A stretch of 64,000 bases of DNA, taken from the NCBI GenBank assembly GCA_003971905.1, contig RSEE01000008.1, positions 992,001 through 1,056,000 of the forward strand, written 5' to 3'. A program made the position numbers and the translations under genes. Shown here piece after piece: positions 1 to 64,000 of the stretch (within the stretch, counting starts at the first letter, position 1; every line of letters begins with the position of its first letter). The stretch comes from Moniliella sp. 'wahieum'. Taxonomy: Eukaryota. The notes below the pieces were generated by a model that saw only the letters and a program-made list of their open reading frames with translations, was not told the DNA's origin and searched no databases.

Positions 1-258
1 ACGCCAGGCTCGGCCACGACCATCGCGCTTCCGCCGACGACCGTGGCAAAAAAGGTTGAGGAACAGACGTGGGAGGAGACCTCCTCCTCCGACCCTTCCG
101 GTTCTTCCCCCACCCGCTCGTCCCACAGGGTAGAGGTGGAGCTCGCCGCTCCATCCACACCCACCTTGGTAGATCCTTCGCCTGAACCATCCGTCCTCGG
201 GCACGCTACAGCTGCCGCTCAGACAGAGCCAGGGCCGGCGGCGGGGGGGGCAGTGTAA
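1..258 (+). CDS. 3' end of an unidentified Ser/Thr/Pro-rich protein (partial, runs in from the left edge)
   Basis: Frame 1 is open from base 1 to TAA at 256-258 (...TEPGPAAGGAV*), followed by a T-rich 3'UTR-like tract. No recognisable domain. Confidence 0.45.
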   Translation, partial: TPGSATTIALPPTTVAKKVEEQTWEETSSSDPSGSSPTRSSHRVEVELAAPSTPTLVDPSPEPSVLGHATAAAQTEPGPAAGGAV

Positions 259-612
259 TTTTTTTTTTTGCTCACACAATGTACCATAGTACCCTATATG
301 GCATGTGGCGGTGCGGCAGAAGAAGCGAGGGAGAAAGTCATTGCGAAGCATTGGTACCAACGATTGAGCGGATGAGCTCACCATGATAGTACAACTACTC
401 AAGAGACTTGCCCCAACCATCGCGACTAATAATATTTTTGCCAGAAAAGTCTATATCGGAAAACTGTGGGTGTTGGGCCCGGTCTCTTCCATCAGTGGGT
501 CTTTACTACAGATACGGAAACCAGATTGTCTACTCGTCCTGGAACCAATAACAGGTGAATCAAATCTTCACTCGACTGATGAAGCTCATCGATCAATCGA
601 TATAGATGAGCT

Positions 613-3600
613 TTACCGACTGTATCGACTGTATTGCTTGTTGTGTCGTCCACATGCGGACTTGCTGTGCAGCATATGTTGTTGTGCGGACGCAGACTGC
701 GTCTGCTGCTGGCCTCGCGACCGCCAGCGCGCAAGCAGGACACGAGGCGAAAAGACACGGAAGAGGTAAAAGCACACAAAGCATGCTGCCCAATTGAACG
801 CAATGTAGATGATGAAGATCCACGCATTGCGACTGGCGTGGTCCATGGCCATGCTGATCGTGTTCAAATACTCGTCTGCGTAGGCAAACGCACACCACCC
901 ACAGCCTCCCGATGACAGGGGCACCCAATACCCCCGGCCGGAGGGGACTCGCTTCGCCCCAGCGCACGCGGGGTAACGTTGTCCAACGAGGGACTAAAGT
1001 TGTCGAGGTAATCGGAACACGTCAGGCCCGGGGGAGGGGATATCGGAACCAGCTCTTGCGGCGCACAGAGGATCGGCCGACCGGCCATCGCATTGCCCAT
1101 CTGCGCTTCGACAAAGTAGTGCACCGGTGTGGCGGTAATAATGCGACGCCACAAACTGGGCATGACGCTGGGTGGGACCGTGACGCCGCTGAGGAGGAGG
1201 CAAAACGAGTAGAGTAGAAGGCCGAAAACAGCACGCCCCCCAGGACGGGACTCTGGACCACATTTGCACCGACATGGCCATCAAAGGCCAAAAGCTGTAA
1301 AACAGAAAGACTGTCCAGGCAAAGGATTTGCCAGCCGACCCCACTTTGCCTCCCATCAACCACCATGGAAGCCAGTACAAAAAGCCACAGAACCAGTCCC
1401 ACGGCACCTCAACCGCCATGTACGTCGCAACAAATACCACCCAAGAGTAGATCTTGGCCCCCTGTTCCCTGGTTTTCAAACACCTCGCGCATACTGGTGT
1501 AGTGAGGTAACATATGCGAAGCCAAGGGCACCCTACCACGGACTGCATGTGGAACCACATTCACAGAGGGGAACAGAGCGGTTATGTGTTGTGACAATAA
1601 TGGAAGTTTAAGAGGCTCTAATAAAGTATGCGCGGCGTGAAGATATTGTTATGCGTGTGCACGTACCGGAAAAGTGGGAAAAGAGATTGACTTGGAGACT
1701 GGCTAGGCTCGACTTACTGCCCTGCTGCCAAAATGACGATCCAATGAAGAGCCCGGCAACGAGGTTGAGTGCCATTTTGGAGCCCAAGTAGGCAGGACTG
1801 CGCCAAAAGTGGATCCAGGTACGACGGAAAACAATTATGAATTGGCCCAAGAAGCCCACGGCGTATTCCGACTCATCTTTCTGCCTACTTGAAGTGTCGG
1901 TCCCTAGGTTGCCTCGGCGGTCCTCGAACTCTTGTATGTCATTCTCGATCCTGGCCGCCATCTCACTTTGCTGGTACACAGTTGTCCAATCCTCTTGCTC
2001 GACAGTGCGCGTACCAATGCAGTCCATCATGAACTCCGCCGGATTGGCGGACCCACAAGCGCGGCCAGAGTGGTTCTCAAAGTGGCCAAGCAATGCTCCA
2101 CAGGACCGTTCGGGGGTGTGAATCGGGCCGTTGAAGAGCAAGTTGCCTTTGTCAAGAAGCAGTAGACGATCAAATTGGGCCAACAACTCACCACTAGGCT
2201 GATGGATGGTACAGAGGATGGAATGGCCTGCGGCAGCCATGCGCTTGAAGAAACGGACGAGGGACAAGGCCGTCAGACTGTCCATCCCCGTCGTTGGTGG
2301 TTCGTCAAAAAAAAGGAGGTGATTGGGATTTGCGGCGAGCTCCACACCAATGGTCAAACGCTTGCGCTGCCAGCATCCAGCCCTTCTGCGTCCTCTTCTT
2401 TGCCAACCAAAGCATCGGCCCAGGAACCCATGTCAAGCAAGTCGATCACTTCTTCACACCAAGCAAGTTTTTCCTGTCTCGACTTGGTGGTCTGTTGACG
2501 TAGCATAGCAGAGAATTGCAAGGCCTCTCGGACGGTAGTGGTCGACAGATGAGTGTCCATCTGCTCGCAGTAACCTGTTTGCTGCGAGAAGTTAGGTGGC
2601 AGCGGATATCCATCATAGGTAAAGGTGCCAGTCACCGTCCCCGCATCCTTGGTCCTTCTCGCCAGCACGTTCATTAATGACGTCTTGCCCCCGCCAGAGG
2701 GCCCCATGATGGCAGTCAATTGTCCAGGGGCTACATAGCCTGTCGCCCCGTTCACAATCCGACGTGGCGCTTCGCCGGGGACGGGCACGTCGTACTTCAC
2801 GTCGTGAAACGTGAAGATGCGCCGTTGTTCTTTGCGCATATAATGAGCCTTAGCGAACTGTGATGTCTGGGTGAGAGGCAGGGTATTCTCCGTTGCCCCA
2901 TTCATGCCCGTTAGAGATTTGCCTGATGATGTAGCACGACGGACAAAGCGTAATCCCCGGGACCGGAACGTTCTGATACTTGGAACTCGCATGCCACCGC
3001 ATAGGCCACCACCAAGCCAAGCCAGATGCTAAACAAGCCAAATCCCAGCGCCCAGCGACGGTTCCAAGTCACTGTCCAAATCCCACACACAGAGAGTGTA
3101 AGTAAATCAAGTTGTTTCTCTTCGCACCCTAAAAAAGGAGGGGGCGAGTGCCAACATACAATCATACCTGATTTTGAGGTACTCGGCCCCATTGGCCCGG
3201 TCCGTTCCAGGGGCGACTTCCACGGAAGAGCAAGTGCGGTAGGACGATGATATACCCTGGTATGCTTCACCTCCTGGAACCATCAAGGAACAGGCGGCGT
3301 CCAACTTGCGAAACTCATTGGTCACAATGAGTTCAAAAGCGATCGCAATCGGGTTAAAGTAGGTGAGCCACTTCCACGCTCTTACCATCGATGGCCGTGG
3401 GATGACATAGCCCGAATAAAGCGTAAAGTCGATGATTGCAAGCCCAGCCATCAGAGAGGCATGCTCTTTTGCATGAAAGAGTGCAGCAAAGAAACGATTG
3501 AGGGCGACTGTGGTCTCAGTTTGGAGGAATACAACACTCAAAGTAACAAAGAACTGGCTGGGCGTTCGGCCAAGGTTACAAAGAAAAACATGACGATCAA

Positions 3601-5665
3601 AAAGATTGCCAGTGGCGGGAAGCGAAAGATGAGATCAAGTAAGGAATTGGCTAACGAGTCGGCGCTGGGCCGGACCATACCAAACTTTTTGTGACGGATG
3701 ACAATACGCCGTTGGTCGTAGCCGATCACGATCTCTGTTTGAGCCAAGAAGGAGGTGTACAGGAGCATAAAGAACAAAGCGCTCGTACGAGGGAAGAACC
3801 TTCTGTCGTAGGGGACAAGTTGTAAAGCACGCTCCCATATAAAAGACCTTGGGCAAACATGACCGTCAGGACGACGAAGTGTTGCAATGTATTTCCACTC
3901 TGAATGAGGAAGCGGCGGTAGAGGCACATGCGCAGTTGCTGGATCCAGGTCGTAGCATAACTTAAACCTTGGCTTGCTCCCGCTTTGCGGCGATTGAGAT
4001 TGCGGGCCAGCTCTGTGGCCAAAGCCCCGGCTCTCCTTGTCCCGTTTGGTTCGTTGTGTTCTAGCTCAGCCATGGCAGCATCTATCTCCTTGGACAACCG
4101 CTGCCCCAGTTTGCTTGAGCGCCAATGGATTTCCATGTCGGAAGCTTTGAGAGGAGCAGTGTCTTTATACCCCTCATCGATGTTGCGTGCTGATGGGTCT
4201 GTCACAGAGACAAGAAAGTCCGCGCAGCTTTGGTGCGGGATTTGGCGGTAACCCATATCGGTAAAATACTCGACAGCTCGATCGGTGGGACCCAAGTAAA
4301 CCACTCGTCCTTGGTTCAAGAGACAGACTCGATCAAACTGGGTAAAGATAGGGTCCCCTGCTTGATACATAGCCGTCGCAATGGAGGCATTGGATGCACG
4401 GGCAGCCGTCTTGAGAGAATGGGTCACTTGGGTTGCCGTGCAACTGTCAAGTCCATCCGTTGGCTGATCCAACAGCAAAACCCGGGCTGCCAGAGCCATG
4501 CCCTCATAAACGCTCACTCGTTTCTTCTCTCCGCCGGAGATTCCACGGATTACTGCATTGCCAATCTTGGTATTGTAAATGTGCTTGAGTCGCAGGGCTG
4601 AGGCAAGGGCATGGCGTAGTGTCGACACATACTTCGCCCGCGTGTTCTTCTGCACACCAGAGGCAAGGCGGATTTGTTTGGAAGGGGCCCTAGTTGCATT
4701 AGCAAAATCCATTGTCTGGCGCACAGTAAGCGTAGGAAAATGCACGTCTTCCTCTGCCAGGTAAATCACTTCTCCGCGCTAAAGAATGAAAGAGAGAGAT
4801 AAGAGAGGAACATTTTTGTGTCAGATTGCTGTGCTCTCCTGCAAGATCAATTGAGGGTACGTACAAAAGGCCTGTCAATGTCGTCGGTGGTGAAATGAGA
4901 ATACCGCACATCGCCAGTGACGGATTGGAAGCTCTCGCGGTAGTTCGCAAGCGACTTGGGCAAAGTGGAACATCCGCTCCCGGGGCGGCCAAGGACAAGA
5001 AGCATCTCGCCTGGATGCATCATTCCAGAAGAAGGATGAAGGATGTTCTTGACCGAAGGGGACGCCGTGATGTTTCCCAACAGTTGGAGTGGAGACAGAA
5101 GGAGGGAGAGCATATTGTTGCCGTACTTGGCGCTTGGGCTAGAGCCTTGCACTGCCAGATCGCACCAAATGACTGGCAGGGGCGAGTTGCGGGTGCCATG
5201 AGTCGCCTGACGCATCACGTCGTCACCACCTGGTCGGGCGGAATGCCTTCTCGTCTGCGCCACCTTCGGTCAAGGTAGCGGTAGTCGATGAGGCGCTGCA
5301 GGCTGAAACGGGGCAGATAATAGCTAGACCCTGGGTCAAAGAGAGTCGGCGGGTAGGTGTCGGCATACAGGCTAGATGCAGGGCGGTGGGAGGAGGGCAA
5401 GCCATGGGAGGGGTGGCAGGGTGAGTGCGGTGGCATGGCTACTTTCGCACGCATTGAGGTGGGACAAGGAGGTGCAGATGCTGGTGGAGGCGGTGGGGGG
5501 GTAGGAGTGGTAATTCTGCTCTTCCTTGTCGGCGCATGCTTGGGCCAAGGCGACGGGTGGCTCTCGAGGGGGGGTGAGGGACTGCGGGGTGGTGCTGCGA
5601 AAGGAGGGGTCTGCCAGCGACGCAAAAGAGGGGGAGGGGATGATGGGGTGGCGTGAGTCGGACAT
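613..5665 (-). CDS. Full-size pleiotropic drug resistance (PDR/ABCG) ABC transporter, NBD-TMD-NBD-TMD; multiple introns and frameshifts
   Basis: NBD1 Walker A GRPGSGCST, YLAEEDVHFPTLTVRQT and ISGGEKKRVS. TMD1 YSGYVIPRPSM..W..YFNP..FELIVTNEF. NBD2 GPSGGGKT, TGYCEQMDTH, LTIGVELAANP..LLFFDEP, ILCTIHQPS, NPAEFM. C-terminal PPPGLTCSDYL. Start placed at gccATG 5665 (MSDSRHP), stop at 613. Confidence 0.92.
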
Positions 5666-5761
5666 GGCGGGGGGGCGGAGGGAGGGTGGGAGGGAGGGAG
5701 GGCGGAAAGAAGACGGGGGGTGGATGCCACCCCAGCAGCGCCCGGCGCATCGGCACCGGCG

Positions 5762-5767
5762 TTTATA
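5762..5767 (-). promoter_or_regulatory. Putative TATA box of the ABC transporter gene
   Basis: TATAAA on the minus strand about 100 bp upstream of ATG 5665, within otherwise very GC-rich DNA. Confidence 0.4.
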
Positions 5768-6230
5768 AGGCGAGGGACGAGGGTGGATGCGTGTGGTGCA
5801 CCTGGCCTGCTGGGGTAAGCATGCACTCCCAGCCTGCATCCCCCGACTGCATACAAGCCAACTCACCCGCTGCCCAGCACACCGCAGCGGCAGACCGAAA
5901 GCCAATGGCAACCCACCCAACAGCAGGGGGGCTGCACCCACCCGCTGTGTCCCAACGCACCCACCCCAGATCGCCGCCCCCTACAGACTGCCCCAGACGC
6001 CCTGGCCACGCGCACTCCCCCAGCAGCACGCCTCTCCGCCTCGCCGCCTCGCCCTCCTCCTTGCTTGCTTCGGCTACATATGCGACTGGGCGCCGCAGCA
6101 CTCTCGGCTCTGGGCAAAATGGATGTTTGGTGCGCCCCAGTCCCTCTGGGGCTTGTCGATCTGCGCTTGCGCTTGCTCGGAGATGCATCCCCTGCCACGC
6201 CAGGGGGAAACTGCACTGCACCCCTTACGG

Positions 6231-6918
6231 TTACGATGCGTACGTGCTGCCTTCGGCCGGCTGCGGCAGCTTGCGGTTGGCTGGCAGCGCCATCTCCCTG
6301 CCAGCAAGCACAGCAACCACCAGTCAGTCACCTTCCCAGTAAGCAGCCAGGGCACACAGTACATACTTGCGCAGTTCACTCAGCACCGTCTCAATCGTGT
6401 AGTCTCTCCGCCACGACGACAGCACATTCACGCTCGTCGGGTCCACCTGCACGGCCCAGCTGCGTCAGTCACGTCCCTCCGCCCAGCTAGCGTCCGGCGC
6501 CACATACCTTTCCATTCGTCGAGCTGATGCCAGGAAGGTTGATCTTGGTCAGGAAGGCAACCGTTGGCGGCTCGTCCGGGTAGTTGGGGCCACAATGGAT
6601 CGTAAGCGAGTAGATCCGGTTCTGGTGGACCGAGTGCGGCGGGCCAATGATCGTACCGTTCCAGTTGGACATGAGCATGTCCGCACCATCATCCAGCCCA
6701 TAGCTCAGCGTTCCATCTCCCAACCCTTCTCGCCCTTCTCCAATTCCTCCAGAAGACGAAAGTTGCGCGGGACTGGCCGGGGAAACCAACAGTCCAGGGG
6801 CAAAGGCATGGTCAGACAGCAAAGTTCAAGGAGATGAGTGGCCGTTGCCACGTGGAGAGAGTTTTCTCCCCATAGCCCATCAGCGGCAAGGGGTGTGAAT
6901 GGACATACCCTTGGCCAT
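6231..6918 (-). CDS. MMS2: Ubiquitin-conjugating enzyme E2 variant (UEV1/MMS2)
   Basis: Spliced model MAK|VPRNFRLLEELEKGEKG..GDGTLSYGLDD..WNGTIIGPPHSVHQNRIYSLTIHCGPNYPDEPP..KINLPG..NGK|VDP..WRRDYTIETVLSELR|..EMALPANRKLPQPAEGSTYAS*. Three GTATGT introns; one frameshift near 6725. Confidence 0.95.
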
Positions 6919-7569
6919 GTCAATCAGGTGAAGGCAGTGAAGGTGGTGGTGGTGGTGGTGATGGCGGCGGTGTCGATGCCCAACCGCTTATGCGCGCAGG
7001 CTGATGTGGCCCTGGCTTTGCTGCTGGGCGTACGAGGGTGATGACGTGAGATGCATGCCACTTATCGCGGGCACGCATCATGCATTACGTGGCGTGTGAT
7101 TGCCACCACCTCGAGCTCCTGGAGGCGCCACGGGACTGCGAATTCGAGGGGGTGAAATGTTGACTAAGGCACCGCACTTTAACGGCAAAGCACTAACCCT
7201 ACTGTAATTAAACCAGTTGAACGTTGACCGCCCGCTTCTTGGCATCAAGTACGGACATATGCATTTGCTGATGCTTTTTTGTTCACCTTCGATTAACGAT
7301 TCCTGATAGATTTCTCACGCGTTACTCACGATTTGGATTGCCTGCGTGGACCGCACCCAGACCCCCCCCATAACATCCGATGAGGAACATGGCTTTACTT
7401 GAAGACACTATGCGAAGCTCCATCACGCTGTGGGACTATAATACCCCGGAGTTACACATTCGCGTTTCTGCGTTTCGAGGCGTGCGACGACAAAGCGCGA
7501 AAACATAAATGCCGTCGATATTGTATACAGAGACATGACGTGCACGATGCGCGACAGATGTTTGTGAGT

Positions 7570-9101
7570 TCAGTTGGGTGCAAGGCTCACCTCCAGGAGC
7601 TCCACCACCCCATCGCGTTCGGGCAGATGTGCGGTGGGGAAGCAAGGGTAGTCGATCCTCGTCTCGTCGTTGTGGCCTTCGACCCATTGTGCGGGCACAG
7701 CAAGGGCAGCGTACCTGCTCAGCTCGACCGAACGGAACACCAATCCATTTTCAGTTAGTTGGTCCAGGAAGCGGCCGTAGGTAGTCTCGTTGCGCTGGGT
7801 ACTTCCAACCAGGGCTACGGGCCGTGGCGCGCCCGCCTCCCCTGCCCCCGCTTGCAACGCAGCTCGAATAGACTTGGCCAGGGCAGGAATGATAGCTGGG
7901 TCGAAAACGACATCAGCTGCAAGAATGAGCGTGGGACGAAATGCGGCAAGGAGCTGGAGCCCCGGCGAGGCAGCCGAAGCCTCGGGCTCGGAGGGGCTGT
8001 CACTAGGATCCTCCAGCTCCGATCGCCAGCGTGGGCGGGGCGGCATGGCGTCCCAGAAATCAAACGATTCGATTTGCATCTCACACGGGCGGCGAGTTGA
8101 TTCGTCTTGTCTCGGCCAGGCGGGTGAGCACATTGGATGCAACGTCGTGGCTAGGACTTGACCCCCACCTGCTCGCTGCAGTACTTGGGCACACAGGGCA
8201 GCCAAAAACCCAGCACCAGCACCCAACTCAAGCACCCGGCTGTGCTGTGGCAGAAGCGTGTCCTGGTGGGCTAGGAGGTGCGAACCCAAGCGGATGCTGG
8301 CCTCCCATGTTTGTAGCCCGGTCGTGCCTTCCGCACAAATGCCGATTCTTCCGGCACGGTCACGCCGCCCCACCCTTGGAACAGATCACAGCCATCATTT
8401 AGTGCAGCACCTGGACCTGGAAGGAGCGGGTACAGGTAGCGGGCAAAGAAGGTTCCGGCCCCACCTTGGCCTTCGAGCGCATGGGGAGCCGGTTTGTTAT
8501 CAGGCACATTGAGCCCGAGAGCGACCGCTGCTAGCGGGTGGTCGGCGGAGTGCGAGGGTCTGCGCAATGGGGAAAACGGGTAAGAAAAAGGGTGGAAGGC
8601 AGGTCAAGTGGTGCACACGTACGGGGCAATGGGAGGTACCGCAATCAGCTCAGTATACCGCTCGAGGATGCCCTCGGGCATCTCCTTGATTTAGATTAAC
8701 GCAGAGGGAAGAGGGCAGAGGGAAGAGGACAGAGGGCCGTTCACTGGTCAGCGGAAATACGAGAAACAAAACGACAACCCAATGGCACGCACAAAATCTT
8801 CGGCTCCAGGCACGTTTTGGCGCTGCGCTTGATCGATAGCAGATTGCAGACGGGCCATGAGCTGTTTGAAGAAACTCTTGCGGTACTGGTAGGGCGGGAC
8901 GGGGCAGACAAGGGACGCGTCTGCTTGAGACGATGGCCCAAATAGGTCTTGCTCCAGCACCGGCAACAGCTGGACCAGCGCTTCGGCCGACGGCCACAGG
9001 AAGAGCGGGGAGCGCAGCGGCAGGGACTGCTGGTACTGGAGGCTCAGCGCCTGACGCACAGGCAGCAGTGCCGGGTCGATACGCATCGCACAGTCGGCCA
9101 T
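7570..9101 (-). CDS. EFM3: Protein-lysine N-methyltransferase, EFM3/EEF2KMT (FAM86 + methyltransferase-16 type)
   Basis: GTTGLQTWEAS, SAM-binding VLELGAGAGFL, ILAADVVFDP and STQRNETT motifs. N-terminal FAM86-like PPYQYRKSFFKQLMARL. Introns and frameshifts between 8100 and 8790. Confidence 0.8.
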
Positions 9102-9319
9102 GGGTGGTGGTGGTTTGGCAAAGGCGCACATGTTTGCATTTTCGTGGGCCTCTGGTGGACACTGCCCCCCCCGCACCCAGGCCCAAAGCACTCGCTCGCG
9201 GCCGAGGACGCACGCGGGACACTGGGGCGGAATTGGGCGAAGCGCACATTTGTTCTTGTGCTGCCGCTGCCCACCTGGTGCCTGGCCTGCTTCCACCACC
9301 CCCGCCTCGCCCGCCACCG

Positions 9320-9959
9320 ATGAACTCGCCCTGGCTGACACCTGTTTACGTCCCGGGAAAGGAGCTCTGCCGCCCGGGGTCAGTGAGGATGAGCGGGAGC
9401 AGCTGCAGCAGCTCGAGTACTGGTCCAAGTTTGGTGCCGGGGCGATGGAGAGCTGTCCCGTCAAGTTTGCCATCTCGGGCGTGGCTGGCTTTGGCCTCGG
9501 TGCGTTTTTCCAGCTCTTCTCGGCTGCGCTCAGTGCGGACGACCCAATGCGAAGGACCAACCTGTACCTCCAAGCCCAGGCCGCTGGCCTGCCCGAACCC
9601 AAGTTGAGCACCATGGACCAGACCAAAGAACTGTTTAAAGACACGGGGCGCCAGATGTGGCGCTCGGGTAAGGGGTTCGCCAAGATTGGCGCGCTCTACT
9701 CGGGAATCGAGTGCTGTGTGGAAGGGTACCGGGCTAAGAACGATATTCAAAACTCGATCATTGCTGGTGGTCTGGCAGGCGCCATCCTGGCGCGCAACTC
9801 GGGCATCAAGGCCATGGTCGCTGGTGGCGTTGGCTTTGCCGCCTTTTCCAGCGCGATCGACCTCTAGTACGTTCTTCCTGACTTTTTTTATTTGGGTTTC
9901 AAGTTGCTAATCCTACCTCCTTTTTCAGTCTGAGGAGAGAGCCTGCGGACGAGCCATGA
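9320..9959 (+). CDS. TIM22: Mitochondrial inner membrane translocase subunit Tim22
   Basis: AMESCPVKFAISGVAGFGLGAFF..GKGFAKIGALYSGIECCVEGYRAKND..AGGVGFAAFSSAIDL, then intron 9868-9928 and YLRREPADEP*. Frameshift near 9365. Divergent from EFM3 with about 220 bp between ATGs. Confidence 0.95.
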
Positions 9960-10999
9960 TGCATGATGCCCGAAGCCCACACTTTGGTCACCCTCCCCCC
10001 CCCTCGAAAATACGGATTCAAGGGCTCGGTTCACCGGTCACCCGCGGGGTTGGCCTTGGTTCCGCTGGACCGGACCGGACCAGTCGGATTTCGTGCCCGC
10101 ATGGAGCAGGATACTGTACCAGTGTTAATTTGCCCGTGGTACTCGGGTACGGTAGGCGCCAGCTCCTGCAGGGCCCCTTTCACCGCCTCTCCCTTAATTG
10201 CACTGCTTTCGTACCATCTTCTACTCCACCTTATGGGTATCCCTTGGTTGCTTGGCAGCCCAGCATTCCCCGGCCCCCATCTCATCCCTGCCGGGCCATC
10301 GGGGACAATACGATGTGCGATGCCATCCATTACCTGCATCACCTGCATCAACGTTCAACGTTCCGTTGTGTATGTCCTATGCCCGCGCGCCGGGTACCGC
10401 GCTGACGGCCGTGGGAGGCAGTGGAGTGGGAAATTTGTCAGCTGCCCGCCCCCGCTCAGACAAGGCTCAAAATGCCCAGTCAGACGCACGACAGAACAGA
10501 TACCTACCCCGTCCTCCTTTCCCAACGCCTCGGCGAGATCAAGAGGGTCTATCGACTACCACTGCCAGCGAGCACTGTACTGGACTCACTAGCTCACTGG
10601 ACTCATGAGTATAGAATAGCCGTGCCCGAGCCCGTGCCCGCGCGTAGGGCACAGTGCAGGGCGAGGGTAGGTAAGGGCGAAGATAAGGATCGGGTGTGAG
10701 CGCTGCAGCGCAAAAGGGAGCCGGCGCACGCGCCCTCCCAACCCCGATTCCCCCAATTCGACCCGAGCGAGATGGAGCGAACCATGTGGCGAGCAGCGCG
10801 GGTCGGGTGAAATGCAAATAGAGAGATGGGCAGGCGGCCACCGCCCCCACCGTGCCAGGAAGCTTGAAACTGGTGCGGGGTATGAGGTACATAGGCCACT
10901 TGCATGGCAGGACGCACGGCCACAACGTACATCGGCAAGAACGGCGAACGGCGAACGGGAGCGGCAACAAGGCACCACCGTCCCCAGCGTCCCGCCCCC

Positions 11000-13900
11000 G
11001 TCCGCGTCGTAGGTCCGCTTAGCGGTCCACGGGCACAGGGGAGAGGGGGGGACGGGACGTGTCGGCCTCGTGGCCGACGAGTTCGGTGGCCATGGCCGGA
11101 CTGACCTTGTACCCCCTGGCACGGACAAACTCATGTGGCCCATCCCCATCGGGCGCGGAGCTTTCGGCCTGCGACCGGGACAGGGACGAAGAGCGGCGTC
11201 GCGCGCCCCAAGCGACGGCGACGGCGAAGGCGAAGGTAAAGGGGAAGGCGAGGCAGGCGTCTTGGCCCGACCCAAGTGCGGCGGCGGGGGCTTGTGCGCA
11301 CGCAAGCGGGTACTCATGCCCTTGGCGCCAAGCGAGCGCGCAGGCTTGCTGGCCTTCTTGGCCTTGCTGCTGCCGGCATCGGACGCGTCGTCGTCCATAG
11401 GATGAAAGGTCAGTGCGCGCATAAAGTGCTCCACTTTACGGTGCGCCCCACCGGCCACCGACGGCGCTTGCGCTTGCGCTTGCGCTTCGTCCCGTTCGGT
11501 TCTGCAGCCTCCTCTTTTTCGGGCGTACGCGGCGGCTTGGTCACGGCCTCGTCCGAGGCACCTGGACTGGTCCCAGCAGCTTTGCCCGCCTCGCGATTGT
11601 CAAACTGCGCTGTACTGGGCGGCTCGGGGAGCGTTGCTTGGCCGTTGCATGTTTCGCCGCCGTGGCGGCGGAAAGGACGAGGTGGCAGCGGTCAGGGCCA
11701 AGGAAGAAAACGCGCCAAAGGAGCTGGTCTTTTTACGCTTATGCTTCACTGCCGCCCCGGCCTCGGCGGTTTCTTCGCGCCCGTCGAGGGGAAGGCGAGC
11801 GCGGAGGAAGAGTGGAGGTGGAGGTGTTGCCCGAGGGCGGCGGGGTGACCTCGGCCTTGGTACTGGACCCACTGCTACGGAAATTGAGTGCATGGCGCAT
11901 GTTGCTCGAGAAGGACCGAGCGCCATGCGTGCTCCCCGTCTCGTCCGACGCGGCGGCGGCCACGATCGAGTCGGACACGGCGCGATCGGTTGCCGTCAGC
12001 GCAGTGGGAAGGGCGGCATGGGACGCTGGCGGGGTGGGATCGGCCGGGCCACCATGCGAGGGCCGGTGTTTGCGCCGAAAGGCCATGCGCCAGGACGAAT
12101 CGGTGGAGCCCTGGGTCAAAGTCACCGACTCGTCCGCCGCAGCATCTGGTGTCGCCGCACCACCATGGGAGGAAGCAGTGCCACGCGACGTACCCGCCCC
12201 CTCGCCCGGGGAAGGGGAGCCAGCGTCATTCGGACCAGTCACCTCGGGCCCAGTGGACGCAATGTCCAGCACACGGATCTTGGCAGAGGAAGGGTTGCCC
12301 AGCAGGGTATATTCGCCCACCGATCTGCGCCGCTGCATCCGTGCTGCTGCCACTGCCGCCGCTGATCCAGCACCGGTGCTCGAGCCCCCCATGATGCGAG
12401 TAAAGCCCGTGCTGGACGATGGCGGTGGGTGGGCCGAGTTGGAGGTAAGGCGGGAGCGACCGATGGCTGCGCGTGCGGTAGCGCCCAACGCCGAGGCGGT
12501 CGACGTGGGTGTCGCAACTCCCATGAGAAGTTGGGCAGGAGAGGCGACTCCCAAGTGAACGCCACTGCCACTGAAGCTACTGCTGCCGGCTCCTGTGTTG
12601 GCGCCCCAGCCAGGAGCCGAGTGCACCGCCACCGAGCTGGACGACATCATCATGTGCTTGTCAATCGAAGTGCACTGCGCCGGCGTCGACATCTTGATCA
12701 GAATGTCCACTGATAACCCAGGGCTCGGAGCAGTGGCTTGGCCTGGATGGATGGTTGTGCTCCGCTCGGCGGGCGGACGAGGCAGGGGTTTGAGGGCCGG
12801 GTCAACCACGGGTACGGCGGCGAGCGGCTCGGGTTCAGTTGAAGAGTGGGAGGAGAGAGCAGCGTGGAAGAGGGACAGAAAGGGATCGGGGGGCGGTTGT
12901 TTCCTGTCCTTCCTCTCCCCTGGCAGAGGGGATGTGTCGCCTACGGTGGCGGGAGCGGGTTTGGCCCCATGGTCGAGGGGAGCGCTGGTCAGAGGAAGAC
13001 TACAGGGCCACTCTTTGGGGTTCAGACCCATAGGGTGATCGGGGTCGGCCGCCAGCTCGATCTGGCGCTCCAACGTGCTCAGCCAAAGATCCCGCTCCTT
13101 TTGGTTGACGGCCATCACTTCAAAATGATGGTCCTGCACCGAAAGACGGAAACAGCGGGGCGCACGCGACGCGAGCAACTCATCGCTCGCGTACGGCCAT
13201 GTCGTGACGGTCGCTTTGGAGATGGGGAAAAAGTGGCGGACGTCGTAGGCGCCCGACTTGCGTACTTTGGCCATCAGGACAAAGCCCTCAAACAAGACCA
13301 GAGACAGATACTTGTACCGCACCGGCACCTCGGGCGGGGCCAAGGTAGCATGGTGATAATACGTTTGCAAGGGCCCGGCCAGAACCACGGGGCCCATCCT
13401 ACGCAGCAGCTGCTGGGGCAGCATCGGATGGGGCCCCAGCCGTAGAACCAACATCTCTGCCAACAGCTCCCGCTCCCGCCGACGTCCGGCATCATCCACT
13501 TGCGCCGCCGCATCTTTGACGGCAGCAAGAGCCTCTTCAAGCTTGGAATGCGCCTCTGGCATCTCCGATGCATACTTGAGCATCGTGGTCAGCACAAGAC
13601 GATAAAGCATGATGCGCTGGACAGGCTTGACAAAAAAGTCATGGAAGCGCAGCATGGGAGTCGAACGAGAGCCAGTCGTTTGAGAGGGCGAAGGGGAGGA
13701 GGGAGGGGTAGCAGATGCGGCAGGCGTGTTGGTTGGGCCAGTCGGTGCCGCCTGTCCACCTTCAGGTGCCTTTTTGCTCGGTGCTCCCGGATCGGAGCTG
13801 CGGTTCGAAGGGGGTTCACTCGATTCTTGCTTGGAGTTGCTCCCAGGGCCTGAGTTTGAAGGAGCCACGACCGAGGAACCTACTCCCGAACCCGAGCCAG

Positions 13901-16539
13901 TCGTGGATGGGGGAGTAGCCGAAGCCAACAGACCCACGCTGCCCAAGCTGAGATGGTGGGCTGCATCCTCTTCCTCGGCTGCGGCTCGAGCCCGGCGCTG
14001 CTCGGCAGCCACAGCGCGCTTATGAGCCGCCTCGTACTGCCATCGAATCAGGTCAGAGCAGATGGCCTCGTAGGCGGCCCAATCGCTGGGCCGCCGTTCG
14101 GCTTCGTGAATCAGCTCGAGCGCTTCGGCATGGCGAGCACAGTAATACTGGTAGACGGAAAGTTGAGGCGCCTGAGAATCCCAACAAAAGATCAGTCCCA
14201 AGACTATACCACACAAAAGAGGGAAGGAAACGTACAATCTTTACCAGCTCTTCAGCAACCTGGGTGGTGGCTTGATCAAGGCTGGGGCTCATGGCCAGTT
14301 CCAACAGTGTCGCCTTGCCACTCACCGGCTCGTCCTCCCTCCCATGCTGCGGGTACGACGATGTGCGCCAGGACCCTTGGCGGCCGAGGAGCGGGATTTC
14401 CCGTGGATAGAGCCCTTGGCTCTCGAATGCCATTGTTGGTTAAAATTCGGTCGAGCTTGACGGAAAGTTGCTGGTGCAAGCGCAAGAGCGCTTCCGCGTT
14501 GCGGCATACCATATCCAGTTTCACGTTCGGTTCGATCATGTCGGCACTGGCACGGAAGTAGGCGAGGCGGGGAAGGTTCTCGAAAAAGACCAAGACAAGG
14601 ATGGCAAGGTCGTCGGCATAGGTTCGCTCCGTGTCGACGAGCTCGGTGAGCGAAGCGAGCATCTTAAGACGCCGCTGTTGGTGCGACCGCTGTACTCTCT
14701 GTTCTTCGTCCAGCTCCCCGTCATGCAGTGCCCCCCGTTGGGTGCGGGCGCACCAGGAAGAAAGGCCTCATTTCCCTGCTCACAGCAGCAGGTGCAGAAG
14801 GAGTACGTGGAGATACGGTGGTCGGTAACGAAGGCACCCGTTCAGCTTCTTCTTTCTCCATTGGCGGCGAGGCCGGAAGGGCAGGAGATAAATGTATGGA
14901 TCCGTACCTTTTATCGTGGTCGCAGGGGGAGCAGAAGGAGGTGGTGAGTCGAGAAAGGGCTATCAATCTGGGGCAGGCGGCCTTCCTCTCCTCCTATCTT
15001 CGTCGGGTACCACCTGAGCCCGCGCGGACGGGGTGTAACAAGGACTGGAGTATTACGAGTCGAGCAAAGATAGCAGCGGGACCAGCAGAGAGCGAAGCGG
15101 CGAGCGAGGCACCCGACTAGCCAACCCATCGGAATGGCGTAACGAGGAACGACGGGCCAAGTCAGCCGTCGAAGCCGTACTCGTACTCGAAGTGGCGGTG
15201 GCAGTGCTCCCGCGACGTCCTGAGCTGAGCTTGCGACTGAGACTCGCCTTACTCTTCTGACTGAGCTGACGTAGCAAGCTTCCGCTTGACGAAGGAGGGC
15301 GGGGAGCCAGAATGAGACTCGTACAGCAAGGAGTCGCTGGAACAGGTATGTCCATATCCGAGGGAACAAACGAAGGTAGGGCCTGCCCTTCACCCCTGTT
15401 TCTCCGCTTCCCAAAGGTACGGGCGAGTCGCTGATCTTAGAGCAAGTCAAAGACTCCTGTTGGTGGATGACCCAACGGCAGAGGTGGGAGCCGACGAAGT
15501 ACTACGGGACGGTACTGATTTTGATGGGGCCGGCGATGGGTTCGTGTTGAGCAGCGTTGGTGTGGCCAAGGACGCAGGCAAACGGAGCTGGAAAAGGATT
15601 GTCAGCGGACCAGCAAGCAGAAGAAGAAAACCAGAGAGAGCAAGCGTGACGCTGGGGGGATGATCGGGGGCAATGACTGAGGGGCGTACCTTGCTTGATG
15701 CGGGACTCGCGCGGCTGCGCAGCCTACCGTTTCCCGACCGCGATCGTGAGGCGCTCTTGCCAATACCAGGGTGTGGCGGATGCGGGACGTGGTTTTGCTA
15801 GAGGGAGGCAAAGGGGGCAGCGCGGTGTCAACAGGAGAAGAGGGAACCGAACGTGGTAGGAAGTGACGTCTTTTCCGGGGAGAGGAGGGGGAGCCATAGC
15901 CTCCTGCTTGTGTTGCCCTTTGGCAGCGTCAAGCGAGGGCAGACTCTTTACTCGCCGCGCAACAACGGTACCCGCCTTGGCATCGGCTGAGGTTGTGTTG
16001 CTACGACAGGGGACAGACTCGGGCGGCTGAGGGCCGGTATGCGGGGGATTGGGTGTGATGGGTAGGCATGGCTGCTCAGGGATTCCTCCTGTGGCGTGGG
16101 GGGCTTGTCCTGTACCGCATGGTTGGGGCTGGGGGGTGGATGTGGCAGAGAGGTCTTCGGCCGAGATGAAGCGGTCGCCGGGCGGTGAGGGCGCAGCCAA
16201 GCTGGCGGGAGGCGGGGAGGGAGGGGGTTGCTGGGGAATGGCCGAGGGGGGGGAGGGGGGAGGGTGCAGCTCCGGCGGCTGGACGTGTGCCATGTCGGGA
16301 GAGGGCGGGGCTGGGAAGATGCCGCTAAGCGCGGGCGAGACGGGGACGCCACGTGGGGGAGGCAGGAGGGCGTTGCGCTGGGTCTGGCGCGGCGGGGCGA
16401 GTGGGGGGGGGAGGGGGGGTCGAGGGGGGCGAAGAGAGCGGGGGTGCGCATCGGGGAGGTCGCGTGGGCGAGGCGGAGGCTGGCGGCGACGGGGGGGGGA
16501 GGGGGGCAGAGGGCGCTGGCCCGCGGCAGGGCTGGGCAT
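11000..16539 (-). CDS. Dbl-homology (DH)-PH Rho guanine nucleotide exchange factor with long low-complexity termini
   Basis: LTELVDTERTYADDL (DH start), LSVYQYYCARHAEAL, LRFHDFFVKPVQRIMLYRLVL..MLKY, PH-like YLSLVLFEGFVLMAKV..FEVMAVNQKERDLWL. Pro-rich N-terminus from gccATG 16539. The 3' end is approximate because of frameshifts. Confidence 0.85.
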
Positions 16540-17149
16540 GGCAGCGGCGGCTAGCCACGGCGGGGGATGGTGGTGGTGGGGGGAAAGGGGGGAGAGGGGG
16601 AGGGGAGAGGCGTGGAGAGGAGAGGTGCGAAGCGGAGTGGGAGAAGCGGTGAGAAGCGGAGCGGCGTGCGGCGGCTGGGCTGCGCGGTGCGCAGCCAAGC
16701 GGGGGCCGCACAGCTGGGCTGGTTTAGGCTGCTGCGCTCAGCCCCCACAGCATCCACGCATCAGCGCATCCACGCCTCACCCGTCCCAGCCCCTCCACCC
16801 GCCGCCGGAGTGCCGCAGCCCACCCACACTGCCCCTGCGCCCCGTGCCCCATCATCCATCACCGTCCTCGTCACCCCGATCACGTGTTGCGCGGGGGCAC
16901 ACACCATCCATCCCCGCCATTTCCATCGCCATCGCCCTGCCACCCCCATCTCCCTCCCCATCCAGCATACATCATTCCCCTGGCATGGCGGCGGGGAAGC
17001 TTAGATTCGGCCTGGCGTCGCATGTGGCAGCCGCCCCGTGCCCGCCGCGCTCGCGCCGGTCTAGGCTGCGTGCGCTGGGTTGCTATTTCAGCCCGCGCCT
17101 GTCCAACGTCCTCCCCTCCAAGCAAAGCGTCACGCGTCCGGCGGCGGGA

Positions 17150-17157
17150 TGACGTCA
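17150..17157. promoter_or_regulatory. CRE/ATF-type palindrome TGACGTCA upstream of the RhoGEF
   Basis: Perfect TGACGTCA. TGACGT half-sites also occur in other upstream or intergenic regions (about 7042, 24027-24058, 32570, 38028, 49255, 59950). Confidence 0.3.
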
Positions 17158-17329
17158 CCACTCATCCCAAGTCGCTGTCGGGGGGCGGGCGGGGCGAAGC
17201 TTAACCTACACCCGTGCATCAGCGCAGTGCTAGCACACAGCTCCCCCTGCGCCCTCTCGTCCGGCGCATGTGCACCCTGCCTACCCTCACCTGTGCAGAA
17301 CCCACCCGCACGCATCACTGATAGCGCTC

Positions 17330-17412
17330 ACTAGCACTAGTCACTAATCACTGTGTGCATGTGACTTCCACCTCAAGTCACTAGTCACTAGTCACTAGTC
17401 TAGGCACTAGCC
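17330..17412. repeat. Short tandem (GTCACTA)n / ACTAGT array
   Basis: cactagcactagtcactaatcac...gtcactagtcactagtcactagtctaggcactag. Confidence 0.7.
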
Positions 17413-20085
17413 ACTTCGATATTATGCCAGCTACTGACATCGACTGAGATCTGAGATCCGGGGTAAGTTCATTCACCTTTCCAAGCGCACACTTGGCCCA
17501 AACAGACCAGAGAACCAACCGCCTCCATTGTAGCATCCCCATCGCTTTCCTCCCGCTCCCCACTATATGTGCTCTATCGAATACCACCCCCGATTTGGCT
17601 GTCCCCGCCTCTGTCTCTTCCATACAGGGAGCAGGGCACTGTTGCCATCTACATCTCCCCAGCCGCCAAAAAAAATGGGCCTGCAGATCGCTCTCTCACA
17701 GGCAATTGCAGAAATAGGTAAGGATGATTATTGGGGGTGGAAAACACGAGAAGTTACTCCGTCCAAGTGTCCATCAACTTCCCTCTCTATAATCGAGCAA
17801 TAAGGCCACGTTGCCTCATCGGTCTGTCGCTCTCGTATGCACCTGGCTAAGGTGGCCCTTTTCCCGGGGCTAGGCCTGTCCATGCATGATGAGGATGCGG
17901 AATAAGTTGACGTAGTCAACGTTGCGTCTTCCTCCCTCGGACCCATCCGCCATTGCCTTCTGGTTGTCTTTCTTTTTTTCCTCTACTTTCGTCGTCGTTG
18001 CTGTGGAGAATTGAACGTTGATGGCGTTGATATCAGGCCCAACTAGCCTTAGCACGCTGAAAGTGTCATACAGCCGATCCAGTCTCGGACTGTGCACGTG
18101 AGTTCTCTCTGCTTGTAGTTGTGTGGCTGGTGTTGGCTGAATAGCAATCGAGGCAACGCGTTACAAAACCGTGTGATTAGGATTACTTATCCTTCCTCTG
18201 GTACATATACACACACCATAGTCTCGGCCTGTACTCCCTTTTTGGCGAGAAGACGGAAGGAGAATGGGTAATAGCATGGCAGCTGATGCGCTGATGGCTC
18301 TCACACGTCCTCCACGTTGCTCTCGGACGTATACCAACTTGGCAGGGTTGTCTTGGATGGAGGAGGGGGGGATGTAGGAAGATAAGGGGGCACCAAGGAG
18401 ATACACACACCGCCCCCTTTATTCTCCTTCAAAAAACAGTCTCTGCCTCACTACAGGTCACATGCTGCGTCTTACCCGATGGATCGGAGAGGGTATGGGT
18501 ACCCCATCCAACGTCCGCGATATCTTGTTCTGCCACGATAGTGGGTCTCGTTCGCATGCAGAATATGGTGCCGCAAGAGCTCATACGCTGGGCGTGGATG
18601 GTGTCGCTGGGCGAGGCGGGGACAGATAGTGAGCGTGTGCGGTAAGTGAACAACAGAGGAAGAGGGTGACAATTGAAATGTGTATGAAGTGGTCGCTGGC
18701 GCAGAGGCCACCCAAACGGCCTCGCACGGACAGCCCGAGCCTGCCCGAGCACAACGGCACGCCTCCATCAGCAACCGGTAACTAGTGAAGCTAGTAACCG
18801 GTAACGGTAACCGGTAACCCCAGATGTCCAACGCGGCTCCTAGTCACTTAGTCACGGTGCTTAGGCCCAGGCCCAGTCGCTTCCACCATCTTGCTCGGCG
18901 GGATCGATGATCCATTCGCCTTCGAAGTCTTAGGGCTTCGGGCGCTGAGGCTCTCGGTCCCCGTCGGCAGAGTTAAAAAAACGCTGTGGTCGCACATGCA
19001 TCACACACCAGTATCAATAGGTCGGAGAATATTGCTCGTTTTTGGCCGCCGATTGGTATATGATCGATGATTTCGGTTGCTACTCCACCCAGCCGTCCTC
19101 TGCAGAGGAGGATGGGTCCGGTGGGCTACCTTATTGTTGCAACAGGAGGTAACAGACGCTGGCAGAGGTAACTGCGTTCCCGAGAGATGAGACTGCCACC
19201 GAAGAGAGAGAAGAAAAAGGTGATACCGGTGACGCGCTGTCTTCTTTTTGCCATCGGGGTTGCCGCAACACAAGACACACCCATCAAAAAGGTCAATGTG
19301 TTTGAGGGAAAATGTGCATTGTGGAGATGCATGCTTTGTGGTAGGTGGCACAACACATTATGTTGATACCTTGGAATCGTTTGCATGCGCGATGGGTGTG
19401 CTAGGTCGCGCGCCCCTTCATGATGACGCGGACGCGCGAGATGTGTTGTGTTCACTACCACACAATTAATGAAAGACGCATATTCGAACCTGCGCCTGTG
19501 TGTCTGGTCCCCCTCAACTTCAGAGGCGTAACGGTGTTTCGAATGCAATGCATTGCTTCTCCCCCCCGCCAAAAGTGTCAGAGACAGCTTGAGCAGGGGC
19601 CAACAACCGGTGAAAGCATGGCTTGCCGATCAGGCGTATAGAGAGTGGGCACTCTACTGACATTCTGACTGCATAATAACGAGTGTCCACTTGAGTGTGG
19701 GCAGATGCGTGTGCTTCTTACTGCACGAGCGTCGTTGCTTGTAAGTGCCACGTTGTGCAGCCCTACTGGTGGGGATTCCAAATGCTGGGTGTTGCACATA
19801 CCTCGATAGGCTTCTTCTTCGACTTGCCCCTGGCCTCTGCTGCTGCAGGTGCCCAATCGCCGCGCAGCTGCTTCCGGAGCCTTTCTTCTTCCACTGGCCG
19901 TCGATCAAGGCATGATCAACCAAAGGGCAATCAGTTGCCCCTCTCCGTGCTGAGACGATTTAAAAGCGGACGTGTCCAGCTTCTGTCCCAACTGTCACCA
20001 GTCCCCTCCATTCCCCACTCTCCCCCTGAGTCCACAGACCCCCCACACTACAGGCTGTGCCCGTCCCTTTCCATTCTCTCTCATC

Positions 20086-21545
20086 ATGCAGGTCTACCAA
20101 ATTCTTGCTGAGTACTTGGACCACAAGCCTCTCTCCATCTCAACCTCGTCGGTCATCACACAGCATGCCGACAGCCTCGTACGACCCAAGATGTTTGACC
20201 TCTACGGTTCGGATGTGGTAGCTGAGAAAAACGCATCTGTCGCAGCTGAAGCTCTCACCAATCTCCTGTTGCAATCAAACTTCCCCCCCATCAGTGGCTC
20301 GATGAAAGGCGACTTGGATGCTTACCTGAACAAAATGTTCCTTCACTTGCTGGAAGAGTATCGTCCCAACCACTCTCCTTCACAAGCGTCTTCTCATAAA
20401 GACGAGAAGGAAAGCAAGTCACCTTCGGGCTTATACCGGCCAAGCGTCTACTCGGTTCTCAACGCCTTCAAAAAAAGGAGGATCACATGCTAACCAGCGA
20501 AAGAAAAGCTCTGAGCATGATGACAGGGCTCTCCTCGAGCCAGTTGATTAACCATGTGAGTACCCCTTCTTACCCTTCTGGTCCCGGTGCACTATCGGTA
20601 AGTAAAGAGAACTAGGGCTAACATGGTGGTTTTCTCCCAGTTTCAAAACTCACGTCGCCCTGTCGAATCAAAGCAGCGGGCAGGCAAGAGCAAGCAAGAG
20701 CAGCAAAACCAATCGGCCTCGGCCGCCTCTCCGCAGGAAACACTCTTTGGTTTCTGGCCTGCATCGTCCAGCTGGGATGGGTCCGTTCTGCCCTCCGAAT
20801 CTTCCACTTCGGCACCGACGCGCACTTCGTCCATCACTTCCTCGACCCTCAACTCGGCTCTTACTTGCACAAGCCACTTGCCCTGGTTCTCCCCAACCGA
20901 TTGCTCCACACCTCTCGTGGACCGTGGACAGGAGACGGCGCTCCAAGCGGCCGTCACTACCTCTCTTTCCTCCCCTGCCGTTTCACTCACGCCTCCCCTA
21001 GTCAACCCAGTGGGGGCTCCAACCACGACAGATGACGCCATGTACTTGAACATGATGAGCGCGACAGGCAACTTAATTACTTCGTTCCTCATGCCCCCCA
21101 CACCTGTGTTCTCTCCTTCGTTCAGTGGGACGATGAACACTTCGGCTGCGGAACTCTCGTCGCCTAACCCCTCCCCCAACAACCACCTCCTTTCGTCCTC
21201 ATCCTCACTATACCCTAACCAACCTCTTGTTGGCGCTGACCAGGAGGCCGAATCGGAAACGGCACTTCAATTGCTGCTCTCGGAGCCATCGACCAGGGCG
21301 GGGTGGATGGATGCGACCCGCTGGAATCGACCCCTTCTTCCTTTTTTCAGGACGACGTCAGCTTCAACTTCTCCTCCCTCCCTCTCCCCCTCCTCCGAGT
21401 TGGAGACAGGGCGGCAATGGAGAATGACCTAATGGTTCCGGACTTGGCGCTTGTCGCCCCCCATTCCTCGATGGTGAAACCCGAAGCCCCGTCCCTTGAA
21501 AACACCCCGGGCAGTTGGGACTGCAACACTCCATCGCTCATCTAA
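20086..21545 (+). CDS. Homeodomain transcription factor, HD2/bW mating-type-like architecture
   Basis: Adding one A to the A7 run at 20470-20476 and removing intron 20556-20640 (GTGAGT..GCTAAC..CAG) gives YRPSVYSVLNAFKKKEDHMLTSERKALSMMTGLSSSQLINH|FQNSRR. This has canonical spacing (L16, R31, L34, G39-L40, Q44, F49-Q50-N51, R53). About 115-aa N-terminal domain and a long Ser/Pro/acidic C-terminus. Confidence 0.75.
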
Positions 21546-21977
21546 GAGATCTAGCTGGCACCCACGCACTGTTGGCCCTCCATTTGTTGTGAATACCCTA
21601 CTGGCCCCGCTTCTCTCTTTCCCCTTCTATTCCTTTTTGGACCCGGGAGGCCGTCGTTCCTTGTCTCCTTCTATATCTTGATATATCTGCATCTGCTCCC
21701 AGCTCCGCCCCGCTCCGCCGCCTTGACCGTCGTAGTATAATGAACCCTTTATATCTCTGCATATACTATGAAAGAAGTTTCGCAATCACCCACCCTGTAA
21801 CCTATCTGGTTTGGGTTCCTCCTCCAACGTCATGCCAACGTGCATCCATTGGCAACAGAGGTTAGGCCACCGGGTAAGATGGCATCAGCCTTCAACGAGA
21901 GGGTGTGACAATACAATGGTGTCTATAGATAGTCCAATGGGGGGGGGGGTGATGGGATAATCAACCTTTAAGGCGTA

Positions 21978-23897
21978 TTAGCGTTCGGCTTGAGCTGACG
22001 CCAAGGGGGAGAGGGAGACATGTCCTGATGCTGCAAGTGGCGTTACCGGGTTACCTCCTCCTCGGTTGGGAGGCAAGGGTATATTTCTGCTCGCCCCACA
22101 CCATGACCCCGAACCCGCCCAGAATGAGTGCGCACCCCACCAAGCCCAACAAGGTAGGACGGTTACCCAATAGACCGTCTGCCAACTCCACCAGGACGGT
22201 GGTGAGAAGACAGGAGACGGCAGCAAGTACCGGTCCCCAAAGACCCAGTAAGATTGCTGCCAAGGCAAACTTAGGTTAGCTGTGGCAGACTGGGCGCCGA
22301 CCAGGCCAGCCAATGGAAACGAAACAGAGAGTCACGTACAGAAACAAGCATTGAATATGATCCCAAACCCTGCCACCGCGGCCAGGCTGACGTACACCAT
22401 GGGATTGGGCGGCAACTCAAACGGTTCCCAACCCACAACATGAGCAACGACCACCATTGTCCACAGCAACGCAGCGGTACACACCCCGATTAGCGACGTG
22501 ACCAGACTGGCGTGCAAGCCAAAGGGAAGCGTAGGAGGGCGAGGGTCCCACCGTGCCCCTTCAATCGTAAGGAAAGGAGAGACGGACAAGCGGCGTCTTG
22601 CGCACCGGCAGACAACCCCGTTGCTTCCGCGTCGAGGGTGCCGTCCGGTCGAAGTACATCCAATGCCCGTCCGCCTGCACTACTCTCGGCATCCGATTCA
22701 AACGGCAGCCACGTTCGGCCGGAATCCAAGGTGGTTTGGGGGGAAAGTGTTTCAACTCGTGGTCCCCCTGCAGGGTGCTCTGGTCCACGTCACTTCCCAC
22801 CTCGGGTTCGGCCTCAGCGTCGGTGTCGGTGTCGGTGTCAGTGTCGGTGTAGATCTGGGAACCGCGCCTGCTCTCCGTCGTATCCACATCCGACCGCCGC
22901 GGCGCAACCGGCTCCGCAGGTGGCAACATATTCTCACCTGGTAGCGTTCCCAGCAACTTGAACAGCACCTCGTACAAGCCCATGCTGATCGCGCCGAGCA
23001 AGGCAAGAAGATCGCCGACCAGGGCATGGGGGTACGTCGTATCCTCCGACTCGGTGCCGCTGTACGTGGTCACAGTAACGCCCAGCACGGCAACGGCGGT
23101 GGCAATCACCTTGAACGCTCGCCATTTGTCGCCCAAGATCCACACACTAAACACCAAAGCGGCCAGGGCATTGGTGTTATAAATCGCGCTAATGTCACTC
23201 ATGCGCGTGTAGGGGACCGCAGCGTACCAGCTCATAGCAGCCACGCCGACCGATGGTCAAGATCACGCTGCAAGTCAAAGTGCGGAAGAGGACGTGGGCG
23301 GTAGAGAGGGCCGGAGGAGGCGCCGCCCACATTTCCTTCACCACCTCGGTTGCTGCGTCCACGTCGGCCTCGGCCGCGGTGGCCGAGGCGTGGTGGCGCG
23401 GACTGGCAAGAACAGGGAGAGCGCGAGCATGCCATTGGATCGCCTGCCACAGCAGCGGGAGGTAATGGGCGCGGATGGACTGGCCCGTGCGCAATCGCAG
23501 GCCGCACAGATGAAGGGGGAGGATCAGGGCAAACGAGCTGTGGCCCAGATAGAGCGACAGAACGGGCTTGCGGTAGCCCAGGCCAGCTTGGACCCAGGCG
23601 GCCGATTCCGTCTGGGCCGTGTAGGCAAACAAGCTCAGGACAAAGGCACCCACCGCCGGCTGGCTTCCAGGCAGCGCGTCCAGGGCTGCGCCCGCCCGCC
23701 GCACAGCGCCGGCGCCGGGCACACGCTCCCACCAGGCGGGCCCAGGCTCGGCACGGGCGGCGGCGGGCGCAGGAGGGGCGTTTGGTGCTCGTACTCGTGC
23801 TCGTGCTCGGCAGCACGGGACGGAGGCGGAGATGCACTGGAGGGCTCCCGCATCGGTGGGGGCGGTCACCAAGTCGGTCAGGCACGCGTCGGGGCAT
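21978..23897 (-). CDS. DMT/EamA (SLC35F-like) membrane transporter
   Basis: FVLSLFAYTAQTESAAWVQAGLGYRKPVLSLYLGHSSF, SWYAAVPYTRMSDISAIYNTNALAALVFSVWIL, GDLLALLGAISMGLYEVLFK, GWEPFELPP, LGLWGPVLAAVSCLLTTVLV. Start and stop are approximate. Confidence 0.85.
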
Positions 23898-24650
23898 TCC
23901 AACCCCCGCCAGACACCGACCCCGCGAGCGACAGACGGGGTGGTGGCGGCGGGGCGGGGCGGGGCACCGCTTACCACATATCACGTGCCACCCCACAGCA
24001 AGCCACCGCAAGGTTTGTGACGCATGTGACGTGTGACGTGGAGGTGATAGCTTGACGTAGACAGGCTATGTGCTGCGCTGGCACTGGGCCAGCGATCGGA
24101 CTGCGCGCCTGCGCTTTCCTTTCGTGCTCCGGTGTTCGCTTCGCCTGTTGTCTTCTCTCCGCGGCTGACACCGCTTCCACTCACTCGATACTTCGTCCAC
24201 CCTCCGTGCTCGCGATCAGCTACCCAGCTCGTTCAGTCACTAGGGGCCATCTCATTGCGGCTAGTTGGTCACGGCGCAACACACGCAGCTGGTACTCGAG
24301 CAGGCTGTGACGACTCAGTCCCGGAAGGTCTTAGGTGGATGCATGATGTTTGGTGCGGCGTTTTTTTGGGGCCACGAAGAATGGCCTCAGCCTCACACGC
24401 CACACCTGCTGATCCTACTGTGATTTGGTCGCCAATGCTGTGGCCGATGAAAGTGTCAACTATAAGATGGGAAAGCAGTCGAAGAAGAGGATGGTATACA
24501 CGCATTAAGAGTCGTGGGCCCAGAAGGGAAGCGCATCACACAGAACGTGAAACAGAGAGAGGAAGGAGGATAGATACGAGGGAGGACGACGTGGCAACGC
24601 GCACAAGAGGAGGGAAGCTGGTGGAGGGTAGAAAGGTAATAGGGGGGGGA

Positions 24651-26410
24651 TTAGGCTACAACCGAATCTGAATGGGCCTCTTTTTCCTTGTCATCCTCTT
24701 CAATGTCGACGGGCGCGACAGTGGCAATGTGCTTGTCGGTAAAGTCATTGTAGGGATAAGGCAAGGGGTGGGCCTCGGGCCGTACGCCGGTCGCAATCTC
24801 CACAATCTCGGGGTGGATCGTGGTCGTCGGCCCAACAAAGTGCTTGCGCGCCTCAAAGATCCATGTCAACGCACAGAAGAGAGCGATGACTGCCTCGGCC
24901 ACAATGGTCCAGTTCATTTCGTTGCCCCCCGTAACCGGTACGGCGGTGGGGAAGAAGAAGAAGACAGTTGTGACCAAATTAAAGGCGACGGCAATGATGT
25001 TAATCACCGGCCCGGCCCGGCCTAGGTTCCAGCTGCGCTGTTGACCCGGCGGAACATAAGCATCCAGGATGCCGCGTCCACGGAGAAGGATGATCACGAC
25101 TGGAACCATATACGACATCTGGAAGTTGATCACGGACGAGTCGAGAATCGCTCCATACCCAGCGGGCGTGCCAAGGTAAATCAAACCAAAGACGGTGACC
25201 CAGAAACTGGTGAAGGTGATGGCCATGACAGGCGTGTGGAGCGTCTTGCTTTCGTACTGCCACCAGCGGTGGAAGAACAAGGCGCGGTCCATCGCGAGCG
25301 AGTGCACAACCCGCGATGCGGCAGTCAGAATTCCTGTCGCGGCAAAGCACATGGACAAAAGGGGGAACATGTTGAGGCAAATGGCACCGGCCTGGTTGCG
25401 CGTAGCTTGGTACAGGATCTCCAGGAGTGGACCTGCGCTCGAGGTAATCACCATGTTATAGTCGCTCAAGCAAAAGAGCAGAACGATGAGGAAGACAAGG
25501 CTCAGACTCGCGCCGAGCATAACGGCCATCACCATAACTACACAGAAACAGGACCAGTCAGCTTTGAGCATGAGTGAGACGAGGATGGATGGGAGTGCAT
25601 GAACGTACTTGCAGGAACGTACTTGGCCGGGTTGTTCACCTCCTCGGCAATGTGCAATACCCCGTCAATACCTATTATGAACAAAAAACGTTAGCGGAGG
25701 AAGCAGACGCGAGGGGGGGGGTATAGATGTACACACCAGTCAAGGAGAAGGCCGATTGAAGCAGACCGAGGATCCAGGCCACCCCGTCAGGCCAGCCAGT
25801 GTTGTTGACGAACGAGGCAAACACGAACTTGCCGGTCTGGAACTTTCCCGAAGAGCAAGCGAGGCAGACGATCGACATGACCGTCACACCTGAAATCATC
25901 CAGAGAAGCGAAGCGCGATTGACCGTGTCAAGCAACTTGATGCCAAACACGTTGATAGCCCAGGCAGCAATGGTGAGAGCAAGGTAGATGAGGAAGATGT
26001 GCCAGTTCTTTACCTCATAGGTGGGGTCGCGAAGGGCAATGATACCGGTAACAAACTGAGCAAAGATGGAGGAGGCAGAAGCTGTGACGGCAATCCAGCC
26101 TGCACCATTGATCCAGGCTGTAATGTAGGAGATGACGATGCGCCGCTTCGTGTACTGCACCCCCTGGGGTGCACACAAAAGATAGGCCCAGCTCGAGACG
26201 CCGGACCAAATCGGGAGCACTGCCAATCTCCGCCAGGGAGAGGGCCATGCACAGGATGCCACACCAGCTCGCCACCATGCCCCAGATAACTGCTTCAGGT
26301 CCACCCGAAGACAGGACAGTCGAGAGCGATCCCGATGCTGCGATGGGCGAATTCAGAATGGACAGACTGACGCCGACGGCGGCCATGGGCCCAAAGGACT
26401 TGCGTGGCAT
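24651..26410 (-). CDS. APC-superfamily amino acid/choline/GABA permease (HNM1/UGA4-like)
   Basis: SSGGPEAVIWG..MALSLAEI, SYITAWINGAGW, FVNNTGWPDGVAWILGLLQSAFSLTG, DGVLHIAEEVNNPAK micro-exon, AASRVVHSLAMDRALFF, FFFFPTAVPVTGGNEMNW. Confidence 0.9.
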
Positions 26411-26540
26411 GTTGGCAGATAGGGGGAGAGGGGGGGGGGGGGCGATGTGATTGGTGGTGCTGCCGGAAGGGTTAGCAACAGCAGGAAAGAAAATGAGAAC
26501 GTCCTCCTGTTGGGAGCGGGCAGAAGGGTGCTGTGGGGCT

Positions 26541-26546
26541 TTATAC
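26541..26546 (-). promoter_or_regulatory. Putative TATA box of the permease gene
   Basis: TATAAA on the minus strand about 130 bp upstream of ATG 26410. Confidence 0.4.
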
Positions 26547-28317
26547 AGATGCCAATGCACGGATGCGGGTGCTGGGCGGGTCGACTTCCATCCAACTCCA
26601 CCTCTGGCCGGCGGGAGGGGCAGGCGGGGAGTGTGAGGGCTGCGTAATTGCGCATGTCGTGCCCCTTAGTCTGGAGCGGCGGGCCCCGTGCCAAGAGAGG
26701 CTGGGGTGGCGCATTGGCCCGCAGGACGCTATCTGTGGCAGGCAGCGCTGGGCCAGCGGACGTGCGGCTGGCAATGCGCCGAGCGAGAGTGGCTGAATCG
26801 ACGCGGTAGCTTTGCGGGAGGTCCTGGCCACAGTGTTGCACTGCCCCCCCAGGGCGAAGGCGAAGCCCACGTATGTACCGTCCGAGGCTGCGGCGCTGAG
26901 GCACTGGGGGGGTGACGCATCTGGCCCGTGAGGTGTGGCGTAGGACACTGCGGTCCCAGCCGACCCGCCTACCCCAGCCTTCACACCCACACTTGGGTTC
27001 CTGACGGCACAGAGTGGAGCACACTGGCTTGGACCCGCCCACACAGGCTGGGTGCGATTAGTTGTCCTTCGACGGTGTGCCTGGCGTGCCAGAATTCAAT
27101 ATTCAGCGCGCTTTGGCGCTTCAAGCTTCAGCGCCTTCAAAGCTTCAGCGCTCTGCTTCAGCCCCAAGTCTCACGCCCGCCTCCTCCTTCTGGCCCTGTT
27201 GATATCTCGATAATCGATAGTCGCTCATCGCTAATCGACCATTCCACGACAAAGGCGCACGAGCGCCGCTGCCCCTAGCCGACTCTCGGCGCTCTCGGCC
27301 GCGACGCTCAGCCACTGCAACTCAGTTACTCCGGACGCTAGTGCACTCAGTACGCACTACACTCTTCAGTTCGTGCTCCCGTGTTTTAGACAACTGGTGT
27401 ACACGGCGCGCCTCGAGGCCACTGTCGGCTCTCCACCCTCCATTCCCCCCACCCCCACCCCCACCCTCCACCGCTCTCGGATCTCGACGGGCTCAGCCTG
27501 AGCGCTGACACTCACCCAAACCAAGTCAGGCACATCACGCCGTCAAAATCTTCGAGCTTCAATCTTCAATCTTTTTCAATGCCTCGGGCCCTCACGTCCT
27601 CGGGACTGAGTTACTAGTTGCTAGTTACTGGGGGGGTCCCCCCTTCGCGTCTCTGATGCATGACAGATCTGCATCATCCTGAGGCCTGATGCACCTGAGG
27701 CCTGGGCCTGATGCTTGTTGAGGTCCGAGACACCCTGATCCCCTGACTCAGGTCGCTTGAAGCTCGCCTACTGAGGGCGTGAGGCCTGGGGCCCTGAGGA
27801 CCGGATGGCATGACTGGCGAGGGCGGGAACAATCTGAGACCCCTTCTGGTCATTGAATATGGACTCCAGCGGAGAGATGGGAGACACGGGCGGGTGTGAA
27901 AAATTGAAACATGGGTCATGGCGGGATTGGAAAATGGGTAGATGGGCTGGATAAGCGGAGTGGGGCTGAAGAGGCCGGTGGCAGAAACCCGACGCTTGTG
28001 GCGACAGGCATTTGGGGCTGCAACCCACGCCTCACCGTCTGGCCTCTTACTCCATAACCGCCCCTTCGCTTCGGCCATGCCCCTGCGCATGGGACGCATG
28101 ACTGTTATCCGTCACCTGGCTCGTTCGCCGGCAAAAGAAGCTTCGCATCATATCAAAGCGCCGCCCATGGCCCCATCTCAGATCTCACGTCTCGAGAGGT
28201 TCCGGCTGATGGGTCCGGGATGCGCACCACCCTGTGGCCTGGCTACTGATGACTGACGACTGCCACCAAACCTATACTCATCCTCATCGCGCAATGCATG
28301 TCCATTTGGTTCTCGCA

Positions 28318-30100
28318 TCAATCACTGTCACTGTCCGAAGAGTCGTCGCTCTTGCCCCCTCCTCCGACAGCAGCCACGGCAGGTGCTTTCTTCTTGGCGC
28401 GCTTGTCCCACAGGTGCATGGCACCGTTCGTTGCAATCCTCTGGGCCACGTCTTTGCTCAGCGCGTTGGCGCTCAGTTTGGGGGACTTCCAGCTGATCCT
28501 CAAGTCCATGTGCGGCTTGTGGTGTGGTGGACTTCGCATAGCGTATTCGTTCAATACCAGCCGCTTCCCGTTCTTGGCTTTAAAATGAGACGCCGCCGGG
28601 ATGAAGTACTCAATCGCCTCGTTCTCCCCCGAGATCGGGTCCTTCTCGTAGTTGTGCACCAGTACTTTCTGGCCGTCCTGCTCTATCATGCACTTCTTGG
28701 TGCAGGCGTGCTGGAGAGGCGCCTCGCTGCCAACATCCTGTGGTGAATGTCCCAGTGTCAGTACTTGATGAGCAATCGTCACGCAGCCGGAGGATTCAGC
28801 ACTCATCGGTGCTCACCGTCAATAGGGCAAACTCTTCAGGAGCATCACCATCATCGAGTTCGCGGACAATGCGGCAGCCTGAGCGATGCGTGCTACCCGT
28901 GATGATGTACGGCCTGTACCCGACCCAGGCAGCCTTCTCATCCAACGGATCGCGCCCAATCCGGAGGATTTTGCCAATAACAAAGTCGGCGGACGCGCTG
29001 TACTCGGCCGACTTCTGGCCGATCGTCACGTTCATCCCCACACGGATCATCTCCCCTGTAGCGATAACAGCCGCCTTGCCCACCAGGTACTGCGCCCGCA
29101 CCTTGACACGGTCCGCCAACTGGAAACGACCCAGCTCCTCGTCGGTGAGGTTGTTGCAACCCACCGAGGATTGGTTCTTGGCTGGGGCCAGCACCACTCG
29201 TGGAATCGCCATGCCATCAGAGTTGTAGTCGGGCTCTTCCTTCCCTTGCTCCAGCACCCCGGGAGGAGCCCCAGGCCGATCCACCACCGAGCCGTCACTA
29301 GACACATCGTACCCCGGTGAAGAGTGGTGCAGAATCTTCTCTGCGACCATAACGTTGTACAAGGTGTCACGCGGGAGGTTCTGGAAGTTGCAATGGGCAA
29401 CGGACGCACGGATGTGCTTCACGCGACCCTCGAATCTGGCAGAGTCCGTGTTCTGGAGAGGGCCGAACAATTTGAGCGCATCAGACGTATGCGCCAGGAG
29501 GAGATGGAGCTTCGGTCGTCGCGACCATGGCGCTGTCGGGGCCGAGTCTCGAAAGGCGTTCGATCAGTCGGTATGCAGTCTGGGTCGCCCGGTACTATTC
29601 CAGCCATAACAGGCATGTCAGCGTCTAAACCCGTATATCAACCAAGGCTGTGGGACGTACCATGAACTGCGCCCTGGCCTGCCCGGCAGCCGGGTACCAT
29701 GTCCTGGAAAGCAAACCATGCAGGTCGGCTGCCGCGACGATAGCGTCATAAAGCGGAACCGGAAACGTGAACTCCTTCTCATCGTTGGCCTCTTTTTTCC
29801 GGTCTCGAGGATGGGGAGTGCCGCGAATGGGAGAGCCACAAGCATAGAGCGCACATCCTTCCCAACCCCAGTCTTTAGGTTAGCCAACAAACCCCTAGCT
29901 CGGATATTGGTGCCCTCTGCGCCAGGGATGCCCTCCGTGTTGAGATCGCTGATGAATATCAGTCTCTTGGTTGCGGATTTGCTCGACACGCTCATTCGGG
30001 GCGCCGAGCGGGTTGTCATGCGCCCACGGGCGGCAAAGGACACGCCCGTGGGCTCTTGAGGGTGGTCCATAGGAAACACTGGGCTACGTCTGGCATAAGT
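28318..30100 (-). mobile_element. Degenerate or domesticated CMC/Plavaka-like (basidiomycete DDE) transposase, C-terminal part
   Basis: Across frames: LNTEGIPGAEGTNIRARGLLANLKTGVGKDVRSMLVALPF, then RPKLHLLLAHTSDALKLFGPLQNTDSARFEGRVKHIRASVAHCNFQNLPRD. These match the GL..IRA..L.GK.F..PF and PK.H.L.H..FGP..FE..IR..S.H.N..P.RD signatures of this family. No TIRs found. Confidence 0.65.
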
Positions 30101-32738
30101 CGTCCTCGGCCATGGTAGTGTCTACAGGCGAGGAGGCACGGGAAGCACAGGGGAAGGCGAGCATGCGTCAGGTGGCTGGGGCATGCTCGCATCTTCGGCC
30201 ACCTCGTCAATGGCGTGATTGGCCCCCATCCTCGCACCCAGCACCACGTTTTGGCTGTACCTGCGCACCTTCGTGTGCTTGAGTGCATGAAACCGGACAT
30301 CGGTCGAACTGGGCAAGCAGGGAACTGGTACAGCAACCTCTCGTCCTGCTTCATCGTGAACCAGGCCGCGGGAAAAGGTACAGCAGATGCGTCTGTCCTA
30401 TTGTGCACGCGTGCGGCTCGTTCCATCGGTCGGCATTTTGGTGAGCCGACGTCGAAACATGGCGGTGGCGACTTGGTAAAACTATGGGCGAGATGGGTTG
30501 TACATATGATATGGATTGCTGGGTGCTTTTTTTGTCACAGGTCCGGCAGACGATCGCGGCCCTCTCTAACCTTAACCCTTGTCCCCTCTAACATTAAAAC
30601 TTGCCCCCTCTCCCAGAGACGCACGCTCTCCCGCTTCGTTGATGCTCTTCCAAGGCGTATTACATTCGTGATCCCCTATCTGAAGATGAGAGTGGAGCAG
30701 TCCAGATGGCCACCCTGATGGGTGATGCGGTAGCACTATAGTGTTGGCAGTGTGATGGTCGAATACGCCAGCCAACGACACGCCTAATGCAAGGGAGCAT
30801 GAAAGAGCACAGAGGCTATATACCTTAGGGCTGCGGAGATCATGGACAAAGCCAACACAAAAGCTAAATGGAATGGTTACAACACCGGAGCTCCTTCACC
30901 TCGATCAGGGACGATAGCCCCTGGTCGAAACACACAGACCATACTGATGCGGTTCGTCTCACCGTATATCGCAAGCACTTTGGTGCATCTTGCGTGAACG
31001 TTGAACATAACAAGTCACAAGGCGACCACCGGGCCTACGGCCCGGGCAGCTGGGGCTTCGCCCCAGCTTGTAAAAAGTCATGTGGTGCCCATTCACTTGA
31101 AGCTTGACGTAACACTTGATGTAACACCATAGGTCACTAGTCACTAGTAAAGCTCAAGTGAGGATAATCGTGACCTGTATAGCGATTCACCCGGTTATGG
31201 AGACCGCAATGGATGCTGAAGCGTTTGGGACAGTAGCGTAGGCGATCGATTGCGGGCGAGAGATAGGCGTTGGTGGTAGGAAGCAGGACGAGGGCTACTG
31301 GACAAGGCTACTAGTCGTTGACTTACGCGCGCATCAGCAATCTTCGGGGAGCCCTTGGAGTCTCGGGGCTAGAGAGGCCGCAAGTGCGCCGCGTTCGATG
31401 AAGCCAGTCACCGTCGAAACAGACAACTAGTACCACAGCAAGTCGCAAATAGGCAAAGTCAAAATGGCGCTCTTGATTGAGATGATTAGACCCTCGAACA
31501 CTGCTGCAGGGGGCCGCTAGTGTTGAGGCGTTAGACATATATACTATAGCTTACCTAGGCCCCTGGCGTGGCCCAGATTGGCCTGTGCGCACAGATTGGC
31601 TGCGCCACACGCGCGCCTCCTTTTAACCTCCTGCTCCTCTGTGGTTGCATCCTGTCTCTTCACCACCGCCCCTCTCATTGCGCCCGTAGCAACCAGTATC
31701 CCATCTCTGCAGCCAACACATCGCAGAGTGCTCTGTGCCACGGCGCAAAAGCACCATCTTCTTCCCCTGGCCATCAATATCACCATCGTTGCTGCTTGCA
31801 CCTCTCCCGCCACACTCCGTCCTCCTCGCCTCGTCAGTATCGCTGTTGGACGCCCCCTCTGCCTCTCGCCCCGTCCCCCTCTCACTGTCTGCATTGCTTT
31901 TGTCGTACGTGTTCTTTTGCCCGCCAGAGCTCTGTTGCTGACCCCGCCTACACAGACTCCCCCTCGCGGGTCATCTTGCCCTCGTTTCACCTCTGGTCCG
32001 CAGTGTCATCGTACGTGCCCGCTTCCTCCGCATTCCCCTCACTTCTGCTGACCTTGTGGGTCGCATGCGTGACGTGCATGCACCGTTTCGCTCGCCTTCG
32101 GCCCACCCTTGTCCGTCTTCTCACTTTTTGACTCGACTGTGGTTCTCTCGCTTGGCTGGTCTGCCTTTTGCTATCGTACGTCCCCCGTACTTCGCGCTTG
32201 AAGTTATATCCTGCCCACTGACACTGTCTGCCCAGCTGCTGCATGCACGGAATCCCACCGGTTGGTTCATCTCGCCTTGCTCGCCTCAACTCACCTGACC
32301 TGTTTCGCGGTCGTAAGTCCCTGTTATATGCCAACGCTGTTCCTAACCTTGTTCGCCCTATCAGTGTACATTCCGACTTCATCCCGCTTGCCCTCGCTAC
32401 TGGCCGTCTTCATCGCCTGACCCGTGAGTCCGTCGCACATTTTCTGTGTCTCTCGCTAACCCTATGCTGCTGCTGACTTGGCCAGCGTCTCCCTAGTGCA
32501 CACTCCCCTCACACTAACCTGCCACTTTTTGAACCGCTCGCTGCTCTACTACGTTGTGGTGCTTCCGTCTGACGTCACACCTAACAGTGGTTGCCGTGTC
32601 ATCGCTTCCCAGCGATCTTCGAATGCATTCTATACCTAAAAAATACCTACCCTGCCTATAAATCTAGTAGTTCTGGATCGATGCCAGCCCCATCCAACCA
32701 GCCGGTTAGAAAGCCTACAAGCACGCATCCAATCAACA

Positions 32739-32906
32739 GCTAAGCGTTTGGGCGCATTTGGGCTAAGCGCTTGAGCGCATGTGGCCAAAGCCATTGAACG
32801 CATGTGGCCAAAGCGCTTGATCTCATGTGGTCAAAGCGCTTGATCTCATGTGGCCAAAGCGCTTGATCTCTTGGGCCAAAGCGCTTAACCTCATGTGGCC
32901 AAAGTG
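32739..32906. repeat. 23-bp minisatellite, about 7 copies
   Basis: Consensus CATGTGGCCAAAGCGCTTGATCT in head-to-tail copies, more diverged toward the left end. Confidence 0.9.
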
Positions 32907-33598
32907 CCAAGGTAATATTCGTAAAAATTTACTCATTTTTGGGTGATGTGGTCATCTAAGCAAAATATTAATTTTTCACCAGCGCCCGTGTCGTTTGCGT
33001 CAAGCCGTGCCCGTCTTTCCCACATCAGCGGGCAAAAAGGAGCAGAAAAAGATGGCCACCCAGTGATGACCTAGTCGAAAATGGAAGCCAGAATGTGGGG
33101 CAGAGAAGTAGTTATCTTTTTTCGTACTTCGCCTCATTTTTTGAAGAATTAAGTGGCAGGTATCACTTCCCCTGTTCATAGCAACTGCCCGCCACAGCGA
33201 CGACATGTGGCTACTCCCCCGTTCTAATAAGACGTGGAGAGTATCGCAGTGAGCAATATTTAGTACCTGTGTTGCAACAGAAAGCAGCTCCTTCTTTTCG
33301 ACCCAAACATGGCTCATTTGCTGGGTGGGCCCAAGAAGATGAGGCCCGGCAAGCAATACCATAAGATTGAGACTGTTCTTCATGCGTTTCAACAGCTGGT
33401 GAAGACGTTGTGCACCCTGCTCCACCCTCTTCCCTCTACTCTCCCGCCGCACATTTTCAACTGCTTACTCGAGTTACCCTTCAACTACCTAGTGCACCGT
33501 AGAACCTGTCCATATCAAACACCACCGTCCCTCCGCCCTCTTCTATAACGAAAACAGCGTAAGATGCTTTTTAGACCTGCCTTGCTTCGACAGCGGCA

Positions 33599-35078
33599 TC
33601 ATCGCTTGCGGCTCTTGGATGTGCTGGCAGCTTTCGTAAGCTCCTTGTTGCGCGCTGTACGCATGCGCGCCAAGAACTTCAGCACCTGTGGGTCACTCCC
33701 TTTTACATCCGGCGAAACCGGCGTGCCAACCAAGGTCGGGTCTACGCCAGCCGGCCACCACTGCGTTGTCGTCTTGGAATCCTCCGAACGGGTTTCCTCG
33801 CTTGCCCCCAATCCCACGCGATGCCACAGCTCGTAGTTGCTCAGGATTTCGGAAATCACCTCCTCCACCACGGGCCACGCCACATTCATCCCTGCCAGCA
33901 CCGTCAGGCCATCTCCCGGCGGCTGGGGATGGCTGCCCCCTTCCTCGGCTCCCGCCACATTCAGCGCTGTGGTTTTGCGGTCCCGTGTCCGGACTGCCAT
34001 TGCGACTGCTGAGGAGCGAGCCTTGTCCTCGTCATGATTGGTCTTAACCTCTGCCCAGGCCGAGGCAATCGTCTCCTCCAACGTCTTGTCTCTCGCGTGC
34101 TGCCAACGTGCCCGGAGTAGTCGCATTCCTTTTGTTGAGTCCAACACCTTTTTGCACACAGGGTCATATGACAGCATGCTCAGCATTATGCATGCAATGG
34201 CAATCGCATACGGCGGATAAAGGAGACACGTGTCAAAGCGGTAAATGTCGTTGAGGATAAACCTGCTCGCTAGAGTTAGTAGGCAAAAAGCCAGCCACTG
34301 GGGAACAATGCGTACCAAGCATGCATCAACAACTGATCATCCAGCTCATCCATGCGCAAATCTCCACGGTAAAGGCCCGAATAATCAGGTGCATCGCCCA
34401 CCGATGAGGCTGTGCCCTCGCCCCAGGAGGCCGTGGGGGTTCGCTCCCCCGCTTCCCCCGCTCGTCGTCGCTTGCGGTCTTGAGCTCTGTCCTCACCTGG
34501 GGAACGAAAGGAGCCAAGTTGTTCGGCGATATGAAGCAAAGTTCGATAGGGATGGTGCACAACCAGGTCAAACTCCAGCTCTTCCAAGAGGTAAAACTCC
34601 ATCTTGGCAATCTCCCCCGTAGAAAGCGAATGCTTATACCTCGTCTCGTGTCCCGTTTCAAACGACAAAAGTGCCCTTGAAGCTTCTCCTTGCAACATCC
34701 TCAGAGGTACCGGCGACTCCTCCACCTTGCTCGCCACATAGACACACGTAGCAATAACCAAGCAGGGGTCGGTGGCACAGTACGAGTTTTTGGAATAGAA
34801 GCGTTTGAGAAATACAGAAGCTGTAGCAGAAACCCTCTGGCGTAAGTTGAGCCGTTTACACAGCGACGAAATGGCGTTGGACATCCAGATGCTCAAGGAG
34901 CCTAGCTCAGCCGCCGTTGCGTACCGGCGATCCTCGGCGCGCGCCTGGGCAAGCTGGTGGCGAGTAAATACCCATCGTTGACTGAGTAGAGGGAGAGGGG
35001 GGGGAGGGGGTCAGTCATGGGTGAGAAAGAAGAAGATGAGAGCGTACGCTTTGTCGATGCCCAATAGTTGGCAGCCAT
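33599..35078 (-). CDS. SSN8: Cyclin C (Mediator kinase module)
   Basis: MAANYWAST, LCKRLNLRQRVSATASVFLKRFYSKNSYCATDPCLVIATCVYVASKVEESP, EMEFY-like KMEFYLLEELEFDLVVHHPYRTL, W|FILNDIYRFDTCLLYPPYAIAIA. Two introns. Confidence 0.95.
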
Positions 35079-35379
35079 GTGAGAGATGGTGGACAGAGAA
35101 AGCGAAGCCTTCGGTACGTCGTTGGCGAGTTGGCGAGAAATGCGGGAGGTCAAACGCGACCACGCATTGCAATGTTGATTAGCTCATCACGTGGGGCAAA
35201 TGATTGATTGGTACCCCTCTGTCCTGTGGTTGTTTACAACGGCCCATTGGTCCACCCGAATGAAGTGCTCATCGTACGACGAATAGCAGTGAAAGCGGCT
35301 CACCTCTAGTCCAGTTCGGGACCTCTCAGATCTCATGCCAAAAGGAAAGAGATGATGTTTGACCAATCCAAAAATTAAT

Positions 35380-35461
35380 CTCTCCGACCGGGAATCGAAC
35401 CCGGGTCTCGTCCGAACGTCCTGATGACAGGGACGTGTCATAGCCACTAAACTATCGGAGA
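35380..35461 (-). tRNA. tRNA-Asp (GTC) with a 10-nt intron at 37/38
   Basis: TCTCCGA-TA-GTTTAGTGGCTATGAC-A-CGTCC-CTGTCA-[TCAGGACGTT]-C-GGACG-AGAC-CCGGG-TTCGATT-CCCGG-TCGGAGA-G, followed by an ATTAATTTTT Pol III terminator. Confidence 0.93.
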
Positions 35462-35686
35462 TTGCTACTAAACAGCGGATTTCGATTTACATTCAAATGG
35501 TCACAACTGCATCGTTGCCTGCTTCTTATCTGCATCCTAGACTACTTTATCTTGATCCCCAGGGGAAAGCTCAGCTGTACTATCGGACTACTGACCCCCC
35601 TAAGCCGTGCGCAAGGAATGAAGAAGATGAATACTAGTATGATTGGCCAAACGTTCTTTTGACACCACCACGCACAACCATGTAAA

Positions 35687-37088
35687 TCATTCCTCCGAAG
35701 AGGTAACATGCACCTGCTCCTCGCTCACGCCGGAAGCGATGGCCAGAGCCGCTGGAGCATGTACTTCGGTCTGGGGCAAGGGGTGACCGAAATCGTCAAT
35801 GCCCAAGCTGGCCTGACGGAATTTCCAGACAATGCACAGGACCAGCAAGGAGCCTTGGAGGGTGCCCGTAAAGCAATACGCCAGCACGCTCGTCCAATTC
35901 ACCCCAGGCCGGAGTAGAAGACTGTAGATGAAAATGGCCGTGCCAGGGGTTTGAATGAGCATCGAGGGGATTGACAGCGAGCCCACAAGACGGGGTCGCG
36001 GTATAGCACAGTTGCGGCAGATACTGAGCTGCAGCCAAAACAGTAGCGGTGACCCCAAGGAAGGTCGCCCACCCATTTAGGAGCTTGACAGGGCCGATCT
36101 GGGACCCTGCTGGCGGCAATGGCTCCGGTTCAAACGCAGTGCCAGGCAAGGACAGTACGATGATCATGGTTACAGATCCCACAAAGAGCAAGTGAATAAG
36201 GCAGACCCATGCAAGGGCTGTAGCCAACCCCCACTCGTACGTCTTCGTCCGCCATTTGCTCCGGATCTCCTCTCTCCACAGACCAAACATACTTGACATA
36301 CCGGCCCGCGGGGGCTCAGCGATCGTCACCCGTTTCGGACCGGGGGCACGGACACCAGAAGCACCGATGGGAGCGAGCGCGCCATCGGCCCCTTGGCGCG
36401 CCGGGGCAGCGCTGGGAACCGAAGGCGGAGGGGCCACCACCCTCCCTGGCTGAGGTGCCTTCCACATCGGCCAGAAGGAAGGAACGAGCCGTGCAAACGC
36501 ACTACTGCTCACCTCCTCCTCTTCTGCGCGTAGTTCAGCATCAGTGAAGCGAGCAATGGTCGATTGCGTGGGGGCTGAATCGACCCCTGATTCAATCGCA
36601 CTCACCCCCTCTTCCTCGGAGAAGCCAGAGTCACCCTCCTCCTCTTCGTCGTTATCGGAGAGGGCCACCGCGTTCTCGTACCTCTCCTCCAGAGGATAGT
36701 AGTACAGATACAGTCCGAATCTTGGAGGCGTGTCAGTCAAGCGTCAGAAGAGGGAGAAAAAAGTGGGGAAGAAGGGAACGTACATGACCAACCCACTACC
36801 CATTGAAAACCAACTTGCAGGACACCCAGCAGGCCTTCTAAGCATAATCCCGCACCCAGCTGGGGGCAGCATTGCACCACCCCCCATTGCAGAGACAGCA
36901 CATTGAAGAAGCCCGAGGTGTGGGCCGTGACGCCGAGGAATAGGTACCAAGGCGAAAAGCCCAGGGAATTCTTCCCCCAAACAAACCGGAATTTGGGGGA
37001 CATACGAACAGGCGAGTCCGACTAGGAGGAATGCGCCCAAGAACGACCCGAACCTATCGTGCTCCACATGGCACTGGCCGGACGGCAT
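35687..37088 (-). CDS. PQ-loop repeat membrane protein
   Basis: First PQ motif GLACSYVPQ..KNSLGFSPWYLFLG, second AAQYLPQL..LVGSLSIPSMLIQTPG..LLVLCIVWKFRQASLGIDDFG. One intron near 36720-36782. Confidence 0.88.
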
Positions 37089-37485
37089 GCTGACTGGGCG
37101 GAGGTGGTTGTGGTCCAAACGTTTTGTCCTGGAGGCGCTTGAAGCTTCACGCGTCACGAGAGGGGGCTGAGTGGGAACAAGCGGCTTATGTCATCGTAAT
37201 TGGCAGTGCTAGTGATCCAAGTAATCCATCCACGCTTTAAAGCGCTGGCCAGATTATCGGTCTGACGCTGGTAGAATAGCCGTCTGTCGATCTACCGGCA
37301 ACCTATTTGGGCTACCATGGGGCTGGATGTCCAACGTCTATCAGAAACCAAAGCCATTTCACAATTCGAGGACCAGAAAGGCGGAGCAGGTTGTGCGCAA
37401 ACCAAGAATTCGGCAGAGTACACCCGGCCTTGGACGTTGGACTGGGGGACGGGCGCAACCCCAAGGAAGGATAGGTTGGAAGGAC

Positions 37486-37827
37486 TTATCCTCGTCGTGT
37501 TGGTGGCAAGGGCTCTGCCCGAATTGAAGTAAGGTCCGTAGTTCGGTCTTTTTCGACATCCAACTCGCCCACCAAAAGCCTGGCAACAGGATTGTCAGTC
37601 CACACCTGAGACAAGAAGAAGACGCCGACATACACTGCATCACCCCGGACAACATGGAGGCCCAGAGGTACCTCCTCCACAGGCTCGAGAGAAAAGATGC
37701 GCTCAACGCTGTCAGACAGGATGAGGCTTCCAGACGGGTCGTAACCCCGGAGCTGGCCGACGATCACCCTCCCATCCTGCATGACAAGCAGGACTTGCTT
37801 CTCAGTGTAGGACGTCAAGCCGCTCAT
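37486..37827 (-). CDS. LSM8: U6 snRNA-associated Sm-like protein Lsm8
   Basis: MSGLTSYTEKQVLLVMQDGRVIVGQLRGYD..LILSDSVERIFS..VEEVPLGLHVVRGDAV|LLVGELDVEKD..IRAEPL. 54-nt intron. Confidence 0.93.
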   Translation of the reverse strand: MSGLTSYTEKQVLLVMQDGRVIVGQLRGYDPSGSLILSDSVERIFSLEPVEEVPLGLHVVRGDAVYVGVFFLSQVWTDNPVARLLVGELDVEKDRTTDLTSIRAEPLPPTRRG

Positions 37828-38142
37828 GATTGGCGCTGGGCGTGCCGGAACACTGTGGTCGGGGGCGGATGCGAGGGAACCGAGGCGGTGGACCGAGCGA
37901 GGCGGAGAAGGGGAGGCCGGGAGGGTCGAGACAACACGAGCGTGGGTGACTTGGGGGCAGACGCGTCGCATCGCCCACGCCTGCAAAAACCCACCCGCCC
38001 GAGGAAGACAGCAAGGGTGTTGGTTGCTGACGTAATTCCAAGCCCACCTACGTGGAGCCAGCAACCGGTCTCGGCTCGGGCCGCTCGACACTTCTTCCCA
38101 GCCCCCACCTCCACCTGCTTGGGCCTGCAACCAGACCGCACG

Positions 38143-38877
38143 ATGAGGCGGCCAGCACCACTCTGCCTCCTCTTCTCGCTCGCGCTTGTCTTTCTGTGCG
38201 CATCCGTGGAGGCCATCAAGTTTGACCTCGTGGCCCAGCACGAGCCGGTGGAGAAGTGCATTTGGAACTATGCCCTGACCGACACCCTGGTCGTGGTGAC
38301 GATCAATGCGGTAACAGAGGGCAATGCGCAAAACTCGGCGGTGGATGTGCAGATTGTCGATGGATCGCAACACCACAACGTATATTGGTCCCAGCACGAC
38401 GTGCGGAGCGAAACTCGCATGGCAATCAACACCCATTCTACTTCGGATCTGGGCGTGTGCTTTGTCAACCGCCTGTCCAAGAGTATGTTACTCTTTTCAT
38501 CCGTCTCGCCTTCCATCATGAATCACTGACCCTTTTGATAAGGTGCACACGACGACCGCCGCCACGCGACGGTCACCACGATTGATCTGGACGTGGACAT
38601 TGGTGCTGAAGCATTGGACTACAATGCGCTGGCCAACCAAGAGTCTCTCTCGGGGCTCGAGACGGAGCTGCGCAAACTTGAGGCCGAGGTGGCTGAAATC
38701 CTCAACGAGATGGAATACCTCAAACGGCGGGAGCAACGAATGAGGGACACGAACGAGTCGACGAACCAACGGGTGAGGTCGTTCGCTTGGCTGACCATTA
38801 TTGGCCTGGTTGCTGTCGGGACTTGGCAGATTGTGCATCTGCGCAACTTCTTCCGCAAAAAGTATTTGATTGATTAA
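38143..38877 (+). CDS. ERV25: p24 family cargo receptor (p24delta)
   Basis: Signal peptide, GOLD domain (KCIWNYA..DLGVCFVN), DLDVDIGAEALDYNALANQESLSGLETELRKLE..MRDTNESTNQRV..WQIVHLRNFFRKKYLID*. One intron near 38483-38542. Confidence 0.93.
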
Positions 38878-40190
38878 GTCGCTGCATCGCACTTGCTTCA
38901 CTGGCTATGACCTCGCAGTTTGGGGTAATGAGCTAGCTATCGTCATCACGAACACGTTCTCGCATGCCTTATGGCTCTGCCCATGTCGAGTGCATGCCGT
39001 CTGACGTATGTCTACGGCGCCTGTTTCGCAGCTGCTGCATGTTCGATGATTGAAGCTCATTAAACTCATTGGCCCTGTAAGGGCCCTGGCAGCCCACCCA
39101 GCATGTTATTTTGTGGGCGTGGAAGGAAACAAGTTTGACAGTTTCGCGGGTATTTACAGAGTAAGAGCCGAAGGGGTCCGCTCCCAGTCTACAAGCTATT
39201 CTCCCACAAACCGGGAGACCAAAGATAAGCCATCGCCATGTGTACTTGTGCTTCGCGGCATTCACACCAGAAACACCGCATGAGTCCATACACGAGCATA
39301 AGACGAGGCTCTCAGAATGGGGTGCATATTAGGCAGCGATGAATTGAGGGGTTCATCATGGCAACACGAGAGGATCACCGGTCTGAGTGCCGTAGATGTG
39401 AAGTTGGCTTACGGGCCCTGAGCCTTTTATGGTTGGGGCTTCGTCCCACGACTAGCATTTAGCTATTGTCCACCGTTCCAGCCTACAACATAGACTAGGT
39501 CAACCCTCATCAATCACATTTACCGTACTCGTTACAGAGAAACAGAATTGGCATGCCGCTCAGAGCATCAGCCGGTCAGGAAGACAGCCGTATTTCGCGT
39601 GCATGCCCTAAGATGAAGCGAAACTGAAGGGGTACGCGAAGGTTGGCTCAGCCTGGAAGAATGGGCTTGATGGCGAAGCAGACGGAGAAACCAAAAGGAC
39701 GTACTCCTAAGTATACATGAGGGGGGCAGTAGCACACAGAGTCCGCGCGTTGAACACTGGGGCTGACTCGCTGACCTCCCGCTAGGTATGTTCCAAATGT
39801 GGTTCCGGCCTTTTGGCTAGTCGTTGAGGGATCGAATACGATTGCGGTGGGAGGTAGGTTCGATAACCTCGACGAGAGAGTGCATCATACCACTGGGCGT
39901 TTCTCACCCGAAATCCACATGCAATGCGTCAGCACAGGATAGCAGCAATCTAGCTCTTGTTAGCGGGCCCGCCGAGGCGCGTGCTATGATTCTGCTCTCC
40001 TGTCTATGGTGATTACACACCGAGAGGGGCTGCAAGGCCAGGAGATAGGATTTTGACGAATACAAGCCGAAAATGGCCAAAAGGGATCCAGAAAAAAAAG
40101 TAGGAACCAAGAAGATCTGACGCGCTCATGTTCAGTAGGGGGGAATGGGTTGCCGCCCTTTTGCCCCCCACCAAATTTTGTGCCAGAGAC

Positions 40191-41928
40191 TTAGTTGTTC
40201 ATGTAGGAGCTCGAGTCAATCGTGTCCGGCAGCTCGGGAATGGCTACCTCGAAACGAGACTGAATGTCGTCCAGCACCTTCTGGTCCTCCTCCGACGAGA
40301 CAAACATGATGGCCAAACCCTTCGTGCCAAAGCGGCCGGCACGGCCCACACGATGGAGATACGAGTCGGCCTCGCCGGGCGTGTCGTACGAGATGGAAAC
40401 GTTGACCCGCTCCACATCAATACCGCGGCCAAAGATGTCGGTGGCAACGAGGATGCGCTTCTCAAAGTTCTTGAACTGTTGGTACCGCTTGATCCGCTCC
40501 TCCTGGGGAAGCGAACCATGGATCGAAATGGAAGGGAAGTTGCACTCCTGCAACAGCTTGTCCAGTTGATTCGCCCGCGAGACCGACTTGACAAAAATGA
40601 TGACCTGGTTAAACTCAAGCGTGTCGAGCAAGTCGTTCAGCTTGCGGTTCTTCTGCGCCTCCTCGAGGCGGACATAGTGCTGCTGAAGACCGTGCAAGGT
40701 CAACTTGGTCTCGTCATCAACGTAAATCTCGAGCGGGTTCTGCATAAACTTCTTGCAAACAGGACGAATCTCCTTGGACAAGGTGGCAGAGAACATCATC
40801 ACCTGCTTGTGATGGGGCGTGGCGCGGAAAATCTCCTGCACGTCGCGGCGCATGTCGATCGTTTCAAGCATCTTGTCGCACTCGTCCAGAACAAAGTGCT
40901 TGACCCCAGTTGCCTTCAGCGACTTGTCCCGTACGAGCGCGTTCATCCGTCCGGGCGTACCGACAAGAATGTGGGGGCAACGAGCCTTGTCCTTCAGCAG
41001 CGCCTGGTCCTCCTTAATGGGGGTACCACCGTAGACAACCGAGGTGCGCACCTCAGGCATGTACTTGGAGAAACGGAGGTACTCGTTCTTGATCTGGAAG
41101 GCCAACTCACGCGTGTGGCACATGACGATCACGCTCACCTCCCCATCCACCGGTTCAATCTGTTGCAGAGTTGCCAGGACGAAGACGGCGGTCTTACCCA
41201 TACCCGACTTGGCCTGGCAAAGCACGTCCATGCCAAGAATGGACTGAGGAATACACTCTTGTTGGACTGTGGAATGAGATGGTTGGGAGGGGTCAGTTGC
41301 GGGCCTTCAGCAGCGCGGGTTGGAAATGGCGTACCTTCTGAAGGGTGCTCGAACCCAAGGTCACTGATGGCGCGCAGAAGCTCGGGCTTGAGCAAAAAGT
41401 CACGGAATCCAGTCGAGTGGATGCCTACGTAGGAGCCCTGACGGCGGCGAAGAGAGAAGGTAAGTAATGGTCGGAGAAGCTGGAGAAAGGTAAACAAGTC
41501 CCCTAGTCGGGGCGGGGCGGGTCTGGCGTGGTCTGGTGTGGAACAGCCTGCCTGGCCAGTCCACAACGGGGCTTGCGGAGAAAAGCGGAGGGACAGGGTC
41601 CGACGCGTCCAAGCATCCGACAACATTGACCGGGGCCCAACGACACGCAGCAACACGTTGCACCTGCGCAGGGGCCGCGCAGAGCACACAGCACAGTGCA
41701 CCGATCCCGCCGAGACGAAGAGGAGGGTGGGGAATGGGACTCAGACTAAGATTGCATGCTGACCTTTTGGCGCCGTCGGCTTCGGCCGGGGCAGCGTCGG
41801 TGGACTCCCCGGTGGTGGCGGCGGGGGCGGGGGCAACAATCTCCTCCTCGTAGTCGATGAGAGGGCAGGGGTGTGGTTAGTGGTGGGATGGAGGGGGGGG
41901 GCTGCGACACATACTCTTCGTTGTCCAT
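40191..41928 (-). CDS. SUB2: DEAD/DECD-box RNA helicase UAP56/Sub2
   Basis: [94 protein letters not shown]. Confidence 0.97.
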
Positions 41929-42325
41929 GGCGAAGGGCAGATGCACGGGTGGTGGTGGCCAGAAGAAGCGCGGCGGGCGACTCGCGTCGGGCGTGGGCAG
42001 GGACCGCCTGGGTCCTGTCGTCTCGGCGTGGCGTGTGCGGATGAGGTAAGGCGCGGGCACCGCACCAGCCTTGCGGCCTCTCTCAGAAGAGAATGCAGGC
42101 TCGCACAGCGCCAGTGCTGCCTGCGTGGCCGGGAGCGGAATGAGGCGAGCGGAACCTGCTGGCATGGGTGGTTGGGTTGCAGGCCACATGGAGTCCAGCT
42201 GTGTCGCGGGCGGCAGGACGGAAACTTTCACCGTGCCACGACACAGCGACAGGCCGAGGCGCTGGTCGCCCTGGAGCGCGTTGGGAGGAGGCGGCGCAGC
42301 GCCAGTGTCGGACGCGACTTACGAG

Positions 42326-43650
42326 ATGCCGATCGGCGCAGCGCCAACTGGACGACCCCGCAAGCTGACGCGCCCTCCCGCCCCCGTCCAGCAGCCATGT
42401 CCAACGAGCACAAGGACACGTCCGACTTGGGCTGTCAACCTCCCACGGCTGGGTGTGCGCAACCTTCCCATTTCTCTTTGCATCACACGCTGACCTCGGC
42501 ACCGCCCCAGCGTATTTCCACGATGGCTACTCGCTCAAGCAGTTCCAGGTCCTTTTGAACGTCGCCTTGGACCAGGCGCGTTCTTTTGCCGGAGGTGTTC
42601 GTGACAACACCATGGCCTGCGTCTCTCATTACGGTCTCTTGCACCCCGAAAAGGTGCGCAACATTTTGATCATGGACTGTATGCCTCTCGCACCCCCCAC
42701 CCCAGAGGGACCTACGAGAGGGTGGAGGCGCTGCAGATCATTCTGTTGGGCCGCAAGTCCACCTCGCAGGGTAACGAATCAGTCGGGTGCGATGAGGAAC
42801 AAGGACCCAAACCTGTGTTGTCTTTCGTCTCTAGCGCGTTATTTTTTCCACCGCTGTGCCTCCTTCCGATGACCATGTGCTTACTTTGGAAAGACGTGTT
42901 GGCACTGTTCCTAACCCTGGTGCATTTCCGCCTCCTGTGCTTGTTACCCCCACCCCTGTTCGGGAAACGGGGCCTTCTGCGTCTGCTGTGCCTACTGCAT
43001 CTGCTGTGCCTGCTGCGCCACGATCCGGAAGTCGCCTGGGTCCAATCGCTGTCGCCGCTCCAACCCCCACCGCCTCTATTCCAAGCAGCATGATTACGGT
43101 TGCGTGTGAAACGCTGCTTCAGACCATCCCACCCCCTCCTGCACCTCCTGCTCCCTTTCCCAGTGAACTGACGCTGCGTCCGAACGTCGCGTCCGTAACC
43201 CATGTCTGGGAGGAGTGGGACAAGGGGTGGGGGGGAGTGCTTTGTCTGCGGGATCAGCTTAAGCCGCCGCCGCGATTCAACGGGCCCGGTGGACGGCGAC
43301 GACCTGGTCTCAAAGCGGTCGGTGGTTCGCAAGAGAACATGCTCAAACGCCGTCGCAAGGTTGGCCTGCGCATCGAACAGCTCATCGCCACGTACAAGGT
43401 CAAGCTCACCACGTCCGAAATTGTCAAGCGGGTCCACACTGCCTTTGAAATGTTGGGCGAGAAGCGAGGCGGGTTCACACAGGTCTGCGACAAATTAACA
43501 CTAATCCACGACGCTGACTTGGTCTTGCCAGAGAAGGAATGGACTATGGAGAAGGTTGAGCAAGTCTGGAGCGGACTACGTCGACAAAAAGGACCTAAAA
43601 CGACGGTGCAGGCACTGCAGTCCCGTCACGATCAAACAAGTGAAGCTTGA
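42326..43650 (+). CDS. Crypton/Ndc10-derived protein: AT-hook-like motif + truncated tyrosine-recombinase-like domain + GCR1_C DNA-binding domain
   Basis: MPIGAAPTGRPRK.. spliced in frame via intron 42453-42510 to AYFHDGYS..RDNTMACVSHYGLLHPEKVR..EGP..ALQIILLGRK..GAMRNKDPNLCCLSSLARYFFHR (Ndc10-II/CryptonF-like). C-terminus LRPNVASVTHVWEEWDKGWGG..LRDQ..KRRRKVGLRIEQL (GCR1_C-like). Confidence 0.72.
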
Positions 43651-45299
43651 AGGAATCAATATTGGTGTTGTACAATGCGACATGAGCCTTGGCGGCAGGT
43701 TGAACGCGGATATAACCGGATAACCTCAGGCTTGCTCTGCCCGACGTTCAGGGCCATTGCGAGCCCGGATAGGAGGCCTTGAATGGTATGGTATAGGGGG
43801 GGAAATGGCCATGCGCGCTGCACCATGCATCACCCGTCGCGCGCAACACCAGGCGCCCAAGGTTTGCGCACAACGACGCCAACGCACCTCTTGTGCCAAA
43901 ACAAAAAGGGGTATATTGCCTCCATGCGGACGCAAAAGGACACAGCACAGATGAGCAGCAAAAGGGGCACATGCCGCCTCACAATGCAACAGAGCCCGCC
44001 AATTTGAGATGGTGTTACACGTTAGGGCCAACCCCCACTAATCCGCGAACAGTAACTATCCATATCGCACAGGCGCTCGGAAGCTGCGCATCAACTACTA
44101 TAGATAGTAAGTAGCGTCGCCAGCTCACGGTCGCTAGTAAGCTAGTAAGCTGCCCAGAATGATGGGGAACGTTGAGGTGAACGTTGAGTACGTTGAACGT
44201 CGAGCCGATTAAGCGTGGATCCGAGCTGCGCTTCAACGCTGACTCATCGATCATTGCGCTGAAGTCGCTCAACGTGCGCACCCACGTCAACGCTGCGCAT
44301 CCGTTCAGCGTTTATCTATCGTGCAATGAGGCGATGACATCTTGAGAAGATAACATGGAACACTGAAAAATATACCTCAAAAGCCCCCTCTCGCTGATCC
44401 ATCGTTGGCACTACACCCAAAAAGAGTCATCTAATACATGCCAATTGAAGAATGCGATGCGGCCTGTGGCCCGGCGTGTAGGGCACATTAACAGGGCTCG
44501 TAAGTCTGGAAAGGATGGAGATGTTTGTACGTATAAATAACCGCTGAGAGCTGTATACATTAGTCTATGGCAACAGAGAGGGAGAGCTTTCGTTGTTGTT
44601 GTGACATGTGACGCAAAAGCGCGTACAAGCAAATTAACGGAGACATGGTGGAACATCCAGGTTCTCTCGAATGCCAGATGAATGAACTCAAAGCCTTGAG
44701 GCTCAAGCTTAAATTTGAACTGAGCCTCGGTGAGGGGGACCTGAACGGCTGAACGAGAGAGGGAGCAGAAGGACATATACACTCCTGCTTTTGTCCGCCA
44801 GTTAGTAGAATAGAGAGACGCATTTGCGGAGGAGGCGATCTGGGGAGCATGCAGAGGTCAGATCGACTAAGGAGATATATGGTAACTGGACTACATTATG
44901 GCAAGAGAGCTGGTATTTTATGGCGAAAGGGCTGGTATTGCGACGGCCAGCACATCAACTATCCTACAACAACCCATGGGGTGGCCTCACGCGTTGCCGA
45001 TTGAGTCGCGCCGATTTCGAGCGGGAAACAGGGGACATTATCGATGACACGATGTACAGACTACTGCAGTGCCATGCGATGGGCCGGCCGCGGTAACCGG
45101 TAATTGTTAATTGCCAACCCATCCCAACGTCCATGGCTGCGGCCTATTAACACAGTGCCGGGTTCTCCTTTCCACTTCTTTTCACAACTCCACACTATAT
45201 ACTACCCCTATTACTCCTTTCGCACCGTCCATCTTCTGTTCGTCCACGCCAGCCTATCGGCATGTCAGTACTGAAAGTCCACACAACGATTGTGCGCTG

Positions 45300-48004
45300 G
45301 CACTGAGCCAAAATGGTTCGAGCATTCTTGCTCCGCCTACGCCGCCTCCCAAAACAAAGGGTTTAAATCTGACCCTGTCGCCTGACGTCCTTTGTTGGGT
45401 CGCCGGAGGGACAGCTAGGTGCTCTCATGTAAGCCAACCGTCGCAACACCCCTGGCCGCCGGCTATTTCTACCCCTCCTCTCTGACCCCACCACCTCAAG
45501 CCATGCCCCACTTGATCGACCTGCGCCACATCCTACCCTGACCTTTGTGCCTGGGCTGTACACACGGCGCGTGTCACTCCCTGATCCGCAATAAAGAATA
45601 CCACCCTCTGGCCTCCGCCCCCTCGACATCCTCATCCGCTTTTCGTCTGGTCCTCTCATCTGTCGCTCCATGTCTACTTCTTCATTGTGTACATCGACCT
45701 CCTCACCCCGCAAAATCGTCTCCACCCACCCACCCACCTTGGCTCCCCCTCTCAACCATCTCAGCTTTCCCCAAGCAGCCCTGTTTCTGTCAAAACGCCA
45801 CCGAGCGTGTTGAGCCCCCCTGCGTTCTTGTCTGACCCCTCTGACGACTACCATCATAACCTCTTCCCTCGTTTTGGGCTGAGCTTCTCGGGTACTCCTG
45901 CTGGTATGTCGACCACCCACAGGGGTTCCTTGAACGAAAACGGGGACCTTTCCCCCCGTACCCAGACCTACGATTTATCGCCACATTTCCCCCCAGAAAC
46001 CAAAGGTATGTCTGCTTTGCCATCGTCGACCAAAGATGCACAACAGCTGACCCCTTGGCAGAAAACTTGCGTCCGACCCAGAACCTTCTGTTGGATTACA
46101 ACGATTGGTTTTTCCTATTCCAACATCGCCTTTGGCCCAGGGTGAAGAGAAGGAACGCTTCCGCATACCTGCTCCCTTTGGACCCAACATGACCCTGGCC
46201 CATCGTTCTTCTTCCTCGTCCTCGTTCTCCTTGTCGTCCGCCACTGAGGATGCTTGGCCCCATAATCTCTTCTCCCCGATCCCCCCTCCTTGGAGTCCTG
46301 TGTCGAAAGAGGGTGGAACTGTCCCAAGCCCATCAGACCTCATTGATCCCTTAAAGAGAGACCCCCCGCTAAGTTCGGCCAATCGCTCATTTGGAGAATT
46401 GGGTGTTATGCCGCTGGACCATTCCAGGTCGTATCCAAGTCACAATCTTCTCCCTTCCGATTGGGAAGGGATGATACAACAATGCGTGAGTTGCAGGCAA
46501 AAATCAGTGGTTTGCTCAAAGCTTCAACCGTGCCTGCACGCGCTCTGCATGCCCTGCAGCAGCCGCATATCGACTCGGTTTACGGGTCATCTCTTCTTCT
46601 GTCCTTGTGGCTCCCGAGTCGAGCGCCTGTCTTATATTAGAGCAATTGGCCCGCCCCGCGTTTTGTCCTCCACAGATCCAGCCAAGGCTGTCGGAAGCAC
46701 AACGCTCAACAGCAGGGGGGTTTCGGATGTTGATGTCTCCCAAGCACAATTCCGCCCGCTTTCGCTTCCACCTCCTGCCTTCTCGTCTGCAGTGGCCAAA
46801 CGAATGGAGGTAGGCAATGACGTTGAAGATCTGACGGACCAAATGGAGCAACTGCATTTACCCGACAGGTGCGCCAAGTCATCCTTCACTGTGGTGCGAG
46901 TGGACAATATTCCGTGGACGACGACGATTGAGGATGTGCTGCGCTGGCTTCCGCGGGACCTTCTGCCTCCGCCGCAGATGGTGGTGCAGCCGGTCCATAT
47001 TCCGATCGACCTGAAAAACGGAAAAACCTCCAACGCCTGTTTCGTCGAGTGCGCCACGCCCTTGGCCGCCCAACACCTCATTCTTACCAAGACCAACACC
47101 CGCCTTGGTCCTATGGGAAGCGAACGGCCCGTCAGCCTAGTGCAGAGCTCCTACAATGAAGTTTGGGGAAGCATCTTTTCTCCCCCTTCTCCTGCAGACG
47201 TCCCCACCTCTCGTCTTGGTACCGACTCTGCTCTGCCCGTCGTTGTGTTCCCCCAAGACCGATTGGAGCAATTACTTGCCCTATCCCATTTCCCTCCGAC
47301 CCAGCTCAAGAACCAAACCAAGCCAATCGAGTTCCTCACTTCGGCGTTGTGTCTTCTTCCCAGTACATTGTCCGCCAATCAAACCTCGCTATTGGTCCAC
47401 TATGTCCAGCGTACGTCTTTCCTTTTCTCATGCAAGAACCGCATCGCAAATAGTATACTGACCTTCTGTGGAACTGGTTGTAGAGATGATCACCGTGACC
47501 ATCCAACATTGGCTGCAATTGGACAGCCTGGTACGGACTCCTTTAGAGCGTTTGCTCTTGGCGGCCAAGAAAACATCAGCGCTGGGCCCATCCCTCTCCT
47601 CGACCATCGATACCGCCTGGAGAGTGCTGAACCAAACCGCATCTGCTGACGCGTTACCTCCCATTATCCCGCCGATCAAAAAGCGCGTTGGCCGGCGTTC
47701 GTCCCACACCCATGACCGTTCTTCCCGACCTCCGCCCGCGTATTTGTGCCACCACGCCCCTCCGTCTCTGGTTTCGCACCATCATGCTCGCGCCCACTCG
47801 TTCATCTCGCTCCATCCAGCTTTGCCCAGCGAGATGCGTATGACCACACAGCAAGACCTCTCTTCTTTGATGCATCAGAACCCCGACTTCTCTTTCCCAC
47901 GCTACCACCCATCCCGCGACACGCTGCCCTCCACGTTGCCCCAGTCTGTTTCGGCCCCGCCCTTTCTCGGCAACCAATGGGAGCACTTGGGTTCCAATTT
48001 CTAG
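45300..48004 (+). CDS. RING finger + quasi-RRM RNA-binding protein (start uncertain)
   Basis: CVSC..LQPCLHALCMPC..FFCPCG (C3HC4-like) and VVRVDNIPWTTTIEDVLRWL..VHIPIDLKNGKTSNACFVEC..RLG..RPVSLVQSS..EVWGSIF. Intron 47411 to about 47483. Stop at 48004. Confidence 0.75.
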
Positions 48005-49547
48005 AGAGAGAGAGAACAGAAACAGTAGAATTCCATCTTCCTCCCTGAGGCCGCCGATAAGGATGCCAACGGTTCTCTCCACCCCGACTCGCTCTGCTCC
48101 CTCCTTCACACCTTTCTTTTCTCGCCCCCCTCTTTCCTTGGCGCCTGTGTTCCTTGCTGGATGAGATAGGTGACCCAAGCGCGCTAAAGTGATCCACACT
48201 CTCCCGTTTCTCTCCCATCTTCATCCATCGTGTTTCTCAACCGCGAAGAGAGCGTCCCTTGTCCCTTGTCCCCTCCACCTACCATCTACCATGTACCCTT
48301 CTGCCTGCTGGTGTGGGCTTTTCTGTTGTGTTTTGTGGATGTCTCCCCTGTACGCTCTCTTCCTTGCCCCCCTCTCTCGATGGTCAAGCCCCCCCTTGCC
48401 CATGCGCCTCGAATCCTGTGCCGCAAGTGCGCCTGTGACATATGATACGGCGTGTTCCGTGATGCATCAACTCGCCGTCGGTTGTGGACGATAAGGTGAA
48501 GGGTGAGCCGGTGAGATGTGAGAAGAGGGCAGATCCGAGATGGGGCTGGTGATCGATAACGCCTGTTGGGGAAGAGGGCCAGCATTCAGTGCTGCAGGCA
48601 GGATACAACCCAACCATGGGGGGGGAACATGTCGGGGCTGCCGATCAGACATCATGCATGCCGTCATGCATCGTGCGAGGGCAGCCAGGGTCGGCGCTCG
48701 GCGCCTCGGGCTTCGGGCGGCAGGCGAGGCAAGCGGGGCTCAAATTTCAAACGGGGCGCGCTCAGCAAGCGTTATGCGTTTCTCGTGGCTAGTTCCTGGC
48801 CGGGCTGATCGAACACACCGATCCAAACTCGGGCCGTGCCGCGTGCGGCCTCCCGCCGCTGGGCCACGCCGGACGCACCGTGCTTTGCCTGCAGTCTACA
48901 CGCCGCGCTGTCTCGTGGCCGGCGCACCCGTGATCGGGAGCGCTGAGTGTCAGCGGCTGAGTGCATCCGCCCGCCGGCCCCCTTGGCTGCCTCGGGCCTC
49001 GGGCGTCGGATGCGCCCGACGCGCCTCCGCTGCGGTTCCCTGTCTTCCCAACCCCGCCTCCACACTGGCGGGATGCCTGCGCGGCCACCACCAGCAACCC
49101 AGGACAAACAGCAGCCGCAGCCCAGACGGGTGGCTAGTGACAAGGTGACTGTCACCTGTCACCCATGTCACCCGCCATGCATCATCCACCATGCGATGCG
49201 AGGTGGCGGCACGGCGCCCTGTGGCCGGCTGTCTGAGGTGGGAGACGCAGGGCGTGACGTGACGCGTGAGGCGTATTGCAAATCGGGTGCTGCTGCCCAC
49301 GCCTGCGCCCCCTCGCATCCCAGCCATCTGTCCTGCCCAAAGTTTCTAGCGGGCGCGCTGGGACCCAGCACCCTCAGCAGGCCGATCCAGCCTGCCGCCT
49401 TCTTAAGCCCAGCGTCGATGGGGCCATCCTGCTTTGCTCGCCCCCACCCGCCCCGCCCCCGCGTCCTTCCACGCTCAGCCCAGCCCGTCTGCTGACGGTC
49501 CCCCGCCCGCCCAGCCCTTGCCCTGCCCCTTCCCACGCCATCTCCCC

Positions 49548-50688
49548 ATGTCCTCCTTCTTTTTGGACCAGGCCGACGGTGGCGTGCTGCGCCGTCTGAG
49601 TGCCCTGCCGTACCCGCTGCGCCCATCGGGCGTGTTTGTGTCGCAGCAGGTCTTTGAGTGGTCCTTGTCCGCCTGGACTCCTGCCCTGTCGGCGCTGGTC
49701 TACCTCGTGGCTGTGCGCTGGGCCAACCAGCGACGGAGTCGCGCCATCCGTGCCGGCAAGCCACTGCCCGACCTCATCAAGCGCAGCAAGGCGCTTTCGT
49801 TCCTTGTCTTGCTCCACAATGCCTTCCTTGCTCTGTACTCGGGGTGGACCTTTGTTCATGCCGTATTGGGTATCGTTCCCTACTTCCTCAGCGGCATTCA
49901 GCAGGGCGGGCGCCCACGGTTTCCGCAATGCCTACTGCACCGTGCCCACCAACGACCCGGCCGGGCTGGGTCGCTACGTATGGTTCTTTTACATGAGCAA
50001 GTACTATGAGATTGTCGATTCCGTCATTCTCGCCGCCAAGGGCAAGAAGGTGTCTAACCTTCAGGCGTACCACCACGCCGGCGCCATTGCCGCCATGTGG
50101 TCCGGCACTCGGTACAGGTACGTTTTCCCTCCCGTCCCTATCTATCTTGTTTGGCTCCACATAACTAACCAACGCACTCACACCATGAATAGTGCCAATG
50201 GGATCTGGATCTTCCTCTTGTTCAACAGCGGCATCCACACCATGATGTACTCGTACTACACGCTCTCTACGCTCAAGTTCCCCTGGGCCGGGGCGGTGAA
50301 GCAAGCGATGACGACGGCGCAAATTGCGCAGCTGTTCTTCGGGTGCATTATTGCGTCGCTGTACCTGCTGGTTCGCTACTCTCCCGCGGCCTACCAGGGC
50401 GCAGCTCCGTCGGTCGGTGCGACGCCGATTGTGGAAGCGACCCGGGGCGCGTTTACCTACACGTGGGACGCGTTGACTACCAGCCACGGCGCGGCGGATG
50501 CGTACCACCGCCTGCACGACTTGCTTACCTCGCCCGACGTGCGCATGCCGTGCTGCGCCTCGACGGGCCACGCGTTTGCCGTTGCACTCAATGTGCTCTA
50601 CCTCATCCCGCTCATCGTCCTCTTTGTTCGCTTCTACCTCCGCAGCTACTTCCAGCCCACGGCCACCAAGCGCTCCAAGGCCGAGTAA
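49548..50688 (+). CDS. GNS1/SUR4 (ELO) fatty acid elongase, QxxHH subtype
   Basis: LHNAFLALYSGWTF, FYMSKYYEIVDSVIL..KGKK..LQAYHHAGA, FNSGIHTMMYSYY, MTTAQIAQ, NVLYL..LFVRFYLRSY. Intron 50118-50192. Confidence 0.92.
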
Positions 50689-52026
50689 ATCCGCGACGAT
50701 GCCAAAACAAAAACATGTCACTGGATACCCTTCTCAAGCTGGAAGTTTGACCAGCAGGCTATGCAGCGACCTACTATGGCATGGCGTTCTGCCTTGCAGC
50801 TAAGCTCGTCATTAAATTCCCTCTTGGGCTTTCCCTGACCCCGGTTCATATTCTTTTGCCTTGACCATTCTACACCCCTCTCCTGTTCTCTATGTTCAAC
50901 TCTGTACTCTCCCATGTGTTCAATGGTTCCTTCTCCACCCAATCAAGTCATCTAATCCTGCATGGTCCTGCCGCAGACCCGTCGCCTTAGTTGTCGGGTC
51001 ACCGGTCAGAGGTGTTTGCATAGCAGAAAAAGGTCCAGGGTCAAGCTTCACGGTCGCAACGACAAACTACGTTATTTGTGGGCAACTATATAGGCCCGCC
51101 CCCAAAACAAATTCTGACGCCTAGCAAGGCGCCACACTCTTGGAACGCGGCAGGGGGCCAGTCGGCCCCAGCCGGGCACGCATCTTGTGGCTGAGGCGCT
51201 GAGGCGCTGAGCGCGATTGGGTGTCGAACACTGGCGCTGTGCAATCTGAGACATATGCTTTCCCATTGCGTACTGCGTCCCAACCCGTCCCAACCCAACC
51301 GCAGCCCAGCCGGGCGCTCAGCAGCGCGGCGGAACTGCATCCAAGCGGAATTGCTAGCCCCGCGCCCTGGCGGGATGCCTATACCGCGCCGCCAGGGTAA
51401 ACCACCGCCGTGCTCCACCTCGCGTCGAGGGCGCCGCAGCTGGATCAAACGGGAGGTGACACTTGGTTGGTAGTGGTAGTGCACGAACGGCAATTCCGGC
51501 TGCTGGAGTGTGTGCCTAGTCAAAGTTCGTCGGTAGGCTCGCTTGGAGGGACCCAAGCACATATCGTTGTGTGTAGCGAAAAGGCCACCTATCCACCAAA
51601 AAGAATACCTCCTGTGTTAGGGGAACCACGTGCCCGATGCCCTCGATGCTTTCCTTTTCTACATGTGGCGACCATAAGGCCTACCTAAGGAGGGGCAGCG
51701 TGCAGTCTGTAGTGGCAGGGGCGCCGTAGCAGGCGCTGGTGAGGGAGGGTCGGCCTTCGGGCGTTTGGCGGTGGTGCGCTGCTTGCGCCTGGCAGGGGCA
51801 GCGTGGTGCAGCTGGGACAGGCAGGGCGGGCGTGAACATTTCATTGTGCTGTCAGCCGGGCAGGCAGGCGGCGCGGCGACTGGCGCTGCGCGGCCACATG
51901 CCCTCGGCCATCGGGCCAGGTGCGCCGGGCCTACCTGGGGCCATGCGTCAGGCTGAGCGCCGGGCGCAGGCGCAGCCACGCCTCCATCCATCCCTGCCTC
52001 CCCTCCACCACCACCCTCCACCGGCC

Positions 52027-53769
52027 ATGTCCGCGCCCGTCGCTCCTGTCTCCCCCGTCGCACTCCCGCGGGACGGAGGACGTCGTGCGCGTGCTGCTCG
52101 CCCAGTTCCTCACCCTCAGCAATGCCAAGGCCGTCGTCTTCTACGTCGTCGTCTGGCACCACCTCGTCCGTGTCCTGCGCCACCTCAAGGTCTACGGCGT
52201 CACGGCCTCTGTCCACCAGCTCTACACTGCCGTCTACCGCAGCGCCGTCTTGCTCTTCATGCGCCTCCCGGCCATCCGCCGCCGCGTCAACAAGGAGCTG
52301 GATGAGGTCGAGGCCGACCTGGAGCGCAAGCTGGTGCCCCGTCCTGCCTACCTCGAAAACCACAACGAGCTTCCGGCCCAGGGCATGGACGAGGCTGAGC
52401 TGCGCACTGAGCTCAAGAAGCTTCAGCTCCTCGAGCTCGGCCCGTCGGAGGATGGGGTGGACCCCGAGGCTCTTGCTGGCCCGGATGCATGGAAGGAGGT
52501 CGATGGCCAGCGTGTGTGGCAGACGGGCAAGATCTCTGGTGCCGTCTACCATGGCGGCAAGGAGTTCAATGACCTGTTGGCCGATGCGATCAAGATGTTT
52601 ATGGTCTCCAACCCCCTCCATCCCGAGGTATTCCCTGGCATCCGCCGCATGGAGGCCGAGATTGTGTCGATGGTGCTGCAAATGTACAACGCTCCCGACA
52701 GCGCGGCTGGCGCTACGACTTCGGGGGGTACCGAGTCCATCTTGATGGCCTGCAAGGCTCACCGTGACTGGGGCCGGGCTGTCAAGGGCATCACCGAGCC
52801 CGAGATTGTGCTTCCCGAATCGGCCCACGCTGCATTCAACAAGGCCGGCGCCTACTTTGGCATCACCATCCGCACTGTCAAGGTCGACCCCGTGACGCGG
52901 CAGGTCGATCTGCGTGCAGTCCGTCGTGCGATCACGTCAAACACTGTTCTCATTGTTGGTTCTGCGCCCAACTTCCCCGATGGCGCGATTGATCCGATTG
53001 CCGAACTAAGCAAACTGGCGACGAAGCATCGTGTCGGTCTGCATGTCGATTGCTGCCTCGGTTCCTTCATCGTTCCCTTTCTCGAGGAAGCTGGCTTTAC
53101 CGATGCACCCTGCTTTGATTTCCGCGTACCTGGCGTCACCTCCATCAGCTGCGACACGCACAAGTACGGCTTTGCGCCCAAAGGGTCGTCGTCGTCGTTA
53201 TGTTCCGCACCAATGAGCTGCGGCGGTTCATGTACTACGTCCAGCCCAACTGGACTGGCGGGGTGTATGCTTCGCCAGCGATGCCTGGTTCGCGGCCGGG
53301 TGCTCTGATTGCAGGCACGTGGGCCGCGATGATGAAGATGGGCCGGCAAGGGTATGTGGACAGCTGCTTTGAGATTGTATCTTCGGCGCGCAAGATTAGT
53401 ACCGCGATCCGGACCGAGATCCCGCAGCTCAAGGTGATGGGCCAGCCCAAGGCGTCCGTCGTGGCCTTTGCCAGTGCGGGCAAGATCAACATTTACGATG
53501 TGGGGGACGAGATGTCCAAGCGCGGCTGGCACCTCAATGCGCTGGCCACCGAACCACCTGCCATTCACTTGGCTGTGACGAGGTTGAGTGTGCCGGCTAC
53601 CGACGGGTTCGTTGCCGACCTCAAGGCCTCTGTCAAGGCCGCTCGCGCTGCCCCAGCCAAACCCGGCACCATGGCCACGCTCTATGGCCTGGGCCAGCAA
53701 TCGGCCGTGGGCCCCGCGCTGATTGGCCAGCTGGCCACCCGCTTCATCGACACGCTGTACAAGACCTGA
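52027..53769 (+). CDS. DPL1: Sphingosine-1-phosphate lyase (PLP-dependent)
   Basis: GKISGAVYHGG, SNPLHPEVFPGIRRMEAEIVSM, TSGGTESILMACKAHRDW, HVDCCLGSF, PLP lysine motif SISCDTHKYGFAPKG, WTGGVYASP..GSRPG, FIDTLYKT*. Confidence 0.96.
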
Positions 53770-54193
53770 GCGTGGCAACATGCCGTGGCAACATGCCGTG
53801 TCAACGGACTATTGGGCTGAGGGGAGGCGGCGAGGGGAGGGGGGCGCATCCCGCCTCTTCCCCCCCTCCCCCCCTTGCCCTCACTTTCTTTTTCCCCCTC
53901 ATTCCTTCCCCTATCCCTCCTCTTCTAGCCTGTGTCCTCGCCTTTCCCTTGTCCACCCTTGTAATGTCCTTGTGGGTTGGCTGCTGCTGTGGCGTTACCG
54001 CTGGCCCTACCTTTTGATCGAGGGGGGGGGCAGCTGCTTCTTAGTCTCCCACCTACCACAGTCCTTTGGTTCGGTAGGGTGGTTTCGCCTCGCCTGCCTG
54101 CTGCTGCGCTACTGCAGATGGTAGGGACTCTGGTGGCCTCTGCATGTCCTGACGCACGCCCAAATGCAACGCTCGTCTCTACAACCTTCTGCG

Positions 54194-54234
54194 TAACCTA
54201 ACCTAACCAAAACCCAACCTAACTTAACCTAACC
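54194..54234. repeat. Degenerate (TAACC)n pentamer tract, about 8 units
   Basis: taacctaacctaaccaaaacccaacctaacttaacctaacc. Confidence 0.8.
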
Positions 54235-54978
54235 TGGGCTTGCCGGCCTGGAGGACAGCGGGGAGGGTATAGCACACGTTGCCGGCAGGAGGCGGTAGAG
54301 GGATCAGCTCGCGCGGGCTACTCTTAGCCAGCACTCGTGCTTGGCTACATGCTACTGTTGGGCTTGCTTCCGTCCCACTGGGGCGGGGGGAGGCGACTGC
54401 CCACCCCGCACCACCGATCCATGTCGAGGCGTACGCTCGGCGGGCTGATGATGCGCGTGTATGGTAGGATTATAGGTGTCCCGAGGGGGTTCCGGCGCTC
54501 CTGCAGCTCCCCCACATCGACCCAGACCCAGGCCGCCGGCAGGGGCAGGCTCAGGGGCAAGCTTGCCCCTGCCGGCGGCCGTGTAGAAGTGCGGTGCGGG
54601 ATGCGCATGCCGTTGCGGGGGGGGGGTACATGCGTCGAGGGGAGGAGGATCGTACCTAGTACCAAGTCCAACGCCCCGCCTCTACGCCCGCGGGGCGCAG
54701 GCTACGGTGCATGTGTGCGTGTGGAGCGAGGGGAGGGGAGAGTCTATGGGCAGATGGGCTCGACGGCAACGGGTGGGGGGTGGGCGCGTCCAGTAATGAG
54801 ACTGGTGGTATACGCACGCACTAGCAGCGCAGGCGAGGCAGCCGTTGGGGGCTGTGGCTTGCTTCCTGGGTTGATTGTTTTCCACCAGCAGCTCCTGTGC
54901 GGTGCGCACCACCCGACACGCCACGCCACACCAATCCCATCACCGCCGGCATCTGCGCCCTTGCGCCCTGCAGATCGT

Positions 54979-57900
54979 TTAGAGGATGCCCTGGGAGTAG
55001 TATTGGAACTGGTCGTAGAGCCGGGTGAATGCAGAGCCGGCCGAGTTGAGAATGAGGCGATCGACGAATTCGTCGCTCTGCTCGGCGCTGAGCGCGAGCT
55101 GGAAGCGCTGCCGCAGCTGGTTGGCCGCCTCCTCGCCGAGCGCAAAGCAAGGCAGCCGCGAATCGCGCGCCATCAGCTCGACAATCATGATGATCCGCTC
55201 TGCCTCCTTGCGCACGTCCCGGAACGCCTGCCGCATCAACTGTCGGAACTGATCAAACTTGCTCTCCATGCCGCCCAGCAGATCAATGTACTCCTGCGGC
55301 ATCTTGAATGGTGCCGCCTCGAACCCCACACCACCAGGCGAGATGCCGAGCATAAAGCCAAAGTCAATGTCTGTCACATACAATCCCCTGTCAGTTTCCT
55401 CCTTCCTCCTTCCTCCATTCCCCCCCACCCCCACCACCGCCACTCGGACGGAGAGCAAGGACGTACGGATCAAGTGGCCCTCGTGGTCGACGAGGATGTT
55501 GCCATTGTGGCGGTCCTTGATCTGCAGGAGATAGCAGATGATCGAGTAGGCCGCCAGCGACCGCATAAACGCATCCTGGGCGCGTTTGAACTTGCCCGAC
55601 GAAGGCGGGCCATAGACCTGGGTGTAGTGGTCCCAGAGCGAGTAGGTGCGGATCGGCTCGGAGCCAGCGCCTTCCGAGGCGTGCGAGTAGGCCTCCTTTT
55701 TGATCGAGTGCACCGACACGGCATCGGTGATGGTCTCCATCACCCCCGACGACTCGGAAGTGACGAGGATGTTAAAGTAGCGCACCCACACCCCGGATCC
55801 CTCGGCGTGCCAGATACGATCAAACTCGCCAATGAGCTGGGTGGCCAGCTGCTCCTGCCGCAGGTCCGCGCCGGTTTTGATAATGACGCTGATCACGTCC
55901 CAGTGCGCATGCGCGCCATACGGCGACGCGGCGCGCAACCGCTCCCGCTTGGCGGCCCACGACTCGCGGAAGATGGCGGCAGAGGGATCATCTTTGTTCA
56001 CCACCGCACGGATCGTGTCCGCATCCTCTTCGCCCCCCGCTGCCTCGTCGGTACCCGCGAACGCGTTCCGCTTGGCCTTGGCTTTGGCCTTGGCCTTGTG
56101 CGAGCACACGGGCCCACGCAACCGCGCCATTCGCTCCTCCTCCAACGAGATCATCTCCGCCATGATGCGTGCCCGAATCGCTTCCGCGTCCGCAGGGATG
56201 GTGCGTGCCGCACTCGAGCTGCTCACCACCGCCCCACCGCCCGCAGCACTCACTCCGCCATTCACTGCGCTGGGCGGTTCCGAGGTGGCGGGCGGTACTA
56301 GTTTGTGCCCACGAGGGCAAGAGCTTGCTCACCACCCCTGCCGTTCCCTGCCCCGGTTCGGAGGACGCAGGCGCAGACGCCGGCGCAGATGCAGATGCAC
56401 CGACGCCTACCAGCGACGCAGCCCCGCTCGCGGCGGCACCCAAGGGCGCCGTGATGACCCAGCCCTTGCGCGCGCGGTTCTGGTTGAGCTGGGCAAGCAT
56501 GATGGCCGCGGTGCGCATGCGCTCCGAGTAATCTGCCAGGCTAAACTCGCGTTCCTCCTTGCCGTCGTGCAGTGAACATGAGACCCGCGCGAGCCGCGCC
56601 AGACCATCGTGTCGTGCGACCGGTTGCGCGACGAGCCCGAGGCAAAGGGGCCCGGTTCAAGGCCATCCGGCTCGGATTCCGACGAATCAGGGTCTTCTTG
56701 CCCGCCAAACCGTTCGAGGTGCGAGCCATACGCCTGTTCCGTCATATCCACCCCTTCGGCCTCGGGTGGATCGTCGTCAAACAGAAGCTCTGCACCACCT
56801 GCATCGTCCACGCTCACCTCGGACACCATGCTTTCGTCGGCCCAGTCACCAGCCTGTGCCTCGGCTTCGACTGGGCCGTCGGGAGAATGGGCCAAGGCCA
56901 GGGAAGAGGAAAGGGAAGGATGGTCCGTGTGCGCCTTTTGCCCCAGAGGCGGCCGGGCTCCATGCGAACCAGGCGCGCTCTGACTCAAGGACCGCTTGAG
57001 CCCATCCGAAGGCGGCGGACTCAGCGCCGGTCCTGACGTGTGGGCGTCGACGGTGGGGTGCGGCACGGGTTCCAAGAGGGGTGAGGAGACATCGAGACGG
57101 GTGTGCGAAGCTGCTCTGAGCGGGTTCGACAGCGTCCGGGGCCGCGCCATTGCGTCGGGGGACAAGGTGGCTGCCGAGCCGCCGGGGGGCAGGGGGGAGC
57201 CTGATTGCGCCCGCGCGGCACGGGAGTGGGCTTCTTTGGTCAACAGCCGCCGCATTGTGTCCCGGTTGGCGCGGCGGTCCGGGTCAAAGTCGAGGTCATT
57301 GCGCAGGACCTCAATCTGCAGCACATACGGTGCGCGGTCCGCCGAGTTGAGCACCACCGCCTCGGACGGATTGATTCGGACTATGCGGTGGTGGCGCGCT
57401 TGCTTGCCTGGCACAGACGTCCCATCCCCATGTGCGTCGTGGTGCTTGTGCCGGCCCATCACGTCCGAGGCGGCACAAAGCGGGAGACATGCTTCAAGGG
57501 GGAGCATGTGGTTCAGTTCTGTCAGCTCTGCCCGCAACGCCGATACACGTGCCGGTTTCGGAAGCAGTAACAGCCGTCCCGAAATCGACTCGAGCCGGGC
57601 CAGAAAGTCGGTTTGGGTGCGGGCATAGTGCGAGCGGAGGAGCGCAACCCGCTCCTCGTACGGCACGTCGCTACCAAGCGCAGGCGCAGGCGCGTGCGCT
57701 TCGCTCGGTATCGAAGCGGCACTGAGCCTTTGCCCACGTAGGCGGAACAGGTTTCCTGACGAACTGCTCGGTGCTTGTCGCGCCAGATTGGGCACACTGG
57801 CCCCCCTTGCCAAGTTGGGCGTAGACTGGCTCGGTGCACCTCGAGCGAGATGGCCAAGATTGAAGCTGGCGGGAGGAGGGCCCGGGTGGGGCGAAGAATA

Positions 57901-59455
57901 AATCATCGATCGCGCCTGGTGTGAACCGTACGCTGCACCAGGGATCGACCCGGGGGTCTTTGGTGGTTCCATCACCGTCCCGGGGGGAGGTTGAATCAGT
58001 TGGGTAAAGGCCAGGCTGCGGGTCGTGCTCGCTGCACGGGCCCACAAGGTGGGAGGCGTATTGCCAAATCCTTCGGGACCCGAGGAGGCATAGGTGTACC
58101 CATAGGGGCCTTGCGTGGGCGCTGCAAGGCGATTGCCAGCTTGGTGCACCATGGGCGAAGGAGAGCCAGAGACTGAGCTCCGGCGAGGGCGGGAGTGGTG
58201 GGGTGGCGTAAGCGTTTGTTGCGTTTGGGTTCGCTACTCGATCCAGGCGCAAGCATCCCGGGGGGAGGTACGATTTGGACTTGGGACATACCAGCGGCCA
58301 GCATGCCCGCTGCGCGGTCCTTGAGCTCAGCCAGCTTCTCAGACGTGCTGTTGGACCAAAGAGATGCCCCCCACGACCCCCACGAGGACGAGCGAACGTT
58401 TGGGTCCAGCCAGCGCCATTGGCTTCCTCGCGTCCAAGAAACGGGGCCGAGTGGGCGCGTTGGTGCGGCGTGTCGTCTGGCAGAGCAAGATTCGTCGCGT
58501 CATTCGGGGACAGGGAGGATGGCGATTCAACGCGGGGGAACAAAGACGACTCTTCGTTCCTAGGGGTGGAGAGGCCAAAGGAAGATTTGGCTGCGCCTGG
58601 ACTTCTGTGCCGTGTTCCGGGTCCGAAGTCGCGCCCAGGCTAAAGGAAGTGGGGCTCTTGGGGGGTAGTGGAGGTGGCACTTGCTGTTCCTCCGTGTCCG
58701 AAGCACTGCTGGAGCCGGAGAAAGACGCGTCGTCGCCCTCATCGTCACTCGGTTCCTCGTCCGCAGCGCGGCGGAGCAGCCGGTCAAACTCATCCGGCGC
58801 GGGCTTGCAGCCTTCAAGAATGGTCATTGGACCGGCGGCGGTCATGATGGCCGGTTGTCCAGGCGTCGAGGCAGCCATGGACGCCATTCCGACCAGAGTG
58901 GTCAGAGCATGGGCCGGGTGGACGCGCACGGCCTCCGCCTCAGCTGGGCTTGCGCCCGGGCGGCGGCGGCGAAAGGGAGCGGCCCAGGCGGCCCAGGGCG
59001 ACATGGGCCCGTCCTGGGTGGGCAGGATGGCGGTGGAGACGTCATCGCTGGCATGGGGGACAGAGGGCGGCGGCGCCTGGGCATCAAAGAGGAGGCGCTG
59101 GCAGTGGTTGATCACCCGGCGGCTCACCAGCAGGGCGGGCGAGGAGGGATCGCCGGACCAGTCGGCGCGGGCGGCCTGGAAGAACCAGAGGGTAATGAGC
59201 GCCGTATGTACCGAGTCGCCGCAGCGAGCGAGGATGAAGTGCTCGAGCGCGGCCGAGGGCCCGGGGGCGGCTGATGAGCAGGTGGCAGAGCTGGGGCCAG
59301 TAGACGCGCACCTGGTCCCAGGGGAAGGCGCGTTCGAGGGCGCGGACAAGGTAGTGGGTGATGCCGACGCTGTCCCAGTAGGTCTTGAGGTAGGTGATGG
59401 CGAGGTGGGGCGTGAAGTAGGACGAGTGGAAGAGCCGGAGCAGCAGCTCGGCCAT
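54979..59455 (-). CDS. PIK1: Phosphatidylinositol 4-kinase type III beta
   Basis: MAELLLRLFHSSYF..YWPQLCHLL, LPKPARVSALRAEL, IVRINPSEAVVLNSADRAPY, KDDPSAA..ESW..SPYG..WDVISVIIKTGADLRQEQLA, LQIKDRHNGNIL..HIDFGF, YDQFQYYSQGIL*. Confidence 0.96.
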
Positions 59456-59959
59456 CCTGGGCGGCGCAGAGAGGTGGTGGGGGAGCGAGCCGGTGCGCGT
59501 GGCTGGCCAGCGCGCACGTCGTGTGAGCACGGGCGATGGGTGACCGGGCTGCCACGCCACACACTGGCCCTGCGCCGCCGAGCGGCCAACCCTAGTGCGG
59601 GCGGCGCGGAATGTGCGGGTGCGGCGCACGGGGGAGGAGGTAGCACCACGGCCATATGGCAGCAACCACGAGGGCTGGTTTGTATCGCTCTTTTTTACTC
59701 CCCACGAGGTGCCCTGTAATGGATCACTCCAACCGGCATTGTTCCGTTGGTCCGACGCCCTACTGGTTATAGAGGCGCCAGTGGGTGTGCCAAATTCTAC
59801 TGAGGACTGCCAAGGGGAGGGGGGTTCGTCTTCGGTTCATGACCTGGTGCCACAGTAACACGCACCCGAGAAGAACGGACAAGTCATATGACCATCATCG
59901 TCTACCAGTTCGCCATGTTGGACCTAATCAATACTTCCACCCACCGCAATGACGTCGGT

Positions 59960-60189
59960 GATGTAGCAACCCCGGATATGCACTCCATGGTTCAGATACA
60001 GCTAATTCTGTTTTCTGCGCCTCTGTCTCCTCTCTGGCTCCCGCTCTCTTCAGACCCCATATATACTACCACAAGATGTAGCAACCCCGGATATGCACTC
60101 CATGGTTCAGATACAGCTAATTCTGTTTTCTGCGCCTCTGTCTCCTCTCTGGCTCCCGCTCTCTTCAGACCCCATATATACTACCACAA
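59960..60189. repeat. Perfect 115-bp tandem duplication
   Basis: GATGTAGCAACCCCGG...ATACTACCACAA occurs at 59960-60074 and again at 60075-60189. Confidence 0.95.
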
Positions 60190-60562
60190 AAAGTACGCCA
60201 TGGTATATCTTTTGAGGATTCCTTTTCTCCCCTCCTCCCCCCCCACATTTCACAAGAACGTGCCCATGGCACCTAGGCGGCCCGGGGAAGGCATATGCGG
60301 ATAATAGCAGGCTCTCGCAACAAGGTGTTCGGGTGTGGAGCTGGATTCTAGGTGGCTCAGAAAGGATGCGTGCTAGTGAAACGTTCAGTGTTGGTTAGCT
60401 TTGGCGTGGCAGCGGGCGGCGGAATGCGCGTCGGCAATAGGCCAGGTGGGCAGCGAGCAGTTCCGCCCCCCGCCTCCGTCGCCTCCCCGCCCACATAGGC
60501 TGGGTGCGTCCATCGCCGCCACGGGCCGCGTCGCGTTTCTCTTGCCAGCCAGCTTGCCCACC

Positions 60563-62336
60563 ATGCCGTCGCGCCCTCCGACACACCGCAGCCTCAAGCG
60601 TTCGCCCAGCCCCTTCGATGATATCGACGCTCCCTCCCCCCCTGCGCGTAGGCCCATCCCACCCTACGACGCCAGCGGCGACGAGAGCCAGGCTGACCCA
60701 GCGCCTTCCTCCCCCCCGGTGGGCCAGACGCCGCGCCTTCCTCGGTTGCCGACGATGCGTCCGATATGGAGGAGAGCGGCCGCCGTGGCTCTTATCATGA
60801 GCCTCCCCCCGACGAGCCATCTGTCCAGTGTCTCTGGCACAACTGCGGCCGAAGATACACCGAACTCCACGGGCTCATTGACCATCTGCACCAAGGTTCG
60901 TCATCTCGGTTCTCTTCGCTTCCTTACTCTGCCGTGCGTTACTGACGCATCGTCTCTTCAGATCACATTGGCACCCACAAAAAACGCTACAGTTGCGAGT
61001 GGGTGGGCTGCTCGCGCAAGTCTCGCACTCAACCTCTAGGTTTGCCCTGCTGAGCCACTTGCGCAGTCATACGGAGAGAAACCCTTTACGTGCCCCCTGG
61101 TAGATTGCGACAAGTCCTTCACTCGTTCCGATGCGCTCGCCAAGCATATGCGTTCCCAGCACCAGATGGTTCCCATTCCCACACGCCGCGCCAAACCTCG
61201 TCGCTCCCTCCGCAAACCCGACGAGCAAGGTTCAGACAGTGAAGATGAAGCGGTGGAGATGGTGACGCTCTCCGACTATGAACCAATTGACAAGCCGCCA
61301 GTCGTCATCCACCCCGGTGCTCGTGGACGCCAATTTAACGATGAGCGTTGGGAATTACGCGGGAGCCGTTGGGCTCGGAGAGTGAGGAGTATGAGATCCG
61401 TCAAGTTCGCATCAAAGCTGCCAAGCTAATGCGGGACCAGCATGGGGTGGGAACGGGGACGATCCCAGATGGCGAAGGCCCTGGCCACACTGCTCCTGCA
61501 GGCCAGTCAGGGCAATTGGCTAGCTCCTCCTCTAGCCCGTTCACACCGACGTGTCCGCGGACGAGGATGAAGACGGAGGAGGAGCCGATGAATGTGGGCT
61601 CGCCCCACTTCGACGACCCAATCCGTTGGATCTGATCAACAACACTGCTGGCGGTCCCACGGGAGAGAGTAAGAATGGCAGGCATGAGGCAGATAGGAAA
61701 CCTGCCCGGCCCATGCCCCCAAAGCGAACCAAGAAGGATTACAGAAGCGCTATCTCATCTCCAAGGCCAAATTCCAGTTCCTTCACGCAGAGCACCAGGA
61801 GTTGGTGCGGAGTTGGACCAACTTCGTCAGGACTACGAGGCGATGCAAGAGTACAAGTCAGACGAACTCAACTCCGCTCTCGCCCTGGAACTTGGGTGCG
61901 TTCGCTCCCACCCCCCTCCTTTCTCTCTTCCTCCCCTGCGTTCCTGCCTCGGAATACTGACCCGCATACCTGCTATATCCAGCGAAGATGTTGAGGCCAT
62001 ATTTCCCCCTCCGGGCACCCCCCCCCATGCAGTCCTACACCGAGCTTCGTGGGGCCCCGCCGGAGGGATACTGAGCACGACCCGCCAGTTCTTGGGGCTC
62101 GGAACGATGAATCCCCTTTCCATGAGGTCCACCCTCCGCCCCCCTGGAATATGTATCTCCGCCAAAACAGGTCCCCCATCCACATTCCATGCTGGGAGAC
62201 ACTTGGATCGATGACTGGCATAGCAAGGGATAGCAGAAGTCAATGCAGCTACCGAATACAAACAACTATGCACGTCCGCGGCGGAAATGCAGTTCCGCCT
62301 ACCTTTAAGACGAAGGACGACAGAGAGGCACTTTAA
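60563..62336 (+). CDS. IEC1: C2H2 zinc-finger protein, INO80 complex subunit Iec1-like (3' end uncertain)
   Basis: C..WHNCGRRYTELHGLIDHLHQ|DHIGTHKKRYSCEWVGCSRK..SRFALLSHLRSHT(G)EKPFTCPLVDCDKSFTRSDALAKHMRSQH, plus a C-terminal coiled coil (KAKFQFLHAEHQEL..LDQLRQDYEAM). Introns at about 60896-60961 and 61896-61982. Confidence 0.8.
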
Positions 62337-62372
62337 TCGATTGATACCGGCCGCACCACCACCCCGCCTCTG

Positions 62373-64000
62373 ATGCTGGTCCGACGGCGATCCCCATGGT
62401 CCGCAGCGTTCGCCGGGACACGGCGTCCATGGGCGCCTGCGACCCGCGTTATTTTCTCTGCTTCCCTCTCTTCTGATCCACCATCTCGCCCCCGCCACCC
62501 GATACCGACGTTCTTGCCCCCGCCAGACGCCAGGCGGGCTTATGCATCCCTGTCTGCTCACCCGCCCGGAGCTACCCCATCTCCCCCCGTGCCGGCCCAG
62601 ACCCCCGTTGATGTATCGATTTGGTGGGATGTGGAGGTGCGTTTTCTTTCTATTGATTCGCTATGGATAGCCCTAAGCTGACAGAAGGTTGCCTCAGTCG
62701 TGCCCACCGCCTACGACGATCAGCTTTGCGGAGGCGCTCTGTGCGCTCTACAATGTAGCCAGTTGCCCTGGCGCCTTGGACAGTGGCATGGACTCGGTCG
62801 AATCTCCCATTCGGTCTGCCGTCGACGGCGAGCTCCTTGCATTTCGTGCCTACGGAGACTGGACCACTCGCTCCTCTCATCTTCTCCAGGGGCTCGAGTC
62901 GGCACCGGTTACCTTGCTCGAGGCCCCGTACGAAGGTATGATGCAGAAACTCACATCCGATATCCGCCTCATTACCGATGTCGTGGCATTTGCCGTTGCA
63001 CACAACGCCCGATTTGCTGGACAAACGGGATATCGCACGCGCCGCTCCAGCCGCAAGCTGAGGATCGTCTTGGCTCTGGGAACCGGGGACTACCAATACA
63101 CCATCCAGCAGCTCCAGCAATTGGGGCACGAGGTTGTCTTGATCATGCCTCGCCCATCCGTTCCCAATCCCGAGTCGCCGATGCTCAATATGTTTTCCAC
63201 TAACACCAAGGCGCAGGGGGGGCAACTTGATTGGCACGCGGATGTGTTACGTCCGCCATGGACCACCACCCCCCATCACCGGTCTTGATCATCCTGTCGA
63301 TATGCCGCTCTGGGCTCCTTTCCTCCAACGACCCGCCACGATTGGCCGATCTGCTGTGCACCCTGCGTCAGGTAAGAAGACGGGAGGTGTTGCGCGCGCG
63401 TTTCTTCCCCTCGTTCGAGCGTTGCTTCACCAGTCTCATTCGGGCAAATGGTTGAGTGAGCGCGAGCTTATCCTCATGGTCGACCTGGACGCATCAGTTA
63501 TGGGCACAGACAATTGGGGCCACTACCTTGATCGTGCAATAAAGGCGGGTCTTGTGTTGGCGCGTGTGCCGCAGGACAAAGAGCGGAAGGCGGCCAAGCT
63601 AGATGGCACACTCACCTTGCATCCCAAGTGGTACAAGACGTTGATTGACTTGGAACTTCGCTCATTTCCCTCTGTCCAAGCCGCTGCCGTGGCGAAAAGC
63701 CAGGGAGATGTGCCTTGGACCGATCAACAGTCCCACTTGGCCATCTGGACCGACGATCCAGTGAGTGTCTTTGGTCCTTTGGTGGAGACGCTCCTCGATC
63801 CTCAATTCGCTCACAACATGCCCACCCTCGAGCAAGTACGGGAGAGGCTGACACCCAATCTTACTACCGCTGCTGCCCATGTTGCTGGAGATGTGGGAGC
63901 GTACCTCGAACTGGCGGCCCAAGGAGGGCTCTTGGCATCCGACGAGTGGTCCCAGGGCATAATCAAATTGGCAAAAGACTGGTGGGATACGCTGTACTGT
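62373..64000 (+). CDS. NYN-domain (PIN-like, MARF1/limkain-b1 type) protein with two C-terminal winged-helix/LOTUS-like repeats (partial at the right edge)
   Basis: VSIWWDVE|SCPPP..FRAYGDW..VTLLEAP..SDIRLITDVVAFA..IVLALGTGDYQYTIQQLQQLGHEVVLI..LDW..DVL. The frame from about 63410 is open to the window end, with repeats PLVRALL..YLDRAIKAGLV..PKWY and PLVETLL..YLELAAQGGLL..KDWW. Confidence 0.78.

Follow-up and report, generated by a model that had tools for sequence, protein, structure and literature searches.

The interval from 20086 to 21545 on the plus strand of the 64-kb window, by which we mean the whole stretch of DNA analysed here, is a real, previously unrecognisable protein-coding gene, and one that gene callers would miss or mangle. 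Within it lies a very divergent homeodomain-like segment in which residue 48, a signature tryptophan of the homeodomain core, is an unusual histidine. The explanation that we favour, and consider somewhat likelier to be right than wrong, is that of a real gene with a highly divergent non-TALE homeodomain, interrupted by indels in the assembly and having no detectable relatives outside the homeodomain-like segment. Its product would be a protein of about 458 residues, with a helical N-terminal domain, the divergent homeodomain, a basic stretch, a Ser/Thr/Pro-rich region and an acidic, hydrophobic C-terminus, and a putative nuclear transcription regulator. Should the corrected gene prove to be expressed and its product to take up the homeodomain fold, the known tolerance of the homeodomain core would widen, since published surveys give only the aromatic residues Phe or Tyr as alternatives at position 48, and a poorly sampled group of basidiomycetes would gain a lineage-specific regulator.

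Gene model and coding signal

The gene model runs through four frame segments, which are divided in turn by a frame break, an intron and a second frame break. Exon 1 is open from the ATG at 20086, and its first segment (20086 to 20475, 130 codons) encodes an N-terminal domain of ~108 residues, a linker and, of the homeodomain, the N-arm and helix 1; the frame that begins at this ATG closes at a stop at 20491 to 20493. The first break coincides with an A7 homopolymer at 20470 to 20476, where an intact frame would need either one base more or two bases fewer. The second segment of exon 1 (20478 to 20555, 26 codons) lies in a frame that is open from 20400 and reads L-I-N-H up to 20555; it carries the homeodomain from the loop through helix 2 and the turn into the first part of helix 3, and ends on His48. 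After a predicted intron of 85 nt (20556 to 20640), placed between homeodomain residues 48 and 49, exon 2 begins with F-Q-N-S-R-R at 20641. Its first segment (20641 to 21255) carries homeodomain positions 49 to 60 (including F49, Q50, N51, S52, R53 and P55), followed by a short basic stretch (6 Lys or Arg per 30 residues) and then the Ser/Thr/Pro-rich region, in a frame that stays open until a stop at 21430 to 21432. The second break falls in a zone from 21242 to 21303 that contains the runs AAA (21257 to 21259), GGG (21296 to 21298) and GGGG (21300 to 21303). The C-terminal segment (21258 to 21545, ~95 codons) is in a third frame, open from 21240, and terminates at a TAA (21543 to 21545) that belongs to another frame than exon 2. 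Altogether, the four segments comprise 456 codons with no stop. The tail has a combined Ser, Thr and Pro fraction of 0.38 over 288 residues and is more acidic in its last 95 residues, where Asp and Glu together make up 0.14, in agreement with the Ser/Pro/acidic tail described in an earlier note on this DNA. The motif that the note described in this interval is real too, but the gene model is more involved than the note stated, as two frame repairs, at which it hinted only by calling for polishing, are needed besides the intron.

Coding potential was assessed with a codon log-odds table trained on ten Pfam-supported open reading frames (ORFs) from the same window. The proposed frame was the best of six in every one of the four segments, at +0.219, +0.060, +0.087 and +0.144 per codon (the last value computed over 21351 to 21542), and the flanks scored negative in all six frames on both sides. 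When the score was slid along the interval, frame 1 led from ~20035 to 20440 and was followed by frame 0 between 20485 and 20555; frame 1 then led again from 20620 to ~21250, and frame 0 from there to 21545. Upstream, the region from 17100 to 20035 carries no coding signal on either strand, all six frames scoring negative and containing stops. A CT-rich leader and TTTAAAAG (19959 to 19966) occur within this non-coding region.

The predicted intron has the canonical fungal form, with the donor GTGAGT at 20556, the branch site CTAAC at 20618 and the acceptor CAG at 20638 to 20640, and it is similar to other introns inferred within the window. The strict module GTRAGT...CTRAY...YAG occurs only four times on both strands together (128 kb). 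This predicted intron supports the earlier claim that a non-TALE homeodomain-like segment is split after residue 48. An alternative donor, GTAAGT at 20598, would yield a 43-nt intron and was rejected on a homeodomain profile score below 1 bit, and no alternative splice site supplies Trp at position 48. In the literature on HD2 genes that was consulted, we found no statement on the position of the homeobox intron.

Origin of the frame breaks

The first frame switch has its codon-score optimum at 20469 to 20474, at the A7 run, and the optimum of the second is flat over 21249 to 21287, inside the zone of short runs. The 130 N-terminal codons and the codons of helices 2 and 3 lie in different frames and are joined only by repairing the A7 run. 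Introns were considered as the cause of both breaks and set aside, no canonical donor being present in the listed GT-AG pairs, which number 55 at the first break and 23 at the second. A programmed −1 frameshift at the A-run was discounted as well, the codon phase there providing no X-XXY-YYZ slippery site.

Breaks of a similar kind are found elsewhere in the window. In the PDR ABC transporter gene on the minus strand, aligning five homologues located frame changes at ~3798, ~3570 to 3586 and ~2372, across which the alignment is contiguous in protein and in DNA; the same gene has further frame changes within 1288 to 933 and one in-frame stop near 4781. The AA_permease_2 profile continues from position 58 to position 59 over a frame change at ~26213, and the ELO profile is similarly split near 49890, both sites being at short G or C runs. 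Intact long ORFs are also present in the window, among them those of a RhoGEF protein (833 aa), a DEAD-box helicase and a PI4-kinase. A rough tally gives ~9 breaks in ~18 kb of recognised coding sequence, or one small indel every 1 to 3 kb. A compact fungal genome would hardly contain so many pseudogenes of independent origin, and the likeliest source of the breaks is therefore error in the assembly. Given that similar breaks without introns occur in three other genes of the window, the two frame breaks of the candidate are most likely assembly indels rather than mutations. The in-frame stop of the ABC gene means, in turn, that some breaks in the window, including those of the candidate, may be real mutations. 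As a practical lesson, small indels are frequent in this assembly, and gene models and "pseudogene" calls made from it need polishing first.

Decay of a former homeobox gene into a pseudogene, with real frameshifts and with atypical residues arising from relaxed constraint, has to be weighed against this explanation. Two frame breaks within 1.46 kb would be consistent with such decay, but the first is in a homopolymer run, the second is in a zone with several short runs, and the comparable breaks in the amino-acid permease and fatty-acid elongase genes point to assembly indels. Similarly, the ABC gene also looks degraded, with its in-frame stop and frame breaks, and the candidate has lost four hallmark homeodomain residues and has flanking domains without relatives; however, not one in-frame stop has accumulated over its 456 codons, and codon bias is retained in every segment. 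Furthermore, a change from TGG to CAT takes three substitutions, and His48 is thus not a product of recent decay. We therefore regard a pseudogene as unlikely. Breaks of the same kind in unrelated genes also weaken the suggestion, made in the earlier note, of a degenerate MAT copy.

Homeodomain likeness and histidine 48

Placed in register with the homeodomain, the segment matches at the hydrophobic positions 8, 13 and 16 and at F20, R31, L34, S35, G39, L40, Q44, L45, F49, Q50, N51 and R53, with the recognition-helix residues N51 and R53 encoded at the start of exon 2. It mismatches at P5, T38, N47, H48, S52 and P55, and the hallmark residues are replaced at positions 5, 48, 52 and 55. Asn47 and a T-G-L-S turn before helix 3, both of which the candidate has, are common in TALE proteins.

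The homeodomain signature consists of L16, F20, W48 and F49 according to Buerglin and Affolter (PMC4901127), who give Phe and Tyr as the alternatives at position 48 and Arg5 in 99 of 106 Drosophila homeodomains. The candidate has F20 and F49, V16 (with L17) and His at position 48, and in place of a basic N-arm with Arg5 it has Pro at position 5 and K3 as the sole basic residue. Both His48 and Pro5 are beyond the residue range published in PMC4901127. The His48 codon is CAT (20553 to 20555) and, provided that splicing occurs at the predicted site, is a genuine feature of the DNA. CAT has no base in common with TGG, position by position, so that an indel does not account for His48, and the earlier observation that Trp48 is replaced by His through more than a one-base error was correct. 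The position of F20 depends instead on how the A-run is repaired: one base added gives one extra loop residue, and two bases skipped place Phe at 20. The displaced F20 of the earlier note is consequently seen only with the first of these repairs.

Searches against general resources gave no homeodomain assignment. Pfam returned no match, to Homeodomain or to any other family, at E<=10 in four separate contiguous (unspliced) pieces, and PDB sequences searched with the helix-2 piece of 26 residues gave no match at E<=10. Translated in all six frames, the window has a single x-F-Q-N-x-R-x, the one where exon 2 begins. For a profile of our own, metagenome contigs were scanned with one GC-rich back-translation of W-F-Q-N-R-R, which gave 118 loci; stop-free 60-residue windows were obtained from 63 of these, and the 42 that Pfam confirmed as full-length homeodomains were used to build the profile. 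Its columns 48 to 53 are inflated, because the training windows were chosen by the exact WFQNRR pattern. In a local hmmsearch with this profile the candidate scored weakly, at 10.0 bits when two bases are skipped and at 6.7 bits when an X fills the break, and composition-matched shuffles equalled these values in 1 of 2000 and 4 of 2000 cases, respectively. The best of 969 six-frame ORFs reached 7.2 bits locally (1 of the 969 beating the X version of the candidate), and a profile made from 12 non-animal, non-plant-like sequences gave the same domain score, 8.9 bits. Our profile under-scores divergent homeodomains by 15 to 21 bits relative to Pfam (L103, L114), so the Pfam score of a corrected protein may lie above or below the 22.9-bit cut-off.

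An anchored test, which was devised after the weak local result, scores 60 ungapped columns in the register set by FQN.R. The candidate scored 22.2 bits in this test. The maximum was −5.4 among 39,725 stop-free windows from the six frames of this window (z 7.1) and 3.2 among 173,687 windows from a real-protein set that is not diverse (121 related ABC transporters and 10 ORFs of the window), and 0 of 50,000 shuffles reached 22.2 bits; over these comparisons the empirical p is below 1e-5. On the same 60-column scale, the minimum among the training homeodomains was 81 bits against 22 for the candidate. Columns 1 to 47, which are independent of the FQN.R anchor, gave 11.4 bits; none of 175,390 real-protein windows scored as high, and of 50,000 shuffles 1 did. 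Each half adds to this score: columns 1 to 24 contribute 4.8 bits, matched by 2.9e-3 of real-protein windows, and columns 25 to 47, which are unaffected by repair of the A-run, contribute 6.6 bits, matched by 4.3e-4 of 178,534 such windows. As controls over columns 1 to 47, 12 chance WFQNRR windows that Pfam had rejected scored −18 to −56, three held-out true half-homeodomains scored 12.5 to 19.1, and training sequences scored at least 48.8. Homeodomain likeness is beyond chance in the anchored test and weak in the local profile search, and we are fairly confident that the segment has a homeodomain fold.

A coincidental likeness, in a real orphan gene whose protein has some other fold, is improbable in our estimate. 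The score of columns 1 to 47, its origin in both halves and the strongly negative scores of chance WFQNRR windows all argue against coincidence, even though the local profile score is only 6.7 to 10 bits, the separate pieces have no Pfam match, Trp48 and Arg5 are absent, and FQN.R alone is expected ~0.4 times per window by a rough residue-frequency estimate.

Under the favoured explanation of a real gene with a highly divergent homeodomain, the protein would keep the recognition-helix contacts F49, Q50, N51 and R53 and would have lost the core Trp48 (now His), the minor-groove Arg5 (Pro), Arg52 (Ser) and Lys/Arg55 (Pro). With these four residues lost, the protein alone would probably have a less stable fold and bind DNA weakly. 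It is possible that it depends on a partner engaged through its helical N-terminal domain.

Relatives, neighbourhood and known homeodomain proteins

An AlphaFold2 single-sequence model of the N-terminal 130 residues, of low confidence (mean pLDDT 56), places helices at residues 3 to 13, 18 to 40, 43 to 63, 71 to 92 and 121 to 126. The predicted N-terminal domain is thus all-helical, with four helices and then a disordered linker, and the short helix at 121 to 126 falls where homeodomain helix 1 should start. A HMMER search with the same 130 residues against 1.84 billion representatives returned one spurious repeat protein only, and the Protein Atlas gave no usable match; queried with the neighbouring PI4-kinase ORF, the Atlas provided no taxonomic pointer either. 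The exon-2 frame (263 residues) had no match among proteins of 144 to 461 aa or 462 to 2000 aa; orthologues conserved only in the homeodomain would escape these searches, which used the N-terminal and exon-2 parts. The best named matches of the neighbouring ABC ORF were from Acaromyces, Pseudozyma flocculosa and Violaceomyces, at 38 to 39% identity. These identities suggest a basidiomycete within or close to the Ustilaginomycotina, of which the libraries searched contain no close sequenced relative.

The 64 kb contain no second homeodomain (no other WF.N.R or FQN.R, and six-frame ORFs at or below 7.2 bits) and no HD1 partner in divergent orientation, as neither strand of the 2.9 kb upstream has coding signal. 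Genes of the acetyltransferase, C1D and STE3 types are the usual markers of the smut b locus and of pheromone-receptor loci. The window has 155 stop-to-stop ORFs with a length of 140 aa or more, and Pfam found no neighbours of these types in the 138 that were scanned (the other 17 include 6 on the strand opposite the RhoGEF gene), nor in a further set of 84 ORFs with 45 aa or more, taken from selected regions and overlapping with the 138. The neighbours that Pfam did identify are PDR ABC, methyltransferase, Tim17, RhoGEF, EamA, amino-acid permease, cyclin, LSM, emp24, DEAD-box helicase, ELO, PLP decarboxylase, PI4-kinase and NYN genes. In these respects the gene is solitary and outside the usual smut b-locus context, as the earlier note had stated. 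The motif ACAAAGGGA, which we take to be the pheromone-response element, had no exact match, and its one-mismatch occurrences (12, versus 13.1 expected) showed no upstream enrichment.

The further proposal of a bW/HD2 mating-type origin did not find the same agreement. The N-terminal piece matched none of the Pfam mating-type families at E<=10, and in the two large protein libraries no similarity to any protein, MAT HD proteins included, was found outside the homeodomain. Given the lack of an HD1 partner, of a mating-family match and of a synteny marker, a bW/HD2 origin is unsupported. Papers disagree over which of bE and bW is HD1 or HD2; two rust papers (PMC10601111 and PMC5295586) use the names bW-HD1 and bE-HD2, so that the label "HD2/bW" is ambiguous. 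Descent from a mating-type HD gene is possible, no positive evidence for it having emerged.

Were the gene a solitary paralogue with a mating-type HD gene as its ancestor, its protein might keep an N-terminal domain for dimerisation and either partner the MAT HD proteins or be a dominant-negative for them. PMC10601111 describes b-HD proteins as having ~400 and 600 aa and a variable region, a homeodomain and a constant region, a description that the domain order and the ~458 aa of the candidate match; however, an N-domain, homeodomain and C-domain layout is common to many transcription factors and is not specific to b-HD proteins. Likewise, the all-helical prediction for the N-terminal domain would be in keeping with such a paralogue, and fast divergence of the flanks would account for the absent matches, but neither an adjacent divergent HD partner nor a second homeodomain is present in the 64 kb, the N-terminal piece has no mating-family match in Pfam, and no acetyltransferase-, C1D- or STE3-type neighbour was seen among the ORFs scanned. 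We consider this paralogue very unlikely. Little credence can be given to the joint reading of a functional His48 homeodomain in a solitary, fast-evolving regulator that descends from a mating-type HD gene and acts away from the MAT locus, perhaps as a subunit that needs a partner or is dominant-negative and that binds via its helical N-terminal domain. Least credible of all is that there is no gene and that the open frames arose by chance in C-rich non-coding DNA, for although homologues were not found and the frames are broken, the proposed frame is the best of six in four successive segments between flanks that are negative in all frames, and a canonical intron lies exactly at a frame change.

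Returning to a real gene with a divergent non-TALE homeodomain, its product resembles MAT HD proteins (bE/bW, HD1/HD2 and Sxi1/Sxi2) in having an N-terminal helical domain, a homeodomain and a long C-terminal region, in its length of ~458 aa and in its fast-diverging flanks, and differs from them in having neither a divergently transcribed partner nor Pfam or sequence similarity outside the homeodomain. The segment is like a typical (non-TALE) homeodomain (PF00046) in its 60 residues (61 by the other A-run repair) and in the basic stretch after helix 3, whereas its Pro55 should end helix 3 early. TALE homeodomains (PF05920, Homeobox_KN), in contrast, carry three additional residues in the loop that joins helices 1 and 2, of which the candidate has none or one, with four or five residues from F20 to position 25 depending on the A-run repair. 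It also differs from the TALE class at position 50, where it has Gln, as in typical homeodomains.

Library match of the N-terminal domain and flanks of the gene

A HMMER search with the N-terminal domain of the orphan homeobox-like gene (20086 to 21545, plus strand) returned only one match among 1.84 billion library representatives, P0001, a predicted protein of 449 amino acids. This protein is internally repeated and rich in Cys and Ile, with five stretches matching the query, and we judged it to be spurious.

Upstream of the gene, coding signal was absent on both strands over ~2.9 kb (17100 to 20035). This non-coding stretch includes TTTAAAAG (19959 to 19966), and a CT-rich leader lies 5′ of the ATG. 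A G11 homopolymer occupies 21939 to 21949, ~400 nt 3′ of the stop codon.

Probable small indels and irregular frames in the window

In two genes, an amino-acid permease (~26213, minus strand) and an ELO-family elongase (~49890, plus strand), Pfam profiles continue over frame changes located at short runs of G, C, or T, which is evidence of small indels in the assembly. A gene for a PDR/SNQ2-type ABC transporter (715 to 5215, minus strand) switches frame at least five times without space for introns and is also interrupted by an in-frame stop near 4781 (a single one); either this is a true pseudogene, or assembly indels have damaged it more than any other gene here.

Between 15727 and 17149, GC content is ~65%, and open frames overlap on both strands, encoding Pro/Ala/Gly-rich low-complexity products. 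These frames had no Pfam match, and the codon score jumps among the minus-strand frames. At ~22800 to 22860 (minus strand), an Asp-Thr dipeptide repeat within an ORF bearing an EamA/SLC35F domain resembles a microsatellite inside coding sequence.

HD1/HD2 nomenclature

The labels HD1 and HD2 are applied inconsistently in print. In two rust papers (PMC10601111 and PMC5295586) the genes are named bW-HD1 and bE-HD2, opposite to the HD2/bW pairing of the earlier note.

Follow-up and report, generated by a model that had tools for sequence, protein, structure and literature searches.

Does the stretch upstream of a SUB2-type helicase gene (42326-43650) encode a DNA-binding protein recruited from a Crypton, or is it what was left of a Crypton after decay? 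The locus lies in a window of 64 kb, which is the whole stretch of DNA that was analyzed. An earlier note had read it as a Crypton-derived gene of a basidiomycete, placed head-to-head with SUB2, in which a spliced AT-hook exon, the N-terminal half of a non-catalytic CryptonF/Ndc10-type domain, a Pro/Ala linker and an intact-looking GCR1_C domain had been domesticated into a DNA-binding regulator. The features of the region, with the basis of each assignment in brackets, are the following:

40194-41928, minus strand: gene of a SUB2/UAP56-type DEAD-box helicase (Pfam DEAD and Helicase_C, PDB matches, tblastn of relatives)
41929-42325, no strand: GC-rich spacer of 397 bp, GC 0.68-0.69, from the SUB2 ATG to ATG 42326 (sequence)
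42326-42452, plus strand: hypothetical exon 1, frame 2, with AT-hook-like GRPRK at 42350-42364 (translation)
42453-42510, plus strand: candidate intron 1 of 58 nt, with GTGTGC as donor and a CAG acceptor preceded at 15 nt by a CTGAC branch (sequence)
42511-42709, plus strand: recombinase piece 1, frame 0, DGY motif and SHYGLLHPE, running to ..PEG (codon usage, colinearity with CryptonF by eye)
42710-42787, plus strand: recombinase piece 2, ancestral frame 2 (..EALQIILLGRKSTSQGNESVG, GKTNQ.G region), not sharing the frame of pieces 1 and 3 (codon usage)
42771-42834, plus strand: candidate intron 2 of 64 nt, with GTAACG as donor, TAG as acceptor and a pyrimidine tract but no CTRAY branch (sequence)
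42789-42872, plus strand: recombinase piece 3, frame 0 (AMRNKDPNLCCLSSLARYFFHR), stop at 42870-42872 (Pfam NDC10_II)
42835-43140, plus strand: Pro/Ala/Thr/Ser-rich linker, frame 1 (translation; codon score about 0)
43171-43236, plus strand: GCR1_C-like domain, first part (LTLRPNVASVTHVWEEWDKGWG) (Pfam GCR1_C)
43237-43335, plus strand: insertion-like basic Gly/Pro stretch, including GGRRRPGLK at 43291-43317 (translation, by-eye comparison)
43336-43650, plus strand: GCR1_C-like second part and C-terminal tail, stop at 43648-43650 (codon usage, motif by eye)

The helicase gene consists of a main exon (40194-41306) and 5' exons that reach the ATG at 41928-41926. Its product is by sequence closest to DDX39B/Sub2 and stands apart from other DEAD-box helicases: a PDB sequence search returned DDX39B/UAP56 with E 3.9e-176 and yeast Sub2 with 5.8e-172, and the next DEAD-box family, eIF4A-III, only with 1.5e-72. 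The head-to-head arrangement was confirmed, as the minus-strand helicase ATG lies 397 bp from ATG 42326 and orthology is given by the PDB matches. A basidiomycete host is likewise supported; the best named relatives of SUB2 come from Tilletia, Jaminaea, Tilletiopsis and Ceraceosorus. The Crypton-like stretch sits in a spacer of 4.1 kb between SUB2 and the next gene, and the helicase gene is its neighbour and no part of it. Rfam and tRNA scans of 39000-48000 gave no match.

CryptonF elements occur in fungi and oomycetes, with Crypton-Cn1 of Cryptococcus neoformans and CryptonF-1 of Phytophthora, Rhizopus and Neosartorya as examples (Kojima and Jurka 2011, PMC3212892). Autonomous elements of this kind are expected to have short terminal direct repeats (4-6 bp), several genomic copies and an R-H-R-Y catalytic tetrad. 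Two Pfam families, NDC10_II and GCR1_C, matched a single strand of the locus and are arranged as in CryptonF, with scores below the cut-offs of 26.3 and 23 bits in all cases. As the DNA reads, the NDC10_II match covers 42768-42854 (16.6-17.2 bits, E 0.003-0.0084, profile positions 84/92-112 of 317), and the GCR1_C match reaches 17.1 bits (E 0.0067-0.031, profile positions 2-23 of 80). Among 53 control ORFs from the other frames and the flanks (41746-46439) three had any family at E<=0.1, all of them unrelated DUFs (E 0.044-0.057); none had a match at E<=0.01, and none matched a recombinase or GCR1 family. The chance co-occurrence of both families, calculated from the E-values, is about 1e-6 or less.

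The order of motifs agrees with this result. In the CryptonF sequences of supplement 3 of PMC3212892, DGY, SHY.LLR.E, GKTNQ.G and R...C....LA.YLF.R are followed by a low-complexity linker and a C-terminal GCR1_C; the locus shows DGY, SHY.LL(R>H).E, EG.T, G(R)K(S)T.Q.G and R.KD..C....LA.Y.F.R in the same succession, and further downstream ..V..VWEEW..G and then KRRRK..I..L, likewise in CryptonF order. This comparison was made by eye against the supplementary alignment and not with a computed alignment. With two CryptonF-defining families on one strand and in the right order, a Crypton ancestry beyond chance is supported by the sequence, and the derivation proposed earlier stands; we infer a transposon origin on this basis.

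The recombinase-derived part does not occupy one reading frame. Codon usage was trained on seven Pfam-supported ORFs of the window. In piece 1 (42513-42710) frame 0 scored +0.38 per codon versus -0.31 and -0.45 for the other frames, and in piece 2 (42710-42787) frame 2 scored +0.51 and frame 0 -0.55; when real genes were scored leave-one-out, a deficit of at least 0.9 for the true frame arose in 1 of 965 windows. To be colinear with CryptonF the reading must stay in frame 0 as far as 42709, move to frame 2 over 42710-42787 and return to frame 0 for 42789-42869, after which comes the stop at 42870-42872. This corresponds to a -1 shift at about 42709 and a +1 shift at about 42788, both located at short G runs of 3 bases. 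Reading through the second break lifted the NDC10_II match, which had stood at 17.2 bits, to 20.1 bits (E 3.7e-4), with 14 more profile positions covered (now 78-112 of 317); piece 1 alone gave no Pfam match. Of the N-terminal half-domain described in the earlier note the motifs colinear with CryptonF are real, but they are split over three frame segments and no single open frame contains them.

The recombinase gene has lost its first 250 codons or so and the whole catalytic half, and about 115 N-terminal codons are left. In the motif of LLRGE type, which reads LLHPE here (42636-42650), the by-eye alignment places a His codon (42642-42644) where the first catalytic Arg is expected. Pfam profile searches detected no HxxR/Tyr half in any frame of 41746-46439, and the complete R-H-R-Y tetrad of autonomous CryptonF elements was not found at the locus. 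Judged from its sequence, the element cannot recombine DNA, since His has taken the position of the first catalytic Arg and nothing remains of the Lys/HxxR/Trp/Tyr half. The exchanged Arg and the non-catalytic nature stated in the earlier note are supported; the proposed domestication into a DNA-binding regulator is not, as the recombinase part has at least two breaks against its own codon-usage signature.

Downstream, frame 1 is open over 271 codons comprising the linker and the GCR1_C-type end, with neither a stop nor a frame break; a shorter possible product of 186 codons could start at Met 43090. The Pro/Ala linker is present as a Pro/Ala/Thr-rich stretch, similar to the low-complexity region found ahead of GCR1_C in CryptonF proteins, and carries an 18-nt tandem repeat at 42972-43017. 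By the Pfam model the GCR1_C domain is not intact-looking: only 22 of 80 profile positions are matched and the G..WR core is missing. The place of the YG..WR motif of CryptonF is occupied by the insertion-like stretch, which has about 12-15 extra residues by eye and a weak or ambiguous codon signal. A compensated frameshift in this insertion (43230-43310) was considered and dropped, as the codon signal is weak and the other frames offer no convincing motif. Behind the insertion the frame-1 codon score rises to +0.48 to +0.77 per codon (43320-43410), the strongest value at the locus and equal to that of SUB2, and the frame-1 signature is strong across 43320-43530. In this second part KRRRK..I..L is colinear by eye with the RRK.I motifs of CryptonF; searched alone, the second half gave no Pfam GCR1_C match.

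Upstream, GRPRK is in frame with ATG 42326, as had been claimed for the AT-hook, but its exon shows no coding signal: codon usage gives the AT-hook frame -0.13 per codon and prefers frame 1 over 42360-42419. No Pfam family matched the exon at E<=1, and the alternative in-frame start ATG 42397 would skip GRPRK and lead to a predicted form of 377 aa without the AT-hook. The in-frame splice after this exon exists as a candidate (GT..CTGAC..CAG), recognized from the DNA only; candidate intron 1 joins frame 2 to frame 0 and resembles the SUB2 introns in style. Candidate intron 2, the sole short link found that joins frame 0 in phase to the reading frame of GCR1_C, is weaker than intron 1 and would excise most of the NDC10_II-matching segment and with it the best-conserved recombinase motif. 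An ORF of 400 aa can be written only with both candidate GT-AG introns, which are of SUB2-like size. We counted 575 candidate introns, from which 234,832 sets of at most three GT-AG introns leave 42326-43650 open; with so many ways to preserve an ORF, one that is open after splicing carries little weight. A single protein of 400 aa, resting on two candidate introns of which the second removes most of the NDC10_II-matching segment, is not upheld.

Searches for relatives and copies were carried out at several levels. For the 271-aa ORF a phmmer search of 1.84 billion representative proteins gave no match at E<=0.001. A collection related to the phmmer set includes the proteomes of Tilletia, Jaminaea, Tilletiopsis and Ceraceosorus, so the empty search indicates that there is no conserved orthologue of this ORF at that depth. 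For the 167-aa ORF in frame 0, none of 389 word-index candidates among longer proteins reached E<=0.01. Of 338 pattern matches in JGI metagenome contigs none was confirmed. The profile PF16787 found no match in 14 control genomes. In the PDB the N-terminal ORF had no sequence match, and the one of the C-terminal ORF (E 8.6) was of low complexity and meaningless. In a protein atlas the best score of the C-terminal part was 0.83, and a cluster with GCR1_C in 33% of its members ranked 11th with 0.81, which is a lead only. An AlphaFold2 model of the C-terminal part (169 aa, no alignment) had a mean pLDDT of 42.6 and was unusable. The Crypton-like element is present in one copy within the window, and repeat scans of 41900-46100 revealed neither termini nor long repeats, only the 18-nt tandem repeat of the linker.

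From these data we lean towards the view that the interval from about 42480 to 43650 is what remains of a CryptonF-type protein gene after 5' truncation, internal deletion and frameshifts; its source may alternatively have been a gene once derived from a CryptonF-type element. The survivors would be the 115 or so recombinase codons in three frame segments, the native low-complexity linker and a divergent, still open GCR1_C-type end. The recombinase part, with its -1 and +1 shifts and closed by the stop at 42870, would yield nothing functional, and the whole locus is most likely a decaying relic; the order of events, like the lack of function, is inferred. Against this speaks that the 271-codon C-terminal ORF is unbroken whereas two or three breaks lie within the 115 codons of the recombinase part; by simple arithmetic all breaks fall in the first third with a p of about 0.03-0.09, a hint that the C-terminal ORF is under selection. 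The coding signature of SUB2 strength in the second GCR1_C half, the complete ORF of 400 aa that two short candidate GT-AG introns permit, ancestral frames free of accumulated stops, and the single copy in the 64-kb window, with no sign of a repeat family, also argue against a relic. The codon signature is no proof of present function because a segment shown to be out of frame keeps it equally. On the sequence a young exaptation appears possible but doubtful; the locus would then be an expressed gene specific to its lineage, of use through its DNA-binding end of GCR1_C type. The proposed products are the spliced form of 400 aa with the AT-hook, the form of 377 aa from ATG 42397 or one of 186 aa from Met 43090; transcription would be divergent from the SUB2 spacer, the dead recombinase part would act as spacer or intron, and binding to DNA would occur via GCR1_C by analogy to Gcr1, Hot1 and Msn1. 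The open 271-codon ORF with its strong frame-1 signature at 43320-43530, two candidate introns that keep the frame (one of 58 nt with a consensus CTGAC branch and one of 64 nt), GRPRK in frame with ATG 42326 and the restriction of the breaks to the recombinase part are in line with such a gene, and GCR1_C is the sole part common to all yeast Crypton-derived genes described in PMC3212892. However, the spliced ORF does not discriminate, given the number of intron combinations, candidate intron 2 has no CTRAY branch, the AT-hook frame of exon 1 has no coding signal, GCR1_C is recognisable in part only and lacks the G..WR core, and orthologues were found neither among the 1.84 billion representatives nor in the JGI metagenome contigs. 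We consider it unlikely that an independent young domestication in a Ustilaginomycotina-like basidiomycete combined the GCR1_C end with an acquired AT-hook exon to form a lineage-specific DNA-binding regulator. In that case a CryptonF copy would have landed in the spacer upstream of SUB2 and lost its recombinase, the old coding sequence would have turned into intron and spacer, and the GCR1_C end with the AT-hook exon would now be expressed divergently from SUB2.

Non-autonomous DNA transposons usually have an internally deleted catalytic core and retain their ends. The deleted core at the locus fits this anatomy, and Basidiomycota do contain CryptonF elements (PMC3212892, Table 1), yet an internally deleted copy mobilised in trans by an intact CryptonF elsewhere in the genome seems very unlikely: the 5' part of the gene is also gone, the window contains neither terminal direct repeats nor a second copy, and the frameshifts point to decay. 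Highly improbable, too, is that the two compensating shifts are sequencing errors in a real gene with an intact non-catalytic N-terminal half. Each shift is located at a short G run, and together they restore frame 0, but these runs have just 3 bases, and correcting the shifts would neither carry frame 0 past the stop at 42870 nor bring back the catalytic half. Assembly errors are also an unlikely cause because about 9 kb of Pfam-supported ORFs picked from the same window (n=7, a biased choice) are each unbroken. It is hardly credible that the resemblance is accidental and the locus unrelated to Cryptons, even though both Pfam matches remain under the curated cut-offs, the phmmer search was empty and the atlas search of the N-terminal piece gave alpha/beta hydrolases. 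The two partner families are ordered on one strand, none of the 53 control ORFs came near, and reading through the break raised the NDC10_II match; the hydrolase match (0.87) has few shared features and no Pfam support and was rejected as chance.

The locus can be compared with known Crypton descendants (PMC3212892). It differs from CryptonF itself by the missing first 250 or so codons and catalytic half, the frameshifted recombinase part, the exchange of the LLRGE-type Arg for His and a GCR1_C without the G..WR core. With yeast Gcr1, Hot1, Msn1, Cbf2/Ndc10 and Cdg1 it shares the retained GCR1_C-type C-terminal region, and with Gcr1 and Cbf2 also a recombinase-like centre without a catalytic site; the yeast genes, in contrast, are intact ORFs conserved across species, whereas the recombinase-like part is frame-broken here. 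The Crypton sequence in an ATF7IP intron of chicken and turkey is likewise a fixed host locus with a frameshift in the recombinase region, and there, too, the status as relic or exon depends on predicted splicing. The bird sequence differs in being 97% identical between species 107 million years apart, which shows selection.

Expression of the C-terminal ORF and its conservation in close relatives would make the locus an early stage of Crypton domestication, with the recombinase decaying and GCR1_C kept. Such a snapshot, if true, would illustrate the origin of yeast Gcr1, Hot1, Msn1 and the kinetochore protein Ndc10; a full-text literature search, which beyond PMC3212892 covered search summaries, found no description of such a domestication in Basidiomycota. 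As a relic the locus matters little and adds one further decayed CryptonF fragment, which would indicate that a basidiomycete lineage with poor sampling once had Cryptons.

In the plus-strand stretch 42326-43650, beside SUB2, the earlier note had described an apparently non-catalytic, Crypton-derived protein with an AT-hook, an Ndc10-like part and a GCR1_C domain, and had proposed its domestication. All motifs that it named were recovered by translation at the positions given. The window's DNA is eukaryotic and of fungal type, with a G+C content of 59% and zero N.

Features of the locus (window positions)
42326, plus: ATG, start of the frame-2 stretch MPIGAAPTGRPRK
42350-42364, plus: GRPRK (AT-hook-like), in frame with ATG 42326
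42453-42510, plus: candidate intron 1, 58 nt, GTGTGC donor, CTGAC branch 15 nt 5' of the CAG acceptor
42636-42650, plus: LLHPE, frame 0
42870-42872, plus: frame-0 stop
42835-43650, plus: frame-1 ORF, 271 codons, stop 43648-43650
43090, plus: first Met of the frame-1 ORF, would give 186 residues

Removal of candidate intron 1 would let the frame-2 stretch continue, in frame, at 42511 in frame 0, which reads ..YFHDGY..VSHYGLLHPEKVRNILIMDC.., and the frame-1 ORF comprises, in this order, a Pro/Ala/Thr-rich stretch, ..NVASVTHVWEEWDKGWGG.., a basic Gly/Pro stretch and KRRRKVGLRIEQLI... The linker's SAVPTA/SAVPAA units correspond to an 18-nt tandem repeat at 42972-43017 (2.6 copies, 85% matches).

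Pfam searches matched NDC10_II at 42768-42854 (15.6-16.6 bits, E 0.0084-0.0042, profile positions 84-112 of 317) and GCR1_C at 43171-43236 (15.0-17.1 bits, E 0.031-0.0067, positions 2-23 of 80), both below the curated cut-offs of 26.3 and 23 bits. The matches lie on the same strand and in the order of CryptonF, and section 6 of PMC3212892 describes this pair as defining CryptonF proteins and Cbf2/Ndc10. The control consisted of 53 further ORFs, each 35 codons or longer, from 41746-46439 (all remaining frames at the locus, and the flanks on both strands). Three of them matched some Pfam family at E<=0.1, namely unrelated DUFs at E 0.044-0.057; no control ORF reached E<=0.01 or matched a recombinase or GCR1 family. 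By our arithmetic from the E-values, both matches would co-occur by chance at the order of 1e-6 or less, and a chance resemblance to Cryptons appears very improbable. In a purely visual comparison with the aligned CryptonF proteins printed in supplement 3 of PMC3212892, the locus shows the same succession of motifs: ..DRG..L.DGY; SHY.LLR(G/S)E.AR.LEL.DL; EG.T; QGKTNQ.GR; R....E.CP.G.LA.YLF.RW and a Ser/Thr/Pro/Ala-rich linker; and ...tV..lW.EW..G..G.p....LE..YG..WR....E..FF.RR..I. The paired sub-threshold matches and the control bear out the Crypton ancestry, which at the level of these comparisons we take to be real. Beyond PMC3212892, a full-text literature search found no paper on a Crypton-derived gene in Basidiomycota.

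Large parts of such a protein are missing. According to PMC3212892, CryptonF proteins have about 250 residues upstream of the DGY motif (supplement 3); the frame-0 coding signature of the locus begins only at about 42480-42510, as judged by a codon-usage log-odds score trained on seven Pfam-supported ORFs of the window. The HxxR and Tyr motifs of the published proteins lie in a segment of several hundred residues between YLF.RW and the linker, whereas the locus has only about 95 low-complexity linker codons between the last recombinase motif and GCR1_C. Pfam gave no integrase-like match in any frame of 41746-46439. Because His replaces the first catalytic Arg (LLHPE against LLR(G/S)E, by eye), catalysis is ruled out as far as sequence can show, in agreement with the earlier note, and the predicted product lacks the catalytic tetrad that defines an autonomous Crypton. 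The GCR1_C region, intact-looking in the earlier note, is itself atypical: the Pfam profile matches at its first 22 positions only, the second half alone gave no GCR1_C match and, on visual comparison, the published YG..WR core is replaced by an insertion-like GPGGRRRPGLKAVGG stretch. A second basic patch, GGRRRPGLK (43291-43317), lies within this insertion and is AT-hook-like without the canonical GRP core.

The Ndc10-like half does not keep a single frame. The CryptonF-colinear reading runs in frame 0 to ..PEG (42709), in frame 2 through TYERVEALQIILLGRKSTSQGNESVG (42710-42787) and again in frame 0 through AMRNKDPNLCCLSSLARYFFHR (42789-42854). The junctions are contiguous and therefore leave no space for introns, and both sit at short G runs, which points to a -1 shift followed by a +1 shift. 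Codon usage favored frame 0 at 42513-42710 (+0.38 per codon against -0.31 and -0.45) and frame 2 at 42710-42787 (+0.51 against -0.55 in frame 0); in 965 leave-one-out 26-codon windows of real genes, the true frame fell behind another by 0.9 or more just once. Reading through the second break raised the NDC10_II match modestly, to 20.1 bits (E 3.7e-4, positions 78-112), from 17.2 bits for the 27 residues past the break alone and 16.6 bits for unaltered frame 0. These two independent tests agree on a broken frame. Frame 0 stays open over the garbled 26 codons, until 42870, only because the two shifts cancel. The N-terminal 66 residues of the recombinase-derived part had no Pfam match of their own. 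Assembly error is an improbable source of the breaks: Pfam-supported ORFs of the window, about 9 kb in all, run without a break, although they were chosen with a bias towards intact ones.

Two spliced models were constructed, both with hypothetical splicing.

Candidate gene models
42326-43650, plus: model A, ATG 42326, introns 42453-42510 and 42771-42834, 400 codons, no stop
42397-43650, plus: model B, ATG 42397, donor 42455, second intron of model A, 377 codons, without GRPRK

The shared second intron has a pyrimidine tract and no CTRAY branch, and splicing it out would also take away the larger part of the recombinase motif that is best conserved. Codon usage in the frame of the AT-hook scored -0.13 per codon, with frame 1 preferred at 42360-42419, in short and noisy windows.

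On balance the locus seems to be what is left of a CryptonF-derived coding sequence after truncation, internal deletion and frameshifts, without catalytic capacity and probably without function; if so, it works like nothing at present. The main rival, in which the GCR1_C end was exapted recently, either with the AT-hook exon or lacking it, is possible but clearly less probable. Some retained function is favored by the absence of breaks in the 271-codon ORF against two or three in the 115-codon recombinase part (probability about 0.03-0.09, our arithmetic) and by 43320-43530, where the coding signature of the locus is strongest (+0.48 to +0.77 per codon). However, a comparable signature persists in the demonstrably out-of-frame segment and thus reflects past, not present, coding, and 42326-43650 is kept open by 234,832 sets of at most three introns drawn from 575 GT-AG candidates, so that an open spliced ORF says little. 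If expressed, the product would work in the manner of Gcr1, Hot1 and Msn1, which bind DNA through GCR1_C. The 271-aa ORF had no match at E<=0.001 among 1.84 billion representative proteins, and metagenome contigs yielded no relatives of the locus. This lack of matches speaks against a domesticated gene of great age and wide conservation; the related protein collection includes annotated proteomes from several Ustilaginomycotina. For an independent domestication sharing the SUB2 promoter we found no positive evidence, and some evidence, such as the broken recombinase frame, speaks against it. The locus occurs once in the 64-kb window, and a non-autonomous element appears unlikely. Section 9 of PMC3212892 offers a close published parallel: in chicken and turkey, the ATF7IP intron holds a Crypton recombinase sequence with a frameshift.

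The head-to-head arrangement was confirmed: the minus-strand neighbor is a SUB2/UAP56 orthologue (PDB sequences: DDX39B E 3.9e-176, yeast Sub2 5.8e-172, eIF4A-III 1.5e-72) with its ATG at 41928-41926, 397 bp from ATG 42326. Among the best 120 of 6,235 strong matches, the closest named proteins came from Tilletia horrida (87%), Jaminaea pallidilutea (85%) and Meredithblackwellia (83%), followed by Sporobolomyces (82%), Tilletiopsis (82%) and Ceraceosorus (81%); a protein encoded on a 1.9-kb contig was 97% identical. The host is therefore a basidiomycete, and these identities, not a tree, place it probably in or near Ustilaginomycotina. The next ORF (46051-47649, 532 codons) had no Pfam match at E<=1e-5 and only four detectable relatives (34-43% identity); the host proteome is therefore absent from databases and its lineage poorly sampled. 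These four bear precomputed PF28442.

At the SUB2 5' end (41841-41928, minus strand) relatives begin MDNE(E/D)LIDYEEE. The window has LIDYEEE in frame but lacks an AG acceptor ahead of it; just one canonical splice was found, from a GTGTCG donor to a GAG acceptor, and it omits LID to give MDNEEY-EEIV. The intron contains a 9-G run, and the anomaly may reflect either a 3' splice site that has moved or a local fault in the sequence.

The 2.4 kb at 43651-46050 look noncoding, unusually long for this gene-dense window, with a lower G+C of 0.47-0.56, no coding signal in any frame and no Pfam, Rfam or tRNA match; they may hold further decayed element sequence. About 520 bp past the ORF stop, AACGTTGA-like octamers (at most one mismatch, both orientations) form a dense cluster, with 10 of the window's 50 within 145 nt (44168-44312); shuffled sequences contained 34.8 +/- 5.7 in total.
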